Below, piece by piece: positions 1 through 64,000 of a stretch of DNA of 64,000 nucleotides. The number at the start of each line of letters is the position of its first letter. Position 1 is the first letter of the stretch. Made by a program: the position numbers and the translations under genes. This stretch comes from Scyliorhinus canicula. Taxonomy: Eukaryota. The notes below the pieces were generated by a model, which saw only the letters and a program-made list of their open reading frames with translations, did no database searches and was not told where the DNA came from. The stretch covers positions 56,034,878 through 56,098,877 of the forward strand of contig NC_052163.1 in NCBI RefSeq assembly GCF_902713615.1, read 5' to 3'.

Positions 1-1587
1 GTTTTCCGTCGTTGTCTCCACCAGAGTCAATGTGGGATTTGGAGGTTGATTCGGAGTTGAAATGTCCTCAACTGGGGTACTTGCCTCCACATTTGTTTCC
101 GGAAGTGTCACATTCTCAGGTCTTCACTTGGCACAGTCATGGACTCTCCTTTGACTCTGACAAACTTGTTCTAACTGCTAAAAGTTGGTCAGTGTGTCGT
201 TACACAACATCGTCTTGGGTTTGAATGGTGTAGGAGAGCGGTCCTGCCTTTGCTAAGACAATGACAGGTATCCACTTCTCACTGGTGGTCGAGTTCCTTG
301 TCAATATTTCCTGATCTTTCTGAAAAATGTGACGTTTAGCCCTGTCCTCACATCGCGAAACATGATTTGGCTGCTTTTTCAGAGTTTTCATTATGAATGA
401 AAAATTAAGGGGCAAGTTCTTTAGTTCTTGCCCCAGGCTGTCGATCTGTTATTTTACTTGCCAACTGCTGCCCCTCAGGCTGTACAGCAGGGCCTACTTG
501 ACCTGAGTCTCATGATGCAACCTTTGCGATGCCTTCTCCAGATTGTGACGTGTCTCCATCAGACCGTACGTCTCTCCCCTTGTGGTTTCATTCTCTTTTT
601 TTTTTAATCTTTCAATTATGGCATTCATAAACAAACATCAAATAAAACCAAAACCAAGATAAAAAAGATAACCAACAGGTAACAAACAGGAGAACACAGC
701 ATAACTCAATAAATAGCCGCCAACCTCAACATCCCTCCCTACCATATCCCCCACCCTCTCGGTCTCCACTTTTTCTTGTTGACCCTAAACCCTCCCCCCT
801 GGCTGAGTTAACTGTCCTGTAAGAAGTCAATGAACGGTTTCCATCTCCGGGTGAAACCTTCCATTGACCCCACTAAGGCGAACTTCATTTTCTCCAACCT
901 AAGGGAATCCGTGAGGTCACTCACCCCGACCTTTGAGGCTCCAGTGTCCCTCCACCCCAACAGGATCTCTCCCAGGCTACCAGAGAGGTAAAGGCCAGAA
1001 CACCCCCTGGACTCCTGCGTCTTCCGACATTCCAAATACTGGACTCGGAACCACCTTTGCCCCCAGTACCTCCAACGTCATTCCAGTGAACCACTGCCAA
1101 AATCCCTGCAGTTTTGGGCAGGCCCAAAACATGTGGACGTGGTTCGCGGGCCCACCCTTATATCTCCCTGACACTCTGCCCTCTCCAATCCCTGTTCTCG
1201 ACAGCATCTTGTCCTGCAATCCTGGGGGTGGTAGATCAGGAAAGGACAGCACCAATCCTTCCATGAACAATCTCCAAAGTGCTCAATCCACGTTTGCCGC
1301 CAACCCCAGAAACCCCTCCCCCCCATCCAGCTCCCTCAGTGCGAACCTGTGATTCCCACAGATCAGGGCCCAAATCGAAGCCTCCTCAAGCTTCAAGTGC
1401 TGTCACCACTGTCCCCACACCCTCAGGGCAGTCACCACTACCGGACTTGTGGAGTACCTGGCCAGCGAGAACGGCAATATGCTCCCAAACTAGTACCCTT
1501 ACCCACTTCCTTAACATGACTATACTTGCCGCCCAATAATAACTCATTAGATTTGGCAAGGCCAACCCCGCTCCATCACCCCCCCCC

Positions 1588-1624
<37 letters not shown>

Positions 1625-1929
1625 CCACCCCCGCTCCAATAGTGCCTTCTTTACCCGAGGGGCCTTCCCTGGCCACACAAATCCCAAAATCAATGAGTTA
1701 ACCATCTTGTAAAAGGCCTTGGAGATAAAGGTCGGGATGTTTGGAATGCAAACAAAACCCTCGGAGGCAGTCACCTTTACGTACTGCACTCACCCCGCCA
1801 TTGACAATGGAAGCAGATTCTATGTTTTAAATTCGCCCTTCATTTGCTCCACCAACAGAGCCAGATTCAACTTGTATAATTGCTCCCACCCCCGCGCCAC
1901 CTGGATACCTAGGTACATAAAACCCACCC

Positions 1930-2415
1930 TGATGCACGATCAATTGCACAAAGATTAAAGTTGGAAACATGATGTACCATCGATTGCACGCGAGGCGAGT
2001 GATTTACCAAAGTCTGGCTTTAATTAACTAGAACACAGCTCTGCGATCGTCTACAGTGGAAAGGGACAATCGTCAGGCGTTTGAGCATTTATACCTCGTT
2101 AATAGAGGCGTGGTTAACTCAGCCTCTCGGCCAATCGGTCGAGAGGCACATGACCGACCAGGGCCAATGGTAAGCCGACGTTCTGGCCCAATGGCAGACG
2201 AGTATGCAGATCATATCATCACAAAACAACTGTGGCTTTATTGCAGTAAGATATGTGGCCTCCCACAGCAGCTGGCGAAATGGCTGCTGAATAGATGACA
2301 CACATATTTATACTCCTCCTACTGGGCGGAGCCAGCAGGCAGGGGCTACCGGCGAACCTGTAGTGCAGGTCCTACATTACATCACCTAATACAGGTGTAA
2401 CAGTGGTTTACCACA
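1930..2415. mobile_element. Solo LTR inserted in the L1
   Basis: TG...CA ends; 5-bp TSD CACCC at 1925-1929 and 2416-2420; L1 coding sequence resumes on both sides. Confidence 0.85.
1970..2223. mobile_element. Second solo LTR nested in the first
   Basis: TGATG...CATCACA ends; 5-bp TSD AAACA at 1965-1969 and 2224-2228. Confidence 0.85.
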
Positions 2416-2759
2416 CACCCCAACTAACTGAAACGGTAACTTTCCCAGCCTCCTCTACTGCCCCCTCTACCGTCTGAATCGGAAAGACCTCACTCTTTCC
2501 CACGTTTAATTTGTACCCCGAAAACTGACCAAATTCTTGTGGTTTCATTCTCACAACATTAGCCCTCGTGTTTAGGCTCTTGTTTCTGGAATGCAACTTC
2601 CAACCTCTCCAGTTGAAGCTTTGCTCCTGAGGATTTCCAAAAGTGTCCTCACTCTTTAAGAACATATCATTTAGCCTTCAGGATTGGCTTGTTAAGCAAA
2701 GTCGGGTGATGGCAACGCTTGTTGATGTTGGTGTGCTCATTGCTGTACAGAGTAAAATA

Positions 2760-3093
2760 TAGAACATAGAACATAGAACAGTACAGCACAGAACAGGCCC
2801 TTCGGCCCTCAATGTTGTGCCGAGCCATGATCACCCTACTCAAACCCACGTATCCACCCTATACCCGCAACCTTACTTTTATTAGGACACTACGGACAAT
2901 TTAGCATGGCCAATCCACCTAACCCGCACATCTTTGGACTGTGGGAGGAAACCGGAGCACCCGGAGGAAACCCACGCACACAGGGGGAGGACGTGCAGAC
3001 TCCACACAGACAGTGACCCAGCCGGGAATCGAACCTGGGACCCTGGAGCTGTGAAGCATTTATGCTAACCACCATGCTACCCTGCATGCCCCA
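2760..3093 (-). mobile_element. HE1-like tRNA-derived V-SINE with CR1/HER1-type tail
   Basis: tRNA A/B-box head (GGTTCGATTCCC), V-domain core and (TCTATGT)n tail shared with the CR1 3' ends at 7048 and 56620; near-identical to copies at 11707 and 47392. Confidence 0.9.
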
Positions 3094-5029
3094 AATAGGA
3101 AAGGAATATTGGTGTTGCAGACTGCACTCTGAGCAGCTTCAACTCTTTTTATTTGGTCATCTGCAGCAACTCCCATCCAAACATCCTTCCTGAGTTTTTG
3201 TCCTGGCTCCAATTGCTCCTGTTGTTGCCGTCGTTTATGATCTTTTTATTCTTGTTGACCACTGATATATGCAGGAAGCGCTGCTCTTTCCCAAACTGAG
3301 GGGTGGATTCTCCGCTCTCCAACGCCGACAGCGAGATTCACGATATGGTGGAGAATTGAGAGTCGGGCTAAAAATGGGAATGGTGCCAATCCCATTGCGA
3401 TGCTCCGGTCCCTTGCTTCTGGTGGCAGCAAGGTACACGGTCCTCGCTGATGGACTAGGCAAAACCGTGAGTTGCATGGATTTAAATGCGTTTTCCAGGC
3501 TGGAAACCCGATGCTCCACCATTCCGTGATGCTCCAGCCCTCTCAGGCAGGATTATTTACATGTGGGGCCAGGCGTATGGAGTTGAGGGGGAGAAAGAAG
3601 ATTAGACAACTATTCAGACTTTTCTGGTTTGCTCAGGGATGGATGTCTTGACCTCAGGGCGTAGTGGGGAACAGATTGGTGGCAAATGCGCAGACTTGGG
3701 GGTGATCCCCTTGGGATTGGGGTGCCTTGGCTGAGGCCCACATTGCTGCACAATATCATTGAAACCCACCCCCTAAATGCAACTTATAGACTCCTAGCTG
3801 TTGAGACTGCTGACTGCTCACTTCATCCTGTATATGCTCAGAAGGCTTCTGATTATGTGAATCCCCATGCAGCCCACTGACCAGGAAACCATCAAACCCC
3901 AGCAGTATCATCAAGGGGATGGGCATGGCCAAACTCAAGCACCGGCCCCCAGGTGTTGGCACTCATCTGTGCTCTCCTCAATGGCAGTGTCCCACATGGT
4001 GTAATGGAGTGTAATCCATCAGTGTAATGGAGTGGCCCACTTACAGTTCGTTGTGCCCATAATGGGTAGTACGTTCAAAGACATTTCGAGATCTGACTAT
4101 GACTCTGGTCCTTTTTTGCACCTTTTCCTTCTCACGTGGATAATGTGAGTCCCTCCATTCGATGTTTCATTTGACGTGTTTGGTTCTGGCTTTTTATAAT
4201 TCTTGTTTAAAACTTGTTCTTTATTTCTTGAACACACATCTTCACTGTGACCACAATTCTTGCATTTTGCCTATTTACTCCAGTAATGAGTTGCTATACG
4301 AACAGTTTTTATACATTGGTGGCAACATTTCAACGACTCATACATCAAGTAGTGGCTAGGATACCTAACTGTTTGGCCTATTTGGACAATGTGGTAGTCT
4401 GTGTTTGGGTCGCAGCCGACATTTTATGGATTTTAGTGCTCGAACGTACTTGTTGGGCTTCCTAATCGACTACTTTAATCAAAATCGTGACTTCTAAAGC
4501 CCAATGATTGAAGTCACACCACCATCGGATGGTAGAACAGGCAAAACTGTCCTTGAGGATGAGGATAATTCTGAGGAAGTGTTTGGTAAGATTTCAAATT
4601 GAGGTCCTGGAGGCAGACCCAGAATTACATAGATTAGCACAGTTAGCTCTCAGAGATGTTGAGGCTGAGGGGATTCCACAGTGCTATTACATTAAGAACA
4701 GAGTACTAATAAGGAAGGGAAGATATCCTCATAGACCTGCGGACAAGGAATGGATGGCTGTTCGTCAAATTGTGGTACTGCCCAAATATCATGAGGAAAT
4801 ACTGTGGTTGGCATATGAGATACCAATGGCAGGACACGTGGGAATTCAGAAAACTCAAACATTAGTCAACAGGCATTTTTCCTGGCTCGGACTGCATTGG
4901 AATGTAGTTCAATTCTATCGATCTTGTCATGCCTGTCACGTAATAGGTAAACCACAACTGGTAGATTGTGTAGGACCATTGCCTAAAATGAAGGCAGGAC
5001 ATCAGTACATTTTTACCGTCATAGATTTG

Positions 5030-5676
5030 GGCCAGGATTCTCCAATCCCGTGCCGGGTTGGAAAATCGCCGTGGGGGGGCGTGGAAATCGCACCACGCCG
5101 CTCCGACGCTGTGCCGCCGATTCACCGGCGACTGGAGAATTGGAGGCAATCGCAGTTGCCGCCGCGCCGGTCGTGGGCTGCAGAAAGTGGCCTCCCTGGC
5201 AATTCTCCACGCTCGACGAGCCAAGTGCCTGTCGAGTCCCGCCAGCATGGGTCACTTCTGACTTCTGGTCCCACCCGGGGGGACCTTGGAGTTCTGCCTG
5301 CGGGGGCCGTCTGGTGGGGGGCACTGGGGGATCCAACTCAGTGGGGTGGCCTCCACGGTGGCTAGGCCCGCGATCGGGGCCTACCGATCTGCGGTGGGGT
5401 TAATTCCTGGGGGGGGGGGGCACCTATTTTCCTCCATGCCGGGCCACTGTAGGGCTCCGCCATGTTGCCCGGGAGCCGGCGCGGAGACAGCAACCCAGTC
5501 GCATGCGCGGACCCGCGCGTCCATGTTGCGTTGGCTTTCAAGCGCACAGCACTACGGCACCGCACTAGCCCCCGAGGAAGTGACGAATGCCTGGGCCTGG
5601 AGGCCCGTTGACGCCGGCATTGCTTGGTTTTGACGCTGGAGTCAACACTTGGCCGGGATTTCGGCGAATAATGGCC
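5030..5676. mobile_element. GC-rich PIF/Harbinger-type MITE in the Gypsy integrase
   Basis: Imperfect TIR GGCCAGGATTCTCC / GGCGAATAATGGCC; imperfect 3-bp TSD TTG/ATG; interrupts the integrase at ...TVID|M.THFPEA. Confidence 0.75.
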
Positions 5677-7283
5677 ATGACCACCCATTTTCCAGAAGCT
5701 ATATCTTTAAGAATAATTACAGCTAAGGCAGTAGTGGAAACGTTGACGCATTTCTTAACACACTATGGTCTACCCTTAGAAGTACAATCTAAGCAGGGTT
5801 CTAACTTAATGTCTAAAATATTCCAGGGCATAATTTGTAGTTTAGGTATCAAGCAGCTAAAGTCAACTGCGTATCACCCACAAACTCAACGACTTTTTGG
5901 AGAGGCATCATCAAACTTTCAAAACCATGATTATGGCCTATTGCCATAAATATCCAAAAGATTGGGGCAAGGGATTGGATTTTTTACTATTTGCCACCAG
6001 GAATTCTCTGAATGAATCTACTGAGTTTAGCCCATTTGAATTAGTTTATGGCAATCAAATACATGTCCATTAAAGTTGGTGAAAGAGAAAATCTTAAAAC
6101 AAAAAGATGGACCCCCAATTTTGGATGATGTGTCCATGTTTCTGGAAAAGACTCACAGGAGCTTGTCAGGCAGCCCAAGAGCATTTAAAGGTTTTGGGAG
6201 AAAGAATGAAAATGTGGGCAGACAAACATGGACTGGATTGTTGCCTTTGCAGGACAAACCTCTGAAAGTGAAATTCAATAGCCCCTATGAGATAGTTAGG
6301 GGGTGAGTAAGGTGATTTACCTAATAGACACTCCAGACCAGAGGAAGAAGGACCGATTATGCAACATCAATATGTTCTAAAAATATGATTGTATGGAAGA
6401 AAATACCAGTGTGTAAGGTGGCTGAAGTAGTGGAAGAGGACAATGATAGAAAGAGTGAGGTAGGGGAAGATGCTGACAGTTCATAGATCAACCCTCCTGT
6501 GGTATGACTATCAAGTAGGATAATACTAGAACAGTTAGATACTGATTTTGCACACTTAGAAGAAGAGCAACAAAAAGATCTCATATGGATACTGCAAAAG
6601 TATAAGAAGATTTGTAGGGACAGACCGATGTGCACTACATTGAGAGACATAGGTGACTCCAGCCCAATAAAACAGCACCCATATCAACTGAACCCACAGA
6701 AAGTAGCTCAGATAGAAGTAGAAACCCAATACATGTTGGAGAATAATTTAATTGAGTTAGTAAGAGTAGCTGGAGTCTGCCAGTCGTGTTAGTACCGAAG
6801 TCAGATGGGACAACTCGGTCCTGTATAGACAACTGGAAGATCAATGCCATCACCAAAGCGGATTTGTATCCGATTCCCAGGTTGGAGGACTGTAACCAGT
6901 GGCGTGCAGAGGTCTGGTGATGCCCGGGGCAAATCTTGATTGTATGCCCCAAAGCCCCACGTAAATATTTCATTAAATATCACCAAAAAACCTATAGAAA
7001 ACGTAGTTGCACCCGTTCTAGAGCTATTCACTGACCTCTTTATCTTTAGAACATAGAACGATACAGCGCAGTACAGGCCCTTCGGCCCTCGATGTTGCAC
7101 CGACATGGAAAAAAACTAAAGGCCATCTAACCTACACTATGCCCTCATCCAATAAACTTTTAAATGCCCTCAATGCCCTCAATGTTGGCGAGTTCACTAC
7201 TGTTGCAGGTAGGGCATTCCACGGCCTCACCACTCTTTGCGTAAAAAACCCACCTCTGACCTCTGTCCTATATCTATTACCCC

Positions 7284-10024
7284 TCAATTTAAGGCTCCCC
7301 TCGTGCTAGCCACCTCCATCCGCGGGAGAAGGCTCTCGCTGTCCACCCTATCTAACCCTCTGATCATTTTGTATGCCTCTATTAAGTCACCTCTTAACCT
7401 TCTTCTCTCTAACGAAAACAACCTCAAGTCCATCAGCCTTTCCTCATAAGATTTTCCCTCCATACCAGGCAACATCCTGGTAAATCTCCTCTGCACCCAT
7501 TCCAAAGCTTCCATGTCCTTCCTATAATGAGGCGACCAGAACTGTGCGCAATACTCCAAATGCGGCCGTACTAGAGTTTTGTACAACTGCAACATGACCT
7601 CATGGCCCCGGAACTCAATCCCTCTACCAATAAAGGCCAACACACCATAGGCCTTCTTCACAACCCTATCAACCTGGGTGGCAACTTTCAGGGATCTATG
7701 TACATGGACACCGAGAGCCCTCTGCTCATCCACACTACCAAGAATTTTACCATTAGCCAAATATTCCGCATTCCTGTTATTCTTTCCAAAGTGAATCACC
7801 TCACACTTCTCCACATTAAACTCCATTTGCCACCTCTCAGCCCATCTCTGCAGCTTATCTATGTCTACCTGTAACCTGCAACATCCTTCCGCACTGTCTA
7901 CAACTCCACCGACTTTAGTGTCGTCTGCAAATTTACTCACCCATCCTTCTGCGCCCTCCTCTAGGTCATTTATAAAAATGACAAACAGCAACGGCCCCAG
8001 AACAGATCCTTGTGGTACGCCACTCGTAACTGAACTCCATTCTGAACATTTCCCATCAATTTCCACTCTCTGTCTTCTTTCAACTAGCCAATTTCTGATC
8101 CACATCTCTAAATCACCCTCAATCCCCAGCCTCTGTATTTTCTGCAATAGCCGACCGTGGGGAACCTTATCAAACGCTTTACTGAAATCCAATACACCAC
8201 ATCAACTGCTCTACCCTCGTCTACCTGTTCAGTCACCTTCTCAAAGAACTCGATAAGGTTTGTGAGGCATGACCTACCCTTCACAAAACCATGCTGACCA
8301 TCCCTAATCATATTATTCCTATCTAGATGATTATAAATCGTATCTTTTATAATCCTCTCCAAGACTTTACCCACCACAGACGTTAGGCTCACCGGCCTAT
8401 AGTTACCGGGGTTATCTCTACTCCCCTTCTTGAACAAAGGGACCACATTTGCTATCCTCCAGTCCTCTGGCACTATTCCTGTAGCCAATGATGACCTAAA
8501 AATCAAAGCCAAAGGCTCAGCAATCTCTTCCCTGGCTTCCCAGAGAATCCTAGGATAAATCCCATCCGGCCCCGGGGACTTATCTATTTTCACCTTGTCC
8601 AGAATTGCCAACACTTCTTCCCTACGCACCTCAATGCCATCTATTCTAATAGCCTGGGTCTCAGCATTCTCCTCCACAATATTATCTTTTTCTTGAGTGA
8701 ATACTGACGAAAAGTATTCATTTAGTATCTCGCTTATCTCCTCAGCCTCCACACACAACTTCCCACCACTGTCCTTGACTGGCCCTACTCTTACCCTAGT
8801 CATTCTTTTATTCCTGACATACCTATAGAAAGCTTTTGGGTTTTCCTTGATCCTACCTGCCAAAGACTTCTCATGTCCCCTCCTTGCTCGTCTCAGCTCT
8901 CTCTTTAGATCCTTCCTCGCTTCCTTGTAAATATCAAGCTCCCCAACTGAAACTTCACGCCTCATCTTCACATAGGCCTCCTTCTTCCTCTTAACAAGAG
9001 ATTCCACTTCTTTGGTAAACCACGGTTCCCTCGCTCGACCCCTTCCTCCCTGCCTGACTGGTACGTACTTATCAAGAACATGCAATAGCTGTTCCTTGAA
9101 CAAGCTCCACATATCCAGTGTGCCCAACCCTTGCAGCCTACTTCTCCAACCAACACATCCTAAGTCATGTCTAATGGCATCATAATTGCCCTTCCCCCAG
9201 CTATAACTCTTGCCCTGCGGGGTATACTTATCCCTTTCCATCACTAACGTAAAGGTCACCGAATTGTGGTCACTGTTTCCAAAGTGCTCACCTACCTCCA
9301 GATCTAACACCTGGCCTGGTTCATTACCCAAAACCAAATCCAATGTGGCCTCGCCTCTTGTTGGCCTGTCAACATATTGTGTCAGGAAACCCTCCTGCAC
9401 ACATTGTACAAAGAACGACCCATCTAATGTACTCGAACTATATCATTTCCAGTCAATATTTGGAAAGTTAAAGTCTCCCATAACAACTACCCTGTTACTT
9501 TCGCTCTTTTCCAGAATCATCTTCGCCATCCTTTCCTCTACATCCCTAGAACTATTAGGTGGCCTATAGAAAACTCCCAACAGGGTGACCTCTCCTTTCC
9601 TGTTTCTAACCTCAGCCCATATTACCTCGGAAGAAGAGTCCCCATCTAGCATCCTTTCCGCCACTGTAATACTGTCCTTGACAAGCAGCGCCACACCTCT
9701 CCCTCTTTTGCCCCCTTCTCTGACCTTACTAAAACACCTAAACCCCGGAACCTGCAACAACCATTCCTGTCACTGCTCTATCCATGTCTCTGAAATGGCC
9801 ACAACATCAAAGTCCCAGGTACCAACCCATGCTGCCAGTTCCCCTACCTTATTTCGTATACTCCTGGCATTGAAGTAGACACACTTCAAACCACCTACCT
9901 GAACACTGGCACCCTCCTGCGAAGTCAAATCTGTGCTCCTGACCTCTATACTCTCAATCTCCCGTACCCCAAAACTACAATCCAGGTTCCCATGCCCCTG
10001 CTGAATTAGTTTAAACCCCCCCAA
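7284..10024 (-). pseudogene. CR1 ORF2 endonuclease/reverse transcriptase, with two in-frame stops and one frameshift
   Basis: YFNARSI, ISETW, YRPPN, MGDFNFP, SDHN, KSPGPDG, NYRPVSL, DFSKAFD, GVPQGSVLGP and KFADD across ORFs 9770-10024, 9443-9760, 8108-9400 and 7284-8192. Confidence 0.93.
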
Positions 10025-10059
10025 AGAGCACTAACAAATCTCCCCCCAGGATATTGGTG

Positions 10060-10861
10060 CCCCTCAGGTTCAGATGTAGACCATCCTGTCTATAGAGGTC
10101 CCACCTTCCCCAGAAAGAGCCCCAGTTATCCAGAAATTTGAATCCCTCCCGCCTGCATCATCCCTGTAGCCATGTGTTTAATTGCTCTCTCTCCCTATTC
10201 CTCATCTCACTATCACGTGGCACGGGCAACAACCCAGAGATAACAACTCTGTTTGTTCTCGCTCTGAGCTTCCATCCTAGCTCCCTAAAGGCCTGCCTGA
10301 CATGCTTGTCCCCTTTCCTACCTATGTCGTTAGTGCCAATGTGGACTACGACTTGGGGCTGCTCCCCCTCCCCCTTAAGGACCCGGAAAACACGATCCAA
10401 GACATCACGTACCCTTGCACCTGGGAGGCAACATACCAAACGTGAGTCTCTCTCGCTCCCACAAAATCTCCTATCTGTGCCCCTGACTATTGAGTCCCCA
10501 GTTACTAATGTTCTACTCCTTTCCCCCCTTCCCTTCTGAGCAACAGGGACAGACTCCGTGCCAGAGGCCCGTACCCCATGGCTTAGGGTCCCTGCACAGA
10601 CTGCTTCTTCCCAGTCCCTCTTACAGTTACCCATCTATCTCCAGTCTTTGGTGTAACTACTTCCCTGAAGCTCCTATCTATGACCCCCTCTGCCTCCCGA
10701 ATGATCCGAAGTTCATCCAGTTCAAGCTCCAGGTCCCTAACACGGTTTTTGAGGAGCTGGAGTTGGGTGCACTTCCCACAGATGAAATCAGCAGGGACAC
10801 TGACGGCGTCCCTCACCTCAAACATTCTGCAGGAGAAGCATTGTACTGCCTTCCCTGACAT
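10060..10861 (-). pseudogene. CR1 ORF1 (zinc finger/coiled coil + SGNH esterase), frameshifted
   Basis: MSGKAVQCFSC...CGKC, then LVTGDSIVRG, CLPGARVRDV, VVHIGTNDI. Confidence 0.88.
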
Positions 10862-11706
10862 CACCTCTAGATTTAAAAAAAAACAAGAAGAAAAAGAAAC
10901 GAAGAGCTTACCTGATATTCCCTCAAACCCTGCTCCCGGTGAAAGGTAAGCAAATTTAAAGGCACTCACTCACCTTCACGACAGGCCCCAAGCTGCCTCT
11001 AGGTCATCTCTAAGGTATAGGACGGCTGCCTGAGGTTAAATTGCGCTGTAAGAGTTAGTCAATTTCCCCTTAGCGCTGGGATTCTAGGGATATTGTTCTC
11101 TTCTTCAGTCATTTTGCTTTGCAGCAATGGGTGAGATGTTATGTCTCGAAAGTTGTGCCTCCCTCCTCTGCAACCCACATGGAGAAGGATAAGAGCAGCA
11201 ACGTCATGGAAATACTGTTATGACCCTTGTGGAAACAAACTACAAACAACCCAACTAAGACCAATATACAAAACTTCACTTTTATATTAGCAATCATACC
11301 AAAATCAACGTAAATTAAACATGAACAGGAAAATTGCAATAATATGACCGATAAATTACACATAGCAGATACAAAGACATATCTCACACATTTCTCAATC
11401 AGCCCATTCAGCACGTATCACATTCATTTCAGCCACAATATCCTTCAAAACGTTGAACTTCTTCAAATCAAATTCCATCTTCATTTCTCTAAAGCTTTAG
11501 CACCAAGTCTCATCAAACAACGGCATTACTTCACCCAATTTCCACAAATATAATTTTCACAGTCGACACATTTCCAGATCCCTTCTTCTTCACAAAACCC
11601 TGGTCATGTTGGGCCTGTTTGTGCACTATGCCAGTGCATAAAGGGTCCCCAAATCCAGATATAAAGCTCTGTTCAAGATCCGAGCTCCAGCAGCTTGCAG
11701 TCAAGT

Positions 11707-12060
11707 AGAACATAGAACATAGACCAGTACAGCACAGAACAGGCCCTTCAGCCCTCGATGTTGTGCCGAGCAATGATCACCCTACTCAAACCCGCGTATC
11801 CACCCTATACCCGTAACCCAACAGCCCCCCCCCCCCCCAACCTTACTTTTTTAGGACACTACGGGCAATTTAGCATGGCCAATCCACCTAACCCGCACAT
11901 CTTTGGACTGTGGGAGGAAACCGGAGCACCCGGAGGAAACCCACGCACACACGGGGAGGACGTGCAGACTCCGCACAGACAGTGACCCAGCCGGGAACCG
12001 AACCTGGGACCCTGGAGCTGTGAAGCATTTATGCTAACCGCCATGCTACCGTGCTGCCCC
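11707..12060 (-). mobile_element. HE1-like V-SINE
   Basis: Same head, core and TAGAACA tail as the copy at 2760. Confidence 0.9.
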
Positions 12061-12346
12061 TGTCTCTGAGAATCTCCCATTTATAGGACCCTGGGCTTTA
12101 AGTATAAAGGGTAAGAGGGCAAAAGTTAAGAGGCCATGATGAATCTTCATAAAATACTGGTTCTGGCCCAAATGTCAAATTCTGGGCACGACAGTTTAGT
12201 AAATTGACAACTATAGAGAGGGTGCAGAGAAGAGTTTAAAAATGGATCAAAAGATAAAGATAAAGAATAAATAAAACTCACCCATGGTGGCATTGATTGC
12301 CGTTGATTCGGGAGATTTCGCGCCCTTTTTGTTCACCAGGCGCTCC

Positions 12347-12428
12347 GGCGCGCTCCGGCCGCCCGCGGTGCGCAGGCGCGCTCCGGCCGACCGCGGTGCG
12401 CAGGCGCGCTCCGGCCGACCGCGGTGCG
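12347..12428. repeat. Three tandem copies of a 28-bp CpG-rich unit inside the hAT end
   Basis: GGCGCGCTCCGGCCG(C/A)CCGCGGTGCGCA repeated three times. Confidence 0.9.
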
Positions 12429-12555
12429 TGCTCCGTTCTCTTCACGCTGCTGCCCCCATCCAATCGATGCCCGGGGCCAGCGCACCGTCGGCCCCCCCCT
12501 CTGCACGCCACTGACTGTAACGATAGGATGGGCAGTGCTTCAAATTGATTTGTTA

Positions 12556-12742
12556 GGGCAGCACAGTGGGTTAGCCCTGCTGCCTCACAGCCCTGTGTGG
12601 AGTTTGCACATTCTCCCCGTGTTTGCATTGGCTTTCGCCCCCACAACCCAAAAGATTATGCAGGCTAGGTGGACTGGCCACGCTAAATTGCCCCTGAATT
12701 GGAAAAAATTAATTGGGTATTCTAAATTTATTGTTTTTAAAT
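12556..12742 (+). mobile_element. Short A/T-tailed V-SINE variant
   Basis: tRNA head and V core ending in ...TCTAAATT; TSD ATTGATTTGTTA on both sides. Confidence 0.8.
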
Positions 12743-13618
12743 ATTGATTTGTTAAAAGTGTATTGGAAGGTTCTTTAATGCCCAGGGCTAAAGCTGTAAC
12801 TGTCTTTGTGACTCAATGTAAAGTAATGCCATTTGATTTTAAAATGCCCAGCTACATTTCAACTGCTCATACATCAAGTCGTGACAAGGATCCCTAAACT
12901 GTGTGGCCTATTTGGATGATGTAGTAGTTTATAATGACACATGGAAGGACCATGTAAGACAATTGGAGGAGATATTTAAGCAACTGCAGTTGGCCAATTT
13001 AGTCACCAATTCGGCTAAAAGCGACTTTGCCAAAGCAAAAATGAACTACCTGGACAGGGACATATCTACGTTATGTGACAGGGACAAGTGGGATCCAGAA
13101 CAGCCAAGGTAAGTAAGAGCGTTACTAGATTTCCCCATTCCCAAAACAAAACGAGAGATTATGAGGTTCCTGGGCTTGTGTGGTTCTATAGAAAATTTGT
13201 TGCTAACCTTAGTATCATAGCGGTACCTTTGACTAGTATATTGCAGAAACAAGCAAAAATGGCATTGTCCACAGAACGCCAAACAGCTTTTCAGAAAATG
13301 AGGGCCATTTTGGGAAGCGAATCAATGTTGTCTGCCCCTGATTTTTCCAAACCATTTAAAATGGACACGGATTCCAGAGACCTGGGGGCAAGGGCAATAT
13401 TACTACAGGATGACGAGTCAGCAAGAGAGAGGCCCGTGGGATACTTTTCGAAGAAACTAAGTCCGTGCCAAGGAAAGCATTCCACCATTGAGAAGGAAGA
13501 GTTAGTATTGCTACTAGCCCTTCAACATTTTGTAGTTTATGACCGGCATGATAATAAGCAAAGCCTTGTCTATGCTGACCATATCCCCTTGTGTTCATGG
13601 GAAAGTTTAAAATTTGGA

Positions 13619-13825
13619 GGGCAGCACGGTTGCGCAGTGGTTAGCACTGCTGCCTCACGGCACCGAGGACACGGGTTCAATCCCGGTCCCAGGTCAGCGT
13701 CTTTGTGGAGTTTGCACATTCTCCCTGTGTCTGTGTGGGTCTCACCCCCACAACCCAAAGATGTGCAAGGTAGGTGGACTGACCATGCTAAATTGCCCCT
13801 TAATTGGAAAAATTAAAGAAAAAGC
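13619..13825 (+). mobile_element. Short A-tailed V-SINE in the Gypsy RNase H
   Basis: GGGCAGCACGG head, B box, V core, AATTGGAAAAA end. Confidence 0.8.
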
Positions 13826-13912
13826 TCTCGGAACGCAAGATTGTTCCATTCGAATTTACTGTTGCAACCTTGTGCAAATTCCTGGAAAGGACAATATTAT
13901 TGCAAATGCAAT

Positions 13913-14404
13913 GGGCGGGATTCTCCGACTCTCCGCCGGGGCGGAGAATCGCCCGGGGCCGGCGTCAATCCTGCCCCCACCATGTCCCGAATTCTCCGCC
14001 ACCCGGGATTTGGCGGGGGCGGAAATCGCGCCGCGCCGGTTGGCGGGCCCCCCGCGGCGATTCTCCAGCCCGCGATGGGCCGAAGTCCCGCCGCTGAGAA
14101 GCCTCTCCTGCCGGCGTGGATTAAACCACCTCTCTTACCAGCGGGATTGGCGGCACGGGCGGGCGCCGGGGTCCTGGGGGGTGAACGCGGGGCGATCTGA
14201 CCCCGGGGGGGGTGCCCCACGGTGGCCTGACCCGCGATCGGGGCCCACCGATCGGCGGGCAGGCCTGTGCCGTGGGGGCACTCTTTTTCTTCCGCCTTCA
14301 CCATGGTCTTCACCATGGCGGAGGCGGAAGAGACCCCCTCCCCTGCGCATGCCACTCCAACACGCCGGACCCCCTACCCCGCCGGGTAGGGGAGAATCCC
14401 GGCC
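13913..14404. mobile_element. GC-rich PIF/Harbinger-type MITE, internally deleted
   Basis: TIR GGGCGGGATTCTCC / GGAGAATCCCGGCC; TSD AAT. Confidence 0.85.
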
Positions 14405-14756
14405 AATGTTAGGAATGTTAATAAGTTGCAGATATAAGAATTTGGGGAACTTAGGTAGTGAGAAAGGATGGCTGAATGGTTGTGTGTTTTGTGGTTTGTG
14501 TCACATGCCCTGTGATGAAACGTCTTTACAACAACGTTGCATTCTCTAAGGGGGTGGTATGTAAGAATCCTTCCTGTTTATTTCCTTTGTTCCCATTTCA
14601 TTTATGTTATTTTATTATTTTGGTCCATGCACCCACGATCAGAATGTGCCTTTAAGCTGAAGACTCGAGGCTGAAGCAGCCTGATTGTTAAGGAACTTTA
14701 TTTCCAGGTTTTGTTTTTAGCCAGACCCTTGGTACTAAGTGGATGTTAGGAACCAG

Positions 14757-15371
14757 GGCCGGGATTCTCCCCTACCCGGCGTCGGGCCTCCTCAAAGGTA
14801 TGGAATTTTCTGCACCTTTAGGGATTAGGCCCCCGCCGGAGTGGTTGGCGCCACGCCGACTGGCGCCAAAACCGGCGGCAACGGCTTTTGACGCCCGCCG
14901 CCCGGTGTCGGGGCAGGCTGAAAAGCCTTCGGCGGTTCGCGCATGTGCCGGTGCGTAGGCAGCCTCCACACTGGTGAAGGCCGTGGTGGCGGCGGAAGAA
15001 AAAGAGTGCCCCCACGGCGCTGGCCCGCCTGCCGATCGGTCGGCCCTGATCGCGGGCCAGGCCACCGTGTGGGCACCCCCCAGGGTCCGATCGCCCCGCC
15101 CCCCCCCCAGGACCCCGGGGGCCCGCTTGCGCCGCCAATCCCGCCGGCACCAGAGGTGCTCCAATTCCCGCCGGCGGGATTTGCCTGTCAGCGGCGGGAC
15201 TTCGGCACATCGCGGGCCGGAGAATTGCCGCGGGGGGCACGCCGATCGGCAGGGCGTGATTCCCGCTCCCACCAATTCCCGGGTGATGGAGAATTCGGCC
15301 ACGGCGGGGGCGGGATTTAGGCCGGCCCCAGGCGATTCCCCGACCCTGCGAGGGGTCGGAGAATTCCGCCC
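14757..15371. mobile_element. GC-rich PIF/Harbinger-type MITE in the Gypsy LTR
   Basis: TIR GGCCGGGATTCTCC / GGAGAATTCCGCCC; TSD CAG. Confidence 0.85.
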
Positions 15372-15849
15372 CAGGTTTGGATAGAATTGGATCGATAGGT
15401 TGGCTGGCAACTGGTGGGTTGGCTGGGGATAGTTTTCTGCCTGACAATAGTCAGGAATTGATTCGTGCATGAAGCATTCTGAGAGAACTGGGCAGAAACC
15501 TTTAGACTTTAAAATGAAAGGAATGTTCTCTCTCTCTCTCTCCTGTCTCTCTTGCTTGCTGAAATGAAAGCACTGCTTTACTGTTCTGAAACAGTGGGGG
15601 CCAGTACAGCCTTTACTGTAAATCTGAAATGATGCGGAGTCTACAAAGAAGGTAGACAACCTTGCCAGAGAAAACCATCTGGAGGTTCGAAGGAAGTAGG
15701 ATCAAAACAAAAGCTTGAACATCAGAACAACACTAATTAGAAGTCATCCCAGTTCATCACAGATCCTCAACCTTTTATTTTTATAAATTTTTTTTTCTCT
15801 TTCCACAACCCTTTCCCCTCTGTGTTGTTTGTTTGTGCACTAAACCAGG

Positions 15850-16750
15850 GTTTCATGACAATTGGTGTCATTCAAGACATTTCCAAATTCACCCTATTCA
15901 GCCAATTTCTTCAAAGTTGCTACGAACTGTGTGGTTGATTCAGTTTCTTGTTGGTTATGTTTGTGGAACCTGAACCTCTCAGCGATAACAAAAGAGAAGT
16001 GATGAGAAGTGGCCCTATGATATATTCATAATCTCACCATACGGTTTCGAGACTGTTTTTTTTTTGGTTGCACCACACTTCGCAGTAGGTTGAAGGTCCC
16101 CCCCCTCCCCACATTGTACCAAGAGAAGTTGAGCCTACTGTGTTGCCAAAATTATGTTTGCCTGGACAAAGTATTCCAGTCATTCAGTGAATGAGCTCCA
16201 TTACTCGATGCTTTTGTAGTATGGTCGCTTGGTGCTAAAAGCTCCTGTCATTTTACTCCAGGAAGTCTTGCATAAGCACAAATATGCCACAAGGATTTTA
16301 GCACCACCATCCTTCTTTTCCTTCATTTCAAACAAGGTAACACTGAGCTCAACTTGTTTCCTTCTGAGTTTTGATCACACCCAGCTCTAAACTATTATTG
16401 TAGGGCATTTGCTACTTTACTTGCTACTCACAGTAGTTCCAGAACTACTGTTTCAGAACTTTCCGGGCAGAGCACATAGCAAGCTTCTTTTGATGCAGTT
16501 TTCACCGAAGTCGTTGTTTAAATTTTTGTTCCTCCGACGGTTACTGCTATTATTTGGCACTCCTCTGTTGCCAGCTTTGGTGCATGCAATGTTTCTATCT
16601 TCTTAATCCTTTTTGGATAGCTGCACACGGGTTGAAAATGTTTCTATTTTTTTTTGTTTACTTCTCCAGGAGCCTGCTAGCCTATTGCTGACCTCCTCAG
16701 CACCAGGTTTCTTTCTGGTATGTTTAAAGGATAGGCTTGCAGACCACATA
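15850..16750 (-). mobile_element. Degenerate Gypsy gag and leader fragment
   Basis: Minus-strand translation VIAERFRFHKHNQQETESTTQFVATLKKLAE and LEYFVQAN. Confidence 0.65.
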
Positions 16751-16755
16751 GGTAC

Positions 16756-17118
16756 TGTCGTGATCTCTGTATGTGCTAATACATGTTCAGTTAATGTAAA
16801 GTCAGTCCAGACAGATGATCACTAGATGGCAACACTAACAGGACCTATAAAAGGAGTTTCCTGCTCTTTCTTAGTTAATGTGGGTGAAGACGTGATCAGA
16901 TCAGAGTGTAGTGTATTATTATAATTGTTAATTTAATATAACCTTACATATTTTTTTTACTAGCTTAGTATTGAAGTGAAAGAACTCACTAGTTTATTAT
17001 ATATTACTCAATAAACATTTTTGTCATCATCTGGAAGACTTTGACTTTTTATCAGAATTCAACACAACTCAGCAAGGCAAAAAGAGTAATATTTATATTA
17101 CAATATCGTAATATAACA
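16756..17118. mobile_element. Solo LTR, same family as 47150-47981
   Basis: TG...CA ends, TSD GGTAC, TATAAAA and AATAAA motifs, similarity to the 47150 copy. Confidence 0.85.
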
Positions 17119-17499
17119 GGTACAAACAAACAAGAGCTTTATTGGAAAGATGGTTTTAAAAAAATCATTTTTGAGATGTGAGCGTCGCTGGCTGGGCCAG
17201 CATTTGTTGCCCATCCCTAATTGCCCTTGCGTTGCCAAACATCAACCACTTCAAATACAGTTAAATCCTGTCAATTTCTAGCTGAGCACTTCAAAATCAT
17301 TCAAGCATGAAGAGGCGTGATTGGAATGAAATGGGGTTAAATTCATTCACTTGTTTTAGTGAAAAATATTGCTGAAACTATTAAATGGAAACCATAAAAT
17401 GAGGACAACTCTTTATGCTCACGCTGACTTTTTCAAGCAAATGGAGGAAACATATGACGATTCTACCTATCCTGGAGGACACATGTTTATATGTTAACA

Positions 17500-18030
17500 G
17501 AGGAATGTAAGAACAGGAGTTGTCCAACCAACCTCCCAAACAGTCCCACCATTCAATGAGATGATGGCTGATCTGTATTTTAATTCCATCTGTGTTCATT
17601 TCTTCCATATCCTTTTGTTCCCTTGTCAAGCAAAAAAAATCAATCTCCTATTTTAAGTTATGAATTGAGCGCCATCATTAACTGCTTTCTGTGGGAGAAA
17701 TTGCCATGCTTCTACTATCATTTTCATGAAGAAGCTATTCCTAACTTCTCTTTCAAATGCCTTGACTCAGATTTTTAGGTCACACCCCCATGTTCTGGAC
17801 CGTGGACGACTATCCCCTCCATCAATTTCTTTCCAAATCCTCAATCAAACCACTCTTGAACTTAATACAGGGAAAAGAAGCCATGTTTATCGAACGTGTT
17901 GTGAAAATCTACCTCCAGTATTCCGGTAAATCTAGGCTGAACTCCTCCAAAGGTGAAGGTGTAGCACCCAGATCTGCATAAAATATTCCAAATGAGGAGT
18001 AACCAGGGCTTTGCCATTCCAAGCTCAGTT
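17500..18030 (-). mobile_element. Old CR1 3' fragment
   Basis: Degenerate similarity to the CR1 3' ORF2/UTR seen elsewhere in the window. Confidence 0.55.
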
Positions 18031-19234
18031 GCAGGTTTTTAATAGTTGCTTTGGGAGTGAGGCCTGGAGAACCAAGGACCAGGGAGCAATGTCCAGGGAA
18101 CTGAGATGCTGGGACACAGGGATTAGGGAACACATTATCAGCACCGGGGGCTCCATCGCCTCAGCAAGCAATGTGCCAGGGGGGCAGTGCCCTGCATGTT
18201 CATCTCCCCCCCTCCAGGGGCTATACTTACGTTTGCGCCCCAGGTGATCCCCTCAACTGAATCTTGTTGCTCAAAATCTGTTGTAAACCTCCCCAATTTT
18301 ACATCACAAGTGGGGATGGGCAACAAATGCCGACCTTATCAGTGATATCCGCATCCCATGAAACAACAAACAATTCTCCCCTCAATGACACTGTCAAAAA
18401 CTGACAGCAAAGCTATCACACTGAACTGAACCAATATCTTAAATATAAACAGAAAATATTGAAAATGTTCACATCGCAGCAGAAAATTATAGGCAAACGG
18501 TCCAGAAAGTTAATTTATCTTTCAACTGCTCATTGTCTTTCTGGGTTTTCACAGTTGTTTGTGCGTTTTTTGGGGGGGATTTTCACCAGAAATAAATATT
18601 CTTCTTTTTGGTGCGATTGAACCATTCTGGGAGGGAATCAAGGGGTTGTTCCCAGTGCTACAAGCACGCCCCCCCCCCCCCCCCCCCACCCCCCCACTCC
18701 CCCACCGAGCCAACGGTCAGTTGCACTTCCTGCACTGAGGAGTAGCACTCACCAGAACGTCACAGTTCAGGAGGAGATCGGGACGCTATTTTTAAATGGC
18801 TCACGCGACCCCCTGATGCTCATCTATAAGGGGATCCGGCACCTCAGCACCCCACCTCACATGGGCAGGGCTTCCCAGACCTGATTTCCAGTGCGGGCAA
18901 AATGCCAGCCTGGCACTTTGGCACTGCCATCCTGGCACCACCCCTGTCAGCCTGTAAGTGCCAACTGGGAACTATGGCAGTGCCAAAATGGCTCTCAGGT
19001 TGCACTGCCAGGGTACCAAGCTGGCAGTGCTAAGGTAGCCAGAGGCCAATCACACAGGGGCCCCGATTCCTTGGGAGATCCCTCCCCAAAGTGACATCCT
19101 GCCTGGGTCCCGTTTGTGGGGACCAGTGCTGAATGGCACTCACCTAAGGTCTCCAAGGCAAAGGGGTTAGATCCCAATGCCTTGGGTAGATCAGGTGAGC
19201 GCATACTAGATTGAGAGTAGCTACTCATTCAAAT

Positions 19235-19603
19235 ATAGAAATCATAGAACTTACAGTGCAGAAGGAGGCCACTCGGCCCATCGAGTCTGCACCAGCCCTT
19301 GGTAAGAGCACTCCACTCAAACCCACACCTCCACCCCATCCCCGTAACCCAGAACCTCAACTAACCTGTTTTGGACAATAAGGGCTATTTTATCAGGGCC
19401 AATCCACCTAACCTGCACATCTTTGGACTGTGGGAGGAAACAGGAGCAGCCGGAGGAAATCCATGCAGACACTGGGAGAATGTGCAGACTCCACACAGAC
19501 AATGACCCAAGCCGGGAATCGAACCTGGGACCCTGGAGCTGTGAAGCAACTGTGTTAACCACTGTGCTACCGTTCCGCCCTACCGTGTTCTACCGTGCTG
19601 CCC
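19235..19603 (-). mobile_element. V-SINE with CR1-type tail, inside an older GC-rich element (about 18570-19755)
   Basis: Same head and core; TAGAAATCATAGAA tail. Confidence 0.8.
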
Positions 19604-19957
19604 TAAATATGCAGATTTGCAATTACTGATCACGACATCTCGCTCAATCCCATTAGATAGTACGACGCATAGCAAGCTGGGTAAATCCTGGGAGAGGCCT
19701 CCCCTGGCCTTGTCGTGTCCTGGTTCTGGTGGGACATTACCAATAGATTGTGCCCATAATCATTGCAAACTTTGAGCGCAGCTGTAAAATATAGTCCCCA
19801 GCTACCACTTTACATTCAGGTGACTCACTATAAACACAGAATAAAACTACATCTTGTTCAAATTGACTACTGTCCAGAAATGCAAGTTATTCCTGCTAAT
19901 TCAATCTTCAACCAGTCTCAAGTTGTCTACCAGTAGTGTAAATATTGTAACATTGAT

Positions 19958-20888
19958 ATGATATGTGCATGGGTGTTTCTAATCTGCAATTTCACCAGTT
20001 GATCAAACATATATTGAATTGCTTAAAGAACACTTTTTAAAGCAAGAGCAGACACTGACTAATGGTGGCTGCCAAAGGTGACCTGATGTGTTGCAGCTGG
20101 GCCAGTTTTCTGGAAAATTTTGATGTGAGTTACAATTCAAACATGCCATGATATCCTTCTCTGGAATTTCAAGTCGTGAACTCCTTCAAAAGGATTTAGT
20201 GAAAACTGAACTGGGCCTCACATTTTCATTTCTGTAAAGCTACCTCTCAAGCGGAGAGAGAGTAAGAAAGCCTATTGGGGCAATAGCTACGTGGAAAAAT
20301 GTTCTGCATACCTCATCAAGAAGGATAATGGATATTTGGGGGTTAATGGCTGGGACGTTGCAGAATCTAATCACCCTCGCAATTAAACAAAAACTAGGGT
20401 TGGTTCAGGTATCAACTAAAGCAAATATCTCCTGAAGTTGTTATGGGGAAAGAGGATCATGTGACTGGAGTAACCACTTTTGAAATCTCCTTTGGAATAA
20501 AACACGCAAGCTGGTAAAACAAGGGCTAGTAAGTTGCCAATGAAGCAATAATAGACTCCCTTTTCTTCTCCCTGAAGTCAAGGCCCTACCTTTGTTAGTT
20601 TAACAATCCCAACACAAAGAGAGTTTCAATTGAAAGGAACCTCAGGTGCAAAAAGCCATTGACTTCTGGAAAAGATGGATTAAGTTTTTAAAAATATATT
20701 GTCTGCAGCGACCACTCCTGGAACTTGAAGATTACCATGGAGAAAAATCTGCAGCAGCCAAGGACTCATAAACACTGAACTCTCAATCTCTTTACCTTTC
20801 AGTTTGCATGTGTGTGTGTGTATGTGTGTACGTGCTTGCGTGCGTACCTGCATGTGTGTGTGTATTCATGCTTACGTGCATATGTGCA

Positions 20889-20919
<31 letters not shown>

Positions 20920-21196
20920 AGGTTGCAAAGGTCAAGATACGAGTTTACCTTTTTAACTTCTTTAATATCTTTACCTGGGTCAGTTTTTCACTCAATAAAA
21001 CCTAACACCTTTTTTGTTTCAAACTCAAGAAAGGCTGCCAGATTAGTTTCTTTGTAACCAGGACATATACAGTTAAGCACAGACATTGAGTAAATACCTT
21101 CATCCTTGCAAGTACAAAATAAAAACCCAGTTACAGTCAGACTTGGAATGGTGATGAAGGAGAATTATTTTTACCCCTCCTCATGTGGGCGTAACA
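19958..21196. mobile_element. Probable long solo LTR containing a (TG)n microsatellite
   Basis: TG...TAACA ends, AATAAA near 20994, LTR-like composition; TSD not clear. Confidence 0.45.
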
Positions 21197-21291
21197 ACAT
21201 GTTATATCCAGGTACAATGGCATTGAAATCACAGTTATGACTTTCAGGCTCCCTGACAAGGGTCTAGGTAGCCACAAAAATTTGAATGGTT

Positions 21292-21519
21292 GGGGCAGCA
21301 CGGTGGCCTAGTGGTTAGCACAGCTGCCTACGGCGCTGAGGACCTGGGTTCAAATCCCGGCCCTGGGTCACTGTCTGTGAGGAGTTTGCACATTCTCCCC
21401 GTGTCTGCGTGGGTTTCGTCGCCACAACCCAAAAATGTGCAGGTTAGGAGGATTGGCCACGTTAAATTGCCCCTTAATTGGAAAAAATAATTGGGTACTC
21501 TAAATTTATTTTAAAAAAA
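21292..21519 (+). mobile_element. Short A-tailed V-SINE
   Basis: tRNA head, V core, A tail; TSD ATTTGAATGGT. Confidence 0.88.
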
Positions 21520-22416
21520 CATTTGAATGGTGATGTTCCCAGCATGATAATCAAAGTTGCACATTCAATCACAAGCTCCATCTTACTTCTGTGAGTGAAC
21601 AGCCCCAATACTATGTTGCATAATATCTCGGATGACGAAGATACCAACAATGTTCAGCAAACTCTTGCCTTGTTTGCTTGTGCTCCCCCTGCGTCATGGA
21701 AACAAATTTAATGATTTGCTTAATTTAATGATGCATTAGTAACATAAACAGTTTTAAAGAACAAGATTCACCTCTTAATTAGCCATATATAAATCTCATT
21801 TCCGAAACGTAATGATGAACACTAAAACCTGCTTGCTCACAATGGGACAGCTTAGTTGTAAGCTCAATTGGCACATATTTATTTACCGACCGGGTTATGG
21901 GGGTGAGCTCGGGGATGTGTGGGTAGGTGGTAGACTGGACACCTACCTCATTTTACATTGTTTCTCCCCACCCCCTACCAAAAACGTGCCTGGCAAGGGC
22001 ACTTAAAATTTAGTCTTTTGATTTAAAATGTTTACAGACCAATAGAGACAGAAAAATAATAAGAAAACCCATTGCATCACCATGACCTGTTTTCTACAGG
22101 ACAATAAATCTTCAAAACAACTAGAGAGTGCTGTCGCTATGAAAAGATTACTATTCAGCCCATGGCATGTGCAGTTTCCACCAGAAAACCTGCATCTCCT
22201 ATTAACTTAAACTTATCATTGAAAACATCTGATGAGATGGCATACCTCAGTATTGACATTATTCTCTAGACTACATGGATATGTACATATTCTTGATCTT
22301 CAACAAGCACCACCATGCTGTCATACTATACAAATCCAGGTTAAAACTGCACAACATAATTTATCACAATAAATAAGTTCACACCAAAGCAAAGTAAATC
22401 AGCAGTCAGAGAATAT

Positions 22417-23150
22417 TTGTGGAATTCTCCGCTCCCGCGCGGCATCGGGAAGGCCGTCGTGATCTCGGCCGAGTTTCACGACAGCCTCGGAGGCCGCTCC
22501 TCGCACCCTATTCACACCCTCAAGGGGCTAGGAGTGGCGCTCCGTAAATCTCAGCCGCCGGGCCCTGGTGCTTGCGTCAAGGCGGCACGCCGAGAATGAC
22601 GCAACGGCGGTGCCTAAGTGACGTCAGCCGTGCATGCGCAGGTTGGACGGCTCCAACCCGCGCATGCGCAGCCGACGTCACGACGGCTGACGGCTCCAAC
22701 CCTCGCATGCGCGGTTGCCGTCTTCCCCCCCGCTGCCCCGCAAGACGTGGCGGCTTGATCTTACTGGGCGGCGGAGGGGAAAGAGTGCGTCCCTTATAGA
22801 CGCCGGCCCGACAATCGGTGGGCACCGATCATGGGCCAGTCCCCTCCCGAGCACGGCCGTGGTGCTCACTCCCCTCTCCGCCCCCCACAAGCCACAAACG
22901 AGCATTTGGCGCCATGTTCACGTCGGCAGAGACCAGGTGTGGTTGCCGCCGTTGTGAACCGGTCGGGAACGTCAGGCCGCTCGGCCCATCCGGGCCAGAG
23001 AATTGCCGGTCGCCGTGAAAAACGGCGAGCAGCGATTGATCTGAGCGGGGGGTGGGAGAATCGCGGGGGGTGCCAGGGCAGTGTGGCGTGAGTCGCCCGG
23101 CCCTCCCGCGATTCTCTCTCACCCGGCGTGGGGAGCGGAGAATTCCGCCC
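22417..23150. mobile_element. GC-rich PIF/Harbinger-type MITE, second subfamily
   Basis: TIR (ttgt)GGAATTCTCCGCTCCC / GGGAGCGGAGAATTCCGCCC; TSD TAT. Confidence 0.82.
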
Positions 23151-23281
23151 TATGTACCTTACACCTTTATCTTAAACTGTCTTCAAAACTAAAAGAAGAA
23201 AATGCTTGAATCATTTGGTTTGATAATGCTGTTGAGCCTTTGTTCGAAGATTCTTTTGTTTATTCATCTATGTATCTTTGC

Positions 23282-24048
23282 TGATGTGAGCAGGATACTC
23301 AATTTGGGAACAGATTGAGGTAATTGAGGATCTGGTCTTGTGTAAGATGCTGATCACTGAGTGGGACAACCAAATAAAATGAATGTCAGACAGGCCTGCA
23401 ATGAAGCAACAAAAAATACAAAATGTATTGTCCACTGTGTGGAATGAAGGTGGGGACTTGGGCTCAGTTTAGAATTTGAGAGGAAATTAATTTGGAAGAA
23501 GCCTAGTTTGCAGCTAGAGGAAAATGTCTACAGTGGTCCTCACAGAGCCTTGTGGCAAAAAACATCTGTCCTGAATCTGTGGAGTAGACTCTGGGAAAAG
23601 TGGTCCATGTATTTCCAAAGCCAGGATAAGGAGCTGAAAGTTCCTCAGACATTTAGGTCTTCAAACAAAATTGAAGAGTTGCTTAGTGAAAAGCGAATGG
23701 AAGATTTCCATAAATCCTGTACCTAGGAGAAAGCTGGATTACTGAGGACATTAAAGAAAATTTTGGAGGACTGTGGGTTGCCCCCATGAAAAATGAATGA
23801 GCCTTCAAGATCTGTGTAATGTATAAAGGAAGTCTTGGGAGGGAAGTAACAAGTAGAATTGAGTTTATAGCAGTCTTTATAAACAACAATGTTAGGTCAG
23901 TGGTGCTTGCTTTGTTTAATTTCCATTTATATACAATAAAGTTTGTTTTTGTTTGAAATTGCGAATTCTTGTTATGTAATTTCTGTCAGTTAATAACTTG
24001 GTGTTGGAACTTCTCTGTAAACCTTAACAGCCCCTAACAGGAGCATAC
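23282..24048. mobile_element. Probable degenerate solo LTR
   Basis: TG...ACA ends, AATAAA near 23935; TSD not confirmed. Confidence 0.4.
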
Positions 24049-25396
24049 AATGCATCATTGTTTAATGCACCATAAAAATGGAAATATTGTACCATTGCAT
24101 GCTGTACCATCATGGTGGCAATGTTGTATGCTATTAGAGAGTGAAAGGTTGTTGGAAGCCAATTGTGTGCCAGTCAGTTGGAGAGGATGGTTAGGAGGGC
24201 ACAGGGCGAGGAGGGAATGGTTGGTCAGAAAACCTGAATTCACATGTTGCACACCAAAAAGGGAAATTACGAATAAGCAATGACTAAAGAATTATAAAGC
24301 ACATCCAAAAAACAAAAATGACTTATACACTTTTCTTTGTTTTACTGTTTTACCTCTTTACTAAATGACACACAAAAGGGTAAATTAAATGCACATGAGC
24401 ACTGAGATCACATGCTGAATGTTGGTGCTTTTTACTCGTTTTTTATTTACTGATTGGAAATGCAATTAGCTACATTTGGATTCCCAATTATCCATGTGTG
24501 ACTGATGGCTCGTGTATTGAATAACATTGGCCCACAATGTGTCACTGTGGCAGATTGTTTCTATTGCTCCAGTGTCTCAGATGCATCCAGGAGCTGTGTC
24601 CCGGATCTCATACACATCAATGTCAGCTTTTCTGTGTTATCTCCTTGAGTAATTAATGCCTTTGCACAGTGTGTACTGCAGAATTGTTGGTTCTGAAACA
24701 AATTTTAATCAGATTTTAGATATGGACATATGGTGATTGCATTAATGTGAGTGAGCATGCCAATTTTACCCAGGAACACAACTTTCCAGGAACAAACTTG
24801 TCTTTAATAAGTCACCCCCAGGGTGCTAATGCAGGCAGCTGTGGTACATTTGTCACAAGCAGCATAGGCCGCTTTTTTTGAAGTTTGTTTTTGTTCTCAC
24901 TGAGATCAAGGATTTTGAGGAATAGATTTTAAGTGCAGTAGTGCTAAGTGTCAGAGCAGTAAGCAGCGCAGAGCTACGGGCGAGGCAGAAATTTGTTTCA
25001 AGCCCAGCTCAGTTCAGCTCTGATCTGACTGGGACATAGACAAAAATAGTGAATAACAATCCTTAACCAAAGAGTATGACAATCTCCATTCCTGGCCCTC
25101 CGAATACCCAGGAGCAGAGTCAAGGCAGTTTTACTCTATCAATAGGGCATTGGGAAATCAGAAGGCAGTATCAGGCTAAGTAGCCATTTATAGTTTAAGA
25201 TGGCCTAAATATAGAAATGTAGAGAGATTGAACTGTCCTTCTGGTACTTGCTGCTGTAAAAGGTCCTGTTGATAATTTTATGTCTTACACTCACCACAAC
25301 TTTAAAAAAAAAAGGAATTTCATCCCCAAGTCCTGGTGAGCATATATGGGACTAAACAAATGATGGAAAATAATATTTATGAGGAAAATTATTACT

Positions 25397-25622
25397 TTAA
25401 AAAAGTAAATTTAGAGTGCCTAATTCAGTTTTTCCAATTAAGGGGCAATTTAGCGTGGCCAATCCACCGATCCTGCACATCTTTTGGTTGTGGAGGCAAA
25501 ATCCACGCAAACACGGGGAGAAAGTGCAAACTCCACAAGGACAGTGACCCAGAGTTGGGATCGAATCTGGGATCTAGGCATTGTGAGGCAGCAGTGCTAA
25601 CCACTGCACCACCATGCTGCCC
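25397..25622 (-). mobile_element. Short A/T-tailed V-SINE
   Basis: Reverse complement of the 21292 type; TSD AGGAAAATTATTAC. Confidence 0.82.
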
Positions 25623-26599
25623 TAAGGAAAATTATTACATGGAATAGGGATGAGGTAAAGTTCCCTCAATAGACAGAATTTCCCCTCGAGCATCGGGAAG
25701 TCATTTCTGGGACCCAAACTTGCAGGAGTCCGTTAATTGCACCCCTCCTCACACCCCCCCCCCCCCCCCCCCCCCCCAGCATGATCCTATGGGAGGCAGG
25801 AAACTAAGATGCAACCTTAGTGACGTCTGTTCTAGTAATGAAATGGAAGGCCCAAGCAGAGGGTCTGTAGCACCAAATGGCTGACAGTCTCACTGAGCAC
25901 GGTTGAGGGAGAAAGAGGAGTACAATTAAGTGCCCCTCATAATAGATGCTTTCAGATGTCTGTAGAGAATTTAAAAATAAAGAAAGCCCACGGCTGTGAA
26001 GGCCATCAGTGTGGAGGGGAAACTCCGGTAGCCCGATGGCTTGTTGCTGGGAGGTCTCATCCACGTATCTACCAGCTTCCCAGACCCAGTGGACGACATC
26101 CTGGTGCCAGAGAAAGGTTGGCAGATTCTGAAACTGCATCAAAATGGGGCCTTAATTGACGAGGCCAAATTGCCCAGCTGGCCCATAGACTGGGTTGTCC
26201 ATTCTGATGGCAGACCTCCCAGAGAAAATCCACATGGGAGCATTACAGCATCTGTTCTGATACACATCTACAGTTTCCCAAACCACTCCCCCATGGGGAA
26301 CATTCCCCATCTTCAAAACTGCCTTGGCAAGGCTTGATTCCTCCCAGAGTGACTTAATCGCAACATGTAAAAGAGTGCCACAACTGCCGTTCGTTGATGA
26401 TGATTTCTATTCTGAGGTTGACTATTGGGATGACTTCCTCTTGTGTGCTCGTTCCAAAGTCCTAAGTGTTTTGTAATATTGATTCCATGTGCCTATTTTA
26501 GATTGCTGGAATCTGTAATTCCACTGGGATACCACAGTGTAACATGAAGACAGAGTCCCTTTTGTTTACTTTTTTTAAAAAGCTCCACAATTGACAAAT

Positions 26600-29530
26600 T
26601 CACTGCTGGGCCTCTGGCTTCCTGTTTACTTCCAGAACCTAGAGTCTTGAACAGCTAACAATTGGGAGTTGACTGCTGCCCCATAACTCAATAATGATCT
26701 GCCAGTGCACTGTCAGGGGATGCTGATCCAATGGGACAAAAGGATATCAGATTACTGGGCCATAGCGCTGCTAGAAGTTAAACAATGTACATCCAAGTGA
26801 AATTGTCCTCTTCACTTTGATAGAATGTTTAATTTCCATTGGGCATATAACCTAACTATTACATTGTTGCTGCTTTCGTTGGAAGGATACTGCTGCCTTG
26901 GTCCCCATCTTCTCTCTAGCAGTTCCCATAGATCCTCCTCAAGTTTTTCTTCCAAGGATGTTTTCTTTACCACGCTCTCTCCTTGGTGTCCTTGGATTTT
27001 CATCCCTTATACCAGCAAAACAATGAAAAGCAGTCATGTGTTGAGCGAAATGTAATTCCCATATAAAGCAACGCAATTATTTTTGTGACTTTGTGTCCAA
27101 CAAATGTGGGCCTTCCAGAGTAGGCCCCTGCTCTTGAAAATAGCAGGAATTTGAGCTTACACTTTCAGGATAAATGTACCTGTAATTTAAGAAACTTTCA
27201 GTTCTTATTTTTAAAACCACTACAATTCATGGCTGGAATACCTGGGTTGTCTCTCCTCAAAATCAAGGTAATGAGGAGGACATGGAGTGGAACTCTGATG
27301 ATTGATTCCAGTTCACCTTGTGTAAACAATGACTATTTTATGGCATCACTGGTCCTGGGGGCATTCAGAGAATAGATTTAGCTATAACATTTTCTGGATG
27401 GCTGATCCTTATCTGTATTGATTCAGTGATCTCAGCACATTTGCTCAAGAATGGAAAGGCTCAAAGTGAGAAACAATTACTCAGGATGGAATTAGTCATC
27501 ACATCGAAAAATGTGGGTTGATTAGGAAGAGCCAGCATGGATTTCAAAAGGGGAAATCATGTTTGACTAACTTGCTGGAGATTTTTGAGGAGGTAACAGA
27601 AAGGGTTGATGTGGGTAATGCTGCCCATGTGATGTAAATGGACATTCAGAAAGCATTTGGGACAGTGCCACACAGGGACAATAGCAATGTGGATACAAAA
27701 TTGACTGAATGATAGGAAGCAGAGAGTAATGATCAATGCATATTTTTCAGGCTGGAGGAAGGATTTTAGTGGTGCGCCCCAAGGTTTGGTATTGGGACCC
27801 TTACTTTTCCTGATATATATTTGTGATCTGAACCTCGCTGTGCTGGGAACAATTTCAAAGTTTGCGGATGACACAAAACTTGGAAACATTGCAAGAGGAC
27901 AGTGTAGAATTTCAAAAGGACATAGACAAGTTGGTTGCATGAACGGATAGGTGGCAGATCAAATTCAATGCAGAAAAGTGTGAGGTGATGCATTTTGGTA
28001 GGAAGAACGTGGAGAGTTAATATAAGGGGTAAAATTCTTAAAGAGTGCAGGAGCAGATGAGCCAGTGTGTACATGTATATAGACCATTGAAGATGCCAAG
28101 ATAGGTGAGAATAGTTAATAGAGCATACAGTTTCTGGGTTTTATTATTAGGGCTTAGAGTACAAGAGCAAAGAGGTCATGTTGAACTTATACAAGACACT
28201 AGAGACACCTCAACTGGAGTATTGTGCACAACTCTGGGCGTTACACTGTAGTAAGGATGTGAAAGCATTGGAGAGAGTTCTGAAGAGGTTTACCAGAATG
28301 GTTCCTGAGATGAGAACCTTCAATTACGAGGATAGATTGGAGAGGTTGTTCTCCTTGGAGAGAAGATGGCTAAATGGAGGAGTTGTTAGAAATGTTCAGA
28401 ATCTTGACGGGGCTGGACAGAGTAGATAGAGGGAAATTGTTCCGGCTCAGAAATGGATGAAGGATAAAATATTTAAAGTGATTTGCAAAAGAAGCAAATG
28501 TAAAGTGAGAAAAAAACTTTGAACACAGCGAGATATTCGGGTCTGGAGTGCATTGTCTGGAAGTGTATTGGAGGCAGGTTCAATCAAGGCATTTAGGAGG
28601 GAATGGGATGATTACTTGAATAGAGACAATGTGCAGGTGAAGGCATGGGAATGGCACTAAGTAATGATGCTTATTTGGAGAGCCGGTGAAGTGTTAGGAT
28701 ATGGGACCAGACCCCAGTTTTTGTCAGAACACCAGATGAGAACCCCAAGCATTTTTCAATTTCAAACTGGAAGGAAATGATTCTTCACCCCAGGAGCAAT
28801 GTCTCTGCCCATGAGGAATCTTGTATGTTAAAACAAACTTTAATTTAATCATAACCACATTAACATAAGATAAATAGATTTACAATTAACAGTTTAACAG
28901 TTCTTCAGTAAAAGGAAAGCAAACTTTAACTTATTATCTACATCTACCTCTATATATAATTCAACAAAGAAGCCCAATACAGTACAAAATTCATTCCTAA
29001 ATAAGGTTAGCAACCAGGGTTACTTGTCTATCTGTGCAGATCTTTGGATAACAAGGCACTTTCAGGAACATTCTTAAAATTCTTCTGTCTTGTCCGACTC
29101 AATTCTTAAGGCCAATTACTGTTCAACTTCAAATCTTATAACAGACTGCAAAACTACAGACATACCTGGCTCCTCCCATTAATTATAACATCTGTATCCC
29201 ACTAAGATGTTCTATGACCTGATTAGCTATGGCTGAACACACTCCCTCATAAATCATCTGTACCCCAGAAAATCGGCAGCAATCAAAACAAGATCCCATT
29301 AGCCATCTATATGCAAACAAGTAAATGGTTAGAATCTGTGGTTACTTCACCTTATACAACTTGTTAATCACAGCTTTTGTAGGCACTGCCTTATGCATTT
29401 GAACCCAGGGTTTTTAATAACATTATTGCAACAAAATATACAATGTAATGTATAACAATGTCTACATTCATCACAGCAGACATGATGGGCCACATGGGTT
29501 CCTTCTGCACTGTAGCAATTCTATGATTCT
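26600..29530 (+). mobile_element. Old CR1 LINE (RT and 3' end clear from 27430; upstream part fragmentary), with a solo LTR in its 3'UTR
   Basis: SGAPQGLVLGPLLFLIYI, SKFADDTKL, LYKTL..PQLEYCAQLW; the tail resumes at 29476 (GATGGGCC...TTCTATGATTCT). Confidence 0.8.
28692..29475. mobile_element. Solo LTR
   Basis: TGTTAG...CATCACA ends; imperfect 4-bp TSD GAAG/GCAG; splits the CR1 3'UTR. Confidence 0.75.
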
Positions 29531-29894
29531 GATACAGTGCTTTGACAGCAGACAGGAATCATGTGAAACTCTGTCATGCCAATGGGATGCCAATTCTTAC
29601 TCATCACCAGGATGATAATGTGATGGGAAGTGTACTCACCCGTTAAAAAATGCTGGTTTACATTCCATTTGTTTCTGCCTCACTAGATTACTGCCCATGT
29701 AATGAGGATGGAAATGTGTCCCCCATTTTGTCTCAGTGCTGATTCTAACATAAATCACGGTTAATAATCTCAATTCTCTGTTGTTATTTCCCCAGATATT
29801 CTGAATTCGAAAACTAAAGTCTTAAACAATGACCAAATACACTCCAGACTCTGGTTAAACTGGCAATTTTCCTATTATTCCATTTTGTGGGGAA

Positions 29895-30667
29895 TGAGAT
29901 GTTAAGCCAAGGCCTCACCTGTTCTCTCAGGTAGATCTAAAAGATCTCACGACACTATTTCGAAGAAGAGCAGGGGTGTTATTCCCACTGTCCTGGCCAA
30001 TATTTACTTCATGTTATATTGAAACATGATCTGGTCATTGTCATATTTCTGCTTGAGATGTGGGCAAATTGACCGCATCGCGCATGGGACCTGGTTCGAT
30101 TCCCAGCCTCGGTCTCTGTCTGTGTGGAGTCTCTATGTCTGGATGGATTTCCTCCAGGTGCCCCGGTTTCTCCCACAAGTCCCGAAAGACGTGCTTGTTA
30201 GGTGAACTGGACATTCTGAATTCTCCCTCAGTGTACCCGAACAGGCACCATAGTGTGGCGACTAGGAGATTTTCACAGTAAGTTCATTGCAGTGACACTA
30301 ATAGCAATTATTATTATTACAACAGTAACTACACGTTTAAAAAAACCTATGGGGGCAGCGAGGTGGTGCAATGGTTAGCACTGCTTCCTCACGGCACTGA
30401 GGTCCCAGGTTCGATCCTGGCTCTGGTTCACTTTCCGTGTGGAGTTTGTACATTCTTCCTGAGTTTGCATTGGTTTCGCCCCCACAAATCAGATGTGCAG
30501 GGTAAGTGGATTGGCCACACTACATTGCCCCTTTATTAGAAAAAATGAATTGGGTACCCTAAATTTAAAAAAAACCTGCTTCATTGGCTGTAATTTGCAT
30601 ATAGATGAAAAGTGACCACTGAATCTTTCTTGAAAGATTGTAGTGTTACAGAATGCAATCTCTTTCT
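29895..30667 (+). mobile_element. SacSINE1/AmnSINE1-like DeuSINE, interrupted by two V-SINEs (30076-30318 with (TTA)n tail; 30351-30574 with A tail)
   Basis: Deu-domain-like AAAAGATC...CACTATTTCGAAGAAGAGCAGGGG...GTCCTGGCCAATATTTA...ATCTGGTCATT; resumes ACAACAGTAACTACAC...CTTCATTGGCTGTAA. Recognised from memory of the consensus. Confidence 0.7.
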
Positions 30668-31254
30668 ACTTTGGCATGGAATAATTCCAAGCCATATAGT
30701 CAATTAGAAAGTCCATTCTCTTCCTCAACATCATCGCCTCTTCTAAGATGAATTAAATTTCCTGAGGAGGACCATGAAACACAAATGGTTCTATTGTGAA
30801 CGGATGGCTGTAACTTTTCAGGATTTGCTTCTATGCTGGCCGAGTGAAATCTGATAGTCACGGTGCCGAGAAGTGAGCAGTGATTCCAATTCCTAACTTT
30901 TATCAGCACAATAAAAACATATTTTGTAAAAACGTTGTCAGATCTATCAAATTATTTAAAAGTGTATTAAAGTAGGCTGTTTTGTGGCTCCTTTGATGAT
31001 AAAGTATACAGCTCTGTTTAGTGTACAGATAATGTTTCAAAGGTCCTTATGTCCTTGCTGGTACAAGAAAAGAGCTGCCAACTAACTATTCAGCATCATT
31101 AGCTCAAGTGGTTTCTGCCTCAACTTACTGTCGCCTTTGGAAAAGACAGAAAGTTGGAAAGGTACTTTTCATAAAGAGGCACAGCACTTGTTGATACGCA
31201 TACTCTGAATTTGCCCTTTTAGAGTCAAATGCAGTTGGATTAAAAGCGAATACA

Positions 31255-31527
31255 TGGCACAGACGCAGTGGCACTTGGGCGACACAGCCTCACGGTGCAA
31301 GGGGCCCAGGTTCAATTCCGACCCTGAGTGACTGCCTGTGTTTGCACGTCCTCCTGTGTGTGCATGGGTTTCCTCCGAGTGCTCCTCCCACAGTCCAAGA
31401 ATGTGCAGGTTAGGAAGATTGGCCATGCTAAATTGTCCCTTAGTATCCAATAATGTTCCGGTTAGGTGGGGTTGCAGAGATAGGGACTGGGACTTGGTAA
31501 AGTGCTCTTCTTCTGCACTTTAGGGAT
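31255..31527 (+). mobile_element. Old V-SINE
   Basis: Degenerate head and GGCCATGCTAAATTGTCCCTTAG core. Confidence 0.7.
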
Positions 31528-32382
31528 GGATTTCCATATACCTAGCCTTGAGTGTTAAAAGAAGGCAGCTCCATTACATACTATTGATGTCTTCACCCAG
31601 AGAGTGGTGTAACTCGTTACCACGAGGAGTAGTAGAGACACAGTTAAGAGGAAGCTGAGTAAAAACATAAATGAGAAAGTAATAGGAAATTATGTTGATT
31701 GATGAAAAGGGTAGGAAGAGGCTCGCATGGAACAGTGACACCATTGTGACCCCAACAGCCCACATTTATATGGAACATTTAACAAAATTCCAGGCTGCTC
31801 AGCAAGACTGGTATCAATATAAATGTTTTTGACATTTTTGCTACTGGCACCACAGAAAGATGAGGACAGATACCAAACAATTTGATCAAAGATGTAAGTT
31901 ATTTTTGGCTATTTTAAAAGAGCAGCGAGGGAGAGAGAGGGACAGAGGGGTGCAGAAGTTTGGGGAGGAAATTCTTGAGCTTAGGAATGAGGCATCTGAA
32001 AACAACAACAATGGAAAGAATAAAACCCAGAATGAACAGGAATCAGAATTGAAGGAAAGCAGCAGTGTCGGCAGGGCTGGGGAATGCTACGTTGGTAAGT
32101 ATGAGATTTGAAAATAATGATGAGGATTTTTAAACTGATGCATTGCTGGAAGGGGTGCGAGTGAAAGTCAGCAATTGCATGAATGACAGGTGAATGAGAT
32201 TTGGACTGAGTTATGCTCCTGGGAGCAGAGTTTTGGACAAGCACTGTAGTAATCCACGGTTGGCAGAAGTTCCGTCACCACACCAATATTTATTTACAAT
32301 AACAATATTACAGGAGCAGCTACAAACAGTGCTGCTAGCAGTCCACTCAACTTAAGACTGCTCACAAAGCCTACACAGGTGA

Positions 32383-35300
32383 TTATATGGGCCCCCTCAA
32401 TGAGCTATCATTGAGGGAGCTCATACTCCAATTGGCCAACCAATAAAGCCAATTGGAGTTCATTACACCCCTCCCCCCAAGGTCCAAGGAATTCCTGCCA
32501 GCTGGAATTCCTCTGAGCTTCTTCCTGCTCCTCATGTCTGGGTCTGTCATCTCTGTGTCGTCCGCCGGGTCGTTCCCCGAAGTGGGCGGGGTGTACCTTA
32601 TAGGTGCCCGTCTTTTCCTTGACGACCTCCTTGGAAGTTGTTCTTCCTCCTCCTCGGGGAGAGGTGTCGCGGCGGCCTCGTCAAGTGTGTCCATCTCCGA
32701 CTCTGATGACTGGATGACGGGGTCTGGAGAAATTACTCGGGGCTGGGGTGTGGGTATCCTTTCCGTCTGGGCTATCCCAGCTTGAGGCGGTCCTGCTTCG
32801 CCTGCCTCCAGGTGTGGTTCCGCTACCCTTATTTGGTCTAGGTGTTTCTTCAGCACCTTACCTCCTATTGAAACCTCATAGGATATGGGCCCTGTTTGGG
32901 ACTCTACCGTGCCTTTGACCCATGTTGGTCCATTCCCATAATTCTTGACCCAAACCTGTGCCCCCACCTGGAAATGTCTCTGCTGCCGACTATTATCATG
33001 CCCCCTGCGCTGGGCCTCCTGTTGTTTCTCCACTTTCCCCGTAAAATTTGGGAAAAGGAGACTCAGCCTCGTTCGCAGCCGTCTTCCCATTAAGAGTTCA
33101 GCTGGCGGTATGCCTGTTGTGGAATGCGGTGTGGTCTATAATCAAACAGCCAGCGGGAGAGCTTTGTGTCTATTGACGCTGCCGGCTGCTTCTTGAGTCC
33201 CGCTTTAAGTGTCTGGACCGCTCTCTCTGCCAGGCCGTTGGTCGCTGGATGGTAAGGGGCCGTTTTGATGTGACGGACTCCGTTTTCCTTCAGGAATTTT
33301 CCAAATTCCCCACTTGTGAATGCCGTTCCGTTGTCCGACACCAATACCTCCGGAAGTCCATGTGTTGCAAACGAGGCCCTGAGCTTTTCAATTGTCGATG
33401 CTGTGCTTGCCGGTTTTACCCGGTGGACGTCCAACCATTTGGAGTGGGTGTCCACTATCACCAAAAACACTGAGCCCATGAAAGGGCCGGCATGGTCAAT
33501 ATGCAGGCGGGTCCACGGTCTGCCTGGCCATTCCTACGGGTGCAATGGTGCCGCTGGTGGCACTCTTTGCCCCTGTTGGCACTCCTGGCACCGACGTACC
33601 AAGGCTGCTATGTCTGTGTCCAAACCTGGCCACCAAGCGTAGCTTCGAGCTAGCATCTTCATTTTAGACACCCCTGGGTGTCCGTGATGTAACTCAGTTA
33701 AGATTGCCTGACGGCCCTGAGCTGGGACGATTACCCGGGCTTCCCATAATAGGATACCGTCTTTTACAGTTATTTGGTCCCTTCTGCTCCAGTATGGGTG
33801 CATCTGGGGCTCCACTGGTCTTTCCAGTTCCCCTGTTAGCAGTAAATGCTTCATCTTGGCTAAAACTGGGTCTTTTTGCATCCACAACCGAATATGTTGT
33901 GCGTCTACTGGTAGGGTGTCCAAATAATTTAGAGTCATTACTGTCTCCTCTACTTTTGGTATTTGCGGCGGAGTGTCCGGGAGGGGAAGTCTGCTCAAAG
34001 CATCTGCATGTGCTACTCGTGTTCCCGGTCTGTGCTCCAGAACGTATCTATATGCCGCCAGTAGCAACGCCCAGCATTGGATTCTAGCTGATGCAATCGG
34101 GGGTGTTGACTTGTCTTCTTTTAATAACCCTAATAACGGCTTATGGTCCGTCACTATGGTGAATTTCCGCCCATACAGATACTGGTGAAATTTTGTTTAC
34201 TGCGAATATCACTGCCAGTCCTTCCTTCTCGATTTGGGCGTACTTCCTCTCAGCCATCGCCAAGGTCCTCGAAGCATAGGCTATTGGCCGTTCTTCCCCA
34301 TTCCTTCCTCTATGGGCTAAGATGGCTCCTACCCTGTAGGGGGATGCATCACAAGTGACCACCAACTCCTTCCTTGGGTCATAATGCTCTAGGATATTTT
34401 CGGATGACAGCTGTTCCTTAATGTCCCTAAATGCTTGGTTTTGGCGGGTGGACTATTTCCATTCTTGCCCCTTTTTTAGTAGCTGGTGGAGGGGTTCTAG
34501 GATGGATGCCCTATTTTCAATAAATTTTCCATAATAGGTTACCAACCCTAGAAATGATCGTAACTCCTGGACCGTGGTGGGAGCTGGGGCTTCTTTTATT
34601 GCCCTTACTCTGTCTTCTAATGGGTGTAAGCCTGACTTGTCTACTTTGTATCCCAGGTACGTCACCTGTGGGGCCAGAAAAACACATTTTTCCTTTTTTA
34701 GCCGTACGCCTGCCTTTGCGAAACGCCTGAGCACTTCCTCCAGGTTCCTTAAGTGTTCCCTGTTTGTCCTACCCGTGATTAAGACATCGTCCAAATAAAT
34801 CGCCACCTGCGGTAGTCCCTGCAGAATATTTTCCATCGTACGCTGGAATATAGCGCAGGCTGATGACACTCCAAAAGGTAGCCTAGTATAACGAAAAAGG
34901 CCCTTCAGGGTGTTGATCGTAGCGAACTTCTGGGAGCCCTTGTCCAGTTTTAACTGCAGGTAGGCGTGGCTCATGTCTAGTTTCGTGAACAAAAGCCCAC
35001 CTGCCAATTTGGCATATAGGTCGTCTATTTTCAGGATTGGGTATTTGTCCAGCAGTGCGTATTTGTTTACTGTCTGTTTGAAATCTCCACAGAGACGTAT
35101 CGAGCCGTCTGGCTTCAAAATTGGTACCACCGGCGCTGCCCATTCCGAGAACTGTATTGGTCTGATAATGCCGTCGCGCCGTAACCTTTCTATTTCGTCA
35201 TCTACTTTCTTCCTTAATGCAAAAGGTACCGGCCTGGCCTTACAAAATTTCGGAAGGGCTTCTGGGTCCACGTGCAAAGTTGCTTTGGCACCTATGATTT

Positions 35301-35709
35301 CCCCCAAACCTTCCTGGAAGACCTCCGGGTATTTTTGGAGTACTCCACTCAACTGCCCGCTTCCACTCTGGAAAATTTTCATCCAATCTAATTTCAGGTC
35401 TTTCAGCCAGTTCCGTCCAATTAAGCTCGGTCCGGAGCCCTCTACTATCGTCAATGGTAATCTGAGCAATTGTTTCTCATATTCCACAGGTACATGAGTC
35501 GTGCCTAGAACTTCCAGGGGTTCACCCGTGTAGGTTTTAAGTTTCGTCGATGTTTTTGTTAGGGTTAGTGGCTGGAGTCCATCTTTGATTTTTCTAAATG
35601 CTGCCACTCCCATTACTGATACGGCTGCACCCGTGTCTATTTCCATTATTGTCGGCCGCCCGTTCACCCGTGGGGTAATCCTAATGGGTTCTGCTTTCTT
35701 CGTTGTAAT
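32383..35709 (-). pseudogene. Gypsy pol (protease-RT-RNase H-integrase) with several stops and frameshifts
   Basis: EIDTGAAVS, RLPFGVSSA, IYLDDVLI, CDASPY, TDHKPL, ELHHGHPG...RCQEC, VSDNG, PYHPATNGLAERAV, GPISY. Confidence 0.93.
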
Positions 35710-35807
35710 ACATAAAAATAGATAAAAGAATATGAATACATTTTAGCTCACATTTTATTCACACATTAAGTTATGAAAAAAGTTTAATATATTTGAAGAA
35801 AATTCTT

Positions 35808-37215
35808 TTATGACAAATTGCGTGCAATATTTCTTAAAAATTGCAGAGCGTTTTCAGATTGATAATTCTCAACTAGATTCTTTATTCGTGCATCAATCAT
35901 TTGATAGGACTTTTTTTTTGTTGTCGAGTCCCCACGTCGAATGTGCACAATTTTCGTCTGGCTTAAGCCTTCTTCAGTCTTAAGGGCATTGCAAAGTTTC
36001 CACAAATTTGGATGTGTGGATGTTATCGATGACCGTAAAGCATTGTGGAACCCTTCTACCGAATTATTTGCTCTTGGCAAGTCATTTAAAACGCGGTCAC
36101 GCACATTCCAGAGTTGGATAGGAAACTGCGGGGTTTCTCTTCGTCGACGAAGACCGCGTCCCTTTACAGTCCCAATGTACGAATTCTCAAAATAAGTGAT
36201 AAACTCAGAAGGGATGCTTTCATCATCAGACAAATCTTCAAATCCATTGACAACGTCTTCAATTGGTAAAAATGCTAAAGCGCAAAAACACTTAATTTTA
36301 AGCTTAAAACTTTCATCCGTGTTGTATCTCCTACTCTCACCAAGTGCACATATCTTCCGCCAAATAGACTGTCCGAGATGAAAAACACACCCAACTACTT
36401 CTAAATGCGGAAATACAGAAACAAATGAATTATGGCGAGCTTTTTCAAAGTCCGTGAGACAGGTCGCAGGTCGACAATTTGCCCTTAAATCCCGCACAGT
36501 AGACAGAAGACTATGATATGAGGCTTCTTTTTTGTCAGGAAGTAAGGCAAATAGCCTGGGCACACATGACCCTCCAATGATGATATGTAGCGTGAAAAGT
36601 TGACACCACAAACTAGGAGACACCTTAAAAGTCCCATCACAGGCCCAATTTTCAGAGCTTTCGAGATCATCCAAGCCTTTTTCTGAAGAAAAAACTAAAA
36701 TTCTGTCTGGGTCATCAAGTCCACTGTTAAAGACCAAAAACAAGGACCCATTTTCTAAGTACTTAACTGTATCAGGGATTTGAAACCCTGACCGACAAGT
36801 TGGAAGTGCTGGGATTCCTAAAGCATGCTGCCTCCAGTTACGTACGTGAAAGTCCAGGAATAGTTTGCAACAATGATTGTGCTTCCTCATCGAGATTTTG
36901 TACAGCAGTAGCTATTACTTCCCGTGAAGATACTATGCCCGTTATCATTACTACACTTTTCATTGAATTAACTGCCTTTCGGGCATTAACGTGTGCACTG
37001 CTTGCTGAGTGATTATGGGAGGCCGTTGAAAAAATAACTTCTGGTATACTGGAGTTGAAAGTTGTATGTAGTCTAGCCCGGCAACCTTTGTAAAAACGCT
37101 CACAACGCCAATATATTTTTGTTTTGCTACTGTTAACTCCATTCTTTTTGTATATATGATTCTCTATGTCGCAAAGCTTAAGTTTGTTCTTCTCTGATGT
37201 TATAAATGTTGCCAT
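35808..37215 (-). pseudogene. FLYWCH zinc finger + MULE DDE transposase, about 470 aa, one frameshift near 36845
   Basis: N-terminal HIYKKN...IYWRCE..YKGCRARLHT...SHNH; catalytic WACDGTFK, CLTDFEKA, GCVFHLGQSIWRK (CxxH) and RANNSVEGFHN motifs all intact; ORFs 36838-37215 and 35808-36890 overlap at LSRT/VRNW. Confidence 0.88.
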
Positions 37216-37384
37216 GGTTGAGGGTTTAAAAGTTCAAAGTTAAACTGAATAGAAAAAAGTAGTAGCACCAGTGAAATTAGTTTTTTATAGACCATTTACT
37301 AATTAGTTAAGAAGGGTGTAACAAGTAGTTTAGTTTTTTATAGACCATTTACTAACGACTAATTAGTTAAGAAGTGTGTCCACC

Positions 37385-37504
37385 ATTTACTGTAGTGGAA
37401 TTTACCTCAGTGGAATATACCGCAGTGAAATCTACCTATAGTGAAATTTTCCGAGTGGAATTTACCGTAGTGGAATTTACCTTAGTGGAATTTACCGGTC
37501 ACCG
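37385..37504. repeat. About 8 tandem copies of a 15-bp unit AGTGGAATTTACCNN forming the MULE terminus
   Basis: Directly visible, ending in ...TTACCGGTCACCG; a duplicated block of about 45 bp lies upstream (37278-37320 and 37330-37378). Confidence 0.85.
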
Positions 37505-37894
37505 GTCCCGAAGCATTTCATTTAGTGTCGGGCCAAACTCACATTTTTCCGCCAGCCTTCTCAGGCGGGTCAAGAAATTTTTGACTGACTCCCTGTCTTC
37601 CCGCTTTGCGGTGTAGAATCTATACCTACGCAAAATGAGGGGTGGTTTTGGGTCACAGTGCTCTTTCACCAATTCCGTTACTTCTTGGAAAGTTTTCGTG
37701 TCCGGCGCATCGGGATAAGTCAGACTACGTATAATGGTGAAGGCGGAGGGTCCGCACGCCGACAGCAGGATAAGCCGTCTCCTTTAGTCCGTCAGTATAT
37801 CATTTGCCAGGAAGAAGTAACACATTCTCTCCACATACTGGGACCAGTCCTCAATAGCCGGGTCGAATGCCTCTAACCTCCCAAAAAACGGCAT
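37505..37894 (-). pseudogene. Gypsy gag N-terminal half
   Basis: MPFFGRLEAFDPAIEDWSQY..., LRRYRFYTAKREDRESVKNFLTRLRRLAEKCEFGPTLNEMLRD. Confidence 0.85.
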
Positions 37895-38915
37895 TTTTAA
37901 AATGGCAAGGCTTACCCTCCGAGTGCGGCAGCTGGTCTCCGCAAAATTCGTAGTTTACCTCGTCGCCACTGTAGTAATCCACGGGAGGAAGGAGTTCCGT
38001 CACCACACCAATATTTATTTACAATAGCGATATTACAGGAGCAGCTACAAAACAGTGCTGCTAGCAGTCCAGTCAACTTAAGACTGCTCACAAAGCCTAC
38101 ACAGGTGATTATATGGGCCCCCTCAATGAGCTATCATTGAGGGAGCACATACTCCAATTGGCCAACCAATAAAGCCAATTGGAGTTCATTACAAGCACAA
38201 AGAGGCGGATTTACAATTAATCACACTATGCCTCAGCATGGGGCCCTGACAAATTAGGGAGGGAGGTGTGTAAGTGTGTGTGTGTGGGGGGGGGGGGGGG
38301 GGATTCGATACACAGGGCATCCAATCAGAGGCTGATTGCTCAGCATTTGCTGATAGGGTCAACAAATACAAATCAACTGCAAATGCAAATCGAAATTAGA
38401 CTGTGAATGGTGACTCTGAAAGATCAGGAAAACTATTAACGAATGTTTAACTTGAGCCCGCGAGACAACAAGAGGCGAGGAACAGGCTGCCGAGGTTTGT
38501 GAATCTAGCTATGAGGAATTGAACAGGTGGCAGTTTTGTGCTGGGTGCCGACACTAGCAGACCCAGGCTAGCAACAGCAACAGACAGATGAGGCGCAACA
38601 CCCTGAAACAAGCCACAAGGAGTCGGCAAGCAGAGGAATGACCAAGGCCAGTAACAGGTACGTGACAACACCCCAAGGTGAGGGAGAGGCATGGCGGCCA
38701 CGTTCAGTGAGGCAGGATGCCGTGAGGTTCCCAGGCGAGTGAGATGAGTGAGAATGGCAGAATGTGAGGGGAGGGTGCAGACTATGAGGGGATGGGGGTG
38801 GTGGGATAGAGAGTGAGGATGTGGGGGGAGGGAGTGTGTTTAATTTTGTGAGGAAGAAGAAAGAAGGAAGTTAACCTTTATTTTTGAAAGTCTGTAACAT
38901 ATACTGAATGGCAAC

Positions 38916-39909
38916 TGTTACAACACCCTGGGCTGGCACATGGTCAATTCAATCCCCACTTGACCCAGAGTTGCAGCACAAGTGAATTAACCAATAATTT
39001 CTAGAAAAATACCCAAAGTCTTTGGTCACTGGCTGCCCACTAATTACAGTCATCAGGTTTGTAATTTTAAACACAATTACTGTTTATTTATAACAAGAAC
39101 TACAATGAAATATGCAACAACTACAACTGTTAACTATTATCTAATTTCTAATTCCCCACTTTAACTTGCCCCCCAATCTCTACATAAACAAACACAAGAC
39201 AGACAATTATAGAGGGGAAGAAAGTGTTTAAAAAATCATAAGTAAAAGGAAAAGTAAAGAGTCTTTCCTTGAGATGGTGGTTTCCAGCACATTACACCTC
39301 TTCAAAATTTGCTATCAGTTTGTGGTTTTTATTATAGATTCATTCAGGTCTCTGTAGTTTCAGAAATATAGCACTCACAGCCTTTCTGGAGAGAGATAGA
39401 GAGAGAGAGAGATGGGGAAGGTTCTTGTCTCTGTTTGCAACCTGTAATGGTTCCCCTGTAGATTCACTCATTCAGGTTCTCTGCAGCTTCAGGAGTACAG
39501 AACTCACAGCGTTCCTGGAGAGAATACAAAGGAGAGAGAGAGATACCTCCTCCCTATGTTTTTAAGAGACAAATTGGAACACTTGGGACTCTGAAAATCA
39601 TTCTACTGGGATAAGATCCAATCACCATCAGTTACCGGGCAGAGTGTACCCTTTTGACCAATTCACTGGCCACCAATCAATCAATCAATCAAACTGAGTC
39701 CCATTCCATTTCTCTGTCTCTGGTTCCGGCAAGTCTGGGGCCTCCTGTTCAAACTAATAGAGACTAGTAGGGTGTTCTCTCCTGTAACTTCTGAATTCTC
39801 CACTCTCTCTGCTGTTTGACTTGAAGATACATGTCCATTAATCATCCATGGATCAAAAATTATAAATAAAGAAAGGGAAATAAGGAGATAAACAGGAAGG
39901 ACCCTTACA
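38916..39909. mobile_element. Probable long solo LTR
   Basis: TGTTACA...CTTACA ends, internal duplicated GA-rich block; TSD imperfect. Confidence 0.55.
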
Positions 39910-40255
39910 CAGTGCATGCATTTTGTTGATTGGAGTATTTGTTCCTGCACTGGCCTGGCTCATTCTGGTCCTGCATTGGCCTGCGCTGCAGTGATGTCAT
40001 TGGTTGATTGTTCCATCTCATTGCTCATCAACAAGTTCCAAGTTTGCTCACCTCAGGACTCGCACACCGCAAAATCGGCCATCTTTACCGCCATTCTGAC
40101 AAGAGGTAAGCTTGGATTTCATATCAGCAATTATTCATATAGGCGTGTTTTTGCAAGTAAAAAAGTTGTGATAAATTTGTGAATTTTTCTGGCTTCCGTA
40201 TTTGCATTCCGTGGGATGAGAGTGGGTGGGGTCAGGAGGGACATGAGATTGGGGG

Positions 40256-40289
<34 letters not shown>

Positions 40290-40554
40290 AAATGAAGGTG
40301 AGCGTGGGCCTCCATGAGCTGTAAATCTGCCTCTGTGAACCCAAGTTTTATAGTGGAAGATGGGTTGCTGACCAGAAATTTGGAATGGACATGTCCAGTA
40401 AGGGTTTTAGCAGCTAATGAACTCAGGTAACATTTATATCAAACAATACTGCAAAGGCAGTCTTGGGGGGGATCAGATATATGGCTGAACCTCACCTTGG
40501 GATTAGATACAAAACCAAGGTCATGAATGGCCTTTTCAAATTATTCAGGGAATG

Positions 40555-43300
40555 ATCGTATAATGTTCCTGGACTAGTAATTCAGAGGGCTGTACTTATA
40601 CTCCGCAGTTATGAATTCAAATTTCACCGCTTGAAGCCCGGAAAATTTAAATCAATAAATCAGTATAAAAGGTTACAGCCGCAGTAATAATGATCAGAAA
40701 ACTATTAGGTTGGTTTTCTTCAGGGAAGGACATCTGCCATCCTTACTTGGCCTGACTTACATGTGATTCCAGACTCACGGAAGTGTGGTTGGTTGGCTCT
40801 TAATTGCCCTCTGAAATGGCTGAGCAAGTCAGTACAGAACGGTTCAATAAGAAGAAAACTGAGCATACAATGCAGCATTGACCTAAGCACTGGAATTGAC
40901 AAAGCCACACCTTGTCCTGTTCAACCCCACAGACAGTGGGCAGAACAAAGGTATCCTGCAACTAATGAATGAGATTACAACTCTGTAGTCCTGTTCCATC
41001 AAATCTTGAAAGCAGGTGAATTAAACATCCAACAGAGGAAGCCCCACATATATCACCATCCTCAAAGATTGGGGAGACCAGCACATCAGTGCAAAAGGTA
41101 GGGCTGAAGCATTTGTCACTACCTTCGACCAGAAGTGCTGAGTGAATGATCAATTTTGGTCTTCCCCTCAGGTCCCCAACATTGCACATGACCAACTTCA
41201 ACCAATTCAATTTACTTCACGTGATATCAAGAATTGGCTGTGTGCACTGGTTATAGCAAATACAATGGCCCTGGCAACATCCCAGAAGACTTGTCGTTCA
41301 GAACTAGCCACATCCCTGTGTTCCAGTACAGCTATAACATAGGCATCTACCTCACAAACTGGAAAAATGTCCAGGTGTGTTTGGCCACAAAAAACAGGAC
41401 AAATCCATTCAGGTCAATTACCACCCCATCTGTCTACTTTTGATCACCAGCAAAGTGATGGAAGGTGTCATTGGCAATGCTATCATGCTGCATTTACACC
41501 TGCCATCAATGCTCATTATGGATCTGCCAGGTCCACTGGCTCCTATCATCTTTACAGCCTTGGTCCAAACATGGACAAAAGAGCTGAATTCAGAGAATGA
41601 GGGGTACTGACTGCCCTTAGCATCAAGTTAGCATTTGACTGAGTGTGGCATCAAGGAGCCCGAGCAAAACTGTAATCAAGGAAATCAGGGATGAAACTCT
41701 ACCCTGGTTCGAGTAGTGGTGGACAACCTATGGTGGGGGGAGGGTACATGCAGCGTTCTGAGTGTGGCCTACGAGACATTGTGTTGACTGTTGCCACATT
41801 CCGCTGGTTTCTATCTGTGTAGCTTTCTTTCCTATTGTTATAACTGAGGAAGTGATCCGCATGTAAAACAAGGGCACATGAAGTGAGGTGCATTCTGAAG
41901 GCACACAACGTTGACTGTGAGAGCCATGGCTCCCTCTTCATCCAATCAAGCATAAATATTTATTTTGTTCTTACCACTTGACGTTGATGACAGTTCTATT
42001 CATATACGAATGATTAAGCATGTTCTATACATTGTTACAAAATGATCGGCATGTATTAAATATATTCAATCTTATTCAAGGCTCATAGTTAGTGAAGATG
42101 CTCGATGTCCATCTTGTGACCCATTGAGATGAAGAATGGCTACCCATGTGGCCCAATTAATAGTCTAAGTTACCCTTTGCTGGGTTAGAACGGTGCTTTG
42201 AACAAAGGTGGATGGTTCTTGTTGTTGGAGGTCAATCGTCTCAGGCTCGGGATATAAATGCAGGTTTCTCATGCTGGTGTCCCAGGCCGAACCACCCTCA
42301 GCTGCTTCATCAGTGACTTTCGCTCCATCATGAGGTCAGAGGTGAGAATGTTCACTGATGATTGCATTGTGCTCAGTATCGTTCATGTCTCCTCAGATGC
42401 AATCCAGCCTGCCTGCAGCAAGACCTGAACAACTTTATGGTTTGTGCTGAATGTGGCAAGTCACATTTTTACGACACAAGTGATAAGTAATGACCGCCTT
42501 CAAAATGAGAAAGTAACAATCTCCACTTAACTTTTGTTATTGGATCTGCCACCTTCAAAAGCCTGGGTCAGCCACAAAAATACTGTGACTACAACAACAG
42601 GTCAGAAAAAGAAATTCAGCAGCAAGTACCTCACCCGTAGATTCCCTAAACCTCTCCACCGTCAACCAGGCACAAGTCAGAAGTGTGATAGAATATTCAC
42701 TACTTGCCTGGAAGAGCACAGCTTCGCAACATTCAAGAAGCTCAACAGCATCCAGGATAAATCAGCCCACTTGATTGGCAACCCATACACCACATTAAAC
42801 AGTCCCTTAGATGTAGAGTGTAGCGAATATGTGCATGATCTGGTCGATGCGCTGAAGCGACTCCCCCGAGGTTCCTTCATCAGGACATTCAAAACCCGTA
42901 AACACTACCACCCCCAGAACAAAGACAGCTGGCTTATGGGAACACCACCACCAGCAAGCTCCCCTCCAAGTCACATGCTATTCTTTTCTTTTTAATTATT
43001 ATTTTTTTTAACTAAGGGGCATTTTGGCATGGCCAATCGAACTACCCTGCACACCTTTTGGGTTGTGGGGTGAGATCCACGCAGACACAGGGAGAATGTG
43101 AAAATTGTCACACACAATTCTGACCTGAAAATATATCATCGTTCTTTCACAGTCGCTGGGCCAGAATCCTGGAACTCCCTCCCAAATAGCAACGTGGCAG
43201 CACCAACATCACAAATACAGCAACGGTTCATAAGGCAAATCCACCAGCACCTTCTCAAGGTTGGCTTGGCCAATGACACCCACATCTGCTGAAGTCATTC
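40555..43300 (+). mobile_element. Old SINE (40555-40850) followed by a degenerate CR1/L2-type LINE ORF2, with an unclassified insertion at about 41714-42200 and a SINE fragment at 42985-43112
   Basis: NYHPICLLLITSKVME, degenerate FD.VWH and FTDD motifs, RSFTVAGPESWNSLP. Confidence 0.65.
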
Positions 43301-45304
43301 AAAAGAGGAGAGTTTTGGGGGAAGGTGATGCGGTCAATTGTATTGAAAGCCATTCAGACATGGTGAGAAATTTTCATTTTTCATTGTGTAGTCCTAAAGT
43401 ATATTATCAGTGACTTTTAACATTTCACCTGTCCCTGTACTGCAGGCCCCGTGCAATTCTATGTAATGTGAGCAGTTTCCATACATCAGGAATGACCAAA
43501 TATGAGGTTAAGTAAATTTTTACATTAACATCTGTGGATGGGTCACAATTGAATTTTTTAACCTGTTACTCTCAAAAAAAAAAGATGAATCTATATTTAA
43601 AAGGTGATGGTGGGATCTACAGACTGGATTTTGTAATTATTTGTCGGGACATCTCATACTTTAATCAGCACTTCAATGAATTATAAATCAGGCTCAATAA
43701 AGTAAACTTGAAAATATTTGTCCCACCAGCTGGCTCTGACCTTTCGGTCAACAATCCTCTTGGGGAAGTGAACTTCCATTTTAAACACAACAAAATATTT
43801 ATATAGTGTAACTCAAACCTTGAACATAGAAATTCCCAGCTACGATGTTGGGGTGGACAAGAGCCACTTGACAGTGCCAGTGTTCACCGCCATTACTGTA
43901 CTGAAATCAATAGCAACTTTGGGAGTCTGCGCATGCAAAGAGTAATGCAGAAATCCAGAGCCTGAATTTTTTGGATGCTGGGGGCTTGACCCCTGCCATC
44001 TGGAGAGTCAACAGGGAACGCATTCGTCCACACTTGAAAGCCCATCCAGACACAGCACTGCAGTGGCCAGAAGAGGTAGTGCAGTGCTGTAGAAGAGGTA
44101 GTGCAGTGCTGTGCCTGGGACTAAGTGCAGGGAGCCGGTGTGAAGATAAGTAGCAGAGTCCCGAGAAGGGTGGAGATTCCTTGGGATTCGCAAGGGGGGG
44201 GGGGGGGGGGGCGGTGTTACATTCTGGTGCTTGGGCGGTAGGAATCATGCACAAGAGAATGTCTAGTTCCTGGCTGGTTAAATGTTTATTATTAAATAGA
44301 TGCTTGGGTTAGATAAGTATGAGAAAATATCAAAAAACTACTAACTATAATAAATTATCCAAGAGCTAATACAAATATGACTTTCCACTCTGATGATTAT
44401 CTCCAGACTCCGAGGTAACAGAGCCATGTGGTTGTTCTCTACTGCCACCTGCTAGTTGGAGGTCATATACATTACTATTTACATGATAGCTTATGCATCA
44501 TCACATCCCTTTTCCTTTGGAAATGTAAACTATTTACATACATTATTTCAGTTTACAATACAATACACGTGATATGCATAATGCTTTGAGTATTCACATG
44601 TTTACAGTCCATCACACATTCAACCTGGCCGGCTTTCTTCTGTGTTTTGTCGACCTTCTCATCATTCGTTCAACTTGTGAGTTTGCTTGATCTTCAGCTG
44701 TTGTTGAAGATGATTCCTGCTGTGTTTCCGTGTTCTGTACACTTTCAGCTCGTTCTGTTTCTGTACACTGAAGTAGCATTTGTTCAGTTGTCCTGAGATT
44801 GCATTTAATATCATCCTGTGATTCTAAACAAAAAGGTTGCTAAACCTTCAGCAATGCTCTCCTGTTTTTCCTTAGAACTATCCCGTCTGCGGTGATGATA
44901 ATATATCACTGAGGACCTGACTGCTGCAGTACCTTAGCACACTTCAACTATCCGTTTCCATCCTGACTGGGTCATCTTTTAGTAATGGCTGCAGTCTTCG
45001 TGCGGATGGGTCATAATACCTCTTCTGCCTCCTTTATTGAAATGTGAGTTTCCTTGCAAGATTTTGATTCTTTGGTTTCTTTGGAATGTATGGCAAGGTT
45101 GTTCTGAGCTATCGATTCATCAATAACTGTGACAGTGAGGGTCCATTAATTAATGATGCCACTCTATAGCTAAATAACATGAGCTATGGATCTTCCTGGC
45201 TATCCATAACTTTTTGCGAACTGCTTCACAATGTGAACATCTTTTTTCAGCCTTCCCATTGGATTGTGAATACAGATGACTAGAAGTAATATGTTGGAAA
45301 CCAT

Positions 45305-46052
45305 GGGTGAAGTTCTCCCCTACCCAGCGGGGCGGGGGGTCCCGGTGTAGCGGAGTGGCGCCAACCACTCCGGTGTCGGGCCTCCCCAAAGGTGCAGAAT
45401 TCTCCGCACCTTTAGGGGCCAAGACCTCACATTGAGGGGCTAGGCCCATGCCGGAGCAGTTGGCACCACACCGACTGGCACCAAAACCGGCAACAAAGCC
45501 CTTTGATGCCCGGCGCCGGGGCTGGCCGAAAGGCCTTCGCCAGTTCGCGCATGCACCGGTGCGTCAGCTGCCGCTGATGTCGCCACTGGTGTATGCGCGC
45601 TGGGAGATTCTCTTCCGCCTCCACCATGGTGGAGGCCATGGCTGCGGCGGAAGAAAAAGAGTGCCCCCACGGCACTGGCCCGCACGCCGATCGGTGGGCC
45701 CCGATCGCGGGTCTGGCCACCGTGGGAGCACCCCCCCGGGGTCCCGCGCCCCCGCCCCCCCAGGACCCCGGGGCCCACTCGCGCCGCCATCCCGCCAGCA
45801 CAGAGGTGGTTCAAACCACGGCGGCGGGAGAGGCATCTCAGCGGCGGGACTTCAGCCCATCCGGGCCGGAGAATAACGGCAGCACAGAAACCCGTAGCCT
45901 CCCGCCAGCCCCCGCCATTCTCCGATGCGGGCGGCGGGATTGGCGGCACGCCGACTTTTTGTGTGTGGGAGAATTCTGGACATGGCAGGGGCGGGATTTT
46001 TGGCGGCCCCGGGTGATTCTCCGACCCTGCTGGGGGTCGGAGAATTTCGCCC
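45305..46052. mobile_element. GC-rich PIF/Harbinger-type MITE in the integrase
   Basis: TIR GGGTGAAGTTCTCC / GGAGAATTTCGCCC; TSD CAT. Confidence 0.85.
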
Positions 46053-47149
46053 CATAGGTTTGTGCAAACTCTGTCCATTCATAACTGCTAAAACATGGGC
46101 CATTGTCACTCATGACAATTTGAGGTATTCCATGGCGAGCAAAAAGTTATTTGGTCTGCTTGATTACACACCTAGCTAATGCGTTTGCTTGTTGTGCCAC
46201 TTCTGCAAAGTTGGAGAAATAGTCGATCACTAATAGGTATTCTTTTCCTGCCAGATAGAACAAATCCATTCCCACTTTCTGCCATTGAGTTGTAATTATT
46301 TTTCCCATTTGCATAGGTTCTTTCCATTGTTTGTACTTAAACTTCTGACAAGTTGCACAGTTTTCCATCATGACTTTAATGTCTTGATTGATGCCTGGCC
46401 AATATACTGTTTCCCTGGCTCTTCGATAACACTTTTCTATGCCTAAGTGCCCTTCATGAATCATTTTTAGAATCATTGACTGTAAAGATTGTGGCGTCAC
46501 AATCCTATTTTGCCTAAGCAAAAATCCATTGGCTGCACTTAGCTCTGCTCTAATGTTATAATATTTGGAACAGAATCCTTTGGCCATCCCTCAGTGAGAT
46601 ATTTTATTATCTTCTGCAATATTTCAATTTTGATGGATTCACCTCTGCTTAATTTTTACTTCTTTTCAGATACAGGAAGGGATTCTGTTCAAAGATTCAC
46701 ATGGATTTACACATCCTTATCCACATGTTGCTCTTCTTTCATATCTTTTGCATGAGATAGTGCACCAGCTACTACGAGATAATTACGTGGCACGTAGATG
46801 AGATTGAAATCATATCTTTGTAACTTCATTGTCACACATTGTATCCTTGGTGTCATCCTCATTCAGATTTTTCTTTACTATCGTCACAAGTGGTCTGTGG
46901 TCAGTTTCCACTAAGAATGTCGGTAGGCCGTACACGTAGTCATGGAATTTATTTAATGCATTTATTAAGGCCAAGCATTCTTTTCCTATTTGAGTATATC
47001 TGCACTCTGTGTCAGTCATTGACCGAGAGGCACATGCAATTGGAAGTCAATTTTCTTCATTGTCCTGCTGCAATAACGCTGCTCCCAACCCATCTTTCGA
47101 CGCATCAATCGATATTTTTGACTTCTTTGTAGGATCAAAGTTTCAGCAC

Positions 47150-47981
47150 TGTAGTGATCTCTGTATGTAGTAATACATGATCAAGTAATGTTAAGCAAGT
47201 AGAGGCAAATGATCACTAGATGGCCATATTACCAAGACCTATAAAAAGGTCCCCCCCCTTCTTTCCTGAGGAGAGTGCATTAGGAGCATGGAGAGTACAG
47301 AAGGGAAACAGCTAGGGAGAAGATGTTAACAGATCTTAGCATTTTCTTATTTAATACTTTAATCTATAATTATTTGTTGTTTACTGGTTCATAGAACATA
47401 GAACAGTACAGCACAGAACAGGCCCTTCGGCCCTCAATGTTGTGCCGAGCCATGATCACCCTACTCAAACCCACGTATCCACCCTATACCCGTAACCCAA
47501 CAACCCCCCCCTTAACCTTACTTTTATTAGGACACTACGGGCAATTTAGCATGGCCAATCCACCTAACCCGCACATCTTTGGACTGTGGGAGGAAACCGG
47601 AGCACCCGGAGGAAACCCACGCACACAGGGGGAGGACGTGCAGACTCCACACAGACAGTGACCCAGCCGGGAATCGAACCTGGGACCCTGGAGCTGTGAA
47701 GCATTTATGCTAACCACCATGCTACCCTGCTGCCCCCGGCCGGTGCCAGTTGGCGCATGCGCGGGAGTACCAGTGTGTGCTGGCGTCATCCCAGCATATG
47801 TGCATGGGGATTCTTCTCCCCACCGGCCCATGGTTCAGTATTGAAGTAAAAAGTACTCATTAGTTTATTTCATATTACTTATTAAATTATTTTGTCATCA
47901 CCTTGAAGACGCCGTCTATATTTCAACAACTCAGCTAGACTAAAAAGAGTAATATATATATTAAAAAATCGTAATATAACG
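47150..47981. mobile_element. Solo LTR in the Gypsy RNase H, itself carrying a SINE and a templated insert
   Basis: Homologous to 16756-17118; TSD AGCAC/AACAC. Confidence 0.8.
47392..47735 (-). mobile_element. Young HE1-like V-SINE
   Basis: Near-identical to the 2760 and 11707 copies. Confidence 0.92.
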
Positions 47982-48089
47982 AACACTGGAGCTGTTCTCA
48001 ATGCTTCCTGTAATGCTTGCCATTCATGCTCATGTCTGTTAGACCACTGGAAAATCGTGTCGTTATTGATGATTTCTCTCAAGCGTGTA

Positions 48090-48785
48090 GGGCGGGATTC
48101 TCCGTGAACCGTGTGGCAGACCACTCCGGCGCCGAGGAGTGGCATGAACCACTCCGGCATCAGGCTGCCCCGAAGGTGCGGAATCCTCCACTCCTTCAGG
48201 GGCTAGGCTGGCGCTGGAGTGTTTGGCGCGGTGCCAGCTGGCGCGGAATGTCTTGGCGTCACGCCAACTGGCGCCGAAGGGGCTCCGCCGGCCGGTGCCA
48301 GTTGGCGCATGCGCGGGAGTACCAGTGTGTGCTGGCGTCATCCCAGCATATGTGCATGGGGATTCTTCTCCCCACCGGCCCATGGCGGAGGTTAACAGCA
48401 TCTGGTTCGGAGGGAAAGAGTTCCCCCACGGCACAGGCCCGCCCGCAGATTGGTGGGCCCCGATCGCAGGCCAGACCACCATGGGGGCACCCCCTCCTCC
48501 CCCCCCGGAGACAGATCCCCCCGCGCCCCCCTAAGGACTCTGCAGGCTGCCCGTGGAGCCAGGATCCGCCGGTAAAGACCTGTTGTGACTCACACCAGTG
48601 GGACCCACCGAAAACGGGCCAGAGAATCGGCGGGTGGGCCGCTGCCAGTAGCCACCGACTGGCGCGCCGCGATTCCTGCCCCCTCCAAAACTCCGGTGCC
48701 AAAGAATTTGGCAGCCGGCGGGGGCGGGATTCATGCCGCCTGCCATCGATTCTCCAACCCGGCTGGGGGTCGGAGAATCCCGCCC
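48090..48785. mobile_element. GC-rich PIF/Harbinger-type MITE
   Basis: Perfect 14-bp TIR GGGCGGGATTCTCC / GGAGAATCCCGCCC; TSD GTA. Confidence 0.88.
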
Positions 48786-50077
48786 GTAGTTTTCGTACAA
48801 GATTAGGAATACATTTTCCTTAAAAATGTATCATACCTAGCTCCACTCCATTCTGAGGACTCATATTTTGTCTGTAGGACGTGGCATGTTCAAGATCCCC
48901 TTTATCTTCTCTTGGTCAGGGTGCATACCTTTTGCAGAAAGTTTATATCCCAAGAGTGATATTGTCGACACCAAACTTTCATTGGGTTTTATTCTACTTC
49001 AAACATTCGTTTTGATGCTTCTCAGCACTTTGATAAGCCTTTTGTCGTGTTCTTATCTTGTTGAGACCCGAACGATAATATCGTCGATATACATTCTGAC
49101 GCCTGGAATTTCTTCAATGACGTGTTCCATTGTCGTATGGAAATTTCAGATGCTGAGAAATACCAAATGATATTCTGAGAAAACTGTATCGCCCGAATGG
49201 AGTGTTAATGGTGCACAGCTTTGTGCTTTCCTCATCCAACTTGAGTTGCCAAAAAAACTGTGATGCATCTAGTTTGCTAAAACATGCCACTCCTGACATC
49301 TCATAATTTCTTCTCTCTTTCGAATAGGACAATGCTCTCTCTTGATGTTTGAATTGACATCTTTGGGATCCATATAGATTCTCAGGTCGTTATTTCTTTT
49401 CTTAGCGCAGGCCATGGAGTTCAGTCAATCCCTTGGTTCTTCAATTCATTTGATCCCATCCAGATCTGTCACTCTCTCGAGCTGATATTTTAGTTCTTCC
49501 TTTAAAGGAGCTGATGCTTGCCTTGGTGCATGTATGACTGGTTGCGCATTCTCTTTTAACTGGATTCGAAAAGTGAATGGTAAAGTGCCAAATCCTTGAA
49601 ATATTTCATGAAATTCTTTCAGGATTGAATCCACTGATGTACTTTGTGTAGTTACAGCACCATCTGCACTGCAAACTCTTTTAACTAACTTGAGTGATTC
49701 ACATGCTTCCAGTCCCAGTAATGATTCACGCTCAGCCTCTGCAATAGAAAACTTCACTTGCTGAACTTGTTCTTTACACTGACTTCTAGCTTACATTCAC
49801 CCAGAGTATTAATTCTTTTGCCATTGTAAACCTTCAACAGTGTTGCTTTATTGACAATGTGTGGTTGAATTTTCATTTCTTGCATATCCAACAAACTTCG
49901 AAGACTGGCCCTCGCACCCGTGTAAAGTTTAACATTAATTAATGTTTTATTAATCATGAGATAAACTGTCCAGTTACCTCTTTGAACACTTGTATTTGCA
50001 TCACCATTACTGCAAATTTGCTTTGAAGTTTTTTCTGATTGCATGGCGTGATAATTCTTATCTTCATTCGAAATCAT

Positions 50078-50380
50078 GGGCTAAATTCTCTGATCATGCG
50101 CCTATGTCCACAGGATCCGTATGGTCTTACGACCAGAAAGTCGGCACCTACCCCACACTGATCCTCCATCCAGTGGGGGGCCCGAAGCTGCGAAGCATAA
50201 AGGCCCAGCTTTACCTGTGGATATGGCTGGAGAATGGCCAGGTCTGTGGCTGTGCATGCGTACGGTGGCGGCCTGCGTACATGCAACATAGCGCCGGCCA
50301 CGAGCAGATCCGGTCTGCCAAACACTGTCCCCCTGTAACCAGACTCGCGATTTCGCCGTCGCAATCAGAGAATCCCACTC
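50078..50380. mobile_element. Short, older Harbinger-type MITE
   Basis: Degenerate TIR GGGCTAAATTCTC / GAGAATCCCACTC; TSD CAT/TAT; interrupts the Gypsy gag-protease region. Confidence 0.6.
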
Positions 50381-52109
50381 TATATCTATGAAGAATATGT
50401 GTTCGAGATATATCTCATCAGCCACGTTGATTGGTTTTGGTCGTTCCAATTTTTTATTTGAGAGGCATTGTTTAGCAAAGTGATTTTTGCTTCTGCATTT
50501 GAAGCAGGTTTTCCCAAATGCTGAACATTGCCTTTGCAAATGCTTGTTGCCACATCACTTACATAAAATGGCCGTTTCGGTCAGTGGCTTAAAATGGCCA
50601 CCGCTGCTGGGACCAAGCTTTGCCCTCGGGTGCGTCACAACACTAATTGGGTTGGTTGCCGCTCTGAACTTTGCCCTAAAATTCTTTAAGTTTAGAATGC
50701 AAACCTACTGCGCAGCTGGCTCGTTGGCATGGTAAATTTTAATGAGATCGTCGAGCTCGAGTTCAATCTCCCTCAACAATCTCTCCCGAAATTTGTCATT
50801 ATTAGTCCCGAACACGATTTGATCGTGGATCATCTACACTTGCAAAGTTGCATAATTACATGTCGGTTAAAAAACTGTTGAACAATTACCTTGTCTGTTG
50901 TGTACGCATGCAAAAAAAATTTCAGATTTTTCGGTGCAGTGTCGATCAAACTGTTTCCCGACTTCAACGAAAGTTTTTTTTGTCAGCTTCATTATCAAAA
51001 ACGAAAGTGTTAAAGATTTCTATTACCTGTGGACCTGCTACAATAAGCTGCAACTCTATTCTCCATTCATCAGGCTGCAATTGCAGACCTGGAGCTGCTA
51101 CGTAGAGTGTGAATTGCTGTTTAAAAGCGCACCAATTTGTATCTACATTACCAGTGTCTCGAAGCTGGTGTGGTGTCTTCAGACCTTGCATCCTGAACTT
51201 CGATGCCTCAAAGTGTGCTAAGTGAGATTTACCAGTGCTCTATGTGGTTAGTAGAAAATTATTTTTCTTCTTTCTTCTTGGTTATCTTTGTCTCTGGTCT
51301 TCTGTTACAACGTTAGATTTTCAAACCTGGTACCATGTTAGATCGTCAATCAATGTTATGTTCAGGTGCTTTGCCGGTAGGAATAATGCACAAGAGAAGG
51401 TCTTGTTCTCAACTAGTTAAATGTTTATTTTTAAATACATGCACGGGTCAGATAAACATGAGAAAAATATCCAAAAACTTACTCCAATAAATTATCCAAG
51501 AACTACTACAAATATGACTCTCCCCTATGAAGACTATCTCCAGACTACTTGAGACAGCGTCACATGTTTGTTCTCTGCTACCTCCTGCTGGTTGGAGGTT
51601 GTATACATTACTATTTAAATGATTGCTTATGCATATCATCACACAACATTGATTGGGTTATTGGGCAATCGGTCAGAGGTGAGGAAGGAGGTCCAAAGGT
51701 ATTCAGTCTGTGAGGTTGGAGTCCCAAGTCAGAAGGGGGTTTCAGGTGAAGGTGCACACCTAACTCCCACTCCCTCCCTGTCCCACACTCCATGATCGAG
51801 AATGTTAAAATTTTTTAGCTCCCACCTTGGATTAACGATGCCTGCCAACCTGAAAATTGGGGCTCGGCAGGAAAAGGCCCTTAAGTGGCCATTAAGTAGC
51901 TACTTAAGGGCCTTAATGGGGCAAGGGTAAGCTTTCTGCTCGATGCCTTGCCCGCCCCACCTTAACATCATGTCCGGATCAGGGCAGGCAGGATGCTGTA
52001 TGGAGTGCCATCTATGTAATTTCATGCTCCCCCACTCCCCCTCTCCCCCTTAAAACCTGCGGGTGGGATGAGTGTAAAAGTCAGGCCAGAAGTGGCTGCC
52101 AGTGATTCT

Positions 52110-53755
52110 TTTTGTTTGCAAAATATTTTATTAAGGCATTTGTGATTTTGTAACAGTAACAGTAAACCATATACAAACCGCTAGAAACATTGTGCAAAGA
52201 TACACTACCTCCCTCACAGGTCCCACCTTCCTAGAACAGTAATCCAGACTAACCCCCCCCCCCCCCCCCCCCCCCCCCACCCCCACCTCTGCTGACAGTT
52301 AATTTTCTCTAAAGAAGTCGACAAACGTCTGCCACCTCCGGACGAACCCTAGCATTGACCCTTTCAGGGCGAACCTGGTTTTCTCAAGACAGAGAAAGCC
52401 AGTCATGTCATTGACCCAGGTCTCTGATTTTGGGGGCTTCGAGTCCCTCCATACTAACAGTATCCGTCTCCAGGCCACCAGAGAGGCAAAGGCCAAGACA
52501 GCGGCCTCTCTCACCCCCCTGGATCCCCGGGTCCTCCGACACTCCGCAAATCGCCACCTCTGAACTCGGTGCCACCCTTGTTTTTAACACCGTTGACATG
52601 ATGTCTGCAAACCCCTGCCAGAATCCCCTAAGCTTCCGTCATGCCCAATATAAGTGGACATCGTTTGCTGGCCCTCTCGTGCACCTTCGTGTCTACTATC
52701 CCAATAAACTTGCTCATCCGAGCCACCATCATGTGTGCCCGGTGAATGACCTTAAATTGTATCAGGCTGAGCCTGGCTCATGATGTGGACGTGTTGACCC
52801 TGCTTAACGCATCCGCCCAGAGACCTGCCTCTATCTCTCCCCCTAACTCCTCCTCCCATTTGTGCTTTAGCTCCTCTGTCTGCATTTCCTCTTATTCCAT
52901 GAGTTCTTTATAGATATCTGAAACCTGCCCTAGTCCCACCCATACTTTATAAATTACCCTATTTTGTATCCCACGTGGCGGTATCAGCGGGAACATTGGA
53001 ACCTGCCTTCGCATGAAGTCCGAATCTGCAGATACCTAAACCCGTTCCATCCCGTCAACTCAAACTTCTCCTCTAACTCCCTCAAACTGGGAAGCTCCCA
53101 TCTATAAACAAACCTCCAATCTTCCTGATTCCTGCCTCTGCCATCCCCGAAACTATCTAGTCTCCCTGGGGCAAACCGATGGTTGCTACAGATTGGAGCC
53201 CAAATTGATGCTGCCTCCGCTCTCACATGTTTCCTCCACTGCCACCAGACTCTCAGAGCCGCTACTACCTCCGGGCTTGTGGAGTACCGGGCCGGCGAGA
53301 ACACAGAGGTGCCGTGATCAATGCCCCTAAACTCGTGTCCTTACAAGATGCTGTCTCTACCCTCTCCCACACCAACCCTTCCCCCACTACCCACTTCCTA
53401 AACGCCAGTCCACACTCCCTCCAGCCACACTCCAGAATCATCTTCTTCACTTGAGGGGTTTTACCCGCCCAAACAAAACCGGAGATCAACTTATTTACCC
53501 GCTTGAAAAAGGCCTTTGGAATAAAGATGGGGAAGCAATGAAAAACAAAAGGAATCTCGGGAGCACCGTCATTTTCACTGTCTGTACCCTCCCTGTCAGT
53601 GATAACGGGAGCATATCCCACCTTCGGAAATCCTCTTTCATTTGTCTCACTAAGCGGGTCAAGTTTAGTTTATGTAACAGCCCCCGTCTCGTGCCACCTG
53701 GATCCCTAAATAACGGAAACTACCTCCCACCACTTTGAACGGCAGTTCTCCCAGT
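52110..53755 (-). mobile_element. 5'-truncated L1, same family as 596-2535
   Basis: FRYLGIQV, FPIFIPKAFFKRVNKLISGFVWAGK, EKTRFALKGSMLGFVRRW; 15-bp TSD GCTGCCAGTGATTCT (52095-52109, 53756-53770). Confidence 0.9.
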
Positions 53756-54224
53756 GCTGCCAGTGATTCTATACTCCTCCGGAGAGGATGCTGTCCAGGC
53801 CCCACAAACTGCAACCCTAAACAATCGGTGAATTAATGAAAACTTTCCATTTTGTAATGGAGTCTCCCTGTAGAAACCCGAGAAAATATTGAAGGCGGCG
53901 TAACTTGGGTTTTGACAATGTACTATCTTCAGAATTATTGCTAAGCACCCTGAAAAGCTATTTTTATATTGCTGGAATGTCCTTATGGAACAAATTCTAC
54001 ATATTTGTAAAATAAGTTTGTTTATCATATTACAACTTCTATCTTAATCCATTCATTATTCATTTATTTTACTGTCTGAAATATTAAATGGAAAATCAAG
54101 GAAAATATGCTTTGAGCTTTCTGTTTTCATCTTTAAGAAGAGCACTGTACTATTGGCTGCACAACCTGCTTGCTAATATCAGTACTGCTGAATGCCTGGA
54201 GATCCATATGATGCCAGGTTTTAA

Positions 54225-54850
54225 TAGGCGATGATGGTGCAGTGGGACTGTCACTGGCTGGTAATCCAGAGGCCCAGTTTAATATCTTGCAACATGGGTT
54301 CAAATCCCAACACAGCAGCTGGTGGAATTTAAACTCAATTAATAAATCTGGAATATAAAGCTAGTCTCAGTAGTAGCGATGACAACTATTGTTGTGAAAA
54401 CACATCTGGTTCAGTAATGTCCTTAAGGGAAGTATAATAATCCAGGAGACACAATTTGAAAATCAAAAGATTTAGCCAATTTTATTTTAAACTCAAAGGT
54501 AAAGCTGCACCCATGGATAGTGTCCCAGCTCAGGACTAACAGAACTCCCAATCCGGAATGTATTTGAAGGACTCGAAAATGAGTCCCAGCTGGACAGGCC
54601 TCCGCCCATTCCCATGGGAACTCGTACTCCATGACCCCAAGGGGAGAACAATAAATGGCCCCTCGTGGTCCTCGTGAGGGTTATCACAGAATGGGAACCT
54701 GCCGTCCTTTATTGGTCTTGTCAACATGTGACTCCAGATCCACAGCAATGTGTTTGACTCTTAACCCCCTTGAACCCAGTTCAAGGGCAATTCGGGATGG
54801 GCAACAGAATCTGGCCTTGCCACTGATGCCCACATTCCATGAAAAAGAAT
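54225..54850 (+). mobile_element. Old SINE head (54225-54430) and related tail fragment (54690-54850)
   Basis: tRNA-like head with GGTTCAAATCCC; AAGGGCAATT.GGGATGGGCAA tail also seen at 17170-17230. Confidence 0.55.
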
Positions 54851-55589
54851 AAAGAAAAAAATCCCATTGGGGAAGAGGGAAATCCATGCGAGAGATGGGA
54901 GGCTTTTTTTGAGGTCAGCAGCGAGCAACGTTTCTTCTGACTGCAAAATCCACCCGAGTACAGGTGGACAGCTTATATGAAGAATGGGAAAGAGGGAAAG
55001 AATATGGGAACACAAACAATGACCACACATGGAGGGTAAACTGTAGAATGACTTGTTAAAAGTGAATCAAGAAATCGTTACCGTGTAGTAATAATGTGGA
55101 GGGGGGACACAGGCAGACACAATATGAAATCAATGCAAAAACCAAGAAAGAAAAGACATTCAAGGCATTGTGCAATAGTGGAGTACGAGCGACATAAGAT
55201 AAGCCACAATGGAATAGAAAATTTCGAAAGATGTCCCCACCATTGGCGTGCAGGAGATGCTGAAGAGGTTTAGGTGAGCAAAGAAGGACAGGTTCCAGTC
55301 AGCATCCTAGGAGTTTGGGAATTCAGGATTCACTGTGGGCTACCTTGCTTGCACAGTGTTCCAGCAGAGGCAGTGGTTGGTCCAGTTTATCTCTCGTACA
55401 CCCACCCCCCACCCCCCCATAAACACTAGTACACCCATCCTACACTTCCAGAACCTTCTGCCAGAGAGAGGATGGGAGCTATTGTTACGGACAGAAGTTA
55501 TTAAAATTGAGGGGACTACATCTGTATTTCTCAAAGCTTCAAAGAGTGACCTCAGTGAAACTTGCAAAATGTTTTCAGTCATGGCAAGA

Positions 55590-55912
55590 TGGATATAGAT
55601 TAGATATTTCCCCCTGTTGATGAGTTTGGAAACAAGGGACAAAATCTCAGGATAAGGAGTCGGCCTTAAGAATGAGATGAGGAATAATGTCTTCACTCAG
55701 AAGGTGGTGAATCTTTGGAATTCTTTATTCCAGGAGGCTGTGGAAGACTAATCATTGAGCATGTTCGACAGAAATCGACAAATTTCAGGAGTTGAATGGC
55801 ATCCAGTGATATTGAGATAGTGCAGGAAAGTAATGTGGAGGTACATAATCAGCCATGATCTAACTGAATGGCAAAGTAAGTTTGATGGCCGACTGCTGTT
55901 CCTGTGTTCCTA
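55590..55912 (+). mobile_element. Old CR1 3' end
   Basis: TTCACTCAGAAGGTGGTGAATCTTTGGAATTCT...CAGCCATGATCTAACTGAATGG. Confidence 0.65.
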
Positions 55913-56619
55913 AGTTAACACTAAAGCTCAGTGGGTTAACATCCAAGTAGAAATTTGTACTTGGTTGTTATGCTTGGATCAGCTCTCCTTAGAAATAAAT
56001 CTACATGAATTTGACTTTATTTCAAAGGACTGAACTAATATTGTAGCTAATTTTAAAACTGAAACTATACATCAAGTTCCAATTTATACATTTGACTACT
56101 GCATGTGTACACTATTACAGCCTGTATCCAAAATAAACTTTTCCTAATACTTTGGACAATCAGTCAAAAATGTCAACTGATATACCGTGGATTCCTGCCC
56201 AGAATCTGCAGGCTTCCAGTCCAGTATAATATCCATCAGGCCACGATTTATTTTCTACACAAGTGTGATGGTAAGACACATCGGGCTGATTTGCTTTACC
56301 AGTCTACTGTTCAGTTTGCTTAGAAAAACTGAGGTGTCCGCACGTCAAATCTCCACAGCAAAACTTTAACCCCTTGCTCACTGACCAGCAGGAACTCAAC
56401 GAACTCCATTGTGGAGTAGAGCTTGAACACCGGAACATGATTCAGCATACTTAGTCGACAAACAGGTGTGTGCTTTATTTCAACATTTAAGTCAGCAAGC
56501 CAGTTGGTGAAGGTTAGAACTGGAACCAATCTTTTATATATTTTTTATATTTATATTTAATAGGAAATGGGGACAGGGGGACATTTTGGCCAATTGTCTC
56601 TGCCCTCCTTTCAAGCAGA

Positions 56620-57455
56620 TAGAACATAGAACATAGAACACTACAGCTCAGTACGGGCCCTTCGGCCCTCGATGTTGCGCCGACCTGTGAAACCATCTGA
56701 AGCCTATCTGACCTACACTATTCCATTTTCATCCATATGTCTATCCAGTGACCACTTAAATGCCCTTAAAGTTGGCGAGTCTACTACTATTGCAGGCAGG
56801 GCGTTCCACACCCCTACTACTCTCTGAATAAAGAAACTGCCTCTGACATCTGTCCTATATCTATCACCCCTCAATTTAAAGCTATGTCCCCTCGTGTTGG
56901 TCATCACCATCCGAGGAAAAACTCTCACTGTCCACCCTATTTAACCCTCTGACTATCTTATATGTCTCTATTAAATCACCTCTCAGCCTTCTCCTCTCTA
57001 ACGAAAACAACCTCAATTCCCTGAGCCTTTCCTCGTAAGACCTTCCCTCCATACCAGGCAACATCCTAGTAAATCTCCTCTGAACCCTTTCCAAAGCTTC
57101 CACATCCTTCCTATAATGTGGTGACCAGAACTGCACGCAGTACTCCAGGTGCGGCCGCACCAGAGTTATGTATAGCTGCAGCATGACCTTGTGGTTCCGA
57201 AACTCAATCCCCCTGCTTATAAAGGCTAGCACACCATATGCCTTCTTAACAGCCCTATTAACCTGGGTGGCAACTTTCAGGGATTTATGTACCTGGATGC
57301 CGAGATCTCTCTGTTCATCTACACTACCAAGAATCTTGCCATTAGCCCAGTACTCTGCATTCCTGTTACTCCTTCCAAAGTGAACCACCTCACACTTTTC
57401 CGCATTAAACTCCATCTGCCACCTCTCAGCCCAGCTCTGCAGCTTATCTATGTCA
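56620..57455 (-). mobile_element. Young 5'-truncated CR1/HER1
   Basis: MEFNAEKCEV...RPHLEYCVQFWSP; (TAGAACA)3 tail; probable TSD GCAGAT. Confidence 0.9.
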
Positions 57456-57594
57456 TGGCAGATCTTCTATTAGGCGCCATCTGACGACTCTATCCTCATA
57501 TTCCTGAATATCTTTACCATCCATAAATATATCAATCTCTGTCTTGAATATACTCAATGACTGAGCCTCCACAGCCATTTGGTGTAAAGAATTC

Positions 57595-57800
57595 TGTTAT
57601 ATTCACAATGTGTCGCAAAGAGAAAAGGTATGGAGGTGACACGTACCTGAATTTCTGACAAATACGCTGCGAGGTTGACTCGGAGAGGTTGTTCAAACAA
57701 TACTAAGATGGAGAACTGAAGCCCACACAAACACTCTGCTGACGTCACTACAGATCATGTGACATTCCACCAGCAGGGATGTATTCTTTAATACATAACA
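57595..57800. mobile_element. 206-bp solo LTR
   Basis: TGTTAT...ATAACA ends; TSD AATTC (57590-57594, 57801-57805). Confidence 0.85.
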
Positions 57801-58139
57801 AATTCCAAAGAATCATCAGCCCCTGACTAAAGCAATTCCTCCTCATTTCAGTCCTAAATGGTTTACCACCTACTCTGAGACTGTGCCCGTTGTTCTAGAC
57901 CCACCCTTTCCAGGGGAAACATCCTTCCTGCATCAACACTGTTGAGCCCTCTAATAAATTGGTACACTTTCATGAGATCACCTCCCATTCTTCTGAAGTT
58001 TAGAGAACACAGGCCCAGTATTCGCAATCCCGCCTCATAGGACAACCCCGCCACCCCAAGAATCAGTTCGGTGAACCTACTTTGCACTTCCTCTATGGCA
58101 AGTACATCCTTCCTGAGGGAATGATAACAAAATGATAAC

Positions 58140-59745
58140 AATATTTACAAATGAGAGGGGCCATATTGTTGGAGAGGACAGTGTGAAACAGACTGGTAAG
58201 CTCGAGGAGATACTTGTTCGGAAGGAAGATGTGTTGGGAATTTTGAAAAACTTGAGGATAGACAAGTCCCCCGGGCCTGACGGGATATATCCAAAGATTC
58301 TATGGGAGGCAAGAAATGAAATTGCAGAGCCGTTGGCAATGATCTTTTCATCCTCGCTGTCAACAGGGGTGGTACCAGAGGATTGGAGAGTGGCGAATGT
58401 CGTGCCCCTGTTCAAAAAAGGGAATCGGGATAACCCTGGGAATTACAGGCCAGTTAGTCTTACTTCGGTGATAGACAAAGTAACGGAAAGGGTACTGAGG
58501 GATAGTATTTCTGAGCATCTGGAAAGACACTGCTTGATAGGGATAGTCAGCACGGATTTGTGAGGGGTAGGTCTTGCCTTACAAGTCTTATTGACTTCTT
58601 TGAGGAGGTGACCAAGCATGTGGATGAAGGCAAAGCAGTGGATGTGGTGTACGTGGATTTTAGTAATGCATTTGATAAGGTTCCCCATGGTAGGCTTATG
58701 CAGAAAGTAAGGAGGCATGGGATAGTGGGAAATTTGGTCAGTTGGATAACAAACTGGCTAACCGATAGATGACAGAGAGTGGTGGAGGATGGCAAACATT
58801 CAGCCTGGAGCCCAGTTACCAGTGGCATACCACAGGGATCAGTTCTGGGTCCTCTGCTGTTTGTGATTTTCATTAACGACTTGGATGAGGGAGTTGAAGG
58901 GTGGGTCAGTAAATTTGCAGATGATACGAAGATTGGTGGAGTTGTGGATAGTGAGGAGGGCTGTTGTCGGCTTCAAAGAGACATAGATAGGATGCAGAGC
59001 TGGGCTGAGAAGTGGCAGATGGAGTTTAACCCTGACAAGTGTGAGGTTGTCCATTTTGGAAGGACAAATATGAATGCGGAATACAGGGTTAACGGTAGGG
59101 TTCTTGGCAATGTAGAGGAGCAGAGAGATCTTGGGGTCTATGTTCATAGATCTTTGAAAGTTGCCACTCAAGTGGATAGAGCTGTGAAGAAGGCCTATGG
59201 TGTGCTAGCGTTCATTAGCAGAGGGATTGAATTTAAGAGTTGTGAGGTGATGATGCAGCTGTACAAAACCTTGGTCAGGCCACATTTGGAGTACTGTGTG
59301 CAGTTCTGGTCACCTCATTTTAGGAAGGATGTGGAAGCTTTGGAAAAGGTGCAAAGGAGATTTACCAGGATGTTGCCTGGAATGGAGAGTAGGTCTTACG
59401 AGGAAAGGTTGAGGGTGTGCTAGGCCTTTTCTCATTAGAACGGAGAAGGATGAGGGGCGACTTGATAGAGATTTATAAGATGATCAGGGGAATAGATAGA
59501 GTAGACAGTCAGAGACTTTTTCCCCGGGTGGAACACACCATTACAAGGGGACATAAATTTAAGATAAATGGTGGAAGATATAGGGGGGATGTCAGAGGTA
59601 GGTTCTTTACCCAGAGAGTAGTGGGGGCATGGAATGCACTGCATGTGGAAGTAGTTGATTCGGAAACGTTAGGGACCTTCAAGCGGCTATTGGATAGGTA
59701 CATGGATTAGGGTAGAATAATGGAGTGTAGATTAATTTCTTCTTA
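58140..59745 (+). mobile_element. Young CR1/HER1 ORF2 RT fragment, disabled
   Basis: KSPGPDG, NYRPVSL, DFSNAFD, GIPQGSVLGP, KFADD, FFTQRVVGAWNAL. Confidence 0.92.
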
Positions 59746-59746
59746 T

Positions 59747-59955
59747 GGGCAGCACGGTAGCATTGTGGATAGCACAATTGCTTTACAGCTCCAGGGTCCC
59801 AAGTTCGATTTCGACTTGGGTCACTGTCTGTGTGGAGTCTGCACATCCTCCCCGTGTGTGCGTGGGTTTCCTCCGGGTGCTCCGGTTTCCTCCCAAAGTC
59901 CAAAGATGTGCAGGTTGGGTGGATTGGCCATGATAAATTGTCCTTAGTGTCCAAA
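59747..59955 (+). mobile_element. 3'-truncated V-SINE
   Basis: Head and core present, tail missing. Confidence 0.85.
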
Positions 59956-61145
59956 TTTCTAACTGTACACAATACTCCAAGTGCGGTCTCACCAAGGCTC
60001 TGTACAACTGCAGCAAGAATTCTTTACTCTTGTATTCAAATCCTTTTGCAATAAAGGCGATCATACCATTTGCCTTCTTAATTACTGTTGAAGCTGCGTT
60101 GAATCATAAACAAGGACAGCTAGGTCTCTGTGGATGTCAACACTTTCCAATTTCTCACCATTCAACAAATACTCTGCATTTCAATTTTTCCTACCAAAGT
60201 GGATAACTTCACATCTTTTTCACATGATAGGGGTGATTTTGAGCCTGCGCTAGCCCTCAGAGTAAACTTCGACACAGGCCCAAAATGTTATGAGAGTCGG
60301 GAAATAGGTTTTCACCGACGTGTTCACGTTTTCCGATTTTCCACGCCTCTCACCGCTGATGTAACAAAGTTCCCACGTGGGTCCTGCTCCGGATGCCTGT
60401 ATCCCACACCGAATGTCTGGACCATGCTCACTGGCACCTCCGCCCCCTGGGCCCCACTCCCCAGCACCTCCGATCCCTGGGCGATGAGTCCCAGCATCTC
60501 AGCTCGCTGGGCATTGCTCCCCAGCCTTTGGCTCCCCAGGTTCTAAACTTACCACCACTAGTGTTTGCTGCTTCTCGAATCACAGGTTCTTTTTCTTCCA
60601 TTTTTGCTGTTGATAGGCTCACTAGTCAGTCTATCAGCAACAAACATGGGAAAGAAGCCGCTTGTTATTGGAGGAGTAGCTCCATGCAGAACCTTCCATT
60701 CAAACTGACCTATTTGACCAACATATTGAAAACTGCCTCCGCAGGCCACATAGAGGAGTTTTATGGGCCACACACAATCCTTAACTTCTTGTGTCAGCCA
60801 CGATTGGATACTGTTCCTGCTGGATTTTGTGCCGTAAAGGAATTTGTGGACCATGTATTAATTATTTAAATGGTAGCCATTGCCTGTCTCCATTCATACC
60901 TTTTAATGTAGTGACACAATTTACCACAGCCAACTTGCCCCCAAACTTTAATAGTTTCCTTTGTTCGATTTAAGACATTAGTTTTGTTATATTTTTTATT
61001 TTAAAATATTTTTTATACATATTTATGGAGGTGCACAATACCAGCACACACGTCATGATGCAACAACCATAGTTTCAGTTTGCAACTATTTATGCCTCCT
61101 CTGATCCAATCAGAATGTTGCCAATAACTAATGTTACAATCGGGT

Positions 61146-61485
61146 GGGGCAGCACAGCAGCACAGTGGTTAGCACAGTTGCTTCACAGCACCAGAGTCCC
61201 AAGTTCAATTCCCGGCTTGGGTCACTGTCTGTGTGGAGTCTGCACCTTATCTTCGTGCTTGTGTGGGTTTCCTCCGGGTGCTCCGGTTTCCTCCCACAGT
61301 CCAAAGATGTGCAGGTTAGGTGGATTGGTCATGGTAAATTGCCCTTAGTGTCCAAAAAGGTGGGGTTACTGGGTTATGGGGATAGGGTGTAGGTTTGAGC
61401 TTGGGTCGGGTGCACTTTCCAAGGGCCAGAGCAGACTTGATGGGCCGAATAACCTCCTTTTGCACTGTAAATTCTATGATTTTAT
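61146..61485 (+). mobile_element. Full V-SINE with CR1-type tail
   Basis: Head, core and GATGGGCCGAA...TTCTATGATTTTATG tail. Confidence 0.88.
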
Positions 61486-62435
61486 GAGTGAACTGGCTCC
61501 CTATTATTGAACCCCTTTGATTGGGCTAACAAAGGTTTTAAAATATATTTTCCAAGTAAATGCCTTTTCTAATTCAAATGTCTTTACATTTCAAAAAGGG
61601 ACGGTCAAACCAGGTGTTGTTGAGTCATAGAAAAAGTAATCCTATTTGTTACTCAGCCCGAGTGAAAAATAATAAAAGACACAATGCCACACGCACACAG
61701 ATCTCAGAAGAAAAAAAGTTAAAGTGCAAATAAAAGTTAAAAGAATGTACAATTCAATCCTTTGCTTCCCCCCTGAGGTATAGATTATTGAATGTTGTGG
61801 CCATTTAAAGTCAGATGGTTTCCTTTAAAATCTAGGAGTTGAATTGAAGTTCACGTAACTACACATCGCTGGAGTCAATTTTAGCTTCAGAGGGACAGAG
61901 AAAGAGATTTCTTTCTGCCCCCTCCAGCAGTGTTACCAGTTGGCTTTTCTTTTTCCTTCTGATTTGGAAAAATCAATTCTTAAACCTCCTGTCTGTATAT
62001 TCCAAGAAGGAATTTGATTAACATGTCTGGCAGTCATTTTTGTGAAACAATTAATTGCATTTTGATCTCAGATCTCATAGTACAAACTGACAGAAGATAG
62101 AGTTATTTTTCCTTGACAGGGGATTCACATGTTTGTTGAGTATCTGACTGGTCAGCGGTTCCCATAATCTTGACAGTCTTTTAATGCCATTTTTCAAGAG
62201 TCCCTGTTTGAAGTGGATCTTGACAATCCCAGGTATGAAATGTCATGCAATGTATCAGTGCAGGCCTGCAGTGTAATCCATACAGGAACATTCCAGAAAA
62301 GTGTCAAACGTACAACCATATATCAGGTGACTGGTGATAGCTATTTTTTGGTGGTGTCTTCTCTTGTATTGTAAAAATAACAGAGTCTCCTTATCAGTTT
62401 AATAGGTATTTTGGTTAACTGGCTAAGTATAGGTA

Positions 62436-63576
62436 CAGTAAGAAGTCTTACAACACCAGGTTAAAGTCCAACAGGTTTGTTTCGAATCACTAGTTTTCGG
62501 ACCACAGCTCCTTCCTCAGGTGAATGAAGAGGTGGGTTCCAGAAACATTTATATAGACAAAGTCAAAGATGCAATAATATACTTTGAATGCGAGTCTTTG
62601 CAAGTAATTAAGTCTACATGTCCAGACGGAGCAACTGGAGAGAAGGATAATCACAGGTTAAAGAGGTGTGAATTGTCTCAAGCCAGGACAGTTGGTGGGG
62701 GGTGACTGTGATGCGACATGAACCCAAGGTCCCGGTTGAGGCCATACTCATGTGTGCGGAACTCAGCTATAAGTTTCTGCTCGGCGATTCTGCGTTGTCG
62801 CACGTCCTGAAGGCCGCCTTGGAGAAGGCTTAGCAGAAGATCAGAGACTGAATGCCCTTGATTGCTGAAGTGTTCCCCAACTGGAAGGGAACATTCCTGC
62901 CTGGTGACTGTCGCGCGATGTCCGTTCATCCGTTGTTGCAGTGTCTGCATGGTCTCGCCAATGTATCACACTTCGGGAGATCCTTTCCTACAGCGTATGA
63001 GGTAGACAATGTTGGCCGAGTCACACGAGTATGTACCACGTACCTGATTGGTGGTATTCTCACATGTAATAGTGGTACCCATGTCGATGATCTGGCATGT
63101 CTTGCAGAGATTGCCATGGCAGGGCTGTGTGGTGTTGTGGTCGCTGTTCTGAAGGCTGGGCAGTTTGCTGCAAACAATGTTTGCTTGAGGTTGCGCGGTT
63201 GTTTGAAGGCAAGTAGTGGGGGTGTGCGAATGACCTTGGCAAGATGTTTGTCTTCATCGATGATGTGTTGAAGGCTGTGAAAAAGATGAGTCGTAGTTTC
63301 TTCGCTCCGGGGAAGTACTGGAGGACCAAGGGTACTCTGTCAGTTGTGTCCCATGTTTGATTTCTGAGGAGGTCGGTGCGGTTTTTGCTATGGCACGTTG
63401 GAACTGCCGATCAATGAGTCAATGCGCCATATCCCATTCATACAAGGGCATCTTTCAGCATCTGTAGATATCTGCTACGCTCCCCCTCATCTGAGCAGAT
63501 CCTGTGTATATGGAGGGCTTGTCCATAGGGGATGGCTTCTTTAATGTGTTTCGGGTGGAACTGGAGAAGTGGAGCA
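62436..63576 (-). mobile_element. 5'-truncated Penelope-like element (RT thumb remnant, GIY-YIG endonuclease, 3' pLTR)
   Basis: GETMQTLQQRMNGHR...PVGEHFSNQGHS...IAEQKLIAEFRTHEYGLNRD; 12-bp TSD TAAGTATAGGTA (62424-62435, 63577-63588). Confidence 0.88.
62486..62524 (-). ncRNA. Degenerate minimal hammerhead ribozyme in the PLE terminal repeat
   Basis: Minus strand UCAC-CUGAGGA-AGGAGCUGUGGUCC-GAAA-ACUA-GUGA: CUGANGA and GAAA core boxes, stem I UCAC/GUGA, imperfect stem II. Confidence 0.55.
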
Positions 63577-64000
63577 TAAGTATAGGTAGCTCTCATTTAG
63601 GCCCAATTTCTGTCATCAGAACACGAGGAACTAAGTGGCCCTTTTGAAACAGACTAACAAAAAACAAAAACCTTCCATGAAATTTTAATAATCAATTTAA
63701 TTTAAAAAATGACATGCCCAGTAGTGATCCCAATCCATCTCAGTGTCCACTAGTCAGGGAAGGCCTCAAGAGTACTAAGAGTGTCTTTTTCCTCTCCAGA
63801 ATTACCAGTGTGTGGATGTAGACATGGAAAAGGCAGGATGTTGGGATAAGCGACCACCATGACCTATCAGTGGATGCCCACATGGCTAAACATAGGGGCA
63901 GTCTATAAGGAGGTCTCCCAATTTGCCTGCTCCCCTCCCCACCAGGTGGCCAAAAATCAGGAGTGCAAGTGGAAGTTGAGGGACAACCTTTTCAAATAAC

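What the first reader, a model, noticed from the sequence alone, without database searches (positions are those of the whole stretch)
35710..37504. Nearly intact Phantom-like FLYWCH-MULE transposase occupying the gag C-terminus of a young Gypsy
Seen: an AT-rich, intronless block encodes about 470 aa with a FLYWCH-type finger and intact D (CDGTF), D (TDFE), CxxH and E (NNSVEG) motifs, broken by a single frameshift. It is co-oriented with the Gypsy and joins gag at ...MLRD and protease at ITTKKAEP, so the gag C-terminal half with its zinc knuckle is gone. Only one MULE terminus survives, and an AATAAA lies about 45 nt before the other junction. Known: FLYWCH+MULE elements with tandem-repeat termini (Phantom group) are typical of invertebrates and uncommon as young transposons in vertebrates. 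Inference: recent MULE activity in a shark, possibly by horizontal transfer; alternatively a chimeric Gypsy that ferries a DNA transposase as cargo.
Basis: partly seen in the sequence, partly recalled or inferred. Interest (0 to 1): 0.8.

Follow-up and report, generated by a model that had tools for sequence, protein, structure and literature searches.

The report
Truncated MULE transposon inside dead Gypsy
A cut-and-paste (Mutator-type) transposon jumped into an already resident Gypsy retrotransposon, and one later deletion removed its far end together with the neighbouring part of the Gypsy gag gene; the nesting is ordinary, but the transposon family is unusual for a vertebrate and looks horizontally acquired.

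Summary
On the minus strand, 35711-37503 is a FLYWCH+MULE transposon copy with all catalytic motifs and one frame break. It sits inside a Ty3/Gypsy element that has 224-bp LTRs and a 5-bp target duplication.

The 5' end of the MULE is an exact transposon terminus. Its 3' end stops roughly 150-300 bp short of where family copies continue. About 145-180 codons of Gypsy gag, including the zinc knuckles, are missing at the same joint, which shows a 2-nt microhomology.

The best reading is one transposition into a resident Gypsy followed by one deletion across the MULE's 3' end. The retro-mobilised cargo reading gets no support:
- The MULE has only about 4-7 single-copy equivalents of read depth.
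- That depth is fully taken up by copies with their own 3' end.
- RNA coverage stops at the joint.

The Gypsy is not young. Its LTRs are 96% alike and its ORFs carry at least five lesions.

The horizontal-transfer idea is partly supported. The shark element sits in a tight clade with Octopus bimaculoides (80% aa) inside a crustacean/mollusc group.

The scan had already noted this MULE family at several other places in this genome. Public-run contigs could not independently confirm the two joints.

The parts
37970..38193 (-). Gypsy 5' LTR (TG..CA, 224 bp)
   Evidence: Direct repeat with 32245-32467, 96% identical. It starts TGTAATG and ends ACTACA.
38194..38198 (-). Target-site duplication GTGCT, upstream copy (the downstream copy is at 32240-32244)
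   Evidence: Read directly from the sequence on both sides of the LTR pair.
37504..37894 (-). Gypsy gag N-terminal remnant (ATG at 37894). It has an in-frame stop at 37786-37784 that the bulk of family contigs do not share.
   Evidence: The piece 37502-37783 matches residues about 39-132 of more than 1,000 gag or gag-pol proteins at E<=1e-10. At 37786 all family contigs carry another letter.
37385..37503 (-). MULE 5' terminus (GGTGACCGGTAAATTCC...) followed by 7.5 copies of a 15-bp tandem repeat. The first GGT (37503-37501) is shared with the Gypsy sequence, so the joint is ambiguous by 3 nt.
   Evidence: TRF finds period 15, 7.5 copies. The terminus matches 16 of 17 bases of a full-length relative, L003, which is bounded by an 8-bp TSD.
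37216..37384 (-). MULE 5' subterminal region with two direct repeats (37277-37302 with 37330-37355, and 37298-37319 with 37358-37379)
   Evidence: the repeat finder families D6 and D7.
36841..37215 (-). Transposase N-terminal ORF with the FLYWCH zinc finger (YWRC, CRARLH, HNH)
   Evidence: Pfam PF04500, E 6.4e-12. It aligns to the N-termini of 466-477-aa homologues.
36841..36845 (-). The single frame break of the transposase
   Evidence: tblastn with full-length homologues switches frame here. Family contigs in three runs differ in length by 5 nt at 36842.
35808..36845 (-). Transposase catalytic part (MULE domain; D85, D147, C168-x2-H171, W261 and E279 in ORF numbering) with its stop codon
   Evidence: Pfam PF10551, E 2.9e-10. 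Motif positions. 58% identity over 96% of the ORF to the 474-aa protein P0001.
35711..35807 (-). Remnant of the MULE 3' UTR with AATAAA at 35759-35754. The element is cut off here.
   Evidence: Family contigs run on with other letters beyond about 35709-35711 (table 5c). The relative L003 has a further 45 nt or so plus an inverted repeat array of about 105 nt after the homologous point.
35709..35711 (.). Deletion joint between the MULE 3' UTR and the Gypsy sequence just upstream of the protease. TA at 35709-35710 is shared by both parents.
   Evidence: Gypsy contigs fit up to 35710 and then diverge. MULE contigs fit from 35709 (tables 5c and 7).
32468..35710 (-). Gypsy pol remnant (PR-RT 34456-35710, RNase H and integrase 32468-34455), broken by at least 2 in-frame stops and 2 frame changes
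   Evidence: Pfam finds gag-asp_proteas, RVT_1, Integrase_H2C2 and rve. ORF frames.
32245..32467 (-). Gypsy 3' LTR

Best explanation
A FLYWCH-MULE (Phantom-type Mutator) DNA transposon inserted by ordinary transposase-mediated integration into the gag gene of a Ty3/Gypsy copy that already lay at this chromosomal site. A single deletion later spanned the MULE's 3' terminus. It may have started from a break at that terminus, for example one-ended cleavage during attempted excision, followed by resection and end joining. The deletion removed about 150-300 bp of the MULE 3' end (the inverted tandem-repeat array and one copy of the target duplication) and about 430-540 bp of Gypsy gag, including its CCHC knuckles. 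The ends were rejoined on a 2-nt microhomology.

The result is an immobile relic. The MULE has one end only and a frame-shifted transposase. The Gypsy lacks nucleocapsid and carries stops and frameshifts.

Separately, the MULE family as a whole is low-copy and little diverged in this cartilaginous-fish genome. It most likely entered the lineage by horizontal transfer from, or through, marine invertebrates.

Shown: the domains, the motifs, the exact 5' terminus, the truncation point, the missing gag interval, the copy-depth contrast and the tree position.
Inferred: the order of events, the break-at-terminus mechanism and the horizontal transfer.
For: (1) Domains and motifs.

(2) Exact 5' terminus. 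The element here begins GGTGACCGGTAAATTCC. The full-length relative in L003 begins GGTGACCAGTAAATTCC directly after an 8-bp TSD (GTGGAAAC) and has inverted 15-bp repeat arrays at both ends. An exact terminus is the signature of transposition.

(3) Truncation at the 3' end. MULE-family contigs in two DNA runs run on past 35709-35711 with other letters (table 5c). L003 shows that the repeat array lies downstream of the homologous point.

(4) Gypsy breakpoints. Thousands-fold-deep Gypsy contigs diverge at exactly 37501 and 35710 (table 7). TA is shared at the deletion joint.

(5) Missing interval. Intact relatives have 144-179 aa with CCHC knuckles there.

(6) Single-locus chimera.
- MULE depth is 29.6 and 52.7, against 6,000-30,000 for the Gypsy interior and about 7.8 for a single-copy flank contig.
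- Contigs with the native 3' continuation have depth 33 and 81+14, which accounts for all of the MULE depth.
- No other Gypsy-MULE chimera appears among the scan's notes for this genome.

(7) Relative age. This copy differs from the family contigs by 1.2% (16/1374 and 19/1556). The LTR pair differs by 3.6%, or 1.8% per branch. This is compatible with the MULE arriving after the Gypsy integrated.

(8) Horizontal transfer.
- The nearest rows are Octopus bimaculoides (80-85% aa) and unnamed ENA contigs (78-84% nt).
- The five-row clade has SH-aLRT 99 and is nested among sea lice and a crab. The only other vertebrate row, a caecilian, is distant.
- MULE GC is 38% and CpG o/e 0.79, against 46% and 0.49 for the window.
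Against: - The two joints were not confirmed independently. Only 1 of 4 sampled words around 35710 is held by any run's contigs, and exact-ORF look-ups were blank. Contigs drop rare variants, so this proves nothing either way.
- The age comparison is not significant. Eight LTR substitutions give a per-branch interval of roughly 0.8-3.5%, which includes 1.2%.
- The 3' TSD copy is gone, so the insertion cannot be proven by a TSD at this locus.
- The host organisms of the closest unnamed relatives could not be identified. A chondrichthyan origin for them, and therefore partly vertical descent, is not excluded.
- The identification as a shark rests on the scan's notes, not on a test made here.
Confidence: 0.75

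Rival explanations
1. Retro-mobilised chimera. The Gypsy-MULE fusion formed elsewhere and was copied to this site through RNA, with gag and nucleocapsid supplied in trans by the very abundant family. The MULE would then be cargo of a non-autonomous Gypsy.
For: - The two elements are co-oriented.
- The LTRs and TSD are complete, so the element as a whole looks like a retrotransposition product.
- The Gypsy family is extremely abundant and is present in RNA runs, so helper proteins exist.
- The age estimates overlap.
Against: - MULE depth equals only a few single-copy equivalents, and copies that keep their own 3' end take up all of it.
- No junction words are held in any run's contigs.
- In a polyA RNA run, depth falls from about 17-28 in gag to about 0.2 inside the MULE.
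- No second chimera appears in the scan's notes.
- LTR divergence is nominally greater than the MULE's private divergence.
Confidence: 0.08
2. Two unrelated events. This Gypsy copy already lacked its gag 3' half (an internally deleted, non-autonomous variant), or lost it in a separate deletion. The MULE arrived already 3'-truncated, or lost its end independently.
For: Internally deleted LTR elements are common. One X1 contig shows another internal deletion in the family, skipping 529 nt between 35091 and 35621 (table 5).
Against: It needs two or three events where one is enough. The missing Gypsy interval starts exactly at the MULE insertion point and the missing MULE part ends exactly at the Gypsy resumption point, which is what a single deletion across the 3' terminus predicts. 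A MULE lacking one terminus could not have integrated by normal transposition.
Confidence: 0.1
3. Assembly artefact. A MULE copy and a Gypsy copy were joined wrongly at one or both joints.
For: The Gypsy is a very high-copy repeat. The joints are not represented in public-run contigs.
Against: - One joint is an exact transposon terminus.
- The other shares only 2 nt. Assemblers mis-join across long shared repeats, not across 2 nt.
- The MULE body carries private differences from the family contigs throughout, as expected for one real copy.
- The LTR pair and its TSD frame the whole structure consistently.
Confidence: 0.05
4. Retro-capture of a MULE transcript by template switching during Gypsy reverse transcription. 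This is the reading suggested by the AATAAA 43 nt before the joint.
For: An AATAAA lies near the 3' joint, the elements are co-oriented, and the block has no introns.
Against: - The block starts at the very first base of the transposon terminus and includes the whole terminal repeat array, which lies upstream of any plausible transcript start.
- There is no poly(A) at the joint.
- Family copies and the relative L003 continue with ordinary element sequence after the same AATAAA.
Confidence: 0.02

Closest known systems
Phantom subclass of Mutator-like elements (FLYWCH + MULE transposase), including Muta1 of Aedes aegypti
   Same: - N-terminal FLYWCH finger followed by a MULE DDE domain, with about 470 aa in a single intronless ORF.
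- DDE triad, a C-x2-H motif 21 residues after the second D, and a W before the E, as described for MULEs and Muta1 (PMC5499845).
- Relatives include Lepeophtheirus, a host already listed for MULEs (PMC6446971).
   Different: The host is a vertebrate. A 2019 survey found no credible MULE transposase in vertebrates and asked whether they are really absent (PMC6446971). Placement against the canonical Phantom reference sequences was not tested here. This copy has one end only.
Tm1 Mutator/Foldback elements of root-knot nematodes
   Same: Termini are built from a short unique outer motif followed by a variable array of 13-15-bp tandem repeats. The transposase is Phantom-type, of about 470-500 aa (PMC3169594). 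Here there is a 15-bp array of 7.5 copies behind GGTGACC.
   Different: Tm1 mostly makes 9-bp TSDs. The close relative L003 shows 8 bp. The repeat unit shows no sequence similarity to Tm1's, and the host phylum differs.
Nested TE insertions with adjacent deletion (DNA transposon inside an LTR retrotransposon)
   Same: A DNA transposon sits inside an older LTR element, with a deletion that runs from inside the transposon into the flank and is closed on microhomology. Follow-up reports of this scan describe other DNA transposons nested in Gypsy gag in this genome (s1-249153).
   Different: Nothing essential. Co-orientation and the near-complete transposase make it look like a designed chimera, but no feature requires that.
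Retroviral or LTR-element transduction of foreign genes
   Same: Foreign coding sequence replaces part of gag between two LTRs, in the same orientation.
   Different: Transduced genes are spliced or processed cellular sequences joined by recombination. Here the insert begins at an exact transposon terminus, keeps its non-coding terminal repeats, and shows no sign of being multi-copy.

Membership tests
Mutator-like element (MULE) superfamily | MULE-type DDE transposase domain | tested here: met
   PF10551, E 2.9e-10, 40.9 bits against a cut-off of 27.6. 105 homologues with MULE domains.
Mutator-like element (MULE) superfamily | D, D, E triad with a (C/D)x2H motif 15-45 aa after the second D and a W before the E (PMC5499845) | tested here: met
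   D85, D147, C168-x2-H171 (21 aa after D147), W261 and E279. The same columns are conserved in the alignment of homologues.
Mutator-like element (MULE) superfamily | Terminal inverted repeats at both ends | tested here: not met
   Only the 5' repeat array (37385-37503) exists, with no inverted partner in the window. The relative L003 has both, so the lack here is a truncation of this copy and not a property of the family.
Mutator-like element (MULE) superfamily | 8-10 bp target-site duplication | not testable with these tools
   The 3' flank of the insertion is deleted at this locus. The full-length relative L003 has an 8-bp TSD, GTGGAAAC.
Phantom subclass | N-terminal FLYWCH zinc finger fused to the MULE domain | tested here: met
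   PF04500, E 6.4e-12, at residues 4-69 of the first ORF. The ORFs are co-linear with FLYWCH+MULE homologues.
Phantom subclass | Grouping with canonical Phantom/Muta references in a transposase tree (group 20 of PMC6446971) | not tested
The tree holds only database hits.
Ty3/Gypsy LTR retrotransposon (the host element) | LTR pair with a short TSD, and pol order PR-RT-RH-IN | tested here: met
   224-bp LTRs at 96% identity with TSD GTGCT. gag-asp_proteas, RVT_1, Integrase_H2C2 and rve occur in that order.
Ty3/Gypsy LTR retrotransposon (the host element) | Complete gag with a CCHC nucleocapsid knuckle, and open gag-pol frames (autonomy) | tested here: not met
   The knuckle region is absent. gag has a stop at 37786-37784, and pol is split into five ORFs.
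Retro-mobilised (transducing) LTR chimera | The same internal junctions at several loci with different TSDs | tested here: inconclusive
   No whole-genome search was possible. Depth accounting, the junction-word search and the scan's notes give no sign of further copies.

The most novel reading that the evidence does not exclude
The MULE family to which this relic belongs is a recently and horizontally acquired DNA transposon in a cartilaginous fish, possibly still mobile, and shared at about 80% protein identity with a cephalopod. That would make it one of the first credible autonomous Mutator-type transposons in a vertebrate. This locus would then record one of its jumps, plus a transposase-induced flanking deletion.
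Probability: 0.35. Interest if true: 0.7.

Novelty: new member of a known kind. Interest (0 to 1): 0.4.

Why it matters
The chimera itself matters little. It is a dead, single-locus product of nesting plus deletion, a common way for TE-rich genomes to build mosaic repeats, and it should not be annotated as a new element type or as a transposase-carrying Gypsy.

The family behind it matters more. A 2019 survey of MULE diversity found no convincing MULE transposase in vertebrates and listed their apparent absence as an open question (PMC6446971). Here a complete FLYWCH-MULE reading frame, with every catalytic residue, sits in a vertebrate genome. It is about 98.8% identical to other copies and low in copy number. 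Its nearest relatives are in an octopus and in crustaceans, including fish ectoparasites. That makes horizontal transfer of DNA transposons between marine invertebrates and cartilaginous fishes directly testable. This locus also supplies a dated insertion, bracketed by the LTR divergence of its host element.

Tried and rejected
- **Junction word search.** A 60-nt query around 35710 had too few indexed words. An 80-nt query showed that only 1 of 4 words is held, most likely the Gypsy-only word. The joint is therefore neither confirmed nor refuted.
- **Exact-product look-ups.** The 360-aa ORF and an 80-aa plus-strand ORF that spans the 5' joint are not on record.
- **Host of the closest unnamed relatives** (ERZ25072293, ERZ17174954, GCA_041156885.1):
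  - Neighbouring CR1-like RT and a 952-aa ORF gave only unnamed ENA hits or distant bird, turtle and crayfish hits.
  - The accession numbers appear in no held paper.
  - The flanks of L003 share only about 65% nt identity with LINE fragments of the window. That organism is therefore not a close relative of the source, but its phylum stays unknown.
- **Gypsy consensus.** I built none. The size of the missing gag part was taken from six natural, intact, related polyproteins instead.
- **Poly(A)/retrocopy reading.** Considered and rejected for the AATAAA near the joint.
- **The tandem GACCGGT GACCGGT at the 5' joint.** Considered as a possible TSD or microhomology signal and rejected. It arises because the transposon terminus GGTGACCGGT abuts the target ...GGGACC, and the relative L003 carries the same terminus.
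- **Literature.** Searches found no paper in the held library on MULEs in cartilaginous fishes.
Full report
**What is there**

All features lie on the minus strand.
- A Ty3/Gypsy element spans 38193 to 32245.
- Its LTRs (38193-37970 and 32467-32245) are 224 and 223 bp and differ by 8 substitutions and one 1-nt indel.
- The element is flanked by the 5-bp duplication GTGCT.
- Pfam finds an aspartic protease, RVT_1, Integrase_H2C2 and rve in the usual order downstream of 35710.
- Upstream, an ATG at 37894 opens a gag frame. This frame carries an in-frame stop at 37786-37784 and ends at the MULE joint.
- The pol region is split into five ORFs by at least two in-frame stops and two frame changes.

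This Gypsy copy is therefore dead and only moderately recent, not young.

**The insert**

The insert lies between 37503 and 35711 and has 38% G+C, against 50% for the Gypsy and 46% for the window.
- Pfam places a FLYWCH finger in 36841-37215 (E 6e-12) and a MULE transposase domain in 35811-36890 (E 3e-10).
- Aligned with homologues of 466-477 aa, the two ORFs cover the whole protein with one frame change near 36841-36845 and no stop.
They fall in conserved columns, as described for MULEs (PMC5499845).

**The ends of the insert**

The 5' end carries 7.5 copies of a 15-bp tandem repeat (37385-37497) behind the outermost bases GGTGACC.

A full-length relative was found on an ENA metagenome contig (L003, 78% nt and 80% aa identity).
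- It starts GGTGACCAGTAAATTCC, 16 of 17 bases identical to the start here.
- It has the same kind of 15-bp array at both ends in inverted orientation.
- It is bounded by an 8-bp duplication, GTGGAAAC.

The 5' joint here is therefore an exact transposon terminus, which points to integration by a transposase. The apparent doubling GACCGGT-GACCGGT is the terminus abutting a target that happens to end in GGGACC. Three bases (GGT) fit either parent.

This architecture, a short outer motif plus a 13-15-bp repeat array with a Phantom-type transposase, is the one described for Tm1 in root-knot nematodes (PMC3169594).

The 3' end is missing.
- No inverted copy of the repeat array exists in the window.
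- In L003 the point homologous to 35711 lies about 45 nt before the 3' array.
- Other copies of the family in this genome were sampled as contigs of two DNA runs. They run on past 35709-35711 with letters that are neither Gypsy nor this locus (table 5c).
- The AATAAA at 35759-35754 is part of the normal 3' UTR. L003 has the same motif well inside its element.
- There is no poly(A) at the joint.

**The Gypsy breakpoints**

The Gypsy family is enormous in the runs, with word depth of 6,000-30,000 in the interior and more than 100,000 in the LTR. Its contigs fit the window up to 37501 on one side and up to 35710 on the other, and then continue with other sequence.
- Beyond 37501 that sequence reads, in the gag frame, RDRLVCGINDLTIQ.
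- Before 35710 it reads ...EGEQLYN, ahead of ITTKKAEP (table 7).

I searched the 94-residue gag piece against 1.8 billion representatives and located both the gag piece and the PR-RT ORF on six natural intact polyproteins. In these, 144-179 residues lie between the two points, and they contain one or two CCHC knuckles. About 430-540 bp of Gypsy are therefore missing.

At the 3' joint, the dinucleotide TA (35709-35710) belongs to both the MULE continuation and the Gypsy continuation. This is a 2-nt microhomology typical of end joining.

**Most likely history**

One transposition of a complete MULE into gag at about 37503 was followed by one deletion that straddles the MULE's 3' terminus. This accounts for every feature.

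Because the deletion is centred on the transposon end, a transposase-made break at that end is a plausible trigger. That step is inference.

**Tests of the cargo idea**

If the chimera had been copied through RNA, its junctions and the MULE body would be multi-copy. The evidence points the other way:
- MULE depth is 29.6 in X1 and 52.7 in X5, against about 7.8 for a single-copy flank contig in X1. That is a handful of copies.
- The MULE contigs differ from this copy at 16-19 positions per 1.4-1.6 kb.
- Contigs with the native 3' continuation have depths of 33 and 81+14, which uses up all of the MULE depth.
- In a polyA RNA run, gag is covered at about 17-28 but the adjoining MULE bins at about 0.2. 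The few MULE reads carry the letters of other copies.
- The scan's notes for 1,351 windows of this genome list several other FLYWCH-MULE copies of 2.0-2.4 kb but no second Gypsy-MULE chimera.
- The MULE's private divergence (1.2%) is nominally below the per-branch LTR divergence (1.8%), as expected if it arrived after the Gypsy. With only eight LTR substitutions the difference is not significant.

One caveat remains. I could not confirm the joints independently. Junction words are not held in public-run contigs, which drop rare branches, and exact-product look-ups were blank. I consider a misassembly unlikely, because one joint is an exact terminus and the other shares only 2 nt.

**The family and horizontal transfer**

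The catalytic ORF finds 105 relatives.
- The nearest named one is Octopus bimaculoides, at 80-85% identity over the parts it covers.
- Unnamed ENA contigs reach 78-84% nucleotide identity.
- In a maximum-likelihood tree of 64 rows, the shark sequence has a short end branch (0.068). It sits in a five-row clade (SH-aLRT 99) with the octopus and those contigs.
- That clade lies inside a 17-row clade (SH-aLRT 100) holding the sea lice Caligus and Lepeophtheirus and a cluster that includes a crab protein.
- The only other vertebrate row, a caecilian, lies far away next to a firefly.
- The MULE is much more AT-rich and less CpG-depleted than its surroundings.
- The family contigs in two DNA runs differ from this copy in length by 5 nt exactly at the frame break and are otherwise co-linear through the coding part. 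The break is therefore private to this copy, and the family may retain open frames.

This pattern fits horizontal acquisition and fairly recent activity. It is notable because a broad survey could not find credible MULE transposases in vertebrates (PMC6446971).

It is not proof:
- The hosts of the closest contigs could not be identified.
- No chondrichthyan or cephalopod genomes could be searched.
- The shark identity of the window rests on the scan's notes.

**Verdict**

- The 'young Gypsy' and 'cargo' parts of the interpretation are not supported.
- The 'recent MULE activity, possibly horizontal' part is supported at the level of phylogenetic placement and low divergence.
- The locus is an ordinary nested relic of an unusual family, which the scan had already seen elsewhere in this genome.

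Noticed in passing
L003:7147-9345: A full-length relative of the shark MULE, about 2.2 kb, on an ENA metagenome contig (ERZ25072293). It has an 8-bp TSD (GTGGAAAC) and inverted 15-bp tandem-repeat arrays at both ends. Its 3' UTR contains an internal duplication of about 120 nt (8940-9060 against 9070-9180). It is itself inserted next to CR1-like reverse-transcriptase genes. The host organism is unknown.
   Followed up: partly
window 34900-35710 and 37501-38193: The Gypsy family is extraordinarily abundant in all runs of the organism: word depth is 6,000-30,000 in the interior and over 100,000 in the LTR. It is also well represented in RNA libraries. One word of it is held by a run labelled as a different species (organism B), so the family is shared beyond this species.
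   Followed up: no
window 38250-38310 and 40223-40288: Two G-rich, poly-G tracts (17 and about 30 consecutive G) with GT/GA-rich surroundings lie just outside the 5' LTR and 2 kb further on. Reads appear cut there.
   Followed up: no
window 7638-8621, 27458-28026, 57200-59520: CR1-like LINE reverse-transcriptase fragments, about 50% aa and 65% nt identical to the RT next to the MULE in L003.
   Followed up: no
window 35091-35621: One contig of run X1 joins 35091 to 35621, skipping 529 nt of PR-RT. At least one internally deleted Gypsy variant therefore exists in the genome (table 5).
   Followed up: no
window 35826-37374: A 1,555-nt MULE contig (depth 8.6) is present in a small run guessed to be RNA (X9), and a few polyA RNA reads (X24) lie on the MULE. 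All carry the letters of other copies, not this one. This hints at low-level transcription of the family, but genomic DNA carry-over is not excluded.
   Followed up: partly
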